Source: Somniosus microcephalus
Lineage: Eukaryota
Direction of reading: 5' to 3'
Length of the DNA: 64,000 nt
Assembly (NCBI GenBank): GCA_052327205.1
Contig: JBMRGM010000042.1
Coordinates: 25,482,001 to 25,546,000, forward strand
The notes under the pieces were generated by a model, which saw only the letters and a program-made list of their open reading frames with translations, had not been told where the DNA came from and searched no databases. Below, piece after piece: positions 1 through 64,000 of this stretch (position 1 is its first letter; each line of letters opens with the position of its first letter). The translations under genes and the position numbers were made by a program.

Positions 1-1202
1 TTATTGCTCCCTAATCTAATTTAAGTTCTTATATCCAGCCCCGACCTAACAAATTTGGTCGAGAACCCGATACGACAACTACAGGTAGCTGTTCCACGGT
101 GTCCCTGTGTTTCGCAGTTATAATAGCTGTACCCAAGGTTGTCACTCATTCACCGGTATAGGTTTTAAGCTTCATAGAGCAAGACTTTAACTCTGGAACT
201 TTTGCACGGTTCCACAATTTTGAATATTCTTCCCTGTTCATTATGGTAACACCACATCCAGTATCCACCTCAAATTTGACCTTAGTGTCATTTACTATCA
301 GTTGCAAAGTGATAGCATCCACTTTAGGAGTGTTCTCTACCAAACTATGCATTATGAACACGTCGTCTTCTTCCTCAGCTTCTCCACTGATGTGATGTTC
401 TCCCTGTTTTTTTCACTTCTCTTCCACGGTTTTGCTTTTCTTCCCCTTTAGGTTTGTATACCTCCAGGGTAGCTTTAGCTCTGCATGCACTTTTTATATG
501 TCCTTTTTCTTCCACACGTGTGGCACTTTTCCTCCAGAAACCTGCATTCCCTTGCCAGGTGATCTCCATTGCATCTATAACATTCTTTTAAATGCGCACG
601 TTGTAGTGTACGACTCATATTTAACTTGTGCACCAGCGTCTGACCTGCAACTTGCTTTGTAGTAGACCAGTCGCAACCTTGTATTTCTTTTACATCTCGG
701 TTCACTGTCTCTATTAATTGAGCAAGTTCCAACGCTTTTTCATACGTAAGCCCAGTCTCGGACAATAATTTCCTCTGCATTCGAGCATCCATTATCCCGC
801 AAACCAGCCTATCTCTCAGCATGTCTTTCAAGCTGTTCCCGTAATTGCAATCATGTGCCAGTTTTCTCAACACCGCTACATAATACAACGCAGACTCTCC
901 CGGTATCCTATTCTGTGAATTAAATTTGAAACGCTGTGCAATCTCACTCGGTCTGGGATTGAAATGTTCCTTTAGCAAGTCCACTAATTCAGTAAATGAT
1001 TTATCTCCAGGCTTTAAAGGACTGCATAAGTTTCTCAGTAACTATATGTCAGAGTTCCCACCGAAGTTAGCAAAATAGCTCTCCTTTTTCCAACATCGAC
1101 AATATCATTTGCTACAAAGAAATGCTCCAATAACTCACAGTACTCTATCCAAGTTTGATTTTGAACATCAAAAGCAAAAATCTCTCCAACTCGAGTAGCC
1201 AT
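1..1202 (-). pseudogene. Gypsy gag-protease, frameshifted
   Basis: ATG at 1202 (MATRVGEIFAFD...); frameshifts near 1045 and 510; ORF track 475..984, 375..569, 146..361. Confidence 0.85.
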
Positions 1203-1257
1203 GATTCAGATGCAGTGTTCTTGTATTTTTCCTTCTTCAAGTTGACATCTGTTTATT

Positions 1258-1267
1258 CTGGTCGCCA
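1258..1267 (-). other. tRNA primer-binding site of the Gypsy element
   Basis: TGGCGACCAG on the minus strand, 2 nt after the LTR end ...TAACA. Confidence 0.75.
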
Positions 1268-1269
1268 AA

Positions 1270-1474
1270 TGTTATAACCAAGTGGTTAAGGTCCAAATAA
1301 GGGATATAAGTGAGACTTCAGGAACTCAAAACTTTGCTTTTAATTTACACAGGATAAGGAGAGAACAGAGCTCTTACAAGCTACAGGCATGCACTTGTAA
1401 TTCTTACTGCACGAGCAACCTAAGATGGTGGACCCTATGATGTCATACCCACAATGCAACATTACCTTAAAACA
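1270..1474 (-). repeat. 5' LTR (about 205 bp) of the partial Gypsy element
   Basis: Minus strand starts TGTTTTAA and ends TTATAACA; lies directly upstream of the PBS; partner LTR not in the window. Confidence 0.65.
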
Positions 1475-1716
1475 CTGGTAAATGAACCCCTTAGCATTGG
1501 TCTCCATCTAGTGGATAACTTAAGCATTACATCTGAGATTACTATAGTAGCCATTTTTGGACCACTCCTTCTGTGAGAGAGGGAGTGATTTGCAGCGAGA
1601 CATAGGGAGAGAGGTTTCTGCATTGAGTCAGTGCTCGCAGAGGTACTTTTGGCTTGGGCCCAGAATTTGTCATTGGTTTGCTTTTTCACTGGCATAACCT
1701 TCAGTGGCCACATACT

Positions 1717-2835
1717 ATGGGGGCTGCAATTGATGGAAACGTTGGGCTTCTCCATTACATTGAGAGGGCTCAGAGAGGCCGAGAGAGAGTGCCAATAATG
1801 GCCAGATGGAGGAGGGCCAACAGGCATTGGCACATGAGACCTTACCATCCCAGCGTTTTCCGCTAACAGTTCTCATACCTCAACATGTCTGAGGAGCAGT
1901 GCTTTCGGAGGCTACGATTCAGCAGGGAGGTGGTCACTGAGCTCTGCCACCTGCTTCAGCCAGATCTGCAGCCTCAACTGAGGAGCAGGGCGTCTCTTTC
2001 GGTGGCAGTGGTGGTGACAGTGGCTCTCAACTTCTATGCCACCGGCTCCTTCCAATCCGCTACTGGGGACATTGCCAATATCTCCCAGTTCGCGGTGCAT
2101 TGCTGCATCCGTCAAGTCACGAATGCCCTCTATAAAAGAAGACATCAATACATTTCCTTCCTCATGACCCTGGACAAGCAGCAAGAGTGCGCAATGGGAT
2201 TTGCAAGAATAGCGGACTTCCCCATGGTCCAGGGCGCCATTGACTGCATGCATGTGGCTTTGCGGGCGCTGCAAGAGAATGCCGAGGATTACTGCAACCG
2301 GAAGGGGTTCCATTCGTTGAACATCCAGTTGGTGTGTGACCACAGAGAGCTGATACTCGCTGTCAATGCCCTCTTTCCAGGCAGCAGCCACGACGCCTTC
2401 ATCCTGTGCCATAATTCTGTGGCAGACCTTTTGAACCCCGGCTCACCCAGGAGGCTGGCTTCTCCGGGACAAGGGCTATCTTCTGTGCACCTGGCTGATG
2501 ACCCCGCTCCGTGCGCCCAGCAACCCTGCTGAAGAACGATAAATGAGAGCCATCAAGCTACCAGGAACATCATTGAGCAAACAATCGGCGTGCTCAAGCA
2601 ATGGTTCCGCAGTCTGGACCATTCCAGGGATGCCCTTCAGTACTCACCTGAGCGAGTCTCCCATTTCGTTGTAGTGTGCTGCATGCTGCATAACCTGGCA
2701 ATCCTCAGGACTCAGCCACTGCCACCAGACATTGGAGCACCAGCAGAGGAGAAGGAGGAGGAGGAGCACCAAGACGGGAGGGAGGCACAAAGTGCAAGGG
2801 CCGTCCGTCAGTGGCTTATTGCAAGTCAGTTCTAG
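1717..2835 (+). pseudogene. Harbinger (HARBI1-like) DDE transposase, disrupted
   Basis: Motifs [48 protein letters not shown] (frameshifted), RNIIEQTIGVLKQWFR, CCMLHN; stop at 1864-1866 and frameshift near 2430. Confidence 0.92.
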
Positions 2836-2986
2836 GTCCCCTCTGAGGGAATGGCTTCTGCCATTGAAAGAACATGAATGGAACCATTCCGCAAACCCTA
2901 TGCCGGTCAAGGCAACAATAGTTCAAAGAGCAAACATGCACATTCTGAATAAAGGCACTTCTTTATTTAATAAACTTTTTTTTTTA

Positions 2987-5900
2987 CATAAGATTACATA
3001 AGAAATAGGACCAGGAGTAGGCCAATCGGCCCCTCGAGCCTGCTCCACCATTCAATAAGATCATGGCTGATCTGATTCTAACCTCAAATCTTCTAACTCT
3101 CTCCATCCCACCCAAACCCATGTGATCTCCCGGGAGAGGCGAAAAACCAGATAAAAAACCCAATGGCCAATTTGGGAGAAAAATCTGGGAAATTCCTCTC
3201 CGACCCATCTAGGTGATCGAAACTCTTCCAGGAGATCACTCTGTCCCTTTATTTTCTACAGTACTTACCTTCTGTAAAGGCGATCTCCACCCCAGCCAGG
3301 AACAGGAATAAAACCATCTCCTGAAATCTAACACAGAATTAGAACACAAGAAGTAGGAGCAGAACCAGGCTACACGGCCCCTGGGCCCGCTCCACTAACC
3401 ACAGGGCCATGACCATTCCGAAACTGGACTCATGTCCAATTTCCTGCCCGCTCCCCGTAACCCTTAATTCCCTTTACTTCTAGGAAACTATCTATTTCTG
3501 TTTTAAATTTATTTAATGATGTAACTTCCACAGCTTTCTGGGGCAGCAAATTCCACAAACCTACCACCCTCTGAGTGAAGAAGTTTCTCCTCATCTCAGT
3601 TTTGAAAGAGCAGCCCCTTATTCTAAGACTATGCCCCCTAGTTCTAGTTTCACCCATCATTGGGAACATCCTCACCACATCAACTCGATCAAGCCCCTTC
3701 ACAATCTTATATCTTTCAATAAGATCGCCTCTCATTCTTCTGAACTCCAATGATTAGAGTCCCAATCTACTCAACCTCTCCTCATATGACCACCCCCTCA
3801 TTCCCGGGATTAACCGAGTGAACCTTCTTTGTACTGACTCGAGAGTAAGAAAATCTTTTCTTAGGTATAGACACCAAAACTGTATGCTGTATTCCAGGTG
3901 CGGTCTCACCAATACCTTGTATAACTGCAGCAATACCTCCCTGTTTTTATATTCTATCCCCCTTGCAGTAAAAGCCAACATTCCATTGGCCTTCTTGATC
4001 ACTTGCTGCACCTGCATACTAACTTTTTGAGTTTCGTGCACCTGGACCCCCAGATCCCTTTGTACTACAGTAATTTCCAGTTTCTTGCCATTAAGATAAT
4101 AACTTGCTCTATGATTTTTCCTGCCAAAGTGCATAACCTCACACTTTCCAGTATTGTATTCCATCTGCCAAATCTCTGCCCACTTACTCAGTCTGTCTAT
4201 GTCACTTTGCAGGTTTTTTATGTCCTCCTCACTCACTACTTTCCCTCCCATCTTTGTACCATCTGCAAACTTTGATATGTTACACTCGGTCCCCTCCTCC
4301 AAATCGTTAATATAGTTTGTAAAGAGTTGGGGACCCAGCACTGACCCCTGCGGAACACCACAAGTTACTGATTGCCAGTCTGAGAATTAACCATTTATCC
4401 CAACTCTCTGCTTTCTGTTAGAGAGCCAATTCTCCACCCACGCCAGAATATTACACCCAATCCTGTGATTTTTTATCTTGAGCAATAATCTTTTGTGTGA
4501 CACCTTGTCAAATGACTTTTGGAAGTCTAAATACACTACGTCCATGGGTTCTCCTTTATCCACCCTGTTTGTTACTTCCTCAAAGAACTCCAGCAAATTT
4601 GTCAAACATGACTTCCCCTTCATGAAACCATGCTGACTTTGTCCTATTAAATTATCTTTATCCAAATGTCCCTTTACTGTCTCCTTAATAATGGACTCTA
4701 ACATTTTACCAACCACAGATGTTAGGCTAACAGGTCTATAGTTTCCATCCTTCTGCCTACTACCCTTTTTAAATAAGGGTGTTACATTAGCAGTTTTCCA
4801 ATCTGCCGGGACCTTTGCTGAGTCCAGGGAGTTTTGGAAATTTATTACCAATGCATCCACAATCCCGATCGCCACTTCCCTCAAGACCCTAGGATGTAAG
4901 CCATCAGGTCCAGGGGATTTATCCGGCTTAAGTCCCATTATTATACCAAGTACCACTTCCTTAGTGATTTTAATCGTATTTAGCTCCTCTCCCCCTCGAG
5001 CCCCCTGTTTGTCCAGTGTTGGGATATTTTTAGTGTCCTCTACTGTAAAGACTGATACAAAATATTTGTTCAGCGTTTTTGCCATCTCTATGTTTCCCAC
5101 CATTAATTTCCCAGTCTCATCCTCTAAGGGAACAACAATTACTTTAGCCACCCTTTTTTTATATAACTATAGAAACTTTTGCTATCCGTATTTATATTTT
5201 TTGTTAATTTACTTTCATAATCTATCTTCCCTTTCTTAATCAATCTTTTAGTTATTTTTTGATTTCTTTTAAAGACTTCCCAATCTTCTATCCTCCCACG
5301 AGATTTGGCTGCCTTAAATGCCCTTGTTTTTAGTTGGATACTATCTTTAATTACTTTACTTAGCCACGGATGGCTATCTTTTCTTTTACACCCTTTTTTC
5401 CTCAGTGGAATATATATTTTTTGAAGGTTGTAAAATAACTCCTTAAATGTACACCACTGATCATGTACCGTCTTACCCTTTAAACTATTTTCCCAGTCCA
5501 CTCTAATCAATTCCACTCTCATACCTTCATAGTCTCCTTTATTCAAGCTCAGCACGCTTGTTTGAGATCCAGCCTTCTCACCCTCTACTTGAATATGGAA
5601 TTCAACCATGTTATGGTCACTCATTCCAAGGGGGTCCTTCACTTGGACATTTTTAATTAATCCTCTCTCATTACACAGGACCAAATCTAAGGTTGCTTGT
5701 TCCCTGGTTGGTTCAGTTATATACTGCTCAAGAAACCCATCCCTAATACACTCAATGAACTCATCCTCAAGGCTTCTCTGCCCATTTTGATTTGTCCAGT
5801 TAATATGATAGCTAAAATCCCCCATAATTTTAGCTGTTCCCTTATTGCAAGCCGCAACTATTTCCTGATTAATACTCCGTCCAACAGAGTTGCAACTGTT

Positions 5901-7335
5901 CGGAGGCCTATAGACTAGGCTCACTAGTGTTTTTTTTCCCCTTATTATTCCTTTTCACTATCCTGCTCCATTTCTCTGTATTATAGTGATTCCTTCCTTT
6001 ATTAACATAGCCACCCCATCTCCCCTTCCTTTCTGCCTGTCCTTCCTGATTGTTAAATAACCTGGTATGTTTAATTCCCAGTCATGGTCACCCTGCTGCC
6101 ATGTTTCTGTAATGGCCACAAGATCATACCCATATGTAATTATTTGTGCCGTTAACTCATTCATTTTGTTACGAATGCTACGTGCATTCAGGTAAAGAAC
6201 TTTCAAATATGTTTTGTGACACTTAGTTCCTGTTTTTTCCCCTTTTACTACTTTACCTTTTACTCCATACCTTCTGTCCCTTCTTGACACGTTCTGTTTT
6301 TTAATTCCCCCACTGCTACCTAAGTCTATGATCTTCTCTGTTGTCATTTCTGTTATTTGCTCTCTAGAAACCTCCCCCCCACTAGTTAGTTTAAAGCCCT
6401 CTCTACAGCCCAATTATATGATTCACCAGGACTCTAGACCCAGCACTGGCCAAGTGGAGTCCGTCCCAACAGAACAGCTCCCTCCTGTCCCAGTACTGGT
6501 GCCAGTGTCCCAAGAAGCAAAACCCATTTCTCCCACACCAGTCTTTGAACCACACATTTCACTTTTTAATTTTATTTATCCTAGCCAAATTCGCTCGTGG
6601 CTCAGGTAATAACCTAAAGATTATTACCCTTAAGGTTCTGTTTTATAATTTGACCCCTAGCTGTTCATACACCTTTAACAGAACCTTCTTCCTTGTCCTA
6701 TCTACGTCGTTTGTACCAACATGGACCACGACAACTGGATCCTCCCCCTCCAACTCCAAGTTTCTTTCCAGCCCAGAACAGATGTCTTTAACCCTGGCAC
6801 CGGGCAGGCAACACAGCCTTCGGGACTCCCACTCTTGACTGCTGAGAACCCTATCCACCCCCCTGATATTATCCACTACCACTACAACATTTCTTTTTAC
6901 TCCCTCCCCTTGAATGGCCCCCTGTACCACGGTGCTGTGGCCAGGTTGCTCATCCTCGCTGCAGTCCCCACTCCTGCCCTCACAGGGATTAAGAACATCA
7001 ATCCTGCTTGACAAGAGCAAGGGCTGCGGCTCCTTCAACACTACATCCTGGATCCCTGTACCTTCCTCACTCGTAGTCACACCGTCCTGCCCCTGACCAC
7101 GGAATACATCTGCAGTAATTAATTTCATAGGTGTGACCACCTCCTGAAGCATAGAGTCCAGGAACTTCTCCCCCTCCCTGATGTGTCGCAGTGTCTGAAG
7201 CTCGGTCTCAAGCTCTTTAACATGGAGCTTGAGTTCATCTAGCAGCAAACACTTATCGCAAATGTAATCACCATGAGCCTCAATGGGGTCCACCAGCTCC
7301 CACATTTTGCAACAGTGACACATCACCTGTTCACC
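2987..7335 (-). mobile_element. CR1/L3 LINE, near full length (copy 1), degenerate
   Basis: ORF1 with zinc finger (CHCCKMWE...YICDKC) and SGNH motifs (CLPGARVKD, VHVGTND); ORF2 endonuclease (YLNARSI, ITETW, MGDF, SDHN) and RT (YRPVSLTS, QHGF, LDFQK, KFADG); tail ...CCTATTTCTTATGT at 2987-3010. Confidence 0.95.
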
Positions 7336-7493
7336 CTTCCCGCATGACAAAGTAATAGAGAGAAACCCCAAAAAAAGCAGTCAGACACATAACTTTCTCT
7401 CAAAACCTGGAGAAAGTGAACAAAATAATAACCAAAAAATGACCACGATCCTCGGCCTTCAATAAAACATTTAACAGCATTTTGCCACACCTC

Positions 7494-9801
7494 CTACTTT
7501 TTGCCCTTCGAGTGTGATCTGCTTTGCTTGCGAGATTCAACCCTTACCACCCTGCAACTCCTCCGCAATGGGACCCCAGTGGCTGCAGCAAGGCTGGGGG
7601 AAGGCTGCTGAGTGTCAGAAGCTGAGACTGCAGATGCCCTTGAGTGATGGCCTGGACAAGCTCTGGGCCTGGAGGGCCCGGCTGCTGACTGCTCCAACTC
7701 TGCATGGGCGTCAGCAGTCTGTCCTACAGGTGGAGGCAGCTGCAGTGGGTAAGTGACAGTGTTGGCAGCAGGAATGCTGCCATCCTGACAGAGGACAGCA
7801 ATTCCCTGGTTGGACGACACACTGGCACTCCCACGGGGCAGTACTGCAGCATGCAGAGCAATCTGTTGAAGCACAGACTGCTGGCCTGCTGTGGCACGGC
7901 GAGGGCCCCGGCGATTCGTGCCCGATCCAGTGAGGGTGGCAGCAGTCAGTGCTCGTGTGGCCTCAATTTGCGTCTGCATCAGACCAGCCACTGACTGCAT
8001 TACGCCGTTAAGCACTTGTGTAGAAGCCGCCTGTGCTGCGCCAAAGTCCTGGAGACTCCTTACCTGTGCTGCGCCGAAGTCCTGCAGACTCCTTGCCAGT
8101 GCTGCGCTGAAGTCCTGGACACTCCTTGCCAGTCACTCAATGGATTCAGGCATCCTTGCAACTGCAACCATGAGCTCAGTATGCCTGTGCTCCGCCTGGG
8201 CACTCATTTCAACGAGGAGCCGCACCTCTTCTGCGCTCACTGTAGCAGGACTCAAGGCCAGACTCTCCCTCTGGGGAGAAGGCCGCTGAGCTTCTCTACC
8301 CTTCCCGCATTGCTGCAGCCTGCTGGGCCCCGGAGCTTCACCCTCCTCAGACCATTCCCCCTGCTCCCCTCCAGGGAAGACGTGTCCCCATTATGGCCAT
8401 GGGCTGCCTCGGCTGAGGGTGGCACTGATGGTCTGGCTTCCTCTTCCTCCTTGCCTTCATAATCCCTCACAGTGGCAGCTTTAAGGCTCGCCTTCTCACC
8501 TGGTGAATCAGCATCTGAAAGCAGGGTGGTACAAGAGTGGCTTTAGCTTGAGGACAGGGTGGCAGCGAGGGAGGCATGAGTGCTGCAATGCACTGTATTG
8601 GTTCGATAGTGGCAAAGCATGCTGGTGTGAGGCACAAGTGGAAGGAGAGAGGTCAAAAAGGTGATGACCTGACCATTGCTGTACAGAACGGGGTCGGCAT
8701 CTTCAGTGGCGATGAGGCCAATCATTCGGCCTGCCATAATGCACTGGACTCACTGCTCCAGATCGGTGAGGGCTTGAAGGTGAGGCCGGCCTCCCTGGTC
8801 CATTGCTGCTGCCTCCTGTTATGGGCAAGCTGCCCTGATGTTCACTGCACTGCCTCCCATGGTCGAATAGCCTTTACAGTGTGAAGCCCTGATCTTCGCT
8901 GCACAGCCTCACATGGTGGAATAGCCCTTACAGTGTGAAGCCCTGACGTTGGCTGCACTGCCTCCCATGGTCGAGTAGCCCTTACAGTGTGAAGCCCTGA
9001 TCTTGGCTGCACTGCCTCCCATGGTCGAATAGCCTTTACAGTGTGAAGCCCTGATCATGGCGGAACTGCCTCACATGGTGGAATAGCCCTTACAGTGTGA
9101 AGCCCTGATCTTGGCTGCACTGCCTCCCATGGTCGAATACCCCTTACAGTGTGAAGCCCTGATCTTGGCTGCACTGCCTCCCATGGTCGAATAGCCCTTA
9201 CAGTGAGAAACCCTGATCTTGGCAGCACTACCTCCCATGGTCGAATAGCCGTTACAGTGTGAAGCCCTGATCTTGGCTGCACTGCCTCCCATGGCCGAAT
9301 AGCCCTTACAGTGTGAAGCCTGATCTTGGCTGCACTGCCTCCCACGGTAGAATAGCCCTTACAGTGTGAAGCCCTGATCTTGCCTGCACTGCCTCCCATA
9401 GTGGAATAGCCCTTAAACTGTGTAAAGTGCTGAATGCGCGTGTGAGTTTTAGGAAATGCCCATAGGTGTTGGATGAGGGCTGGGCATTGGGGCTTTCAGG
9501 ACACTTTGGCCATAAAGTGAGGTGGACATGCAGGGATGAAGAGGATGCTGGAAAGGGTACTCATCCCGACGACCCGAGTGAGGTCACTGAACTTCTTACT
9601 GCATTGCACAATGGTCCTAGGCACCATGCTGCTGGAGGTCACTCTGTGAGCCACCTCCCTCCAAGCCTTGCGATAGTCGTTGGGCAGCGGCCTCCTGCCA
9701 CTGTCCGGGAACAGGATAGATCACCTGCGCTCCACCGCACCAACCAGAACCTGCAGGGCCCCCTCACTGAACCGCTGCGCTCGCTCCCTGGCCCTCTCCA
9801 T
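7494..9801 (-). pseudogene. Harbinger Myb/SANT-like DNA-binding gene, 3 predicted exons (about 9801-9565, 8833-8675, 8514-7494)
   Basis: Exon 1 reads MERARERAQRFSEGALQVLVGAVERR*SILFP...AWREVAHRV...RTIVQCSKKFSDLTRVV; exon 2 QLAHNRRQQQ; exon 3 follows a tttcag acceptor; in-frame stop at 9721 and a mutated donor (ATGAGT). Confidence 0.8.
8845..9420. repeat. 54-bp minisatellite, about 10.5 copies, in intron 1 of the Myb-like gene
   Basis: Unit CTTACAGTGTGAAGCCCTGATCTTGGCTGCACTGCCTCCCATGGTCGAATAGCC; period 54 (8875, 8929); 18-aa repeats in the ORF track. Confidence 0.97.
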
Positions 9802-10295
9802 GGCCCTAGGTGATAGAATGTGGCAGCAGGTCTGTCCAGGCCATGAATCAGCGCTCTGATGCGCAGGGTGTGGCTGCAATCCATGATTGAACCTCCCCTT
9901 TAAGAGCTGACCGGCGCCAGCGTGCATGCGTTCAATTGCTAATTGGCTGCACCTGCGCTGCATCCGCACTTGGTGGTAGCGCCTCGCTTCTCTGGCTTAG
10001 CGCCTTAAGACAGTCGTGCAGCACCTGTTTTAGCGCTTCAAGCACCTCCTGGGGCGAAGCAGGTCAATTTAGCAGTAGGTGGCGGCAATTTGCGCCAGGT
10101 GCTAAATTTCCTGCCCGCTCGAGTATAACGCCCCAAACGTGGCGATACTGAATTTCTCCCGCTTAATCTTTAAATGTAGCCAGCAGAGAGCGGCACGACC
10201 ATGCAGCTCAGAGGGAACGTGGGCAGAGGGCCACACATATAACGATTAAACCACTGTTCCCATGAATTCCCAGATAGCTCAAGTCCCTGATACTT

Positions 10296-11086
10296 GGGGT
10301 TGGATTTTGACAATGAGGAGCTTTTGGAGGCGGGACTCCCACTTGTCGAGTTTTAGTCCCGCCTCCATTAACTTCTGGCCAACCCACGCTATTATCCCTT
10401 GATTGACCTTGTTAAGTTCGCCCAGTGGGCTTAGCAGGCTTAGTAAGGGAAAGCCGGTTACAGAGCATGTCAACTTATGATGATTCACCTGTCAACAATT
10501 TTTGACAGATATATTGTCATCGTTTGACAGCTCTGTGAAGCTGTCAAACACTGACATTCTCTGTAGTTTGATGAGTTCTTGAATTCAAGACCTCATCAAA
10601 TCTCTTTCTTTGACAGAAATAAGATGGTTGTTGCATTGGAGAATGCAGCGGCCATCTGTCATCTCTGCCGCGGAGGTGCGAGACTCTTCGCATACCCAAC
10701 TCTTGAAGCCTGCAGGAAGAAATAAAGGTAAGTAAACTTTTTCTAAGACTTTCCACTAACCTCATATACTCACCTCTCCACACTTGCACCCATCACTTAC
10801 CTTCACAGTGCACTTTTGCACCTCTCCGACCCCCGCAGGCCCATTGCTCAGCTCGGTGACCCTTGCGGGGTTCGGAGCCTTCGGGAAGCCCGCCCTTGTG
10901 TGGGTAAAATGGGGATAATCCTCTTATTTGCCTGTTACCTACGGTGCGGATTGACTACCCACCTCCTGGCAAGATGGCACGGAGGCGGGTTGAGGGCGGG
11001 ATGGGTACCCGCCCCCAAAAAACTGCCATTTTCCCGGGAGTCCCGCCTCCATACCCGCCTCCCCAGGGCTGGCAAGATCGCACCCC
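10296..11086. mobile_element. MITE-like non-autonomous DNA transposon (copy A)
   Basis: Imperfect TIRs GGGGTTGGATTTT / AAGATCGCACCCC, subterminal GGAGGCGGG/CCCGCCTCC motifs, homologous to 12227-12963. Confidence 0.7.
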
Positions 11087-11097
11087 TGGTGTGCTAA

Positions 11098-11280
11098 TCA
11101 TAGAATAGAATCATTGACATTTACTGCACAGGAGGAGGCCATTCAGCCCATCATGTCCACGCAAAGAGCCAACCAGCCTAATCCCACTTTCCAGCACTTG
11201 GTCCGTAGCCCTGTAGGTTACAGCACTACAAGTGCATATCCAAGTACTTTTTAAATGCGATGAGGATTGCTGCCTCTAAT
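11098..11280 (-). mobile_element. CR1 3' tail fragment
   Basis: CATAGAATAGAATCA tail and GGAGGCCATTCAGCCC stem typical of CR1 3' ends. Confidence 0.75.
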
Positions 11281-11489
11281 TTAGGGATTTATCCAACCAA
11301 CGAGGCACCAGCGCGAAGTACAACACTTTCCCAAACCTCCAGCCCCACAAAACTCAAATCGGACAAACTGTGGGGGCAGTAAATTAAACATACATTTTGG
11401 TGATGGCTGTCGTTTACAGTAGGCCCATCTCCTGCTTTGCAATATCCAATACAGCAGAGGGGTCTAAAACAGGTGTTTGGCCCCTTAAT

Positions 11490-11815
11490 TTGCCAAGGCT
11501 TCTTCGGCAGCCCCTCACAAACCCGTGACCTCTTCCACCTAGAAGGACAAGGGCAGCAGGCGCACGGGAACACCACCACCTCCAAGTTCCCCTTCAAGTC
11601 ACACACCATCCTGACTTAGAAATATATCACCGATCCTTCATTGTCGCTGGGTCAAATTCCTGGAACTCCCTCCCTAACAGCACTGTGGGAGCACCTTCAC
11701 CACACGGACTGCAGCGGTTCAAGAAGGCAGCTCACCGCCACCTTCTCAAGGGCAATTAGGGTTGGGCAATAAATGCTGGCCTTGCCAGCGACGTCCACAT
11801 CCCATAAAAAAAAAC
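11490..11815 (+). mobile_element. L2/CR1-superfamily LINE 3' end
   Basis: Matches the 3' ends of the copies at 26660-27975 and 39030-41070; ends AATAAATGCTGGCC...CCACATCCCAT plus an A-run. Confidence 0.85.
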
Positions 11816-12226
11816 GAATAAAAAAAAACTACACATGTAACGCTTGTTTTAGACGGCTCCCAGGGACACCTGAAAAATGGCCTGATCCAATATCAGGGCA
11901 AGTGTCTTTCGACTGTACTTTGGACGGGTACGTTGATCCCCGAAACTTGCTCTCGCTGCCCCTGTTTTATGCCTGTAAAATGAGATTAACGAGGCCCAAT
12001 CTCTACCCCTAATATCTTGTACTTTTAGCTTATGTGAACAGCAAGACTTCATAATAGCCAAAGGAACACTCAGCTTATTGAGTTATGTTTTTGGATTTGT
12101 GCTATTAACAGCCAAATGTTTTTTATTTTATTCCTAATAAATATTTTTATTATATATATATATAAACATTTGAATAGATTTGAAACTTTTGATTGAGATT
12201 CAATGGGTCCAACATTTAGATTCACT

Positions 12227-12963
12227 GGGCTGGATTTTGATGCTTTTGGGGTTGTAGTCCCGCCTCCATCGAGTTGTGACCGACCCACGTGATTTTCACT
12301 TGATTGACCTTGTTCAGCCCGCCCAGCGGGCTCAGCGGGTCAACTCAGGGCTACCCGGCAACAGGTGACGTCACAGATTGACATTTCATCTGTCAAAGAC
12401 TTTTGACAGATGAAATATCAGCATTTGACAGTTCTTTGAAGCTGTCAAACACTGACAATCTGTACTCCAAGTTAATTCCTTCATCTCAGGCTGATTTAGA
12501 GATCTCTCCGGAACAGAAAGCTGAATGCTGCAACTTTTGTCAGCTCGCAGCCATTCTGCTTTCTGTGCCGGTGAGATGAGGGACTCCCGAGACCTGAAGG
12601 AAGGCTGTAAAGGTAAGTAATGGTCATTAAACTTTTTAAAACACTTTACACACACAAAACACACTTACCTCTGCACTAATGCACCCATCACTCACCTGAA
12701 CACCGGACATCTCGAACCCTCCAAGCCCTTCAGCCCGACGGTCCGCCTCGCTAGCTTGGCGTGGTTTGGAGCCGTCGGGAATCCCACACTTCAGCAATGA
12801 CAACAGGGATTCAGCTAAAAACTGCCTGTTAACTACCTGTTAACAGACAGTTAATTGGCACTAATCCCCTTCCCGCCTCGGGGAGGTGGGTCCCAGCACA
12901 GGTCTGGTATCCGCCTCCTTTGAAACTGGCATGGAGGCGGGTTGGGTTCGTTTTTGGTAAATC
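12227..12963. mobile_element. MITE-like element (copy B), right end truncated
   Basis: Starts GGGCTGGATTTTGA; shares CTTGATTGACCTTGTT, TGTCAAACACTGACA, AAAGGTAAGTAA and CACCCATCACT blocks with copy A. Confidence 0.7.
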
Positions 12964-12964
12964 T

Positions 12965-13429
12965 TATGTTATTTTTAAAAGAGATACTAACTTTCAAAGT
13001 AGTTTTAGCTGGAAGCTGAAGTCATTTGAGCTGGAAGCTGAAGTCAGAGCTGGTAGTGAAACAATGGCTGGCACATCCCTGAGATGAAAACGATCAGTCC
13101 CGCCCACACACACACCGATTGGCCAACCATCAGGGGTCTGTACTTTAGGATTGGGCAATCGTGACGGCACAGGATTGGTCGAACATTGACGTCAGTTAAT
13201 CAATGCTAGCAGATAATGAGTATAATTTTGAAGGTTTTTCACATAAGGCGCGAACAATTCTCGTCCGACCGAAAAGTAAATACGCTTACGACCGTCCCGG
13301 AACCGTAAGCTTTCTTCGGACGTAATGCACGTGTAGGTACGCCCTATAACTTTCGAGCGCACAACCGCCCAGACGCACATGCGAGGACAGACAGACAGAA
13401 GGACAGAAGCATCGCATTATATATATAGA
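12965..13429 (-). mobile_element. Non-autonomous Helitron, 5' part (second tandem unit)
   Basis: Starts TCTATATATATAA on minus at 13429; 13095-13429 is homologous to 14880-15238; 3' end not identified. Confidence 0.72.
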
Positions 13430-13489
13430 CTAGAGCTGGAGTGCCCGGCGTTGCCGAGGCTTTTTCGAGGGCATGTTGTTGTTGGAAGA

Positions 13490-13648
13490 GAGAGAGAGAG
13501 CGACTGGGGGGAAGAGAGAGAGCGACTGGGGGAAGAGAGAGAGCGACTGGGGGGAAGAGAGAGAGCGACTGGGGGGAAGAGCGAGAGCGACTGGGGGGAA
13601 GAGAGAGAATGACTGGAGGGAAGAGAGAGAGCGACTGGGGGGAAGAGA
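13490..13648. repeat. About 22-bp tandem repeat (GACTGGGGGGAAGAGAGAGAGC)n running into the gap
   Basis: About 7 direct copies visible. Confidence 0.9.
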
Positions 13649-13835
13649 NNNNNNNNNNNNNNNNNNNNNNNNNNNNNNNNNNNNNNNNNNNNNNNNNNNN
13701 NNNNNNNNNNNNNNNNNNNNNNNNNNNNNNNNNNNNNNNNNNNNNNNNNNNNNNNNNNNNNNNNNNNNNNNNNNNNNNNNNNNNNNNNNNNNNNNNNNNN
13801 NNNNNNNNNNNNNNNNNNNNNNNNNNNNNNNNNNN
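13649..13835. other. Assembly gap (N run)
   Basis: Run of N. Confidence 1.
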
Positions 13836-14290
13836 GGACGGGGAGGGGTGAGGGGAGGGGAGGGTGTGGGGGGGAGGGGGGGAGGGGGAGGGGAGGACAG
13901 GGGAGGGGGAAGGCGGGGGGAGGGGGAGTGGGGGTGAAGGGGAGGGGGGAAGGGGAGGGGGAGGGAAGGCGGGGGGAGGGGAGGGGAGGGCGGTGGGAGG
14001 GGAGAGGGGGGGAGGGGAGTCAGGGGAGGGCCGGTGGGTGGGGAGGGGAGGGGGAGGCGGGGGGGAGGGGAGGGCGGGGGAGGGCGGGGGGGAGGGGAGG
14101 GGGGGGGAGGGGAGGTGGGGAGTGGAGGGGCGGCGGGGGGAGGGAGGGGAGGAGGGGGGAGGAGGGAGGAGGAGAGAGCAGGGGTGGAGGGATGGGCGGG
14201 GGGAGGGAGTGGAGGAGAGGGGGAGGTGGGAGGGGGAGAGAGGAGGACGGGGGAGATGAGGGAGGGGGAGGGGAGGGGAAGGGGGAGAGT
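13836..14290 (+). repeat. G-rich low-complexity tract (GGGGAGGG-like)
   Basis: Dense runs of 3-7 G separated by A/T/C; source of the spurious Pro/Gly-rich ORFs. Confidence 0.95.
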
Positions 14291-14844
14291 CCCCGAGCCT
14301 CCTGATCCCCGTCCGCCCAAACTCCCGAGCCCCCTTGTTGGCCCCCCCGAGACTCGACCACCACCCCGAGGCTCCCCCCCCCCACCAACCAAGCACCGAA
14401 CTCCGGAGGCGCGATCTTCCGAGCACCAGCCTCCCGAGCAGGCTTCAAGATTGCGGCTGTGCAAGATGGCTGGCGGGCCCGGTTGCCAGGGTAATCCTTG
14501 ACGCTCACCAAGCCCCGCCCCCCAGCCGAGCCAGAGAGAGAGAGACGCCGCGTCTCAGCAGCTCCTGCTGTGCGCGCACCCTTTAGTAAGGTAGCGGTGC
14601 TGGGCTGAGGCCCGCCCCTCCAGCCTTCGAGTGGGGCCGGGAGGTGCCTAGCTCGGGCGTGGGTGCGGAGGAGAGGCCGAGGCTTCGAGGCCTACCTGGA
14701 AAAACGGGGATAGGTAGGAAAATTAATGAGCTTAGATAAGTTAATGACTTTCTAAATCATTTTTTTTTAAAGCAATATGTATTTTAAAAGCAACGTTTTT
14801 TTGAAAGACGCAGAAAGCGGGAAAAAGAAAGGAAAAGTATGGAA

Positions 14845-14960
14845 TCAAGATGGCGGCGACTCACCTCGGTTCAGAACGATAAGGCCCGCCCACACACGCA
14901 CCGATTGGCCCGGCAGCACACGCCAGCAACCCGGCGTATGATTGGTCGAGCACGAGGTCA
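14845..14960 (-). promoter_or_regulatory. CpG-rich promoter-like module inside the Helitron (two CCAAT boxes, GC box, YY1 motif)
   Basis: CAAGATGGCGGC at 14846-14857, GGCCCGCCC, two GATTGG motifs; CCAAT/GC arrangement conserved in the second unit at 13097-13195, which also has TGACGTCA. Confidence 0.5.
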
Positions 14961-15249
14961 CTCTGTCGCTAATGAGCGGATAATGAGATGCTAATGAGCG
15001 GAATGTTAAGGTTTTTTGGATACCGTGGGCGCGAATTTAGCCCGGCCGAAACGTAAATACGCTTACAACCGTTTTGGAAAGGTAAGCTTTCTTTCGACGT
15101 AACGCACGCATAGGTACGGCCTGTAACTTTCGAGCGCATAGCCGCCCAGACGCACACCTGCAGACAGACAGACAGACAGAATGACAGACAGAAGGACAGA
15201 CAGAAGGACAGACAGAACGACCGATTTATATATATAGATTGTGTGGCGG

Positions 15250-16365
15250 CTTGGTCGGGTGGTGGATGCGGGGAGGATGTTTCCACTGCTGGGTGAGACT
15301 AGAACTAGGGGGCATAATCTTAGAATAATGGGTTGCCCTTTCAAAACTGAGATGAGGACAAACTTGCTCACTCAGAGGATAGTAAATCTATGGAATTTGC
15401 CACCTCAGTGAGCTGTGGAAGCTGCGACATTAAATAAATTTAAAACGGAGCTAAACAGTTTCCTAGCTGATAAGGGAATAATGGGTTACGGGCAAAGGGC
15501 AGGGAAGTGGGCGTGAGTCTATGTTCAGTTAACCCATGATCCTATTGAATGGCGGAGTGGCCCCAATGGGCCATAAGACCTACTCCTGCCCCTACTTCTT
15601 ATGTTCATATGTAAATGGTGAGAGATTGGGACATGTTGGTCTTCAGAGGAACCTGCGGGTCGTTGTACACAAATCACTGAAAGTTAACATGAAGGTACAG
15701 GAACCATTTAGGAAAGCAAATGGTATGTTGGTCTTTATTACAGTAGGATTCCAGTTTAAGATTAACCGACTTACTGCAATTACATAGAGCCTTGGTGAGA
15801 CCGTACGTGGAATGTTGTGTACAGTTTTCTTCTTCTTACCTAATGAAGTATAAACTTGTCATCGATGGAGTTCAGCAAAGGTTCACCAGACTGCTTCCTG
15901 GGATGTGGGCTTGACCTATGGAGAGCGATTGAGTAAACAACGTCTATAATCTCTAGAGTTTAGAAGAATGAGAGGTGATCTCATTGAAACATACAGAATT
16001 CTGACAGGGCTTGACACGGAAGATGCACAGAGGATGTTTCCACTGGGTCGGGAATCTAGACCAAGGGGTCACAGTCTCAGAATAAGTGGTCGGCCAATTA
16101 GGACTGAGATGTGGAACCATTTACTCACTCAGAGGGTGGTGAATCTTTGTAATTCACTATCGCTGAGGCTTGTGGATGTTCAATCGTTGATTATATTCAA
16201 GACAGAGATCGATAGATTTTTGAATATTAAGGGCATGAAGGGATATGTGGATAGTGCAGGTAAGTGGAGATGAGGTACAATATCAGCCTTGATCTTACTA
16301 AATGGTGGAGCAGGTGCGTTGGGCCAAATGCTCTACACCTGCTCCTATTTATTATATTGTTATGA
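15250..16365 (+). mobile_element. Two consecutive CR1 3' fragments (15250-15610 and 15610-16365)
   Basis: RT C-terminal remnants (MRGDLIETYRILTGLD...TQRVVNL) and CR1 tails. Confidence 0.88.
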
Positions 16366-16599
16366 ATCAATACCACCTGCTTAGCGCCAACGCACATTTA
16401 GCCACACCGACAGAGATGAATTGCTCGGCCCTTGTCTGCCGATATCGGTACATATGAAATGTAACAGCGTGCTGAAGAATTGGACTTAAACTTTGCCTCC
16501 AAAGGATCGGCTTGAACCCATTCATATTCATTTGTTATCTTCCATGACAGATGCTAGAGTGATGCGGAGATATAAGGTTATATGTAAAATTAATATCAA

Positions 16600-16760
16600 G
16601 CATTTCTTTCTGATCCAAAACTATGCTGTCCATGTCCTAACTCGCAACAAGTCCCGTTCACCCATCACTGCTGGGCTCGCTGACCTACATTGTCTCCCGG
16701 TTAGGCAATGTCTCGATTTTAAAATTCTCATCCTCGTGTTCTTTCCCAAATCATTGCCAA
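16600..16760 (+). mobile_element. L2 LINE fragment
   Basis: IQNYAVHVLTRNKSRSPITAGLADLHCLPV...DFKIL, the L2 RT C-terminal motif. Confidence 0.75.
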
Positions 16761-16999
16761 GTGTACACTAAAGGACGTGCATCCCGAAAATGCCAAACGT
16801 TAGATTGTTTCTGTTTAGCATTTTACCGTAAGTACCTTTCATCCCCAGTGGTGCAGCTGGATTCCTGCAATTGGCATCAGGGGGACGAGGCACAGGTGAG
16901 GGAGTAGAATTTGGCTCGGAATGTAGCACAAGAGATCACCACCTCCACTTTCTCCCTTCAACTTACACAGCATCCAGAAATGGACTTTAACAAATGCCT

Positions 17000-17400
17000 T
17001 CTTCGGGTTTGGGAATCGCTGGGAAGGCTAGCATTTATTGCCATGCCCTAACTGCCACTGAGAGTGATGTGGTGAGCGGGCGTATACAATGGAAAGGCTT
17101 GCTGGACCATTTCTGTGGTGCAGTTAATAGTCAACCACATTGCTGTGGGTCTGGAGTCACATTTCGTCCAGGATGGGCAAGGACAGCAGATTTTTTTCCC
17201 TAAAGGACATCAGGGAACCAGCTGGGTTTTGCAGCAATCTGGTAGCGTCATGTTCACCATTAATGATACTCGCTTTTGCTTCCAGAATTGTTAAAATAAT
17301 TGAAATTAAATTCCCCAGCTGCTGCGATTTGAATTCAGGATCATTTGTCCAGGCATCTTGTTTTTTCTTCCAGCAGCATATCCACTATACTACCGTACCC
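17000..17400 (-). mobile_element. tRNA-derived SINE with an L2-type tail, degenerate
   Basis: Tail shared with the L2-type LINE (GCTAGCATTTATTGCC), SINE body CCCTAAAGGACAT...GAACCAG, head remnant near 17330-17400. Confidence 0.6.
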
Positions 17401-17699
17401 TTCAAACATATCTCCTTTCCTTCATTGGCATTGGAGCAAAAGCATAAAATTCCTTCTGTACCAGTTTTGTGGGAGCACTTTCACCACACGGACTGCAGCG
17501 GCATGAGATGAAGGTTCACCATTTTCTCGAGAATATAATTAATGGTTTTTTAATTCATTGATTGAAAGATTGAAACCAGGTGAGGCCTATGCTCAGTGCA
17601 TGGCGGCAAAACAACTTGGTTCACCAATTCTATGATTCTATGATTGCTCCTGCCCACAATTTCCCAATTTCACTGTCCTTTCAAAGGTATTTGAAGAAG

Positions 17700-18475
17700 T
17701 ATCACATGAAAACAAAATTGATGTCCATGTGATTAAAGTAGCAGTGGCAACATAGTTCGGATTTTGGCTAAGAGACAGAAAGCAGAGAGTAGTGTTAAAC
17801 GGTTGTTCTTCAGACTGGAGATGGGTACAGGTTGGCATTCCCCATGGGTCGGTGTAGAAGACATTGCTCTTTTCATGTACACCAGTGCAATAGGCTTGGT
17901 TATACAACGCATAATTTCAACGTTTGCAGATGTCAGCAATGATATTAAACAATCAGAAGTTTAGCAACAGACTTGAGGAGGTCACAGACAGACTGGTGAG
18001 ATGGACAGGTTCAAGGCAGATACAATTTAACACAGGGAAGGGTGAAGTGATACATTTTGGTAGGAGGTATGAGCAGAGGCAATTGAAACTAAATGGTACA
18101 ATTTAAAAGCGAGTGTATGATCAGAGTGACCTCGGCTGTACTTACACAAATCTGTGAAGGTGGCAGGACGGTTTGCGACGGCTGTAAAAAGAACATACTG
18201 AGCCCTTGGGTTTACAAACAGAGACACAGAGTAACAAATTCCATGAAGAAATAAATCACTGGTTAATAGCGACCTTCTATAAATCTCTGGTTACGCCCCA
18301 TCTGGAGCATTGTGTCCAATTCTAGGCGCCACACTTTGAAAAGCATGACAAGGATTACAGAAGGTGTAGGGATTTACGAGAATGGTACCAGGGATCTGGG
18401 ACATCAGTTACATGGAGAGATTGGCGGGGCAGCGATTGTTTATTTAGAGTAGGGAAGGTTAAGAAGCAGAAAGAT
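17700..18475 (+). mobile_element. Highly degenerate CR1 RT fragment
   Basis: QRVV...FAD...FNTGKGEVIHFGR remnants. Confidence 0.75.
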
Positions 18476-18931
18476 GGAATCATAGAAATTTTCGGCACAG
18501 AAGGAGGCCATTCGGCCGATCATGCGTGCTCTGGTTGTAAAAGCTATCGAGCCGAATTCCACTTTCCAGCTCCGCTCTCTGGGTGAAAAATATCTCCTCA
18601 TCTCCCCTCCAATCCTTCTACCAATTACATTTAACTCTATGCCCGCTGGTGATTGACCTCTCTGCTAAGGGAAATAGATGGTGTCTATCCACTCTATCTA
18701 GGTCCCTCATAAATTTATACAGCTTAAATAAGACTCCCCTCTGCCTCCTCTGTTCCAAAGTTAACCGCCTATCCAATCTTTCCTCATAGCTAAAACTCTC
18801 CAGTACTGGCAACATCTTCGTGAATCTCCTCTGCACACTATCGAGTGCAGTCACAATTTTCCTGTAATGTGGTGAACAAAACTGTATGCATTATTCTTAG
18901 CTGTGGCCTAACTAGTGTTTTATACAGTTCT

Positions 18932-19757
18932 AGAATTGCTTCAAACACTGAGATACATCAGGGAGGGGGAGAGTTACCTGGACTCTGTGTATCAGGAGGT
19001 AGTCACACCAATTAGATTAATTAACTCAGATATAGTCCGTGGCCAGGGTCAGGATGGTGTGTCTAGAAGTGAGGCAGGTACGGGGATCCAGGAGGTAGTG
19101 TTGGAGGAGCCGCAGCCCTTGCACTTGTCCAACATGTTCGAGGCTCTTACTCCCTGTGAGGATGGGAACAGGGACTGCGGGGAGGATGAGCAACCTGGCC
19201 ACAGCACCGTGGAGCGGGGGGCCATTCAAGTGGGGGGAGTTAAAAGAAATGTTGTAGTGGTAGGGGATAGTATCATTAGGGGGATAGATAGAGTTCTCTG
19301 CAGCCGAGAGCGAGAGTCCCGAAGGCTGTGTTGCCTGCCCGGTGCCAGGGTTAAGGACATCTCCTCTGGACTGGAGAGAGACTTGGAGTGGAAGGGGGAG
19401 GATCCAGTTGTCGTGGTGCATGTTGGTACCAATGACAGAGATAGGACAAGGAAGGAGGTTCTGCTGAGGGAGTTTGAGCAGTTAGGGGCCAAATTAAAAA
19501 GCAGAACCACAAGGGTAATAATCTCTGGATTATAACCTGAGCCACGAGCGAATTTGGCTAAGACAAATAAAATTAGAGAGTTAAATGCGTGGCTCAAAGA
19601 CTGGTGTGGGAGAAATGGGTTTTGCTTCCTGGGACACTGGCACCAGTACTGGGGCAGGAGGGAGCTGTTCCGTTGGGACGGGCTTCATTTGGCCAGTGCT
19701 GGGACTCGAGTCCTGGGGGATCATATAACTAGGGCTGTAGAGAGGGATTTAAACTAA
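18932..19757 (+). pseudogene. CR1 ORF1, SGNH/GDSL esterase domain
   Basis: VVGDSIIR, CLPGARVKD, HVGTND, DGLHL; one stop at 19533-19535. Confidence 0.9.
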
Positions 19758-19795
19758 CTAGTGGGGGGGGGGTTCCTAGAGAGCAAATAATACAA

Positions 19796-22747
19796 ATGAC
19801 AACAGAGAAGGTCATAGGCTTTGGTAGCAGTGGGCAAATTAAAAACCAGAGCATGTCAGGAAGGGGCAGAAGGTATAGTGTAAAAGGTAAAGCAATAAAA
19901 AGGGCAAAAGCAGGAACTAAGTGTCACAAAACATCTTTGAAAGTTCTCTATCAGAATGCACGTAGCATTCATAACAAAATAGATGAGTTAATGGCACAAA
20001 TAACTACATATGGGTATGATCTTGTGGCCATTACAGAAACATGGGTGCAGGTTGACAATGCCTGGGAATTAAACGTACCATGTTATTTAACGATCAGGAA
20101 GGACAGGCAGGAAGGAAGGGGAGGTGGGGTGGCTATGTTAATAAAGGAAGGAATCACTGTAATACAGAGAAAGGATATTGGGTCAAAAGATCAGGACAAT
20201 GAAACAGTTTGGGTGGAGGTAAGGAATAATAAGTGGAATAAAACACTAGTGGGTGTACTCTATAGGCCTCCGAACTGTGGCAACTCTGTTGGACGGAGTA
20301 TCAACCAGGAAATAGTTGAGGCTTGTAATAAGGGAACAACTATAATTATGGGGGATTTTAACTGTCATATTAATTGGACAAATCAAATTGGGCAGGGCTG
20401 CCTTGAGGATGAGTTCATTGAGTGTATTAGGGATGCGTTTCTTGAGCAGTATGTAACTGAACCGACCAGGGGGCAAGCAACCTTAGATCTGGTCCTGTGT
20501 AACGAGACAGGATTAATTAAAAATGTCCGAGTAAAGGATCCCCTTGGAATGAGTGACCATAACATGGTTGAATTCCATATTCAATTAGAGGGTGAGAAGG
20601 TTGGATCTCAAACAAGCGTGCTAGGCTTGAATAAAGGAGACTATGAAGGTATGAGAGCGGAATTGAGTAGAGTGGATTGGGAAAATAGATTAAAGTGTAA
20701 GACGATACATGATCAGTGGTGTACATTTAAGGAGTTATTTTACAACTTCCAAAAAATATATATTCCACTGAGAAGAAAAGGGTGTAAAAGAAAAGACAGC
20801 CATCCGTGGCTAAGTAAAGAAATTAAGGATAGTATTCGACTAAAAACAAGGGCATTTAAGGTAGCCAATTCTAGTGGGAGGATAGAGGATTGGGAAAATT
20901 TTAAAAGACAGCAAAAAATAACAAAAAGATTGATTAAGAAGGGGAAGATAGATGATGAAAGTAAATTAGCAATAAATATAAAAAGAGATAGTAAGAGTTT
21001 TTATAGTTATATAAAAAAAAAAAGGGTGGCTAAAGTAAATGTTAGTCCCTTAGAGGATGGGACCGGGAAATTAATGGTGGGAAATATGGAGATGGCAAAA
21101 ACACATAATGAATATTTTATATCAGTTTTTACAGTAGAAGACACTAAGAATATCCCAACATTGGACAAACAGGGGGCTAAAGGTGGGGAGGAGCTAAACA
21201 CGATCAAAATCACTAAGGATGTGGTGCTCGGTAAAATATTGGGACTCAAGGCGGATAAATCACCTGGACCTGATGGCTTACATCCTAGGGTCTTGAGGGA
21301 AGTGGCGGTAGGGATTGTGGATGCATTGTTAATAATTTTCCAAAACTCCCTGGACTCGGCAATGGTCACGGCAGACTGGAAAACTGCTAATGTAACACCC
21401 TTATTTAAAAAGGGCAGTAGACAGAAGGCTGGAAACTATAGACCGGTTAGCCTAACATCTGTGGTAGTTAAAATTTTCGAGTCCATTATTTAGGAGACAG
21501 TAACAGGACATTTGGATAATCATAATTTAATAGGACAAAGTCAGCATGCTTTTATGAAGGGGAAGTCATGTTTGACAAATTTGCTGGAGTACTTTGAGGA
21601 TGTAACATATAGGGTGGATAAAGGGGAACCAGTGGACGTAGTGTATTTAGACTTCCTTAAGGCATTTGACGAGGTGCCACACAAAAGATTGTTGCTTAAG
21701 ATAAAAAATCACGGGATTGGGGGTAATATTCTGGCATGGATAGAGGATTGGCTCTCTAACAGAAGGCAGAGAGTTGGGATAAATGGTTCATTCTCACACT
21801 GGCAAACAGTAACTAGTGGTGTTCCGCAGGGGTCAGTGCTGGGTCCCCAACACTTTACAATCTATATTAACGATTTGGAGGAGGGGACCGAGTGCAACCT
21901 ATCAAAGATTGCAGATGAAACTAAGATGGGGGGGAAAGAAGTGAGTGAGGAGGATGTAAAAAACCTTCAAGGGGACATAGACAGGCTAAGTAAGTGGGCA
22001 GATATTTGGCAGATGGAATACAATACTGGAAAGTGTGAGGTTATGCAGTTTGGCAGGAAAAATCGTAGAGCAAGTTATTATCTGAATGGCAAGAAACTGG
22101 AAAGTACTGAAGTGCAAAGGGATCTGGGGGTCCTGGTGCACGAAACTCAAAAGGTTAGTATGCAGGTGCAGCAATTGATTAAGAAGGCCAATGGAATGTT
22201 GGCTTTCATTGCTAGGGGGATAGAATATTAAAATAGGGAGGTATTGCTTCAGTTGTACAAGGTATTGGTGAGACCGCACCTGGAATACTGCGTACAGTTT
22301 TGGTGTCCATATTTAAGAAAGGACATACTTGCTCTCAAGTCAGTACAAAGAAGGTTCACTCGGTTAATCCCGGGGATGAGGGGATGGACATATGAGGAGA
22401 GGTTGAGTAGATTGGGACTCTACTCATTGGAGTTCAGAAGAATGAGAGGCGTCCTTATTGAAACATATGAGATTGTGAAGGGGTTGGATCGGGTGGATGC
22501 AGGGAAGATGTTCCCGATGATGGGTGAAATTAGAACTAGGGGGCATAGTCTTAGAATAAGGGGCTGCTCTTTCAAAAGTGAGATGAGGAGGAACTACTTC
22601 ACTCAGAGGGTGGTAGGTCCATGGAATATGCAGCCCCAAAAAGCTGTAGAAGCTACATCATTCCATAAATTTAAAACAGAAATAGACAGTTTCCTAGAAG
22701 TAAAGGGAATTAAGGGTCACGGGGAAAGGGCAGGAATTTGGACATGA
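19796..22747 (+). pseudogene. CR1 ORF2 (APE endonuclease plus reverse transcriptase), in-frame stops at about 21491 and 22229
   Basis: ORFs 19796..21493, 21512..22231 and 22244..22747 share one frame; [14 protein letters not shown] (decayed FADD). Confidence 0.93.
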
Positions 22748-24249
22748 GTCTAGGTTCGGATCGGTCATGGCCCTGTGAGTAGCGGAGCGGGCCCAGGGGC
22801 CGTGTAGCCTGATCCTGCTCCTATTTCATGTGTCTAATTCTGTTAGATTCAGGAGATGGTTCTGTGATCGTGGATTGGCAGTTAGGATCAGATCAGCCAT
22901 GATCTTATTGAATGGCGGAGCAGGCTCGAGCGGCCGATTGGCCTACTCCTGCTCCTATTTCTTATGTTCTTATGTAACTTCCTTCCTCTTATGTTCTATG
23001 CCTCGGCTAATGAAGCAAAGTATCCCATATGCTTTCTTAACCTCCCCATCTACAGGTCATGCTACATTTAGGGATGTGTGGACATGCACTCCAAGGTCAC
23101 TCTGTTCCTCTACACTTTTCATTACCCTAGCATTTATTGTGTATTCCCCCTTGCCTTTTTAGCCCTCCCCAAATGCATTACCTCACACTTTTCTGGATTG
23201 AATTCCATTTGTGACTTTTCTGAACATCGGACCAGTTCATTGATATATTCCTGCAGTTTATAGCTGTGTTCCTCGCTATCAACCACACGGCCAATTGTTG
23301 TATCATCTCCAAACTTCGTAATCATGGCCTTCGCATTGAAGTATTAATCATTGATATGTACCACAAAAAGCAGGGGACCGACTATGGAGCGCTGCAGAAC
23401 TGCACTGGAAACATCCTTCCATGCACAAAATCACCTGTCGCCTATTACCTTTGGCTTCCTGCCACTGAAACAATTTTGGATCCAACTTGCAACTTTCCCT
23501 TGGATTCCATGGACAATTACTTTTTTGCCAAAGGCTTTGCTTATATCTATGTGGACTACATGAAATACAGTACCCTCATCGAACCTCCTCGTCACCTCAT
23601 CAAAAAATTCAAACAATTTACTGAGGCACTCCCTTCCCTTAACAACTCCACGATGACTGCCCTTGATTAATCTGTGCCTTTCTAAATGCTGGTTTATACT
23701 GGCCATCACATATTTTCCAATATTTTTTCACTACCGAGGTTAGGCTGATTGGCCTGTAATTGTCCTTTCACTTTCTCGCTCTTTGAACAACGTTACAACG
23801 TGAGCAGCCCTCCAGTCCTCTTGCACCACGCCAGTAGCCAGAGAGGATTGGAAAATGAAGGTCTGAGCCTTTGCAATATTTTTCATCCTCTTTCTTTGCC
23901 TTCCTAATTTCATTTATATTTTCACCCCAGCACTTTCTATACTCGTCTAGGATTTCTGCAGTATTGTGCCCTCGTTATCTGTCAAAAGCTTCCTTTTTTT
24001 CCCTTATCCTAACCTGTATGTTTCTTGAAATCCAGGGGAATGGATAATTGGGGGTCACATCCTATTTCTTTGTGGAAACAAATTTGCGCTGAACCCTCAC
24101 TATCTCCTTCTCGAATGCTTCCCACTGCTGTCAATGGTTTCCCTTCAAGCAACTGTTTCCAGTCCACTTTTGCTAAATCACATCACAGCTTCGTAAAATT
24201 AGACTTTCCGCAATTGAGAACATTTACACTTGGTCTATCTTTGTCCTTT

Positions 24250-24630
24250 TGCATAATGGGAGATTTAATAGTGATGGTCAAAATCGTGATGTGTGTTGAT
24301 AGAGTACAGAAGTCGAAACCATTCCCAGTGGCAGAATGTTGAGCAACCAGATGTCACAGATTTAAGTTTATTGGCAAATGAACCAGAGGAGAGATGAGGA
24401 GAATTTTCTTTATGCAGTGAGTTGTTGTGATCTGCAATGCACTGCCTGAGAATGTGCTGGTAGCAAATTCAATAGTAAGTTTCGGCAGGGAGTTGGATAA
24501 TTATTTGAAGGGGAATGTTTAACAGGGCTCTGGCTAATGTATAGGATTAATTTGATAGCTCTGTCAAAGAGATTGCACGGACATAATGAGCCGAATGGAC
24601 TCCTTCTGTGCTGTACCATTTTATGATTCA
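24250..24630 (+). mobile_element. CR1 3' fragment
   Basis: GAGATGAGGAGAATTTT...TGTGCTGTACCATTTTATGATTC tail. Confidence 0.75.
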
Positions 24631-24959
24631 ATGAGCAGGAGAAAGAGAGAGAGCGAGAGAGGGGGTGGCAGAAGAGGGAAAGGGAAAGAGATAGAGAGGA
24701 AGAAAAATAGGGTCTGATAGATTGGGAGAGGTACAGAGGAAAATAACTGGGCTGAACCGTTTTATGATTCTATGGCCAGGATACATAGAGAGAGAGAGAT
24801 GATACAGAGATAAAGACAAAGAGAGAAAGAAAATTAGACACAGAACGATTGGGAGAGGTACAGAGAAAACGTACATTATCCTTAAAAGGGGAATTGGATA
24901 AATATTTGAAGGGGAACAATTTGCAGGACTATGGGAAAAGTGCAGGGGAATGGGACTAA

Positions 24960-25200
24960 TTGTAGGGGTGAGGCCATGGTGGGATTTGAACACAAGTAGG
25001 AGACTAAGAAGCTGGAGGTTTTGCCAGATCGGGAGCAAATGTAGGTCAGAGAACACATGGGTGATGTGTGAACGGGACATGACGCGTGTTAGGATATGGA
25101 CAGCAGTGTTTTGGATGAGCTCCAGTTTATGGATGATTGTAACTGAGAGGTCGGCCAGGAGAGCATTACAAATGCGGTTAATGCAGTGGAATATCTGAGA
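24960..25200 (-). mobile_element. L2 LINE fragment
   Basis: SRSHITHVFSDLHLLP on minus, homologous to 16600-16760. Confidence 0.65.
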
Positions 25201-25949
25201 CGCTGAGGAGACGGGGGATATTGTGGTGCTGGTGCTTCAGAGGATTACAGATCTAATTGCTGGATATAGAGACAAACATGGCAAAGATGAGAGAGTAAAT
25301 TACAAGAACAGTAATATAGTAAGCAAATGTTTGCAGAGTTAACAGTTGGATACAGAGACTTACCGGGAACAACAACAACAGCAAAGCGGGGAGAGTAAAT
25401 GAAAAGAACAGTAATGCAGTTAAACATTTTTAATACAATAGATGGATAGAAAGACTTACCAGGAACACCAACAGCAGCAATGAGCGGTTAGTAAAAGTGT
25501 TGAATAATCTTAAGTGCATAATAGATCCGGAAATCTAATGATTGTTATAATAAGATGCAGAAAGATAGTGAAACTCCCAGATGTAACTCCTCCGCGTTGT
25601 TGTAACATTCCAATCTATTGTTTTTAGATTCTGATCCATTGTTGTATCATTCCAATCTACTACTTTCATGTTCCGACTCCCTCTCTGTGCAGCGAAGTGC
25701 TGATCCCTGTTAGTGCCAGAGGTCAAGCACTCACTGTCACTGCGGGATAACACATTGAATGGAATCCCATATTAATAGTAGAGAGAAACCCTGCACTGAT
25801 GCAATTAGGGTCCATGGAGACTTACATGAAAAGCAATCACTGAACAAACAGCTTCAATTAACCCATGGAGACAGACATTAATTACAGTCAGTGAACAAAT
25901 TGCTTCAGTTAACTACTTTCAATCCAGCACGTTTTGAAGTACAGTAAAG

Positions 25950-28795
25950 TAGAACATTTCTGCAGTCCTAATGGGATTTATGAGGGTTGCTGTGGGAGAG
26001 AATGTTGCAAATAGCGCAGGATCTGGACAGAATCATTCAATCCTCCTTGGATATTGGACTGGTGCCAGAGGATTGTAGGGTTGCAAATGTAACACTTTGT
26101 TTTAAAAATTGGGAGAGCGCTAAATCCTGTAACTACAGGCCATTGAGGAAAACGAAGGTTGTGGGGAAACTTCTAGATGCCATATTCTCGGAGATAATTA
26201 TCTGCCTCTTGGATAAAACATGGATTAATAAGTGACAACCAGCATGGATAGGGTAACGGCAAAATGTGTCTGACAATCCTGGTTGAGTTTTTGATGAAGT
26301 AACGGAGAGTGCTGATGAGTGTAATATGGTTGACGTAGTGTAATAAACTCAATTAAATAAACTTGTTAGGACCTAAGGGGCAGTGGGATTGGAGATCAGA
26401 CATTGGCTAAGCGACAGAAAACAAAGAGGAGTGTGAATGGATGTTGTTCAGACTGGGAGAAATTATGCAGTGGTGTCGCCAAGGGGTAGCTATTCGGACC
26501 ACTGACCTTCTTGATAAATATTAATCATATAGTCTTATATATATGAAGGGTATAACTTGAAGTTTGTAGATGACCCGAAATTCGGAAATGTAGTAAACAC
26601 TGAGGGGGATAGTAGTAGGCTTCAGGAGGATATAGACCAGTAAAAATTGCAAAGTGATAAAAGGTGTCGTCGACAATGCTATTAAGTGGCATTAACTCAA
26701 CAATGAGCTGCTCACCGACGCAACGTTTGAGTTCCAAGAGGACCAACCAGCTGCAGACCTCATTACCACCTTGGTCTGCAGATGGAGAATGGAGCTGAAT
26801 TCCAGAGGTGAGACGAGAATAACTGCACTTGAAGTCTAGCCAGCATTTGACTGAGAGTGACATAAAAATGCCCCAGTAATATTGAAGTCAATAGTAATCA
26901 GGCAGAAAGCTCTCCACTGGCTCGAGCCATACCCAGCAAAAAGGAAGATGTTTGTGGTTGTTGAAGGTTAATCATCACAGCCACAGGGCAACGCTGCAGG
27001 AGTTCCTCAGGGTACTGTCCGTGGCCCAACCATCTTTAGCTGCTTCATCAATGAACTTCCCTCCATCATAAGGTCAGAATTCGGGATGTTCGCTTATGAT
27101 TGCATTATTCACACTCAATTCGCAACTCGTCAGATAATGAAGCTGTCCATGCCCTCATGCTGCAGGACCTGGACTACTTTCAGGCTTGGGCTGATAAGTG
27201 GCAAGTAATACTCGCACCACACAAGTGCCTGCCAAGGAGGATCTCCAACAAGAGCCACTTCCCTTTGACATTCAATGGCATTAACATCGTCAAATCCCCC
27301 ACCATCAATATCCTGAGGCTCAAAATTCACCAGAAGCTTAACTGGACCAACCACATATAAAATGTGGCTACAAGAGCTGGTCAGAACAGAATATTCTTCC
27401 ACGAGTATCTCACCTCCTGACAACCCATAACCTTTCCACTATCTACAAGGCACAAGTCAGGAGTGTGAAAGAATACTCTCCATTTGTCTGGATGAGTGCA
27501 GCTCCAACAACAGAGAAGAAGCTCGACATCATCCAGGACAAAGCAGCACGTTTGATTGGCACCCCATCCGCCACCTTAAACATTCACTCCCTCCACCACC
27601 ATAACGCCGTGGCTGCAGTGTGTACCATCTACAAGATGCACTGCAGCAACTCGCCAAGGCTTCTTAGCAGCATCTCCCAAACCCGCGACCTCTACCACCT
27701 AGAAGGACATGGGCATCAGGCACATGGAAACATCACCACCTCCACGTTCCTTTCCAGGTCACACACCTTCCTGAATTGGAAATATACCGCCGTTGCTTCA
27801 TCTTCACTGGGTCAACATCATGCAACTCTTTCCGTAACAGCCCTGTTGGACAATCTTCGCCTCACGGACTGCAGCAGTTAAAGAAGGCGGCTCAACTCTA
27901 CCTTCTCAACGGCAATTAGGGATGGGCAATAATTGCTGGCCGTGCCAGCCATGGCCACATCCCATGAATTAATAAAAATATAATAAAGGCAGGTGCAATT
28001 TAATGCAGCGTGGTGTGATGGTTAAATCTGTGGGGAACATGAGGAGAGGTAATACAAATTAACTGTGCAATTTTAAAGGGGTGCTGGAAAAGAGAGACCT
28101 GGGGCTTTATGTACACAAGCCTTTATAGATGGCAGGACAAGTTGATAAGATTGTTAAAAAGACAAATGCGATCATTAGCATTGTCAATAGAGGCAGAGTA
28201 CAAAAGCAAGGATGTTATGCTGAACGTTTATAAATCACTGGTTAGGCCCAGGCTGGAGTATTGTGTCCAATTTTTTGTAGCTTTAGGAAGGATGTCCGGG
28301 TCTTGGAGTGGGCACAGACGATAATTATTCGAATGGTTTCAAGCTTGAGGGACTTAATTTATGTGAAGAGACAAGAGAAGATGGAATTGCTCTCCAGAGA
28401 GCATGCAAGTTAAAAGGGAGATATACTGGCGATTCAAAATTATGACGGGTTTGATAGAGTAAATCAGCAGAATATGTTTCCACTGGCAGAAGGGTCGGTA
28501 ACCAAAAGACACAGATATAAGATAATTGTCAAATGAACCAGAGGGAAGATAAGGAGAATTTGTTCTACGCAGCGAGTTGTTAAGATCTGGAATGCACTGC
28601 CTGAAAAGGTGATAGAAGCAGATTCAATATTAGCTTTCAAAAGGAAACGGGATCAATACTGGAAGTGAGGGATTTACAGGACTTTGGGAAAAGAACAATG
28701 GAGTGGCACTAATTGAATAGATCTTTCAAAGTGCCGGCACCGACTCGATGCACAGAATGTCCTCCTTCTGTGCTGAATGATTCTGTGATTCTATG
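25950..28795 (+). mobile_element. Degenerate CR1 RT region interrupted by an L2-type LINE
   Basis: VANVTLCFK...NYRP at 26070-26140; KSLVRPRLEYCVQF at about 28230; CR1 tail near 28790. Confidence 0.75.
26660..27975 (+). mobile_element. L2/CR1-superfamily LINE, 5'-truncated
   Basis: GVPQG motif, QAWADKWQV, EYSPFVWMSAAPTT...IQDKAARLIG, family tail. Confidence 0.88.
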
Positions 28796-29037
28796 ATAAC
28801 AGAAGCCATTGAGTCCTTGTCTCATGTGTAGAATCGACGTTCTGCAGTTTTTGAGCCAGATTCCATTCGTTACTTGTAATCTGATAAACATGACAGAGGA
28901 AATGCAAACACAATGTGCTGGTGAGACAAGGTGAGTTGAGAAATTTATAATAGAGTTTAAGAAAACTGAAATCATTACATAATTACGAGATGAAAAATAG
29001 GTCATAAATAAACCCAATAAGGAATTCAGGAGAAACT

Positions 29038-29919
29038 TATAGGAATGGCTGATATTTAAATATGTTTCGTAGATGAGAATCATACATGTATAACGTCAAG
29101 TGTAGCAATTGACCAAGTAATATTACCCAAAATTACTCCTTGGTAATGAGAAAGCTAAGACCTGTTCAAAATGCAGCTGCGAAGGACAGTCAATAGCAGC
29201 TTTGATAATAAACAGCCACAGACTGCGAGTGAAGGTTAAAGTGTTAAAAAAAACATAATATGATGCAAAGTGGAAATTAGAATTCGCTTAACAAAACTAA
29301 TTGCAACGACATATAAAAAAAAATTAGTATAAGGACATCAAATGAGAGAGATCATGGAGATAAGGTATTTATCTGGTCGATTAAAGTGAGGTACTTTGGA
29401 TATCTCAAGACTGGTGAAACAGCGCTGATATGGGCCCTTGATATATAAAGGCCTGGTACCAGGGAAGCTAGGCATGAAAGAGATACAGTAAATTCCAATG
29501 GGTTGTAAAACTATGAACAAGATAACACTGAACATGGCAAAGTTGGTGGAAAAATATTGGTGAGGCATGATGCTTGCCAATGGTATTTTGACTATTACAA
29601 CCAATTAAAGACGGTGTGCTTTTTAAAAACCATATATGGGCACTGGCCAAACCAACTTTTGATAAAAGGGTTAAAACCTCGATGTTCAAAGAAAAACTTT
29701 ACACAGATCTACTGTGAGGACAAAGGAAGACTTATGAAGACGTCATCTGTGTCTGAGAAGTTCCAGAGAGCAAGGGCTGTGAGCTACGCATTAAAACTAT
29801 CACCTGCTGTTAAGTATATTATGCAGTATGCGTAATAAATTTTGATCTATTGCTCCAACATACTGGCTGCTGCCTATTGGTTTCTTGTCCAAGAACTCAG
29901 AGATCATTATGATCTTACA
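29038..29919 (+). repeat. 5' LTR of the ERV-like element
   Basis: TATAGGAATGGCTGA...GATCTTACA; TATATAAA near 29443 and AATAAA near 29834. Confidence 0.8.
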
Positions 29920-29922
29920 AAT

Positions 29923-29942
29923 TGGCACACTCGAGATGGGAC
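29923..29942 (+). other. Primer-binding site, tRNA-Arg-like
   Basis: TGGCACACTCGAGATGGGAC 3 nt after the LTR end; resembles TGGCACCCCAGATGGGAC. Confidence 0.65.
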
Positions 29943-32900
29943 AAAACAAAGCAACTAGTATTGTGTATATGATCGGACCTCGAAAGTAGCTCCTGACCAG
30001 CTGCTGCTCTTGAGGAGGGAATGGGGAGTGCCCTTGAATTGCGTGCCGATAGTTATTGATGCAAGGAGTCTGTTAGGAAAATCACCAAATGGCTAATAAA
30101 TGTTTTGTAAATTACTATAAGAGTAAGTTGGACAGAGGCGCCTGTGCGGAGGACATGCAGCTATTACTGATGGAACATTTAATCAAAAGTGAGCGAGTCC
30201 TCTTTGAAGAAGTTATAAACTTTATTCCAGAACATGTGAATCAGAAAAAAACATAATGAGTTATGAGAGAAACATAGCCAGGTGGTAAAGCATAAAATGC
30301 AGGTGAGCGAGGGAGAGATAGAGAAGGACAACGACCGAATTTGCAGGCTACCTAATCTGAAAACTCAGCAAAGGAAGGGAAAAACAGTGATTTGGAAAGC
30401 CAGGAAAAGCTGCTGAGATGCTCATTTAAAAAGGGGAAAGAAAAAGAGAAATATAAAGTTTTATCGACATGGAAGTTATTAATGTCTGTGCCGAGACAAA
30501 TACAATGCAAGATTTGCTGTTGAATGGAACATTAATGAATGCTGGAATTTCAGTTTGTATGAAAGTGTGTGTTAAAGTGAGAAAGTTTTCCTGACTATTA
30601 ATGTTAAAGAAGTTACCGTATTTCTTTTGTCTGAAAAGTCTGTCTTGAAAAGAAAGATTCTGCTATGTGAGTTTTAGCTCCATCCACTTCTCTGTGTTTT
30701 GTCTTGTCTTGAATTTTGGATGTTCTAAGAAGGTGCAAATAAGATTGTGTCCCAAGAATTGGGAAAACGACATTGAATGACAATTTATGTTAAGCTGGTG
30801 TGGAAAAACTGAGAACAATAAAAAGTTTGTTCTACAAAAGATTACGTCTCCGTCTAAGACTTAACCTTGGAGTCGCGATTGCTATGGTGAAGTCTTCTAA
30901 AGCAGTTTGAATTGATTTGTTTAAATGTGAAAAACTATTTTTTCTCCAGCTATATTCAATGTTTTTACAGTATTTTAGAAAGGCATCTGAAGAAAGGACA
31001 ATATGAAATATGACATAAATTACTGTTTTCTGCAAGCATGTGCTATTTAGTTTTGTTTTATCTGTTCTGTTCATGTTTAGTTAAAGTGTGAAAACAGATC
31101 TGTCTTTTTTGATCGGGAAAGTTTTTTTAAGTTGCTTGAAGTGATGCAATTGTGTGCGTCTGACAATGTTTCGCACCACCTTCTTAAAATCCTGCAAAGG
31201 AGTTACCCCTTTCCAGTGACAGCTGTTTAAGTTCACCAAGCAACAACTTTAGCATGAAATTTAAAGATATTCGACATTAAGTTTCTTGATTTTAAGTTAA
31301 TAGTTCCCCACAGAGACAGAAGGAAAATTATGATTTGATAAAGTAACCCTTTGGGCTCTGAGCAGTCACAATGGTTTATCTTTTTTCTTTTCTTATATGG
31401 AAGTTACCTTGTTAACTAATTGCAGAACTTCTGTCTCTAATGAGAAAACACTGTGTAAGCCACCTAGCCACTGGTTTCTGAAATTGGAAATGGATGATAA
31501 ATTGATAGAAATGAAATTGAACACTGAGAAAATCTGTCAGTTCAACAACTGTTTGGATATTTGGATAATTTTGAAATAACAAAATTGACTCAGGCACTAT
31601 ATATTGGGTAACTTTTAGGAAAATAAAATAGCCTCTAATATAATGATAATAAAAAGGGTTAATAAGTTGGACCAAGTGAGAATGTTTGATCTATGTTTTC
31701 AATCTTAAATATCGGACAGTAAAGTTCCTCCAGGAATCATGTAAGAGAAGGTAGCGGTAATTAATGTTATATGGAAAATGGAGAGAGGAAGTGAATGAGA
31801 GTGTGAGATAGAAACAGGAAAGTTACACCACCAATTGGAAATTTTCCACACTTTCTAGTGTAAGTCAGGATAGTGCAGTTCAGAACAGTAACTTGATAGC
31901 TTTCTGTTGGAGACACTTGTGCCCTTGCCTGTAATGAACTTTTTAAGAAAACTGAAATTGCTAGCCTGGCCACTATCCAAGACATCGGACCATTCGGTGG
32001 AAGATAAACAAAGACCTCCAGTCAATGTTTTGATAAGATTACCTGAAAGCCCGAGAAAAAATTGTATCAGATGGCACGTGTGGCATAATATGAAGATACC
32101 GATATGAGTTTGCAAATGTGATTTGTTACGTATGAAGCAATTACCATCTGCATATGTATGTTGAATTTGCACTGAAGAACGGGTCTCAGACATGCTCAGT
32201 TACTTGAGAACAGCAAAACATGAAGTAGTTAATGTGATTCAGGAGAGTAAGACAACTTTTAAAGCATTGACACATACTCCAGCGAGAAATATTTAATTAA
32301 TGGAACCATCAGGATAGAGTTAAACATACTGGTACTTGTTAGATGGATTGAAATTGGATTTGAAGTGGAGAGTTACATGGAATTTGGATTTGGACAATTG
32401 AGGGCTAAGGAGAAATAATATTTAGTAAGAATTATCCACAAGATGGATACGAGTAAAAGAGTATATTTAAAGTCCATGATTTGTTGATTAAATGTTAAAC
32501 TCTAATGATGCTTGAAATGATTGTAAGACTGAATTTAACTGTAACTGTAATGATTTTGTTTTGTATGTAACAGAGCGTGGGAAAAAACAGTAGGAATCCA
32601 ATATGAGGTGGATTTGGTGGTGCCTCCTGGGTCACTACTACTGCATCTACCATGTTTTACGGGTAAAGGACCTGTCCCATCAACCAAAAAGTTTTAAAGT
32701 ATGAGCTGCACAATTATGTGGCACAATTCGGATATTACATTCTCCTGTTGACTGAGGGTTTCAGGGAGCTTGTGTACGACTGAACTCCTCCCTAAAGCAT
32801 TTATATATTTTGTAGCAAGACAGCATGGGAATGGATATCGAAATTTTCAGCATAGTGGATAACTCACACTGGTTGAATATTGGGCTTTATACATCAGCAC

Positions 32901-32970
32901 ACCCTTAGTTTCATATTATTTCACACGCTCTGGTAGTTCCCCAAATTGTAATGATAGTGTATTTGATATA

Positions 32971-33473
32971 TGTAACGTGTGTAGCAAGACTTCGATACAT
33001 AATCCATTTGGGTACTCATGCCCATGACTAACTAGCAATAACAAATTAATTGAGCACAACGAAAGAGAAGATCCGAAGCAACGTAGAGGAGAGCCCAGGC
33101 GGGGTAACATCAGGTTAGATAGAAGAAGCAGCGGATATCCCAGGCGGGGCAGAATTGCAACACCGGAACAGTGAATTGAATTTATGTAAGGACTCAGATC
33201 AGGGCCATTAATGCCAGATTGTATGATGCAGCAATAGGAGCAGCAGGCAGAGGAGAAAGCATCGACTGGGGCACACTAGAAGGCAAGACATATCAGCACG
33301 GCCGACATGATGTTTGAGGAGACCCCGGGGTGTCCTCCATCCCTGAGGTTAGGCGGTTGCCGGCCCCTGTGAATGTCATAAGTAGCACCCAGTCCTATAA
33401 TGAAAAGGTAATAAAACCTCATTTGAGAAGCTCTCCGTTCCCCTCAATTAGAGGTCTCCGATTTGCAGCAACA
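32971..33473 (+). mobile_element. Possible solo LTR inserted in the ERV-like body
   Basis: More GC-rich than its flanks, starts TGTA, AATAAA near 33410, ends GCAACA; no TSD seen. Confidence 0.4.
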
Positions 33474-33543
33474 CTAGTCAGAGAATAGATTGAAGTAGTT
33501 AAGGAATCAATGTTTAAAACATTTCATCCTCGAGGTGCGGACT

Positions 33544-34426
33544 TGTAAGAAAGGCTGATATTGAAATATATTTAGTAGACGAGAATCAAATATGTATGAC
33601 TTCAAGTGTAGCCACTGACAAAGTAATATTACCCATAATTACTCCTGAGTAACTGAAAAAGCTAAGACTTGTTCAAAATGTATCTGCACGGTCAAAAGCA
33701 GTTTTGACTAAGTTTTGATAACAAACAACCACAGACCTCGAGTGAAGGTTAAATAACATATTACGATGCTGTGTAGAAATTGGAATTAGCTTAACAAAAG
33801 TAATTGCAACGATGTTTAAAAAATAATTAATTTAAGGACATAAAATGAGAGAGATCATGGAGGTAAGGTATTTATCTTGTCGATTAAAGTGAGATAGTTT
33901 GGATACATCAAGACTAGTGAATGTGCCCTTGGTATAGAAAGGCCTTGTACTGCTTGAAGCTAGAAATGAAAGAGATAAAAGTTAATTCGAATGGGGTAAT
34001 AAACAATAAACAAGATAAAACTGAACATGGCAAAGTTGGTGAAAAAATACTGGAAAGCAGGATACTTCCTTAGTCTGAGTGACAATGCTATTTTGACCAT
34101 TAGAACCAATTAAAAAAGGTGATTTTGTTAAAGACCATATATGGACACCGGCCAAACAAACTTTTGATAAGAAAAAGGTTATAACCTCGGTATTAAAGAA
34201 CAACTTCACACAGATCTACTGCGAGGACAAAGGAACAGATTTAACACGACGTCTTCTGTGTCCGAGAGGTTCCAGAGACCTAGGGCTGGAGCTATTCCTT
34301 AAAACTATCACCTAATATTAAATATATTACGCTGTATGCTTAATACATCTTGATGTATTACTCAAACATACTGGCTGCTGCCTATTGGTGTTTGCCCAAG
34401 TACACAGAGTTCATTAAGATCTTACA
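33544..34426 (+). repeat. 3' LTR of the ERV-like element
   Basis: Perfect 7-bp terminal inverted repeat TGTAAGA...TCTTACA; colinear with 29038-29919. Confidence 0.85.
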
Positions 34427-37400
34427 TTATGGATTTTCATTATTAAATGCCACCGTTAAAGAAGAGAGCTCCATCCCGGAGTGCAGTATAGCAGTCGTGA
34501 GAGGACACTCTAACATTTGTAATTTAATTACTGAATGAACAAAGTTAAAGAGGACAGCCCCATCCCAGAGTTCATCAGAACCGCACTGAGTAGCCAATCT
34601 ATCATTTGGAATTTAATTACTGCGTGGTCACAGTTAAAGTGTACAGCCCCATCCCAGAGTGCAGTAGAGCAGTCGTGAGAGGACACTCAAACATTTGTAA
34701 TCTAATTACTGAATGGTCACTATTAATGAGGAGAACCACATCCCTGAGAGCAGCAGAACAGCACTGAAAAGGCACTCTAACATTTGGAATTTAATTACTG
34801 AATGGTCAGAGTTAATTATGACAGCCATATCCCAGAATGCAGTAGAGAAACCCGGAGAGGGCTTGCAACAGTTGGAATTGAATTACTGAATGCCCACTGT
34901 TCAAGAGGACACCCTCTCCCAGAGTGCAGTAGAGCAGCCTAGAGATGGCATTGCAACAATTGGAATTTAATTAACGAATAGCTATATTTATAGGAGACAG
35001 CGCCATTCTAGAGTCCAGCAGAGCAGCCCAGAGAGGGCATTGCAACAATTGGAATTTAATTATTGAATGGCCATGATTAAAGGAGACAGCGCCATTCTAG
35101 AGTCCAATAGAGAAGCCCAGAGAGGGAATTGCAACAATTGGAATTTAATTACTAATGGCCATGTTTAAAGGAGACAGCACCATTCTAGAGTCCAGTAGAG
35201 CAGCCCAGAGAGGGCATTGCAACAATTGGAATTTAATTACGAAATGGCCATGTTTAAAGGAGAGAGCGACATTCAAGAGTCCAGTAGAGCAGCCTAGAGA
35301 GGGCCCCCTAACAAATGTAATTAATTTACTGAATGAACACAGTTAAAGCGGGCTGCCACATCCCAGAGAGCAGCGGAACAGCACTGAGAAGGCAATCTAA
35401 CATTTGGTCTTTAATTTATGAATGGTCACAGAAGAAGAGGGCAGCCATATCCCAGAGTATAGTAGAAAAGCCCTGAAAGGTCTTTGTAACATTTGGAATT
35501 TAATTACTGAGTGACTACAGTTAAATAGGAGAGCTCCATCCCAGAGAGCAGGAGAGCAGCCCTGAGGGGACATTCTAACACTTGGAATTTAATTAATAAA
35601 TGGACACAGTTAAAGAGGACAGCCACATCACAGAGTGCAGTAGAGCGGTCCTGAAGGGTCATTGTAACACTTGGAATTTAATTAATAAATGGACACAGTT
35701 AAAGAGGACAACCACATCCCAGAGTGCAGTAGAGTGGTCCTGAGGGGACATTGTAACAAATGGAACTTAATTACTGAATGGTCACATTTAAAGAAGACAT
35801 TCCCATCCCAGAGAGCAGTAGAAAAGCCCTGAGCAGACACTCTAAGATTTGGAATTGTATTACTGAATACACACAGTAAAGAGGAGAGCCCAATCCCAGA
35901 GTGCAGTAGAGCAGAATTGAGAGGACATTCTGACATTTGGAATGTACTTGCTGAATGGCCACAGTTAAAGAGAACAGCCCCATCCCACAGTGCAGTGGAG
36001 AAATCCTGAAAAAGTCATTTAACATTTGGAATTTAATTACTGACTGTTCACATTTAAACTGGAGAGCCCCATCCAAGAAAGCAGTAGAGCAGTTATGAGA
36101 GGACACTCTAACATTAGGAATTTAATTATTGAATGACTACAGTTAAGTAGGAGAGTTCCATTCCGTAGAGCAGAAGAGCATCCATGAGAATGCACTCTAA
36201 CATTTGGAATTTAATTACTGAATTGCCACAGTTAAAAAGGAGAGCTCCATCCCAAAGTGCACTAGACCAGTAGTGAGAGGATATTCTAACATTTGGAATT
36301 TTATTTCTAAATGGCCACAGTTCAATAGGAAATCCCCAACCCGGAGTGAATTAGCGCTGTCTTGCGAGGGCACTCTGACAATTACAGTTTAATTACTGAA
36401 TGGCCACAGTTAAAGAGGACAGTCACATTCCAGAGTGTGGAAGTGCCACCGTGAGTAGGCACTCTAACTTTTGGAATTTAATTAATAAATGCACACATTT
36501 AAAGAGGGCAGCCACATCCCAGAGTGCAGTGGAGCGGGCCCAAGAGGAGATGCGAACATTTGGAATTTAAATAATAAATGGCCACAGTTAAGGAGGGCAG
36601 CCCCATCCAAGTGTTCGGTAGAGCAGCTGTGAGTGGACATTCTAACATTTGGTATTTAATAAAGAAATGGAAACAGTTAAAGAGGACAGCCATATCCCAG
36701 AGTGCAGTAGAGCAATCCTGAGAGAACATTCGAACATTTGGAATTTAATTACGGAATGGCCACAGTTAAAGAGGACAGCCCTATCCAAGAGTGCAGTACA
36801 GCAGTCCTGAGAGGTCATTCTAAAACTTGGCATTTAAATAATGAATGGCCGCAGTTAAACAGGACAGCTCCATCCCAGAGTCCAGGAGAGCAGCCTGGAG
36901 AGGTCACAAAAGCATTTGCAATTAAATTACTGAATGGCCACAGCTAAAGAGGACAGCCAGACCCCAGATTGCATTAGAGCATCCCTGAGTAGACATTATA
37001 ACATTCGGAGTTTTATTACTGAATGTTCACAACTAAAGAGGAGAGACCCATCCCAGAGTGCAGTAGAATAGTCTTGAGAGGACAACCTAGCATTTGGAAA
37101 GTACTTACTGAATGGCTTCAATTGAAGAGAGCGGCCCCAACTTAGAATACAGAAGAGCAGCCCTGACAGGGCATTCTAATATTTGGAAATGTATTACTGA
37201 ATGTTCACAGCTAAGGAGGACAATCGCATCCCAGAGTACAACAGGGCAGCCCTGAAAGGGCATTCTAACATTTGGAAAATGTATTACTGAATGTTCACAG
37301 TTAAAGAGGACAATTCCATCCCAGAGTACAGCAGAACAGTCCTGAGCAGACACTCTAACATGTGGAATTTAATTACTGAATGTTCACAGTTGAAGTGGAG

Positions 37401-38055
37401 AGCCCCATCCAAGAGAGCAGTAGAGCAGTTGTGATAGGACACTATAACAATCGGAATTTAATTATTGAATGGCCAAAATTAACGAGGACATCCCCATCCC
37501 AGAGAGCAGTAGAGCAGTCATGAGAGGATAATCTAACATTTGGAATTTAATTACTAAATGGCCACATTTCAAAAGGAAATCCCAACCCAGTGTGGGCTAG
37601 AGCATTCTTGGGAGAACACCCTGAAATTTACAATTTAATTACTGAATGGCCAGAGTTAAAAATGACAGTCACATCCCAGTGTGAATTAGAGCAGCACTGA
37701 GATGGCAATCTAATATTTGGAATTTAATTACTGAATGGCCGCTGTTAAAGAGGACAGTCCCATCCAAGAGAGCATTAGAGCAGTCGTGAAAGGGCATTCT
37801 AACATTTGGAAATTGATTAATGAATTTTCACAGTAAAAGAGGAGAGCCCCATCCCAGAGTGCAGTAGAGCGGTCCTGAGAGGACACACTATCATTAGGAA
37901 AGTGCTAACTGAATGGCCACATTTAATGAGAAGAGTCCCACCCCAGAGTGCTGTAGAGAATCCCTGAGCGGTCATTGTAACATTTGGAATTTAATTACTG
38001 AATGTTCACAGTTAAGGAGGACATTCCCTTTCCAGAGTGCAGCAGAGCAGTCAAG
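34427..38055. repeat. 89-bp satellite, about 40 diverged copies
   Basis: Consensus CATTTGGAATTTAATTACTGAATGGCCACAGTTAAAGAGGACAGCCCCATCCCAGAGTGCAGTAGAGCAGTCCTGAGAGGACACTCTAA; period 89 (34514, 34603, 34692). Confidence 0.97.
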
Positions 38056-38640
38056 GACATTCAGCCTCCGATCTTCGGGTAAGCATTCTCAAAGGCGGCC
38101 TTCGAGACACACGACAACGCAAAATCGTAGAGCAGAAACTGATAGCCAAGTTCCGCATTCATGAGCACGGACTCAACCGGGAACTTGGGTCATGTCAAGT
38201 TACATGTAACCCCACCTGACGTAGGGTCATCCAGACTCGAGTCGTCGTTGGCTTGTTCTCTCTACACTGATGCGGCCGGACCTGGTGATAATTCAAGCAA
38301 AAAATGTTTTGTCGTCTGTTCTTTGTTTTTCATACAGACTCCAGCATCTGCAACATTTGACCCCTTGTGACCCCACCTCGTTGTTCTTTGATGTAATGTT
38401 TTCCTGACTAACCTGGAAACCATTGACACCTTTGATTGCTGTGATTATCTCTCTGCCGAGGTGTGATAAATGGCAGTTAGAAAGATTACCTGTATTCATC
38501 TGACATTATTCTCTGACTATATAAGCTGTGTCTTTATGCATCTCTCCACTTCACCTGACGAAGGAGCAGCGCTCCGAAAGCTTGTGATTTCAAATAAAAC
38601 TGTTGGACAATAACCTGGTGTTGTGTGACTTCTTACAACT
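38056..38640 (+). mobile_element. Penelope-like element 3' end (GIY-YIG C-terminus plus pseudo-LTR)
   Basis: HSASDLRVSIL...RKIVEQKLIAKFRIHEHGLNRELG, hammerhead motif, AATAAA near 38593. Confidence 0.85.
38551..38587 (+). ncRNA. Minimal type I hammerhead ribozyme motif
   Basis: TCAC-CTGACGA-A-GGAGC-AGC-GCTCC-GAAAGCTT-GTGA: core boxes, 5-bp stem II, 4-bp stem I, palindromic AAGCTT stem III. Confidence 0.85.
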
Positions 38641-39029
38641 GTAGAACTGCACAGAGTGTGGGTCACTAACCAGATTGGAACAATCGGATCTACTTTGAAA
38701 TCATTGTTTCGGGTGACTGATCTCTCCCCTCCGTGGAGCTGCCTTCATGTTGTACAAATGTAATCGATTTCAAACGGCAATATTTTTGCTCTTGATTGAA
38801 GTGGTTTGGGAAAAAGCATATAATGTGAAATGTATTGATAATATTCTGTTTCCCATTAGAAAGCCATTGACAGAAGCAGATTTCATGACTTACTCTTACT
38901 CTCAGTACAGTTAATGAAACACTTTAGTTGTTTTAGTGCTGAATAATCACCTTTTCCCAGCACGGCCCTGTAAATCTGTGGGTCATGAGTGCTGAAATGT
39001 ATTACCTGTGTATCAGACAAGATGATTAT

Positions 39030-41070
39030 TTTTATTCAGTTATGCGATCTGGTTGTCGCTGGAAAGGCCAGCATCTATTGCTCATGCCTCGGTGCCTTTG
39101 AACAGGTGTTAGTGAGTCGCTTTCTTGAACCTCTGAAGTCCGTGTGGTGAAAGGACTCCCACAATGCTTCTAGGGAGGGAGTTCTAGTATTTTGACCCAG
39201 CGGCGATGAAGGATCAGCGATATACTACTAAGTCAGGACGGTGTGTTACTTGGAGGGGAACTTGTATTTGTTGCACCTGCTGCCCTTGTCCTTCTAGGTG
39301 AAAGAGGTGGAAGAGGTCGTGGGCTTGGGAGGTGCTGCCGAAGAGGCCTTGGCGAGTTGCTGCAGTGCGTCTTGTAGACGGTACACACTGCAGCCACTGT
39401 GCGCCAGTGGTGGAGGGAGTGAATGTTTAAGGTGGTGGATGGGGTGCCAATCAAGCAGGCTGCTTTGTCCTGGATGGTGTTGAGCTGCTCGAGTGTTGTT
39501 GGAGCTGCACTCATCCAGGCAAGTGGAGAGTATTCCATCACACTCCTTACTTGTGCATTGTAGATGGTGGAAAGGCTTTGGGGAGTCAGCAGGTGAGACA
39601 CTCGCCGCAGAATAACTAGCCTCTGACCTGATCTTGTTGCCACAATAATTATGTGGCTGTTCCAGTTAGGTTTCTGGTTAATGGTGACCCCCAGGATGTT
39701 GATAGTTGGGGACTCGGTGATGGTAATGCCATTGAATATCCAGGGGAGATGGTTACATTCTCGCTTGCTGGTGATAGTCATTGCCTGACACATCGGTGGT
39801 GCGAATGTTACCTGCCACTTATCAGCTCAATCCTGAACGTCGTCCATATCTTGTTGCATGCGGTGAAGGACAGCTTCCTTATCGTTGAGTTGCGAATGGC
39901 GCTGAACACTGTGCAGTCAACAGCGAACACCGCATTTCTGAACTTATGCTGGTGGGAAGGTCATTGATGAAGCAGCTGTTGATGGTTGGGCCTAGGACAC
40001 TGCCCTGAGGAATTCCTGCAGCGACAACCTGGGGTTGTGATGATTGACCTTCAACCACCACAACCATCTTCCTTTGTGCTAGGTAGGACTCCAGCCAGTG
40101 GAGCGTTTCCCGCTGATTTCCATTGACTTCAGTTTTACTAGTGCTCCTTGATGCCAGACTCGGTCAAAATGCTGCCTTGATGTCCAGGGCAATCACTCTC
40201 ATCTCACCTCTGGAATTCGGCTCCTTTCTCCATCTTTGGACCAAGGCTGTATTGAGGTCTGGAGCAGAGTGGTCATTGTGGAACACAAACTGGGCCTCAG
40301 TTAGCAGGTTATTGCTGAGTAAGTGCCGCTTGATAGCACTGTCGATGACACCTTCCATCACTTTGCTGATGATTGAGAGTAGTCTGATGGGGCGGTAATT
40401 GGCAGAGTTGGAATTGCCCTACTTTTTGTGGACAGGACATACCTGGTCAGTTTTCCACATTGTTGGATAGATGCCTGTATTGTAGCTGTACTGGAACAGC
40501 TTGGCTAGAGGTGCAGCTACTTCGGGAGCACAAGTCTTCAGCTCGATTGCAAGGATGTTGTCCGGGCCCATAGTCTTTTCTGTATCCAGTGCGCTCGGCC
40601 GTTTCTTGATATCACATGGAGTGAATCGAATTGGCTGATGAATAGCTTCTGTGATGCTGGAGACCACGGGAGTAGGACAATATGGATCATCCACTCGGCA
40701 CTTCTGGCTGAAGTTGGTTGCAAACGCCTTGTATTTTGCACTCACGTGCTGTGCTCCACCATCAGTGAGGATGGAGATATTCTTGGAGCCTCCTCCTCCC
40801 GTTATTTGTTTAATGGTCCAACAACATTCATCGAAACATCGAAACATAGAAGATAGGAGCAGGGGTAGGCCATTCGGCCCCCCGAGCCTGCTCCACCATT
40901 TAATGAGATCATGTCTGATCATTCAAATTCAGTACCCTGTCCCTGTTCCTTGTCCATGCTTGAGCTGAAGCCATGAGACATCATGGAGTCTGGCGTCAAT
41001 TTTGAAGGTTCCGAGGACCACTCCTTTCTCCTTTCCGACTATATACCACTGTGCCACCATCCCTGGTTAA
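39030..41070 (-). mobile_element. L2/CR1-superfamily LINE, interrupted by a CR1 tail at about 40835-40960
   Basis: ORFs 39233..39793, 39879..40067 (GIPQGSVLGP), 40164..40361 (ALDIKAAF), 40419..40922. Confidence 0.9.
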
Positions 41071-41680
41071 ATGTAGTTACTCTGATTAGCAAATGCTGGG
41101 AAGAGGTGTTCCACAAGGATCGGTGCTGGGACCAATGTTGCTTTGCATTTACAGAAATGATTTGTACTCGCGATTCAGGAGTACAAGTTCAAACTTTGCG
41201 AATGACATCAAATTGGGTGTCTCTTTGATACAGTGAAGAACTATGATACAAAACAGGAAGACATTAATAAACTAGTAGAATGGGCGTGCAATTGACAAAT
41301 TAACTTCTATATAGATAAGTGTGAGATAGTACATTTTAGTAGGAAGAATAATGAGGTTGCATATTCCTTGGAAAATAAGTGTTTGAATGGGGTAGACGAA
41401 TAGTGAGATCTGGGGTTACAGGTATAGAAATCACTAAATGCAGGTTGGTAAAGAAATTTTAAAAAAACAAAGCACTGGGCTTAATTTCAAGAGGCACAGA
41501 ATGAAAAGCAGAGAAGTTATGTTAAACTGGAATAGCATTGGTGAGACCTCACTTGGAGTAATGAGAATATTTGTGGTCTCCATATTATAAAATATATTTA
41601 GTTGCTCTGGAAAAGGTGTAAAAACGATTTACTAGAATGATAGGAGAACTGAGAGTTTATCTGCTGGACAAGCCATTGGA
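41070..41680 (+). mobile_element. Degenerate CR1 RT fragment
   Basis: GGTGTTCCACAAGGATCGGTGCTGGGACC (GVPQGSVLG), GTGAGACCTCACTTGGAG (VRPHLE). Confidence 0.75.
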
Positions 41681-41898
41681 CCTGGCCATTTGCAGAGCGG
41701 GGGCTGAATGAGAGAGGCAACGGTGATAAAAGGAGCGTGGAGTGAAGGCCCGAGACTAGAGGAGGTAGCGGACCTGGTCGTGACAAGAGCGGGAGCAGAG
41801 CGAGAAAGGCAGCAACTCAAAAGAGGCAGAATTCCAAAGAGTGACGTCACAGTAGAAAAAGTGACATCGGCGCAAGGGAAGGAGCTGATTGGAGTGGC

Positions 41899-42376
41899 GA
41901 CCCGAGGTCCGAGATCACAGCGGGAGCGGGACCGGATCTGAGACGGGGATAAAAGGAGTAGCGACCCGAGGCCCGAGATCACAGTGGGAGTGGGTCCGGA
42001 GCTGAGATGGGGAAAAAAGGAGCGGTGACCCGAGGCCCGAGATCACAGTGGGAGCAGGACCGGAGCTGAGACGGGGACAAAAGGAGCAGTGACCCGAGGC
42101 CCGAGTTCAGAGTGGGAGAGGGACCGGAGCTGAGACGGGGATAAAAGGAGCGGCGACCTGAGGCCAGAGATCACAGTGGGAGTGGGTCCGGAGCTGAGAT
42201 GGGGAAAAAAGGAGCGGTGACCCGAGGCCCGAGATCACAGTGGGAGCAGGACCGGAGCTGAGACGGGGACAAAAGGAGCAGTGACCCGAGGCCCGAGTTC
42301 AGAGTAGGAGAGGGACCGGAGCTGAGACGGGGATAAAAGGAGCGGCGACCTGAGGCCAGAGATCACAGTGGGAGCG
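41899..42376. repeat. 64-bp tandem repeat (about 7.5 copies) with a 192-bp higher-order period
   Basis: GACCCGAG at 41963, 42027, 42091; variant GACCTGAGGCCAGAG recurs at 42155 and 42347. Confidence 0.95.
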
Positions 42377-43186
42377 AACCAACAAGAGGCACAAAGTCGG
42401 TGAGCGATTCAACACGGGAATGACGTCAGAAATCAAAAGTGTCGCTGGCAATACTCCAGTTGTGGCCTAACCAACGCTTTACAAAGATTCAGCATATCTC
42501 TGCTTTCATACACAGTACACTCTCTCAAATTGTCATGCCACCTTCAGGGAAATATGCACATTAACTCCAAGGTCACTCTGTCCCTGCACACTCTTTAACA
42601 CTGTGTCATTAATTGTGCATTGCCTCTCCTTGTTCCTCCTGCCAAAATGCAGCACCTCACACTTCCCTGTATTAAATTTCATCCTCCATCCATCTCCGGT
42701 GCAACTGCTCTGACGATGCCACGTTCCATACCAGTGCTTCTGACATGCCTTCCTTTTTCCTCAACCGAGGATTACCCTCTACTGCGGCAGACACGGCCCT
42801 TGACAGTGCCCGTTCAATCTCCCACACTTCTGCCCTCACTCCTGCCCCTCCCTCCCGGTCCCACGACAGTGTTCCCCTTGTCCTCACCTTTCACCCCCAC
42901 CAGAGACAACATTCAACGGATCATCCTCCGTCATTTCCGCCAACTAAAACGTGATCCCACAACCAAACACATCTTCTCCTCACTTCCCCTTTCAGCGTTC
43001 CGAAGTGACCGCTCACTCCGCAAAACCTTGGTCCACTCCTCTACCACCCACAACAGCCCTTCCCCTTCGCTCAGCACCTTCCTGTACAAGCGCAGGAAAT
43101 GCAACACATGCCCTTATACCTCCCCCTTCCCACTATCCAGGGCCCCAAACACCCCTACCAGGTGAAACAGCGATTTACATGTACCA

Positions 43187-45346
43187 TTTACTTGTGCAAA
43201 TCAGATCATGACTCCATCCTGCTGCTACCCACCTATAGGCAGAAACTGAAACAGGAAAAGCCTGTGATGAGATCTCTACAACGCTGGTCGGATCAATCAG
43301 ACGCTATGTTATAAGACTGTTTTGATTCCACTGATTGGGATATGTTCTGGAATGCCTCTGACAATGACATCAACACTTATACAGATTCAGTCATTAGTTT
43401 CATAAACAAGTGCATAGATGACGTTGGTCCGAGGATTGTTGTACGAACATTTCCAAACCAGAAAACATGGGTAAATGGCGATATCCGTGCTATGCTAAAA
43501 GTACGGTCCATCACATTCAACTCTAGGGACATGGATGAGTTCAAGAAATCAAGGTACGACCTCAGAATAACCATCAAAAATGCAAAAAGTCAATACACGG
43601 ACAAAGTGGATTCACACTATCATAGCTCAGATTCGCGAAGGATGTGAAGTGGACTACAAACTATTACAGACTACAAAGGGAAACCCAGCTGTGTCATGCC
43701 CAGCAATGCCTCTCTCCCGGACGAGCTAAACACTTTTTACACCCGGTTTGAGGCCAACAACAACTGGCCTGTTACAAGGGCGCCAGCGGCTCAGGAGGAC
43801 TGGGACTTCTTAATCTCGGTGGCTGATGTAAGCAAGACTTTTAAGAGAGTGAAAACCCACAAAGCCCCCGGTCCAAATGGAATCCCTGGGCGTGCCCTTT
43901 GAGCATGCGCTGACCAGCTGGCAGCCGTGTTTACGGATATATTCAACCGTTCACTGTACCAGTCTGTAGTCTCCACCCGCTTCAAGATGCCGTCGGTCAT
44001 TCCAGTCTTCAAAAAAACAAAAGTAACCTGTTTAAGCGACTGCCGCCCCATAGCACTCACTTCTGTCAGCATGAAGTGCTTTGAGAGGCTGGTCAATACC
44101 CACATCAACTCCTTACTACCTGACACACATCCGCCCAAACAGATCTCGGGATGATGCCATCGCCACTGTACTGCACACTGCCTTATCACACCTGGATCAG
44201 AGGAACACCTATGTGAGAATGTTGTTCATTGAGTATAGTTCAGCATTCAATACCATTATCAATTCCAAGCTTGTCAACAAGCTCAGTGAGCTACGACTTA
44301 ACATTTCCCTATGCAACTGGATCCTGGACTTCCTGATGGGCAGACCCCAGGTGGTGAGAATAGGCAATAACACCTCCTCCACACTGACACTGAACACGGG
44401 AGAACTCCCCAGGGTTGTGTGCTCCGCCTCTTATCCACTCCCTGTTTACTCACGTTTGCATGGCCACGCACAACTCCAACTCCATCATCAATTTGCTGAT
44501 GACAGGACAGTTGTAGGCCTGGTCACAGATGGCGACGAGACAGGCTACAGGGAGGAGATAAGAGCCCTAGCAGAATGGTGCAAGTACAGCAACCGCTCCC
44601 TCAACATCAGCAAAACAAAGCAGATGATCGTGGACTACAGGAAGTGGCAGGGAGAGGGACACACCCCAACCTACATCGAAGGGGCTGAGGTGGAGAGGGT
44701 CATCAGCTTCAAATTCCTGTGTGTATTCATCACGGAGGACTTAACGTGGTCCCATCACATCGACGTCGTAAACAAGAAGGCATGCCAACGCCTGTTCTTC
44801 CTCAGGAGACTGAAGAAATTTGGAATGGCCCCCTAGATTCTCACCAACTTCTACCGGTGCACCATCGAGAGTATCCTGTCCGGCTGCATCACTACCTGGT
44901 ATGGCAACTGCACCGCCATAGACTGCAAGGCTCTACAGATGGTGGTGAAAGCTGCACAACATACTATAGGAATTAAACTACCTGCTGTGCAGGATATCTA
45001 CCCCGAGAGGTGCCGAGGGAAGGACCTGAGAATCATCAAAGATGCGAGCCAGCCCAGCAACAACCTCTTTGCCCTGCTCCCGCCCGGTAAGAGATATCAA
45101 AGCATATGGTCTCGTACCAGCAGGTTTCGAAACAGCATCTAACCCCAGGCCATAAGAGTCATGAATGAATAATTTATTATTATGTATTACTGTTGTTTAA
45201 TTTATTATTACAGTATTTCTATTATTATTTTATCATTGCTATTCCATATTTATTCCAATGTTAGGAGGACTCGTAAAAATCAACATGTCATTGTGCAGTA
45301 CACGTGGCTGCTGCATACATGACAAACAATAAAAAATTGAATAGAT
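43187..45346 (+). mobile_element. Rex1/Babar LINE, 5'-truncated
   Basis: [72 protein letters not shown]; AT-rich tail. Confidence 0.92.
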
Positions 45347-45477
45347 CTTCTTGCAATTTACACCCCTTACCCTTCGCTCTACACTTTCCCGTACAAGCGC
45401 AGAAGATGCAACACATGCCCTTATATCTTCCCCTTCCCACTTTCCAGGGCCCCAAACACCCCTACCAGGTGAAACTT

Positions 45478-48400
45478 CCTGGCACTAGGGGTGGCTCTGC
45501 TGCACAGAATGGGAGGAAAAAGAGGGGTAGAGCTATAGTAATAGGCCATTCTATTGTAAGGGGAATAGATAGGCGTTTCTGCGATCGCAAACTAGACTCC
45601 AGGATGGTGTGTTGCCTCCCTGGTGCAAGGGTCAAGGATGTCTCCGAGCAGCTGCAGCACATCTTTGAACAGCCAGTTGTCGTGGTGCATATAGGCACCA
45701 ACGATATAAGTAAAAAGCGGGATGAGGTCCTAAAAGCGGAATATAGGGAGTTAGGAGGTAAATTATAAAACAGGACCTCAAAGGTAGTAATCTCAGGATT
45801 ACCACGTGCCACGTGCTAGTCAGAGTAGAAATAGAAGGATACTTCAGCTGAATACCTGGCTGGAGGAATGGTGCCAGGGGGAGGGAATACCTGACCATGG
45901 TAAAGGATAGCAAACTGAGAAAAACTTTGACAATGTACAGACTTAGTGAACATAACCTGGCGATCGAAAAAGTAGACACAGACAGACCCGGCTACCAAGA
46001 GAGGACAGGATATGCTCTCACTGCAGTCAGGGAGTGGTGGAGACAGAGATGCACTTCCTCACAGCTTGTAGAAAATATCAGGGCATAAGGGAGAATTTCT
46101 ACCCAAAATTCACAAAAATATGCCCGGAATTCAGAAATTTGAATGACGACCAAAAACTCCCATACCTACTAGGGGAAGAGAGAAATTGCATAACACTAGC
46201 GGCACACTATGTTACAGCTTGCCATAAACAGAGGGACAACCAGTAAATATAAGAAAAAAGTATATATAAATTATATGAAAGTATATATTTATACACTCAG
46301 GGATATATCTGTTTATACACTGTATGGATAGATCTGTATTTTTGTGAACAAACATGAATGTTTTCCGATGCTTTGGCAATATAAGATGTAACTTGTCATG
46401 CCAATAAAGCGATTTGAATTGAATTGAATTGAAATTGATTCAAGTTCCTGGGAGATTGGAACCGGTTCTGGGGGAGGTGGGACCAGTTTAAACAGGACGG
46501 TTTGCACCTGGGCAGGGTTGGAACCGATGTCCTAGGGGGAGTGTTTGCTAGTGCTGAGGGGGATGGTTTAATCTAAAATGGCAGGGGGTGGGAACCTGAG
46601 CAGGGAGACAGAGGAAAGTGAAACAAGGATAAAAGCAAAAGATAGGAAGGAGAAAACCAAAAGTGGCAGTCAGGGAAATCAACAGTTTAAATCAAACGTG
46701 GCCACAGTAAATAATAATTCTAATAGGTCTAAGAGCGTTAAAAAACAAGCTTGACCGCTATGTGTCTTAATGCATGGAGCACTTGTAATAAGGTGGATGA
46801 ATTAGCTGCGCAAATAGAGGTAAACAAATAAGATTTGTTTGGGATTACAGAAAAATGGCTCAAGGATGGCCACGATTGGGGACTCAACATCCAGGGGTAT
46901 TCGATATTCCGGAAAGATAGGCAAAAATTAAATGGAGGTGGGGTAGCACGACTGGTTAAAGAAGGGATTAACTCAATTGTAATGAAGGATATTAGCTCGG
47001 ATGATGTGGAATCTGTATGGGTAGAATTGAGAAATACTGTCGGGAAAAAAACGTTAGTGGGAGTGGTATATAGACATCCCAACAGTAAGGCGCAGGTTGG
47101 GGATGGCATTAAAAGGGAAATTAAAAAAGCGTGCAGCAAGGGCACAGCATTCATCAAGGGTGACTTTAATCTACAAATAGAGTGGGCAAACCAAATTAGT
47201 AACAATACTGTGGAGGAGGAATTCCTGGAGTGCTTACGGGATGGTTTCCTGGACCAATATTTCGTGGAACCAACCAGAGATCAGGCCATCTTAGACTGGG
47301 TATTATGTAACGAGAAAGGATTAATTAGCAATATTGTTGCACGAGGCTCCTTGGGTCAGAACGATCATAATATGATTGAATTCTTCATTAAGATGGAGAA
47401 TGAAATAGTTGACTCAGAGACTAGGTTCCTGAATTTATATAAAGGAAATGACGATGGTCTGAGGAGCGAGTTGGGTAGGATTGATTGGGGAATGGCACTC
47501 AAAGGGTTGACAGTGGATAGGCAATGGCAAATATTCAAAGAACGAATGGTTGAGCTACAGAATTTGTTCATCACATTTTGGCATAAAAATAAAACAAAAA
47601 AGGTGACGCAACCGTGGCTAACAAGGGAAATTAGGGATATCATAAGATCAAAGGAGAGGACATATAAATTGGCCAGCAAAAACAATAATACTGATGATTG
47701 GGGGCAGTTTATGATTCAACAAAGGAGGACAAAGGGACTAATTAAGAAAGGGAAAATAGAATATGAGAGTAAGCTTGCGAAGAACATTAAATCTGACTGT
47801 AAAAGCATTTATAGATAGGTGAAGAGAAAAAGATTGGTGAAGATAAGCGTAGGTCCCTTGCAGTCAGAATCAGGGGAATTTGTAATGGGGAACAAAGAAA
47901 TAGCGGACCAACTAAATACATATTTTGGTTCTGTCTTCAAAAAGGAGGACACAAATAACCTCCCAGAGATGCCCTGGAACATAGGGTCAGATGAAAGGGT
48001 GGAACTGAAAGAAATCAGTATTTGTAGGGAAATGGTGTTAGGAAAATTGATGGGACTGAATGCCAATAAATCCCCAGGGACTGTTAATCTACATCCCTGG
48101 GCACTTAAGGAAGTGGCCCTGGAAATAGTAGATGCATTGCTGGTCATCTTACAGAACTCGATAGATTCTGGAACAGTACCCATGGGATACTGTTCAAAAA
48201 AGGTTGTAGAGAAAAAGCGGGGGTTTATAGACCGGTAAGCCTGACATCGGTATTGGGGAAAATGCTAGGGTCCATTATAAAAGATGTAATAGCAGAGCAC
48301 CTGGAAAGCAGTGACGGGATCGGACAAAGTCAACATGGATTTTCAAAAGTTAAATCATGCTCGACTAATCTACTGGAAATTATTGAGGATGAAACATATA

Positions 48401-49606
48401 AAATAGATAAGGGAGAACCAGTGGATGTGGTGTATTTGGATTTTCAGAAGGCTTTAGATAATCTCCCACATAAGAGATTAGCGTGCAAAATTAAGGCACA
48501 TGGGATTGGGGGCAAGGTATTGACTTGGATAGAGAACTGGTTGGCGGACAGAAAGCAAAGAGTTGGAATAAACGGGTCATTTTCCGAGTGGCAGGCTGTG
48601 ACTAGTGGGGTACCACAAGGATCGGTCTTGGACCCCAGCTGTTCACAATATATATTAATGATCTGCACGAGGGAATTGGATATAATATCTCCAAATTTGC
48701 AGACGACACAAAGCTGGGTGGGAGGGTATGCTGAACGAGGATGTTGTGAAACTGCAGTACGATTTGGACACGTTGGGTGACTGGGCAGAAACGTGGCAAA
48801 TGCACTATAATGTGGATAAATGTGAGGTTATCCACTTTGGTGGCTAAAACAGGAAGGCAGATTATTGTTTGAATGGCAATAGATTGGGAGAAGGGGAGTG
48901 CAAACAGACCTGGGTGTTCCAGTGCACCAGTCGCTGAAGATAAGCACGCAGGTGCAGCAGGCGGTTAAGAAGGCAAATGGTATGTTGGCCTTCGTAGCAA
49001 GAGGGTTCGAGTACAGGAACAAGGATGTCTTGCTACAGTTGAGCAGGGCCTTGGTGAGACCGCACCTTGAATATTGTGTGCAGTTTTGGTCGCCTTATCT
49101 GAGGAAGGACGTTCTTGCCATGGAAGCATTGCAGCGAAGATTCACCAGGCAGATACCTGGGATGGCAGGAATGACGTATGAGGAGAGATTGTGTCGATTG
49201 GGCTTATACTCACTGGAGTTTAGAAGAGTGAGACGGTATCTCATCGAAACCTATAAATTTCTGTCAGGCCTGGACAGACTAGAGACAGGAAGGATAACCA
49301 GGGTCATAGTTTAAGGATAAGAGGTAAGCCATTTAGGACTGAAATGAGGAGGAATTTCTTCACCCAGAGAGTGGTGAACCTATGGAATTCTCTGCCACAG
49401 AGGGCGGTGGAGGCCAGTTCATTAAAGATATTCAAAAAGAGTTGGATATATTTCTTAAGGCTAAAGGGATCAAGGGATATGGGGAGAAGGCAGGGACAGG
49501 GTACTGAATTTGGATGATTAGCCATGATCTCATTGAATGGCGGAGCAGGATCGAAGGGCCGAATGGCCTACTCCTGCTCCTATCTTCTATGTTTCTATGT
49601 TTCTAT
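45478..49606 (+). mobile_element. CR1 LINE (second family), 5'-truncated, GAAAC target-site duplication
   Basis: ORF1 esterase (IGHSIVRG, HIGTND), ORF2 fragments 46835..49314, (GTTTCTAT)n tail; GAAAC on both sides. Confidence 0.93.
45886..46437 (+). mobile_element. LINE 3' fragment with a C-terminal CCHC knuckle, probably RTE-X, inserted in CR1 ORF1
   Basis: LTMYRLSEHNLAIEK, then frameshifted EDRICSHC...VETEMHFLTAC; tail CCAATAAAG...(TTGAA)n. Confidence 0.75.
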
Positions 49607-50245
49607 GAAACAGCGATTTACTTGTACTTCTTGCAATTTAGTATACTTTATTCGCAGCTCACGATGCAGTCTCCTCTACATTGAGGAGACCAAACGCAGA
49701 TTGGGTGACCGCTTTGCAAAACACGTCCATTCAGTCCGTAAGGTTGACCCCGAGCTTCTGGTCGTCTGTCATTTCAATTCACCGCTCCATTCCCGCTCAG
49801 ACCTCACCATACTCGGGCTCTTGCATTGTTCCACTCAATCTCAAGTTAAGCTTGAGGAACACCACCTCATCTTTCGATTAGGCACTTTACAGCCTCCTGG
49901 ACTCAAAATAGTGTTCAACAATTTCAGATCATAACCTCGGCCCCTATTATATATATTTTTATCACAAACTTTTTGTTTATGTCTTCTTTTCTTCTCTCCC
50001 ACATGGCAGCTGTATTTCATTCTGCAAGCGCAATTTGCACTTTATCTCGAGCCATCTTCTGTTGCTTAACTTATCACATTACCATCTGCTTTTGCTGTGA
50101 ATACCTGTTAATATCTCTTAATGTCTCTTAACCTCTCCTTCCTTCCACCCTATCACAGACTTTCCCTTTTGTTCTTGCATCCCATCCCCCCTTTCCCAGC
50201 CCCTACACTTGCTTTAAAATCTGATCCGTTTCCTGCTTTTTTCCA

Positions 50246-50280
50246 GTTCTGATGAAAGGTCATCGACCTGAAACGTTAAC
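50246..50280 (+). ncRNA. Minimal type I hammerhead ribozyme motif
   Basis: GTT-CTGATGA-A-AGGTC-ATC-GACCT-GAAACGTT-AAC: core boxes, stem II, palindromic AACGTT. Confidence 0.85.
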
Positions 50281-52559
50281 CCTGTTTCTCTCTTCACAGA
50301 TGCTGCCTGACCTGCTGAGTATCGCCAGCATTTTCTGTTTTTTTCAGATTTCCAGCATCTGCAGTATTTATATCATCTTCACTATTTGCCACATTTGGTG
50401 TCACCGGCATATTTAGAAATTATACTCTTAATTCCAATATCCAGGTCATGTGTATATATATATCAAGGAATGCAGTGGCCCCAGCAGTGATCCATGTGGA
50501 ACATCACTGACTACCATCCTCCCGTCTGAAAAACAATCATTTAACACAACTTGCTGTTTTCTGTCCAAAAGGCAATTCCTTATCCAAGCTGCCATGAACG
50601 TCAATATTGTTAACCATGTAGACAACATCCATTGCATTCCCTACATCAATCCTCCCTGTTACTTCATCAAAAAATTGAATTAGATTAGTCAAACACGATC
50701 TGCCTTTTACAAATCCGTGTTAGATCACCTTAATTAGCTTAAACCTCTCCAAGTGCCCATTAATATTTTCCTTGATGATTGTTTCTAAAACTTTACCCAC
50801 CACCAATATTAAACGAACCGGCCTGTAGTTACTCGGTTTATCCTCACACCCTTTATTGTACAATGGTGCCACATTTGACATTTTCCAATATTCCAATATC
50901 CGCATTTAGGGATGATTGGAACATTATGGCAAGCCCTTCCACTATCTCCTTCCCCAATTCCATAAGCAACAACAGACACAAGCCATCTGTACCAGGTGAC
51001 GTATGCACTCAATGCATACCCAGCCTTTCTAGTACATGCTTTCTATCAATTTTCACCCCTTCCATTGCTTCTAACTTTTACACTTCTACCGATATTTTGT
51101 CAGCATTCACCTCCTTAGTAAACACGGATATAAATTAGTCATTGAGTACTCTAGCCTTGCCCCGCGGCTCAAAGCATATATCACCTACTTTGTGTCTAAT
51201 AGGCAGCCACCCCGCCTCTTTCTACCTGCTTACTGTTAACATGCTTGTAGAAGAGTTTTGGTTTCCCTTTTATGTTAACCGTCATTCTACTCTCATATGC
51301 ACTCTTTCCCAAACTTATTTTCATCTTTACATCTTCTCTCAACGTATTCTGTTTGGTCTAGTTCTGCCTTGACGAATACAGCTGACATGCATCATACACC
51401 CCCATTTTAGTTTAACCATCTGCTCTATCTCCCTCGTCATCCAAGGAGCACCTGCTTTGTTTCCCTTACACTTCCCTCTTGTTGGAATGTATATAGCCTG
51501 TAATTGGAAAATCTTCTCCTTAAAGATCACCCATTGTTCCGTTACAGATTTTCCAATAAGTCTTTGGTTCCTTTTACCTTGGCTAGATCCTTTCTCATCC
51601 CATTGAATATAGCCCTATTCTAATTTCAAAGTTCGACTCCAGATTGTTCCTTGCTCCTCTCCATTGCTAATCTAAATCTTATGATATGATGATCACGCAT
51701 AACTAAGTGTTCTCCCACTGAAACCTGATCGACCTGGCTCACCTCTTTCCCCAGCACTGGATCCAGCAATGCCTGCTTGCTAGTTCGGCCAAGAACATAT
51801 TGTTCAAGGAAATTCTCCTGAACACATTCAAGAATTTCCTCACCCTCCTTTTGCGTTATCCTAGCAATAATCCCAATCGATATTTGGGTAATTAAAATCC
51901 CCCAACATCAACATTTTTTAGCTATTGCATATCTCTGGGATTTTCCTGCGGTTTTCTCCTCTTCCTCCTTCACACTATTTGGAGACCTATAGATTTCCCC
52001 CAGTAGCTTTATCATACCCTTTTTGCTCCTCAAATCTTTCCAAATGTATTCTGCCCTTGTCACCTCCAGAACATCATCTATTTCCAACACTACAATATTT
52101 TCCATAATCAGCACTGCCACCCCATCTACCACTTTGTCTTCCCTATTTTTTTGAGCAACTTGTACCCTTGAATATTAAGGCCCAGTCCTCACCGTTTCTA
52201 AAGCACGTGTCCGTAATTGCCACAATATCGTATTGCCACACGGCTAATTGTGCGTGCAGCTCACCAATCTTATTCACCACAGTTTAACTAGATGCATTCT
52301 AAGCCCATTTTTGAATTTTTCGTAGTGTTTCCTAGTCTGCTCCTATCAAATATGGTACTACTGATGCCTCTAGTTCTATCTTCCCTAGTACTATCCAACA
52401 CACAAACTCGTTTATGCACCTTATTCCTCTTTTCCACTCCTGTATGCTGATGCACACACCCCTGCTAAGCTAGTTTAAACCCTCTCGAAAAGAACTAACA
52501 AACATCCCCACGAGAACTTTTGTCCCGGCTCTGTTGAGGTGTAACCCGCCCAGCTTGTA

Positions 52560-53025
52560 CTTGCAAGCAGTGAAGATGATACCAATCGACTACAGCAGGA
52601 CATGGAGAGGCGAGCAGAATGCACGGAGAAGTGGCAGATGGAATTTAATACAGAGAAGTGTGAGGTGATTCTTTTTGGCAGAATTAACAGGGAGAAGCAA
52701 TATACACTTAATGGCACAACTGTAAAGAGCGCGCAGGGACTCAGGGACCTAGGATTTAATGTGCATATATCCCTGAATGTGGCAGGACATATTGAGAGAT
52801 TGGATAACAAAGCATATGGGATCTTGGGCTTCAACTCGCTGGCGACAGAAGTGGTGGAAGTGGAGACACTCAAAGTTTTCAAGGGGCTACCGGATAGGTA
52901 CTTGAGAGAACTAACTTGCAAGGCTACAATGATAAAGCGGTGAAATCGGATTGACTGGGTTGCTCTATAGAGAGCCGGCTAGGACTCGATGGTCCCAGTG
53001 CACTCCTACTGTGCCGTTTTGACTT
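52560..53025 (+). mobile_element. Internally deleted CR1 3' fragment
   Basis: KWQMEFNTEKCEVILFGR in ORF 52602..52943 followed by a CR1 tail. Confidence 0.8.
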
Positions 53026-53619
53026 TATGACTAGGTCCCACCTTCCCCAGAATGTCCCACTGCCTCCGGAATATAAAGTCCTCCCTTCTGCACCATCTAT
53101 CCAGCCACACATTCATCTGTTCTACCCTCCATTTCCTGATCTCACTAGCACGTGGAACTGGGGGTAATCCAGAGATTACTGCCTTTGAGCTCTTGCATTT
53201 TAATCTCACTTCTAGCTCCCTAAACTCTCCCTGAAGGTTCCCCTCCGTCTTACTGCCTATGTCGTTGGTACCGATATTGTGAACGAGCTGTGGCTGTTCA
53301 CCCTCCTCTCTCAGAGTGTCCTGCAGCCGCTCAGTGTTTGTGTGACGTGCATTTCGGTTTACTTTTTTATTTCAGGATATCAACTCGAAGCTTAATTTTT
53401 AATTCAGATTTTTATGTAATCTGCTTTATAGAAATTATTGATTGCAATGTTGGAATGCATTTTTCCCTTGCAAAGCTCAGTGATTTCAAATAAATGATTC
53501 GATCCATTTAAAGCTCAACATCGAATCTTACATGCAACAGACGCAAAGCTCTGCAAACCTCTGCTTCAATGGGGTCTTGATTCCCAGGGGTGGGCAGTAA
53601 TGCCCGGTCTGATGAGGCA

Positions 53620-55030
53620 TTCACTGCTTTCTGCTGAGAGCACGTGATTGCAGAGAGCGGGGTGGGACAGGCAGCCTGACTTTTGTTACTTCTCGCAAGC
53701 TCACTCACTCCGGCAGCAGGTGATTGGAGAGAGCAGGGCGCGTCAGGCGAACTGAAACTTGCTGCGTGTGGGCACCTCACTCATGCTGGCAGCAGGTGAT
53801 TGGAGAGAACGGGGTGGGACAGGCGGCAGCAAAGTAGCTGCTTGTCCCCGCCTCACTCACTCCGGCATCGGGTGATTGGTGAGAGCGGGGCGGTACAGGC
53901 GGCATGAATGTTGCTACTTGTCCCCGCCTCACTCACTCCAGCAGCGGGTGATTGGAGAGAGCCGGACGGAACAGGTGGCCTGAATGTTGCTGCTTGTCCC
54001 CGCCTCACTCACTCCAGCAGCGGGTGATTAGAGAGAGAGGGGCGGGACATGTGGCCTGAATGTTGATGCTTGTCCCCGCCTCACTCACTCTGGCAGCGGG
54101 TGATTAGAGAGAGCGGGGCGGGACATGTGGCCTGAATGTTGCTGCTTGTCCCTTTCTCACTCACTCCGGCAGTGGGTGATTGGAGAGAGCGGGGCGGGAC
54201 ATGTGGCCTGAATGTTGCTGCTAGTCCCTGCCTCACTCACTCCGGCAGCGGGTGATTGGAGAGAGTGGGGCGGGACAGGGGGCCTGAATGTTGCTGCTTG
54301 TCCCCGCCTCACTCACTCCGGCAGTGGGTGATTGGAGAGAGCAGGGCGGGACAAGTGGCCTGAATGTTGCTGCTTGTCCCCGCCTTACTCACTTCAGCAG
54401 TGGGTGATTAGAGAGAGTGGTGCAGGACAAGTGGTCTGAATGTTGCTGCTTGTCCCCGCCTCACTCACTTCGGCAGTGGGTGATTAGAGAGTGCGGGTTG
54501 GGACAAGTGGCCTTAATGTTGCTGTTTGTCACCGCCACACTCACTTCAGCAGTGGGTGATTGGAGAGAGCGGGGCGGGGCGTGTGGCCTGAATGTTGCTA
54601 CTTGTCAGCGCCTCACTCACTTCAGCAGTGGGTGATTAGAGAGAGCGGGGCGGGCCAGACAGCCTGAATGTTGCTGCTTGTCACCGCCTCACTCACTTCA
54701 GCAGTGGGTGATTAGAGAGAGTGCGGCAGGCCAGACGACCTGACTGTTGCTGCTTGTCCCCACCTCACTCACTCCAGCAGTGGGTGAGTAGAGAGTGCGG
54801 GGCGGGACAAGTGGCTTGAATGTTGCTGCTTGTCACCGCCTCACTCACTCCGGCAGCGGGTAATTGGAGAGAGCGGGGTGGGACAGACGGCCTGAATGTT
54901 GTTGCTTTTCACCGCCTCACTCACTTTGGCAGTGGGTGATTAGAGAGCGGGGGCGGCACAGGCCTGAATGTTGCTGCTTGTCACCGTCTCACTCACCCCA
55001 GCAGTGGTTTACTGGCGAGAGCAGGGCGGG
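53620..55030. repeat. 76-bp GC-rich tandem repeat, about 18 copies
   Basis: Unit CTCACTCACTCCGGCAGCGGGTGATTGGAGAGAGCGGGGCGGGACAGGTGGCCTGAATGTTGCTGCTTGTCCCCGC; period 76 (53928, 54004, 54080). Confidence 0.97.
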
Positions 55031-55496
55031 AGAGGCAGCCTACCTGTCAGGATCACCACTACCTAATCCAGCCACTGCCGGAGGGGATCTGCTGGTCCCA
55101 GCAGAAAGCCCATAGTTACAAGTGAGCCTTTCAGCCGCTCCAGCCTGTTCCACCATTAAATGAGGTCAGGCTGACCTCTATCTTAATCTATCGAACTACC
55201 TTGTCTCAACATCCTTTTACACCCTTGCCTAGCAACAATCCATCAGTCTGCGATATAAAATTATGATCTGAGCTGGAATTGATAACTTTTAGTGGCATAC
55301 AGTTCCACTCTTCTTCCAGGCATAGCGTGAAGAATTGTTTCCTAACTTATCTTCAGAATGGCCTTCCTCTGATTTGAGCACATAAAAGGGAATTGCATTT
55401 ATATCACGCCTTTCATTAACACCCACTGTCCCAATGCGCTTTAAGGCAATGAAATGCTTTCTGAAGTGTAGTCACTGGTGTAATGCAGGAAAGTTG

Positions 55497-55764
55497 TGTG
55501 ATAAAAATAATAACTTCCGGGAAGTTATGTCATCACTTCCTGTGAACTGTGAACTGTGAACTATTAACTATGAACTGTGTACATACCTCACTTCCTGTCA
55601 TGTGTCACTTCCTGTTGGACTGGTATAAATACTGGTCTGTTCAGTATTGTAAGAGGCTTCTACCAGAGGCATGGTAAAGACCTCTCTTGTATATAGTGTG
55701 TTTATAAGTTACTTAAAGCTTACTTTAAAGTTACTTGATGGTAAGCCTCCTTTTTCTTACATCA
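55497..55764 (+). repeat. 5' LTR
   Basis: TGTGATAAAA...CTTACATCA; TATAAAT near 55624. Confidence 0.97.
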
Positions 55765-55846
55765 ATTTAAGTAACTTAGTATTTACACTCACGAATACTG
55801 GACCTTCGGACAAACTCGGAATTAAGGATCCAGGGAACCACCCATC

Positions 55847-58800
55847 ATGGAGAAAATCCTTAGACCTATTCGTCTGGACTTGGACCCGAATGCACCAGCA
55901 GCTGGCAGGGTATGGAAGCATTGGTACCGTACTTTTGAGAATTTTCTGGATGAATGTGAAGCGGATGCTCCTGCTAGATTGAAGATACTTATCAATTATG
56001 TGACCCCAAAAGTGTTCGAATATGTTGATGAATGGGATAATTACGATGAGGTGATTCGGGCACTTAAGAAACTGTATGCCAAGACCCCAAATGAGGTCTA
56101 TGCTAGACATCTACTGGCCACAGCCCGACAAGGGCCAGGGGAATCAATTGACGAATTCCTGCAAGAACTTCGCAGGCTCAGCGTAGATTGTAACTTTCAG
56201 GCAGCCTCAGCTGAGCTGTACCGCCAAGAAATCATTCGTGATGCTTTCATCTGCGGGATTGCCTCTCCATTTATACGCCAGCGTCTACTAGAAAGTAAAA
56301 CACTTGAGCTACAAAAAGCTTTTGACCTAGCTTGTTCACTGGATTTGGCAAAGAGAAATGCAGACCTCTATCAGCTGCCCAGATCTCGATCTGCTGCTGT
56401 AGCTGCAACCAGACAATTCAAGCGGTCTCAGGTGAACCCTATCATGGGGGAATCTAATTCTGATAATTCAGATGAAGAAGAGGAGGACGACCCCACTTTA
56501 GCAGCCTCTTGGCAATCTAGGAAGGAATGCTTCTTTTGTGGAGATGCTTTCACCCTAGGAAAACCTGCCCTGCTCGCAATGCAATCTGCAGTTATTGCAG
56601 GAAAAAAGGACACTTTGCTAAAGTTTGCCTATCAAGGGCCTCTACGAGGGCCAATCCAGCTAAGGCCTACCGAACTGCCCCAATTAGGGCCTATCAAGAT
56701 GCTCCAGCTAGGACCTATCAAGCTTCCTCTCGAGCTCTCTCCCGAAGAAGCACACCGAGAGTTTTAGCCACTCTCTGTGCAACGACACCAATTACAGCTG
56801 CTTGCCCACAGAACCTGTCTCATGCTGCCACAAAAATTTCAATTAAAGGGCATACCTTAGATGCCTTAATTGACTCAGGAAGTACTGATAGTTTCATTAA
56901 GGAACAGATTGTTGCGAAATTGAAACTACATGTCTTCCCATCGGACCAGGCAATTGCGATGGCCCAGTCATCACTTAATACCAGAATCTCCGGCTTTTGT
57001 GTTGTTGATATGACACTTCATGGTCGTATGTATCCCTCCACCCGACTTTCGGTGCTCAAGGACTTATGTAGTGATCTCCTCTTAGGACTGGACTTCCAAA
57101 AACAGCATAAGAAACTCACCATTGAGTTTGGTGGATCCAAACCCGGACTTACTATTTCTAATATACCGTCTAAATTACCATTTTGTGCATTATCAGCAGC
57201 TTCACTTGATGAACCCTCATTATTTGCCAGTATTCCGCCTCAATGCCAACCGATAATAACGAAATCGCGGCGCTTTAATCAGGAAGACCAATCTTTTATT
57301 GCGGCTGAAATCTCTCGACTTCTAGCAGAGGATATCATTGAACCATGTTCGTCGCCCTGGCGGGCTCAAGTCGTCATTGTCAAGAACCCTCTAAAACCTC
57401 ACAAACAGCAGCTATGCATCGATTATTCGCAAACCATCAATCAATATACCGACTTGGACGCCTAACCATTGCCACGCATTGATGATATGGTTAATAAACT
57501 GGCCGAATACAAAGTGTTCTCAACTTACGATTTAAAAAGTGCCTATCATCAGTTACCCTTGAAGGTCTCAGATAAGCAGTACACAGCCTTTGAGGCTAAT
57601 GGACGGCTGTACCAATTTCGTCGCCTCCCATTCGGAGTTACTAATGGAGTGGCTGTCTTTCAACGGGCAATGGATGGCCTGGTTAAGCAGGAAAACCTAA
57701 GGGACACTTTTCCCTATCTTGATAACATTACCATTGCAGGTCACGATCAACAGGAACACGACTCCAACCTCCAAAAATTTCGGGATGCCCTCCATCGCCG
57801 TAATTTGACCCTGAATGAATCCAAATCTGTTGAGTCGCAACCGACCATCAACATCCTTGGCTACTGCGTAGGCAATGGTATCATTAAGCCAGACCCAGAA
57901 AGACTTCGCCCGCTCCAAGAGCTCCCGTCACCTAAGAATCCGGCTTCTTTACGTCGGGCTCTCGGTCTGTTTGCATACTACGCTAAATGGATTCCTCAGT
58001 TTTCGGACAAAATCCAACCCTTGCTGCATGCTAGATCATTTCCACTGGGAACAGCGGCTGTTGCAGCCTTTAACCTTCTCAAAAAACAGTTGGAGAAAGC
58101 GGCTCTTCACTCCATTGATGAGAATCTCCCTTTCGTGGTTGAATGTGATGCCTCGGAGGTGGCGATCTCGGCTACGCTGAATCAGGAAGGTCGTCCTGTA
58201 GCATTTATGTCCAGGACCTTACAAGGTGCCCAGCTACATTATCCTCCGGTTGAGAAAGAAGCCACAGCCATCATAGAGGCAGTACGGAAGTGGAACCATT
58301 TTCTAGCTCGCCAGCACTTTACATTGATCACGGACCAACGATCAGTCGCCTTCATGCTCGATAATCGAAAACGAACCAAAATTAAGAATAATAAAATACA
58401 ACTTTGGAGGATGGAACTGGCCTCTTTTGGTGATACCATTCTCGATCGGCCTGGCAAGGAGAATGTGGCCCCGGACACCCTCACACGGGCATTCTGCTCC
58501 ACTATGTCATCCTCCACCCTCATGGATTTCCACAATGGTTTGTGCCATCCTGGCGTTACGCGCATGCTACATTTCGTACGATCACGGAATCTCCCTTTTT
58601 CCACTGGAGATGTAAAGAAAATATGCTCAGAATGCCGGCTTTGTGCGGAATTAAAACCTCAGTTATTCCGCCCCTCAGATGGTATACTCATACATGCAAC
58701 CCAACCGATGCAACGACTTAGCATCGATTTTAAGGGCCCAGTGCCCTCTTCAACTCGGAACACATATTTGCTCGCCATGATCGACGAATATTCACGTTTT

Positions 58801-59400
58801 CCGTTTGCCTTCCCCTGCTCCAATATGCTGGCGTCCACAGTAATCTGCTGCCTTGAGCAGGTATTTTCTCTCTGTGGCATGCCGGCTTATATTCACTCAG
58901 ATCGGGGTCCATCCTTTATGTCGAGGGAACTCAAGGACTACCTCTCAGAACGGGGAATTGCTACAAGCAAAACAACACCATACCATCCCATCGGAAATGG
59001 GGAGATAGAGAGGTATAACGGTATCATCTGGAATTCTGCACGTCTCGCTTTAAGATCTCGGGGCCTACCAGACCAGCAATGGGAAACAGTGCTTCCGGAT
59101 GCATTGCACTCTATACGGTCCCTGCTTTCTACAGCCACAAATACAACACCTCATGAGCGGTTCTTTGGATTCCAGCGTCGCTCATCTCATGGGACATCAC
59201 TCCCGTCATGGCTAACTACTCCTGGACTTGTATTACTCTGAAGATACGTTCGGACGTCTAAAAATGACCCTCTTGTAGACGAGGTCGAACTAACCGATGC
59301 CAACCCCACCTATGCAAACATACGATATTCCGACGGCCGAGAATCTACGTATCATTACGGGATCTGGCTCCCTGCCCACCAGGACCTAGTGGGACATCGG
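55847..59400 (+). pseudogene. Gypsy gag-pol polyprotein with few lesions
   Basis: Gag MEKILRPIRLDLDP, two CCHC knuckles (frameshift near 56545), protease LIDSGS, RT YDLKSAYHQ, LPFGVTNG, YLDN, RNase H VECDAS, integrase H-H-C-C and D,D,E (SIDFKG, HSDRG, GEIER); stops at 57463 and 59239. Confidence 0.95.
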
Positions 59401-59804
59401 GTGATGGCATTTCACCAGGAAACTCTTGGGACCTATCGGGTACCCCTCTCCAGGATCCTGATCGGACACCAACTAGCTTGGTGCTGGTAGAACACGGTGC
59501 TCAAGGTTGCGACCCTCCCAGTACCACGCATGAAAGTACTGGTCTGCCACAGACCAGCTCTGCACCTCCCTCTGAACAGAGGCAGTCTGACTTTGAACCT
59601 ATTGGGGCTCGTACTCGAAGCCATGATCTCCCCGACCCTTCACAGGGCAATCCAGGCCACACGGACTCTGGCCAATGGCCAACCGCATGTAAGCGGACCA
59701 GCGACCCTCTACGGCGGGAATCCAAACGGGTGCGACTCTTCCTTGTTCGGCGGCTGCGGACCAAAAGGTAGACCACAGCCTCCTAAACCTGCAGGAGGGA
59801 AGAA

Positions 59805-60072
59805 TGTGATAAAAATAATAACTTCCGGGAAGTTATGTCATCACTTCCTGTGAACTGTGAACTGTGAACTATGAACTATGAACTGTGTACATAACTCACT
59901 TCCTGCCATGTGTCACTTCCTGTTGGACTGGTATAAATACTGGTCTGTTCAGTATTGTAAGAGGCTTCTACCAGAGGCATGGTAAAGACCTCTCTTGTAT
60001 ATAGTGTGTTTATAAGTTACTTAAAGCTTACTTTAAAGTTACTTGATGGTAAGCCTCCTTTTTCTTACATCA
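59805..60072 (+). repeat. 3' LTR
   Basis: Direct repeat of 55497-55764, preceded by the polypurine tract. Confidence 0.97.
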
Positions 60073-60264
60073 AGTTGCACACAGCAAGATCCCACGAACA
60101 GCAATATGCTAATGATCAAAAGATATGTTTAGTGAATTCCATTCAGATATAAACATTGGCCGCAGGACCTGAGAGATAACCCCCCTGTTCTTCGAAATAC
60201 CGCCATTGAATCATGTCCACCTGAGACGGGCCCTTGGTTTAAAGTCTTATCCGAAACATGGCTC

Positions 60265-61155
60265 ATCCGACAGTGCAGTGCTCCTTCATTACTGCAACGA
60301 TGACAGTGCAGCACTCCCTCAGAACTAACTATCCGACAGTGTAGAATTCCTTCAGTGCTGCCCCTCCGGCAGTGCGGCACTCCCTCAGTACTGCTCTTCC
60401 AACAGTGCAGCAGTCCCTCAGTACTGCCCCTCCGACAATGCAACGTTCCCTCAGTACTGCACTCCCTCAGTACTGCCCCCCGCGACAGTGCAGCACTCCT
60501 TCATTCCTGACCCTCCGACAGTGCAGCGCTCCCTCAGTACTTCCCCTCCGACTTTGCAGCCCCTCCTCAGTACTGCCCATCTGACAGTGCAGCACTCCTT
60601 CAGTACTGACCCTCCGACAGTGCAGCATACCCTCAGTACTGACCATCCGACAGTGCGGCGTTCACTCAGTGCTCCCCCTCCGATAGTGCAGCCCTCCCTC
60701 AGTGCAGCCACTCCGACGGTTCAGCACTCCCTCAGTACTTCCCCTCCGATGGTGGAGCACTCCTTCAGTACTGCCTATCCGACACTGCAGCCCCTCCAAC
60801 AGTGCAGCACTCCCTCAATACTGCCCCTCCGACAGTGGAGTGCTTCCTTATTACAGCCCCTCTGACAGAGCAGTGCTCGCTCTGTACTGCCCCTCCGACT
60901 GTGCAGCACCCCATCAGCACTGCCCCTCCAACAATGTAGCGCCCCCTCAGTACAGCCCCTCTGATAGTGCTGCACTCCCTCAATACTGCCCCTCCGACAG
61001 TGCAGCGCCCCATCAGTACTGCCCCTCTGACAGTGTAGCGCCCCCTCTGTACTGCCTCTGTGACATTGTAGTGCCACCTCATTACAGCCCCACCGACAGT
61101 GCAGTGCTCCCACACTACTGCCCCTCCAACAGTGCAGCGCTCCCTCAGTACTGCA
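60265..61155. repeat. 33-bp minisatellite derived from the SINE body, about 27 copies
   Basis: Unit GACAGTGCAGCACTCCCTCAGTACTGCCCCTCC; 11-aa periodic spurious ORFs. Confidence 0.95.
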
Positions 61156-61834
61156 GTGGAATGTCAGCCTAGATTTACTACTCAAGTCTCCCGGAGTGGG
61201 ACTCGAATGCCAAATTTTCTGATTTAGATGTGAGAGTGCTACCCACTGAGGCAAAGCTGACACACTTGAACCTATGGGAAGAGATTAGGCACATTCCTAT
61301 GAGGGGGAAAATATTTGCACCAAAGTTCTACATCTCACTGCATGAATGCATATATCGTCTCTTCGGGGGCTGAGGGCTGGAATACCACCGCTGGCCAGAA
61401 ATTGTGCTCCTGCTTATTTCGGGCTCTTCACCTGAAGCCATTCTAAGCATTGCAGTGGGCAGCATTTTTGTGGTCAGGGTGGGAATGCCGTAGCTGTTGT
61501 CTGGAGCAGTGATTGTATAGTGTTTCATAATCTGCCTTGTGGTCGCAGCAGCTCTTGTTAGATTCCGAATTTATTTATTGAACCCTCTGCTGCACATGCT
61601 AATAGGCAGCAGCAAGAAATCAGTATCTACTCTATATTTGTCATGACAGTGAAATCAGATTTACTGCCTTTACATCCCAAAAACACTCACAGGCTCCTAC
61701 ACTAAAAGCCGCCTCCTCAGCCAGCTTTTTATTCCTTCCAGAATTATTAGATTTCCTTTACTTCCGTGCTTCTGCTCCAGAGACACTTCCCTGCGGCCTT
61801 GCCTACACTTAAATTCAATTTCACCTCCTACACC

Positions 61835-64000
61835 TTTAATATTGCTCTGCTTCGAGACAGACAGTGGAGGCAGACGGTAAGGCAGAGGGCTTGAAGACAG
61901 GGGAGGACAGGAAACGGATAGACAGACAGGGGACAGACAGAATTAATCAGACGGGGAGGTATCTGGTGTGAGACAGACTTAGAATACGTGGTGTGTGGCA
62001 GAGCGAGAGACAGACAGGAGACAGCAAGAGAAAAGGCATATTTGAGAGAGAGTCTCATCGACTGGGTGTGAGACTGAACAGGAGACAGACTGGATGAGAT
62101 AGATGCAAGAGAGACAGAAAGAGAGAAACACACGTGGGATTCAGATTGGGGGGAGACAGATGAGACAGCGAGAGAGACAGATGGGGAGAGCTACGATGGA
62201 GACAGAGACAGGCAGACGCTGGGGAGGAATATCGTGAGAGACACAGATGGCGGACACAGACCAGTGAATGAGCGATAGACCGGGGGTACCGACAGGACGA
62301 GACAGCCAGGGATAACGACGTGAGAGGCAGACGAGAGGAGACAGAGAGAGAGAGAGAGAGAGAGAGACAACATGTGCAAGATAGAGAGACAGACTGAGGG
62401 AGGGTAACACAGATGGTTGAACCAGAAGAGGTGAGACAGGCGGGGGATACAGAAGTGTGAATTCTGATGGCGGATGATTGGAAGAGAGACATATTGGCGA
62501 GAGACAAACTGTGGAGACTGAAAGAGAGAAAGAGGCACACGGCGCAGGAGAGACAGGGAGGAGAGAGTGTTGTGGAGAAAGACAAAGAGACCGAGAGTTA
62601 GGAGACAGCGAGAGAGATATATGGTGGGAGGTAGAGAGGGAGCGAATAACTGGCGCATGGAGACAGCCCGATCGGGAAAAAATTTTAGTGACACAGAGAG
62701 AGACAGATGGAGGAGACAGATGGGAGGAGGCGGAAGGGTTATACATACGGGTGGGAGACATTGACAGAAATAAAGGGACGGTAGGCGGGGAGACAGAAGG
62801 AGATCAGATGGGGTTGAGTCAGAAAGCGATAGACAGACGGGGTGTGGTGAGCCTGACAGGGAGACAGACGGGGTGAGACAGACGTGGGAGAGCCAGAGAG
62901 GGAAGCAGCTGCAGGAGAGGCAGACGGCGGGGAGACAAGAGGATTACAGCGAGACAGAAAGTCAGGGCGACAGACAGATGGAGACAGATGGGGAAGACAG
63001 ATGGGGAGACAGAAGGGGTAGACAGATGCGTGAGACAGATGCGGGAGAGAGAGAGAGAACTAGACGGGTTGGGAGACAGAGCGAGAGAGACATATGGGGA
63101 GACAGACAGTGGAGCCAACCGGGGAGACAGAACGGGAACAGGCGGGGTTGAGACAGGGAGAAAAAGAGAGACAGACGGGGTGAAAATATGTGGGAGACAC
63201 ACAAAGAGAAAGAGACAGAAGAGGAAACAGACGGAGGAAGACAGATGAGGAAGACAGACTGATGAGTCAGATTGAGAGAGATAGCTGAGCGAAAAAGATG
63301 GGGAGGCCAGACGGGCGAAGACAGAGAGAGACAAATTATAGAAACAGTGAGGGAGAGAGAGAGTGCGAGAGTGAGAGAGAGCGAGAGTTTGTGAGAGAGT
63401 GAGTGAGAGAGAGACAGATGGACGGGGAGAGGGATGGCGGAGATAGATGTAGGTAGAGAGTGGCAGGCGAGAGAGACATGGTAGACAGATGGGACGGAAG
63501 ACAGGGAGATGAAGAGAGAGCAACAGACTGGGGTAGAGATGCGGGGAGTCGAGAGAGAAGTTGAGACAAAGAGAGAGAAGTATGGTGAAAGATAAAGTGA
63601 TAGCGACAGATCAGAGGGTGTGGGGGCGGAATGGGCTGAGATAGGCCGACTGGAAGGGAGACGGACGGAGTCAGACTGGACCAAACCAGATTGTGGCTGA
63701 CAAAGAGAGAGACAGACAAGGATCGGCAGAGGTGACGCTGCAGACAGGGGTGACAGACAGAAGGGAGAAAAGAGAGAGACTGGTGAGACAGACAGGGAAG
63801 ACAGAAAGGGGAACAGACTGGGTGAGACAGATGGGGGAGAGACAGATGAGGGAGACAGATGGTGATACAGAAGGCGTGAATATCGGTGGAGACAGACTGG
63901 GGATGCAGTGCTAGAGGCAGGCTGCGGGACAAGAATGGGGGAGGATAGACGAATGAAGACAGAAGTGGTGAGAAAGTCTGGGGATGCAGAGAAAGAGACC
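61835..64000 (+). repeat. Purine-rich low-complexity tract (GAGACAGA-like)
   Basis: More than 2 kb of GA/GACA motifs with strong strand skew; ORFs here are compositional artefacts. Confidence 0.9.

Follow-up and report, generated by a model that had tools for sequence, protein, structure and literature searches.

The window analyzed here, a 64,000-nt stretch of the Somniosus microcephalus genome, contains on its plus strand a complete 4.6-kb Ty3/Gypsy LTR element (55497-60072), with TG...CA LTRs, a target site duplication (TSD), a polypurine tract (59793-59804) and the domain order protease (PR), reverse transcriptase (RT), RNase H (RH) and integrase (IN). The 5' LTR (55497-55764) and the 3' LTR (59805-60072) are 268 bp each and differ by three mismatches, and an identical 5-bp TSD, AGTTG, flanks the element on both sides (55492-55496 and 60073-60077). 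An earlier note on this DNA had placed the 5' LTR's end at 55764 on the basis of the 3' LTR and the TSD, and we found the same ends in 30 of the 30 top matches, the window copy among them. The coding region (55847-59770; gag-PR-RT-RH-IN, with a YLDN motif in RT) is broken in the window copy by two frameshifts and one stop, and other copies of the family carry gag, PR, RT (YLDN), RH and IN in a single open frame of ~1310 codons. The family is abundant, with ~3000 such LTR junctions (2534 + 470) in the 6.4-Gb genome.

The element is inserted in an abundant transcribed repeat (55440-55496 and 60073-60120), and many RNA reads match its left flank and then diverge from the LTR. The window also holds minisatellite arrays at 34349-38045, 53563-55007, 60163-61255, 8778-9374 and 41814-42438 (units of 89, 76, 33, 54 and 64 bp, respectively) and, at 52475-53371, decayed LINE-like coding fragments on both strands, which we take from their motifs to be CR1-like.

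As the earlier note had observed, the 5' LTR is followed not by TGG but by a complement of its own sequence: after a single A comes TTTAAGTAACTTA (55766-55778), which is exactly complementary to LTR positions 55705-55717 (hereafter, the arm). A 13-bp match arose in none of 3000 dinucleotide shuffles of the LTR, and one of 12 bp in 1 of 3000. The helix between arm and binding site is predicted with a pairing probability of 0.62-1.0 per pair, and it closes a 47-nt R/U5 loop (55718-55764) that would serve as the template for minus strong-stop DNA. Two further pairings in the earlier note fared less well. The AGTGT/ACACT extension (55695-55699 with 55785-55789) is present and predicted to pair, but we rejected it as a conserved extension, because one subfamily reads AGTTT while keeping ACACT unchanged; the proposed inner hairpin is present at a probability of ~0.5 but competes with a hairpin of 55718-55723 with 55741-55746 (0.47). 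The note had also read a decayed tRNA-Tyr-like site at 55799-55821 as a possible relic. We rejected this candidate: the TGG in the window copy is a rare, sporadic substitution scattered over subfamilies (TAG in 64 of 66 family junctions, TGG in 23 of ~3000 genomic copies), and the LTR ends 34 nt upstream of it.

The two sides of the helix change together. Position 55711 in the arm covaries with 55772 in the binding site: the pair is A:T in 2534 copies, and 470 copies have G in the arm, with C opposite in 99 of 100 among the matches listed. Among the matches listed for binding sites other than T, 2 of 100 were A:C. Both arm/site variants are also present in RNA reads. The covariation between post-LTR sequence and LTR segment that the earlier note had proposed to look for was thus seen within the window family, and it was seen across the clade described below as well.

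A protein search returned 1166 matches, of which the best 120 (54-92% identity) include sequences from Nematostella, Xenia, Hydra, Palaemon, Caligus, Clavelina, Trichuris, Scyliorhinus and Hypanus; a motif scan of these 120 found YLDN in 78 and YLDD in 9. A clade of YLDN-type Gypsy elements without a chromodomain occurs in sharks and many invertebrates. We sampled 141 loci (the window, 80 metagenome loci and 60 from the same genome) and found an LTR pair in 71 and none in 70, the LTR end being set by the second LTR and hence independently of any pairing. The clade accounts for 54 of the 71, of which 6 are mis-called or truncated (L038, L059, L084, L126, L129, L140) and 48 valid. A TGG primer site was present in none of the 54, and 42 of the 48 valid loci pair with their own LTR over at least 11 nt, in 41 of these 42 beginning 1 nt past the LTR. 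Self-pairing is also kept in the YLDD-type clade members L111 and L114, and P0007 is another YLDD example.

To these loci correspond 23 distinct junction types, with four single copies that carry mismatches left out. The duplex with the own LTR has a median of 13 and reaches at least 11 bp in 20 of 23 types (6-8 nt in the other 3), compared with a median of 6, and at least 11 bp in 6 of 506, when sites and LTRs are swapped across families. Across the clade the site lies 1-2 nt past the LTR and forms 11-17 nt of pairs with a partner 34-79 nt upstream of the LTR end. The arm ends in a run of A and contains AATAAA or ATTAAA in 20 of 23 types; in the window copy it lies at the poly(A)-signal position and is non-canonical. 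More than ten different binding sites occur in one genome, each matching its own LTR, and because the gag ATG can follow within 16-25 nt downstream, there is no room for another primer site. A further helix starts directly after the arm in 15 of 20 types, compared with 5.5 expected. As to a three-duplex structure around the site, the hairpin at the U5 end has a probability of ~0.5, and loop stability z falls under -1 in 9 of 20 types. Sister families have a TATA box 83-85 nt upstream of the arm end; invertebrate families lack one, and several of them have YYAGTT, presumably an initiator-like motif, at the arm start. In the ordinary subfamily L218, L226 and L227, the binding site has grown from ~14 to 18 nt, with the match reaching further into the LTR.

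Control elements came from the same genome, under group labels (chromovirus, Mag-type, DUF7041, PNMA) that we assigned from Pfam hits and presumed diagnostic features rather than from named references. Among the chromovirus copies, 8 of 10 have an 11-bp self duplex starting 30 nt past a TATA-like box, the position expected for Tf1-type priming, and lying 148-154 nt upstream of the LTR end, in contrast to the 34-79 nt of the clade. This chromovirus family (L151-L160) has a 1452-codon frame alongside its 11-bp self-priming signature. Mag-type elements have a TGG site in 7 of 7 cases and lack a self duplex, and the DUF7041-gag and PNMA-gag elements likewise have TGG sites and no self duplex. One TGG-primed Gypsy copy (L167) recurs about every 100 kb on the small contigs C57, C188 and C236, as if in a large tandem unit. 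Among viral contigs, 7 pattern matches were found, none of them a relative.

In RT-RH and RT-RH-IN trees (LG+G4), whose chromoviruses and Mag types are copies from the same genome rather than named references, the clade is monophyletic (100/100) on a long stem and lies outside the sampled chromovirus, Mag-type, DUF7041 and PNMA groups; the PNMA-gag rows are absent from the RT-RH-IN tree, and 23 rows were omitted from the RT-RH tree for speed or redundancy. A search for a SCAN-domain outgroup gave no match, and one for Integrase_p58_C gave 3 matches, which were unused. The best trees unite the chromoviruses with the tRNA-primed DUF7041 group (98/97 for RT-RH, 85/75 with IN), and the clade, which the earlier note had described as Mag-like, joins the TGG-primed Mag-type group, without falling inside it, at only 81/61 and 85/75. 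Grouping the clade with the chromoviruses is not rejected in these long-stemmed trees (AU p = 0.09 and 0.27). Consistent with the earlier note, Pfam scans found no chromodomain in the window copy or in L136, L116 and L035, and the window copy and L136, an unbroken copy of the family, also lack a Tf2-type SH3 domain; SH3_Tf2-1 was found in the control chromovirus L151, along with Chromo at E = 7e-5, under the cut-off. By these tests the clade is not a member of Tf1/sushi. Covariation, the missing tRNA site, the by-products described below, the lack of a chromodomain and the separate clade strongly support, at the level of sequence, self-priming outside the Tf1/sushi chromoviruses. The earlier note's proposal of a self-priming lineage outside that group thus held as to placement; its suggestion of independent origin is possible at most, because a sister relation with the chromoviruses is not rejected.

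We used integrated by-products of reverse transcription as a record of the primer. A search for LTR ends followed by LTR complement extending past the normal site gave 10 + 5 = 15 matches in the window family. Nine of the 15 are snap-back solo LTRs (TSDs: seven perfect 5-bp, one mismatched, one unclear) that read, in LTR direction, the arm, a T, the first 5-27 minus-strand bases and the remaining U5. Such a structure is expected when minus strong-stop DNA has folded back on itself and synthesis has proceeded over its own start and on into the attached primer. The strong-stop part ends opposite 55717 (plus or minus 1) in 7 of the 9, with four different joins. Because of this, the template likely began opposite 55717, so that cleavage of the RNA likely took place at the paired arm's 3' end, at 55716/55717, leaving a putative 2-nt spacer (55765-55766) between the LTR end and the primer 3' end; the base complementary to 55717 is included in the snap-back junctions. 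The distance from the purine tract core to the 3' LTR is likewise 2 nt. In L174 the arm is deleted from both LTRs (the deletion ends at 55718) yet a 26-nt primer copy is present, and in L172 the minus-strand part stops at 55705, the 5' edge of the arm. At four loci a full LTR is followed, in inverted orientation, by the element's 3' end, starting at the arm and running across U3 and the purine tract as far as pol; such products would require either an additional template jump or priming by the RNA 3' end, and one of the four (L213) is rearranged. None of the 15 window-family by-products ends at the predicted transcription start, and RNA-seq (raw reads X8 and X9; the organism with ~70% of the sampled words), which covered the family on both strands, gave no usable signal for transcript start, cut or poly(A) site.

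The start was instead marked in a sister family (59% pol identity, TATA box 84 nt upstream of the arm end) with 372 by-product matches, of which we examined 90, on contigs C1-C4, among the matches listed. From these we scored 59 de-duplicated copies shorter than 120 nt that had their own LTR, using a pattern blind to copies under 18 nt. Seventeen ended at TATA+31..35 (mode +32) and 35 at +36..67, while of the other seven 2 lay within the 35 nt immediately upstream of the peak and 5 farther out (binomial p = 3e-4 for the peak and 1e-9 for the cliff). The ends at TATA+31..35 lie 50-54 nt from the arm end and coincide with the predicted transcription start, a start 30-31 nt past the TATA box being the textbook spacing. 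Among the copies ending at the start, 14 of 17 continue with a C, compared with 10 of 25 elsewhere (p = 0.011); this excess fits copying of the cap, in a modest test in which most of the C's match the acceptor too. Alternatively, a template jump that left a completed binding site for the 5' terminus of the second packaged RNA could have produced the copies ending at the start. In a second sister family with 18 matches, the end falls at +30/31 in 3 of the 15 copies that could be scored; three of the matches are ordinary elements with an 18-nt binding site. A sister family lacking a TATA box shows scattered ends (18-82 nt) and many copies of the whole U3 (30 of 48 matches examined). Many of the 372 consist of one LTR whose primer copy has jumped to the U5 end, with a CA terminus restored ahead of the host DNA (e.g., L252, L254, L263, L339, L345 and L350). 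By-products are far commoner in this sister family (372, in an uncounted total of copies) than in the window family (15 versus ~3000 junctions).

Since the snap-backs place the cut at the 3' end of the arm and the sister copies stop at TATA+31..35, the primer is likely a capped 50-65-nt fragment from the 5' end of the RNA, in the window family by homology. Its length would be 50-54 nt for the sister family and, for the window family, in which it would run from 55654 to 55716, about 60-63 nt. We consider it probable that the element, which has no tRNA site and a binding site that pairs with its own LTR, is primed in this way, by a capped fragment released from the 5' end of its own transcript. 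Transcription would begin ~30 nt past the TATA box, to judge from the by-products, and folding of the RNA would bring the poly(A)-signal segment into pairing with the primer-binding site. A cut would then be made at the 3' end of this segment (55716/55717 in the window copy), by analogy with Tf1 through the element's own RNase H, and the capped 50-65-nt fragment, held by its last 11-15 nt, would be extended over the 47-nt loop. The resulting short minus strong-stop DNA would jump to the 3' LTR, and during plus-strand synthesis the end of the primer would be copied back into the binding site, which would account for the joint changes on the two sides. The pairing may additionally hide the poly(A) signal of the 5' LTR, a plausible if speculative second function.

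It is unlikely that the window family is instead exactly Tf1-like, with a start at the arm (about 55705-55707) and a primer of just 11-13 nt. The stop of L172 at 55705 would suit such a start, as would the invertebrate families without TATA box, several with YYAGTT at the arm start, and no window-family by-product maps an upstream start. However, the TATA box lies 81 nt upstream of the arm, at 55624-55630 and 94 nt upstream of the arm's 3' end, and there is no TATA-like box 30 nt upstream of the arm; 26 nt were copied in L174, and sister families of the same layout end at TATA+31..35. The earlier note had raised the upstream TATA as a caveat, and this turned out to be the main difference from Tf1, in that the whole 5' RNA piece likely primes, not just the paired 11-13 nt. 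We regard as quite unlikely a primer formed by the 3' end of the genomic RNA, in which the 3' LTR's copy of the arm, once rid of its tail, would anneal to the binding site. Four window-family and several sister by-products do extend from the arm across U3 and the purine tract as far as pol, for up to >1500 nt, but these are also explained by a jump across the 50-65 nt common to the 3' LTR, and such a primer predicts neither the cliff at the predicted start (17 ends versus 2) nor a fixed minus strong-stop end at the arm.

The pairing might also serve solely to hide the poly(A) signal of the 5' LTR while another RNA primes. AATAAA or ATTAAA does lie in the arm of 20 of 23 types, and the partner strand is present only behind the 5' LTR. 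Masking as the sole function is nevertheless very unlikely: a primer must bind next to the LTR end, and the sequence there varies between families and has its sole match in the LTR, the window arm pairs perfectly yet lacks a canonical signal, and the by-products join the arm to the first minus-strand bases. Priming by an RNA of the host (a tRNA, a piece of one or another small RNA), whether at the LTR edge or at 55799, is scarcely credible. It could draw on the TGG at 55799 of the window copy, but this triplet is the exception noted above, the LTR end is fixed 34 nt upstream, and both the many binding sites in one genome, each matching its own LTR, and the covariation contradict it.

The probable priming by a capped 5' fragment of the element's own RNA bears on how often LTR elements gave up tRNA primers, and on a possible escape from tRNA-fragment control. 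Annotation tools that demand a tRNA site will misread such elements. With nothing but a genome assembly, the by-products allow the transcription start and the cut site to be mapped, and they give exact predictions for CAGE and primer sequencing. We advance tentatively the fuller combination: an origin independent of Tf1/sushi, a capped 50-65-nt fragment cut at the element's own poly(A) signal, and one helix acting as both primer source and silencer of the 5' poly(A) signal, in a widespread animal clade (sharks, cnidarians, crustaceans, tunicates and nematodes) whose integrated by-products, numbering in the hundreds, would map start, cut and cap to the base.

Among described elements, the Cigr-1 elements resemble the clade: they have an LTR of ~245 bp and a single frame of ~1210 codons without chromodomain and whose clade also occurs in molluscs. 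On these features (short LTR, one frame, no chromodomain), our clade may be identical with the Cigr-1 clade. The accessible part of one source names the Cigr-1 clade, in Ciona, and does not mention priming there (PMC6238403). Saci2 and lennie of flatworms, as far as the accessible portions of their reports go, share a Gag-Pol fusion and variable primer-binding sites but have 4-bp TSDs and tRNA-type sites, in contrast to the 5-bp TSDs and missing TGG of the clade (PMC12471100, PMC4558846). The elements L161-L170 of the same genome share short LTRs, a single frame and a 5-bp TSD with the clade but differ in a tRNA-type TGG site, the lack of a self duplex, 30-32% pol identity and placement in a separate clade (100/100). 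We presume L161-L170 to be Mag-type from their features. Our literature search found no paper on self-priming in the clade; Repbase reports, GyDB, Simmen and Bird 2000 and Butler 2001 lay outside it and may mention it. It also found no mapping of a capped primer in Gypsy elements. Self-primed Gypsy families are reportedly noted in Repbase for a diatom.

In the literature, as far as the accessible portions go, self-primed reverse transcription is shown for Tf1, taken as a mark of the Tf1/sushi chromoviruses and predicted for one copia lineage. Predictions from LTR complementarity concern Tcn1 (a plant clade) and the copia elements TAR/Houba; Tcn1 belongs to a chromovirus clade related to Tf1/sushi and TAR to copia, neither being the window clade, and the accessible part of the source maps no primer length for either (PMC6317226). 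Tf1 and Tf2 of S. pombe, Tj1, Tosmo and the Tf1/sushi chromoviruses, according to the portions of the sources at hand, likewise lack a tRNA site and carry a site complementary to their own 5' LTR (PMC7175516, PMC10085805, PMC4600332). In Tf1 the primer is the RNA's initial 11 bases, cut by RNase H (PMC7175516), and the Tf1/sushi group is described as having a three-duplex structure and a chromodomain (PMC10085805); these statements, too, follow the accessible parts of the sources. In that group, cleavage of the RNA falls at the paired segment's 3' end, as it would in our clade. In contrast to Tf1/sushi, the clade lacks a chromodomain or SH3 domain, has an RT that is mostly YLDN and shares 25-30% pol identity with chromoviruses of its own genome, and its arm is situated at the poly(A) signal, ~50 nt into the RNA, with a likely primer of 50-65 nt versus 11. 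An 11-nt primer is not what the by-products indicate, which in the sister family end 50-54 nt from the arm end and extend to the window family by homology. Taken together, an abundant animal clade outside the chromoviruses carries the signature of self-priming in another geometry, with a long, likely capped primer ending at the poly(A) signal: a feature of the whole clade that operates as Tf1 self-priming does, with the primer arranged differently.
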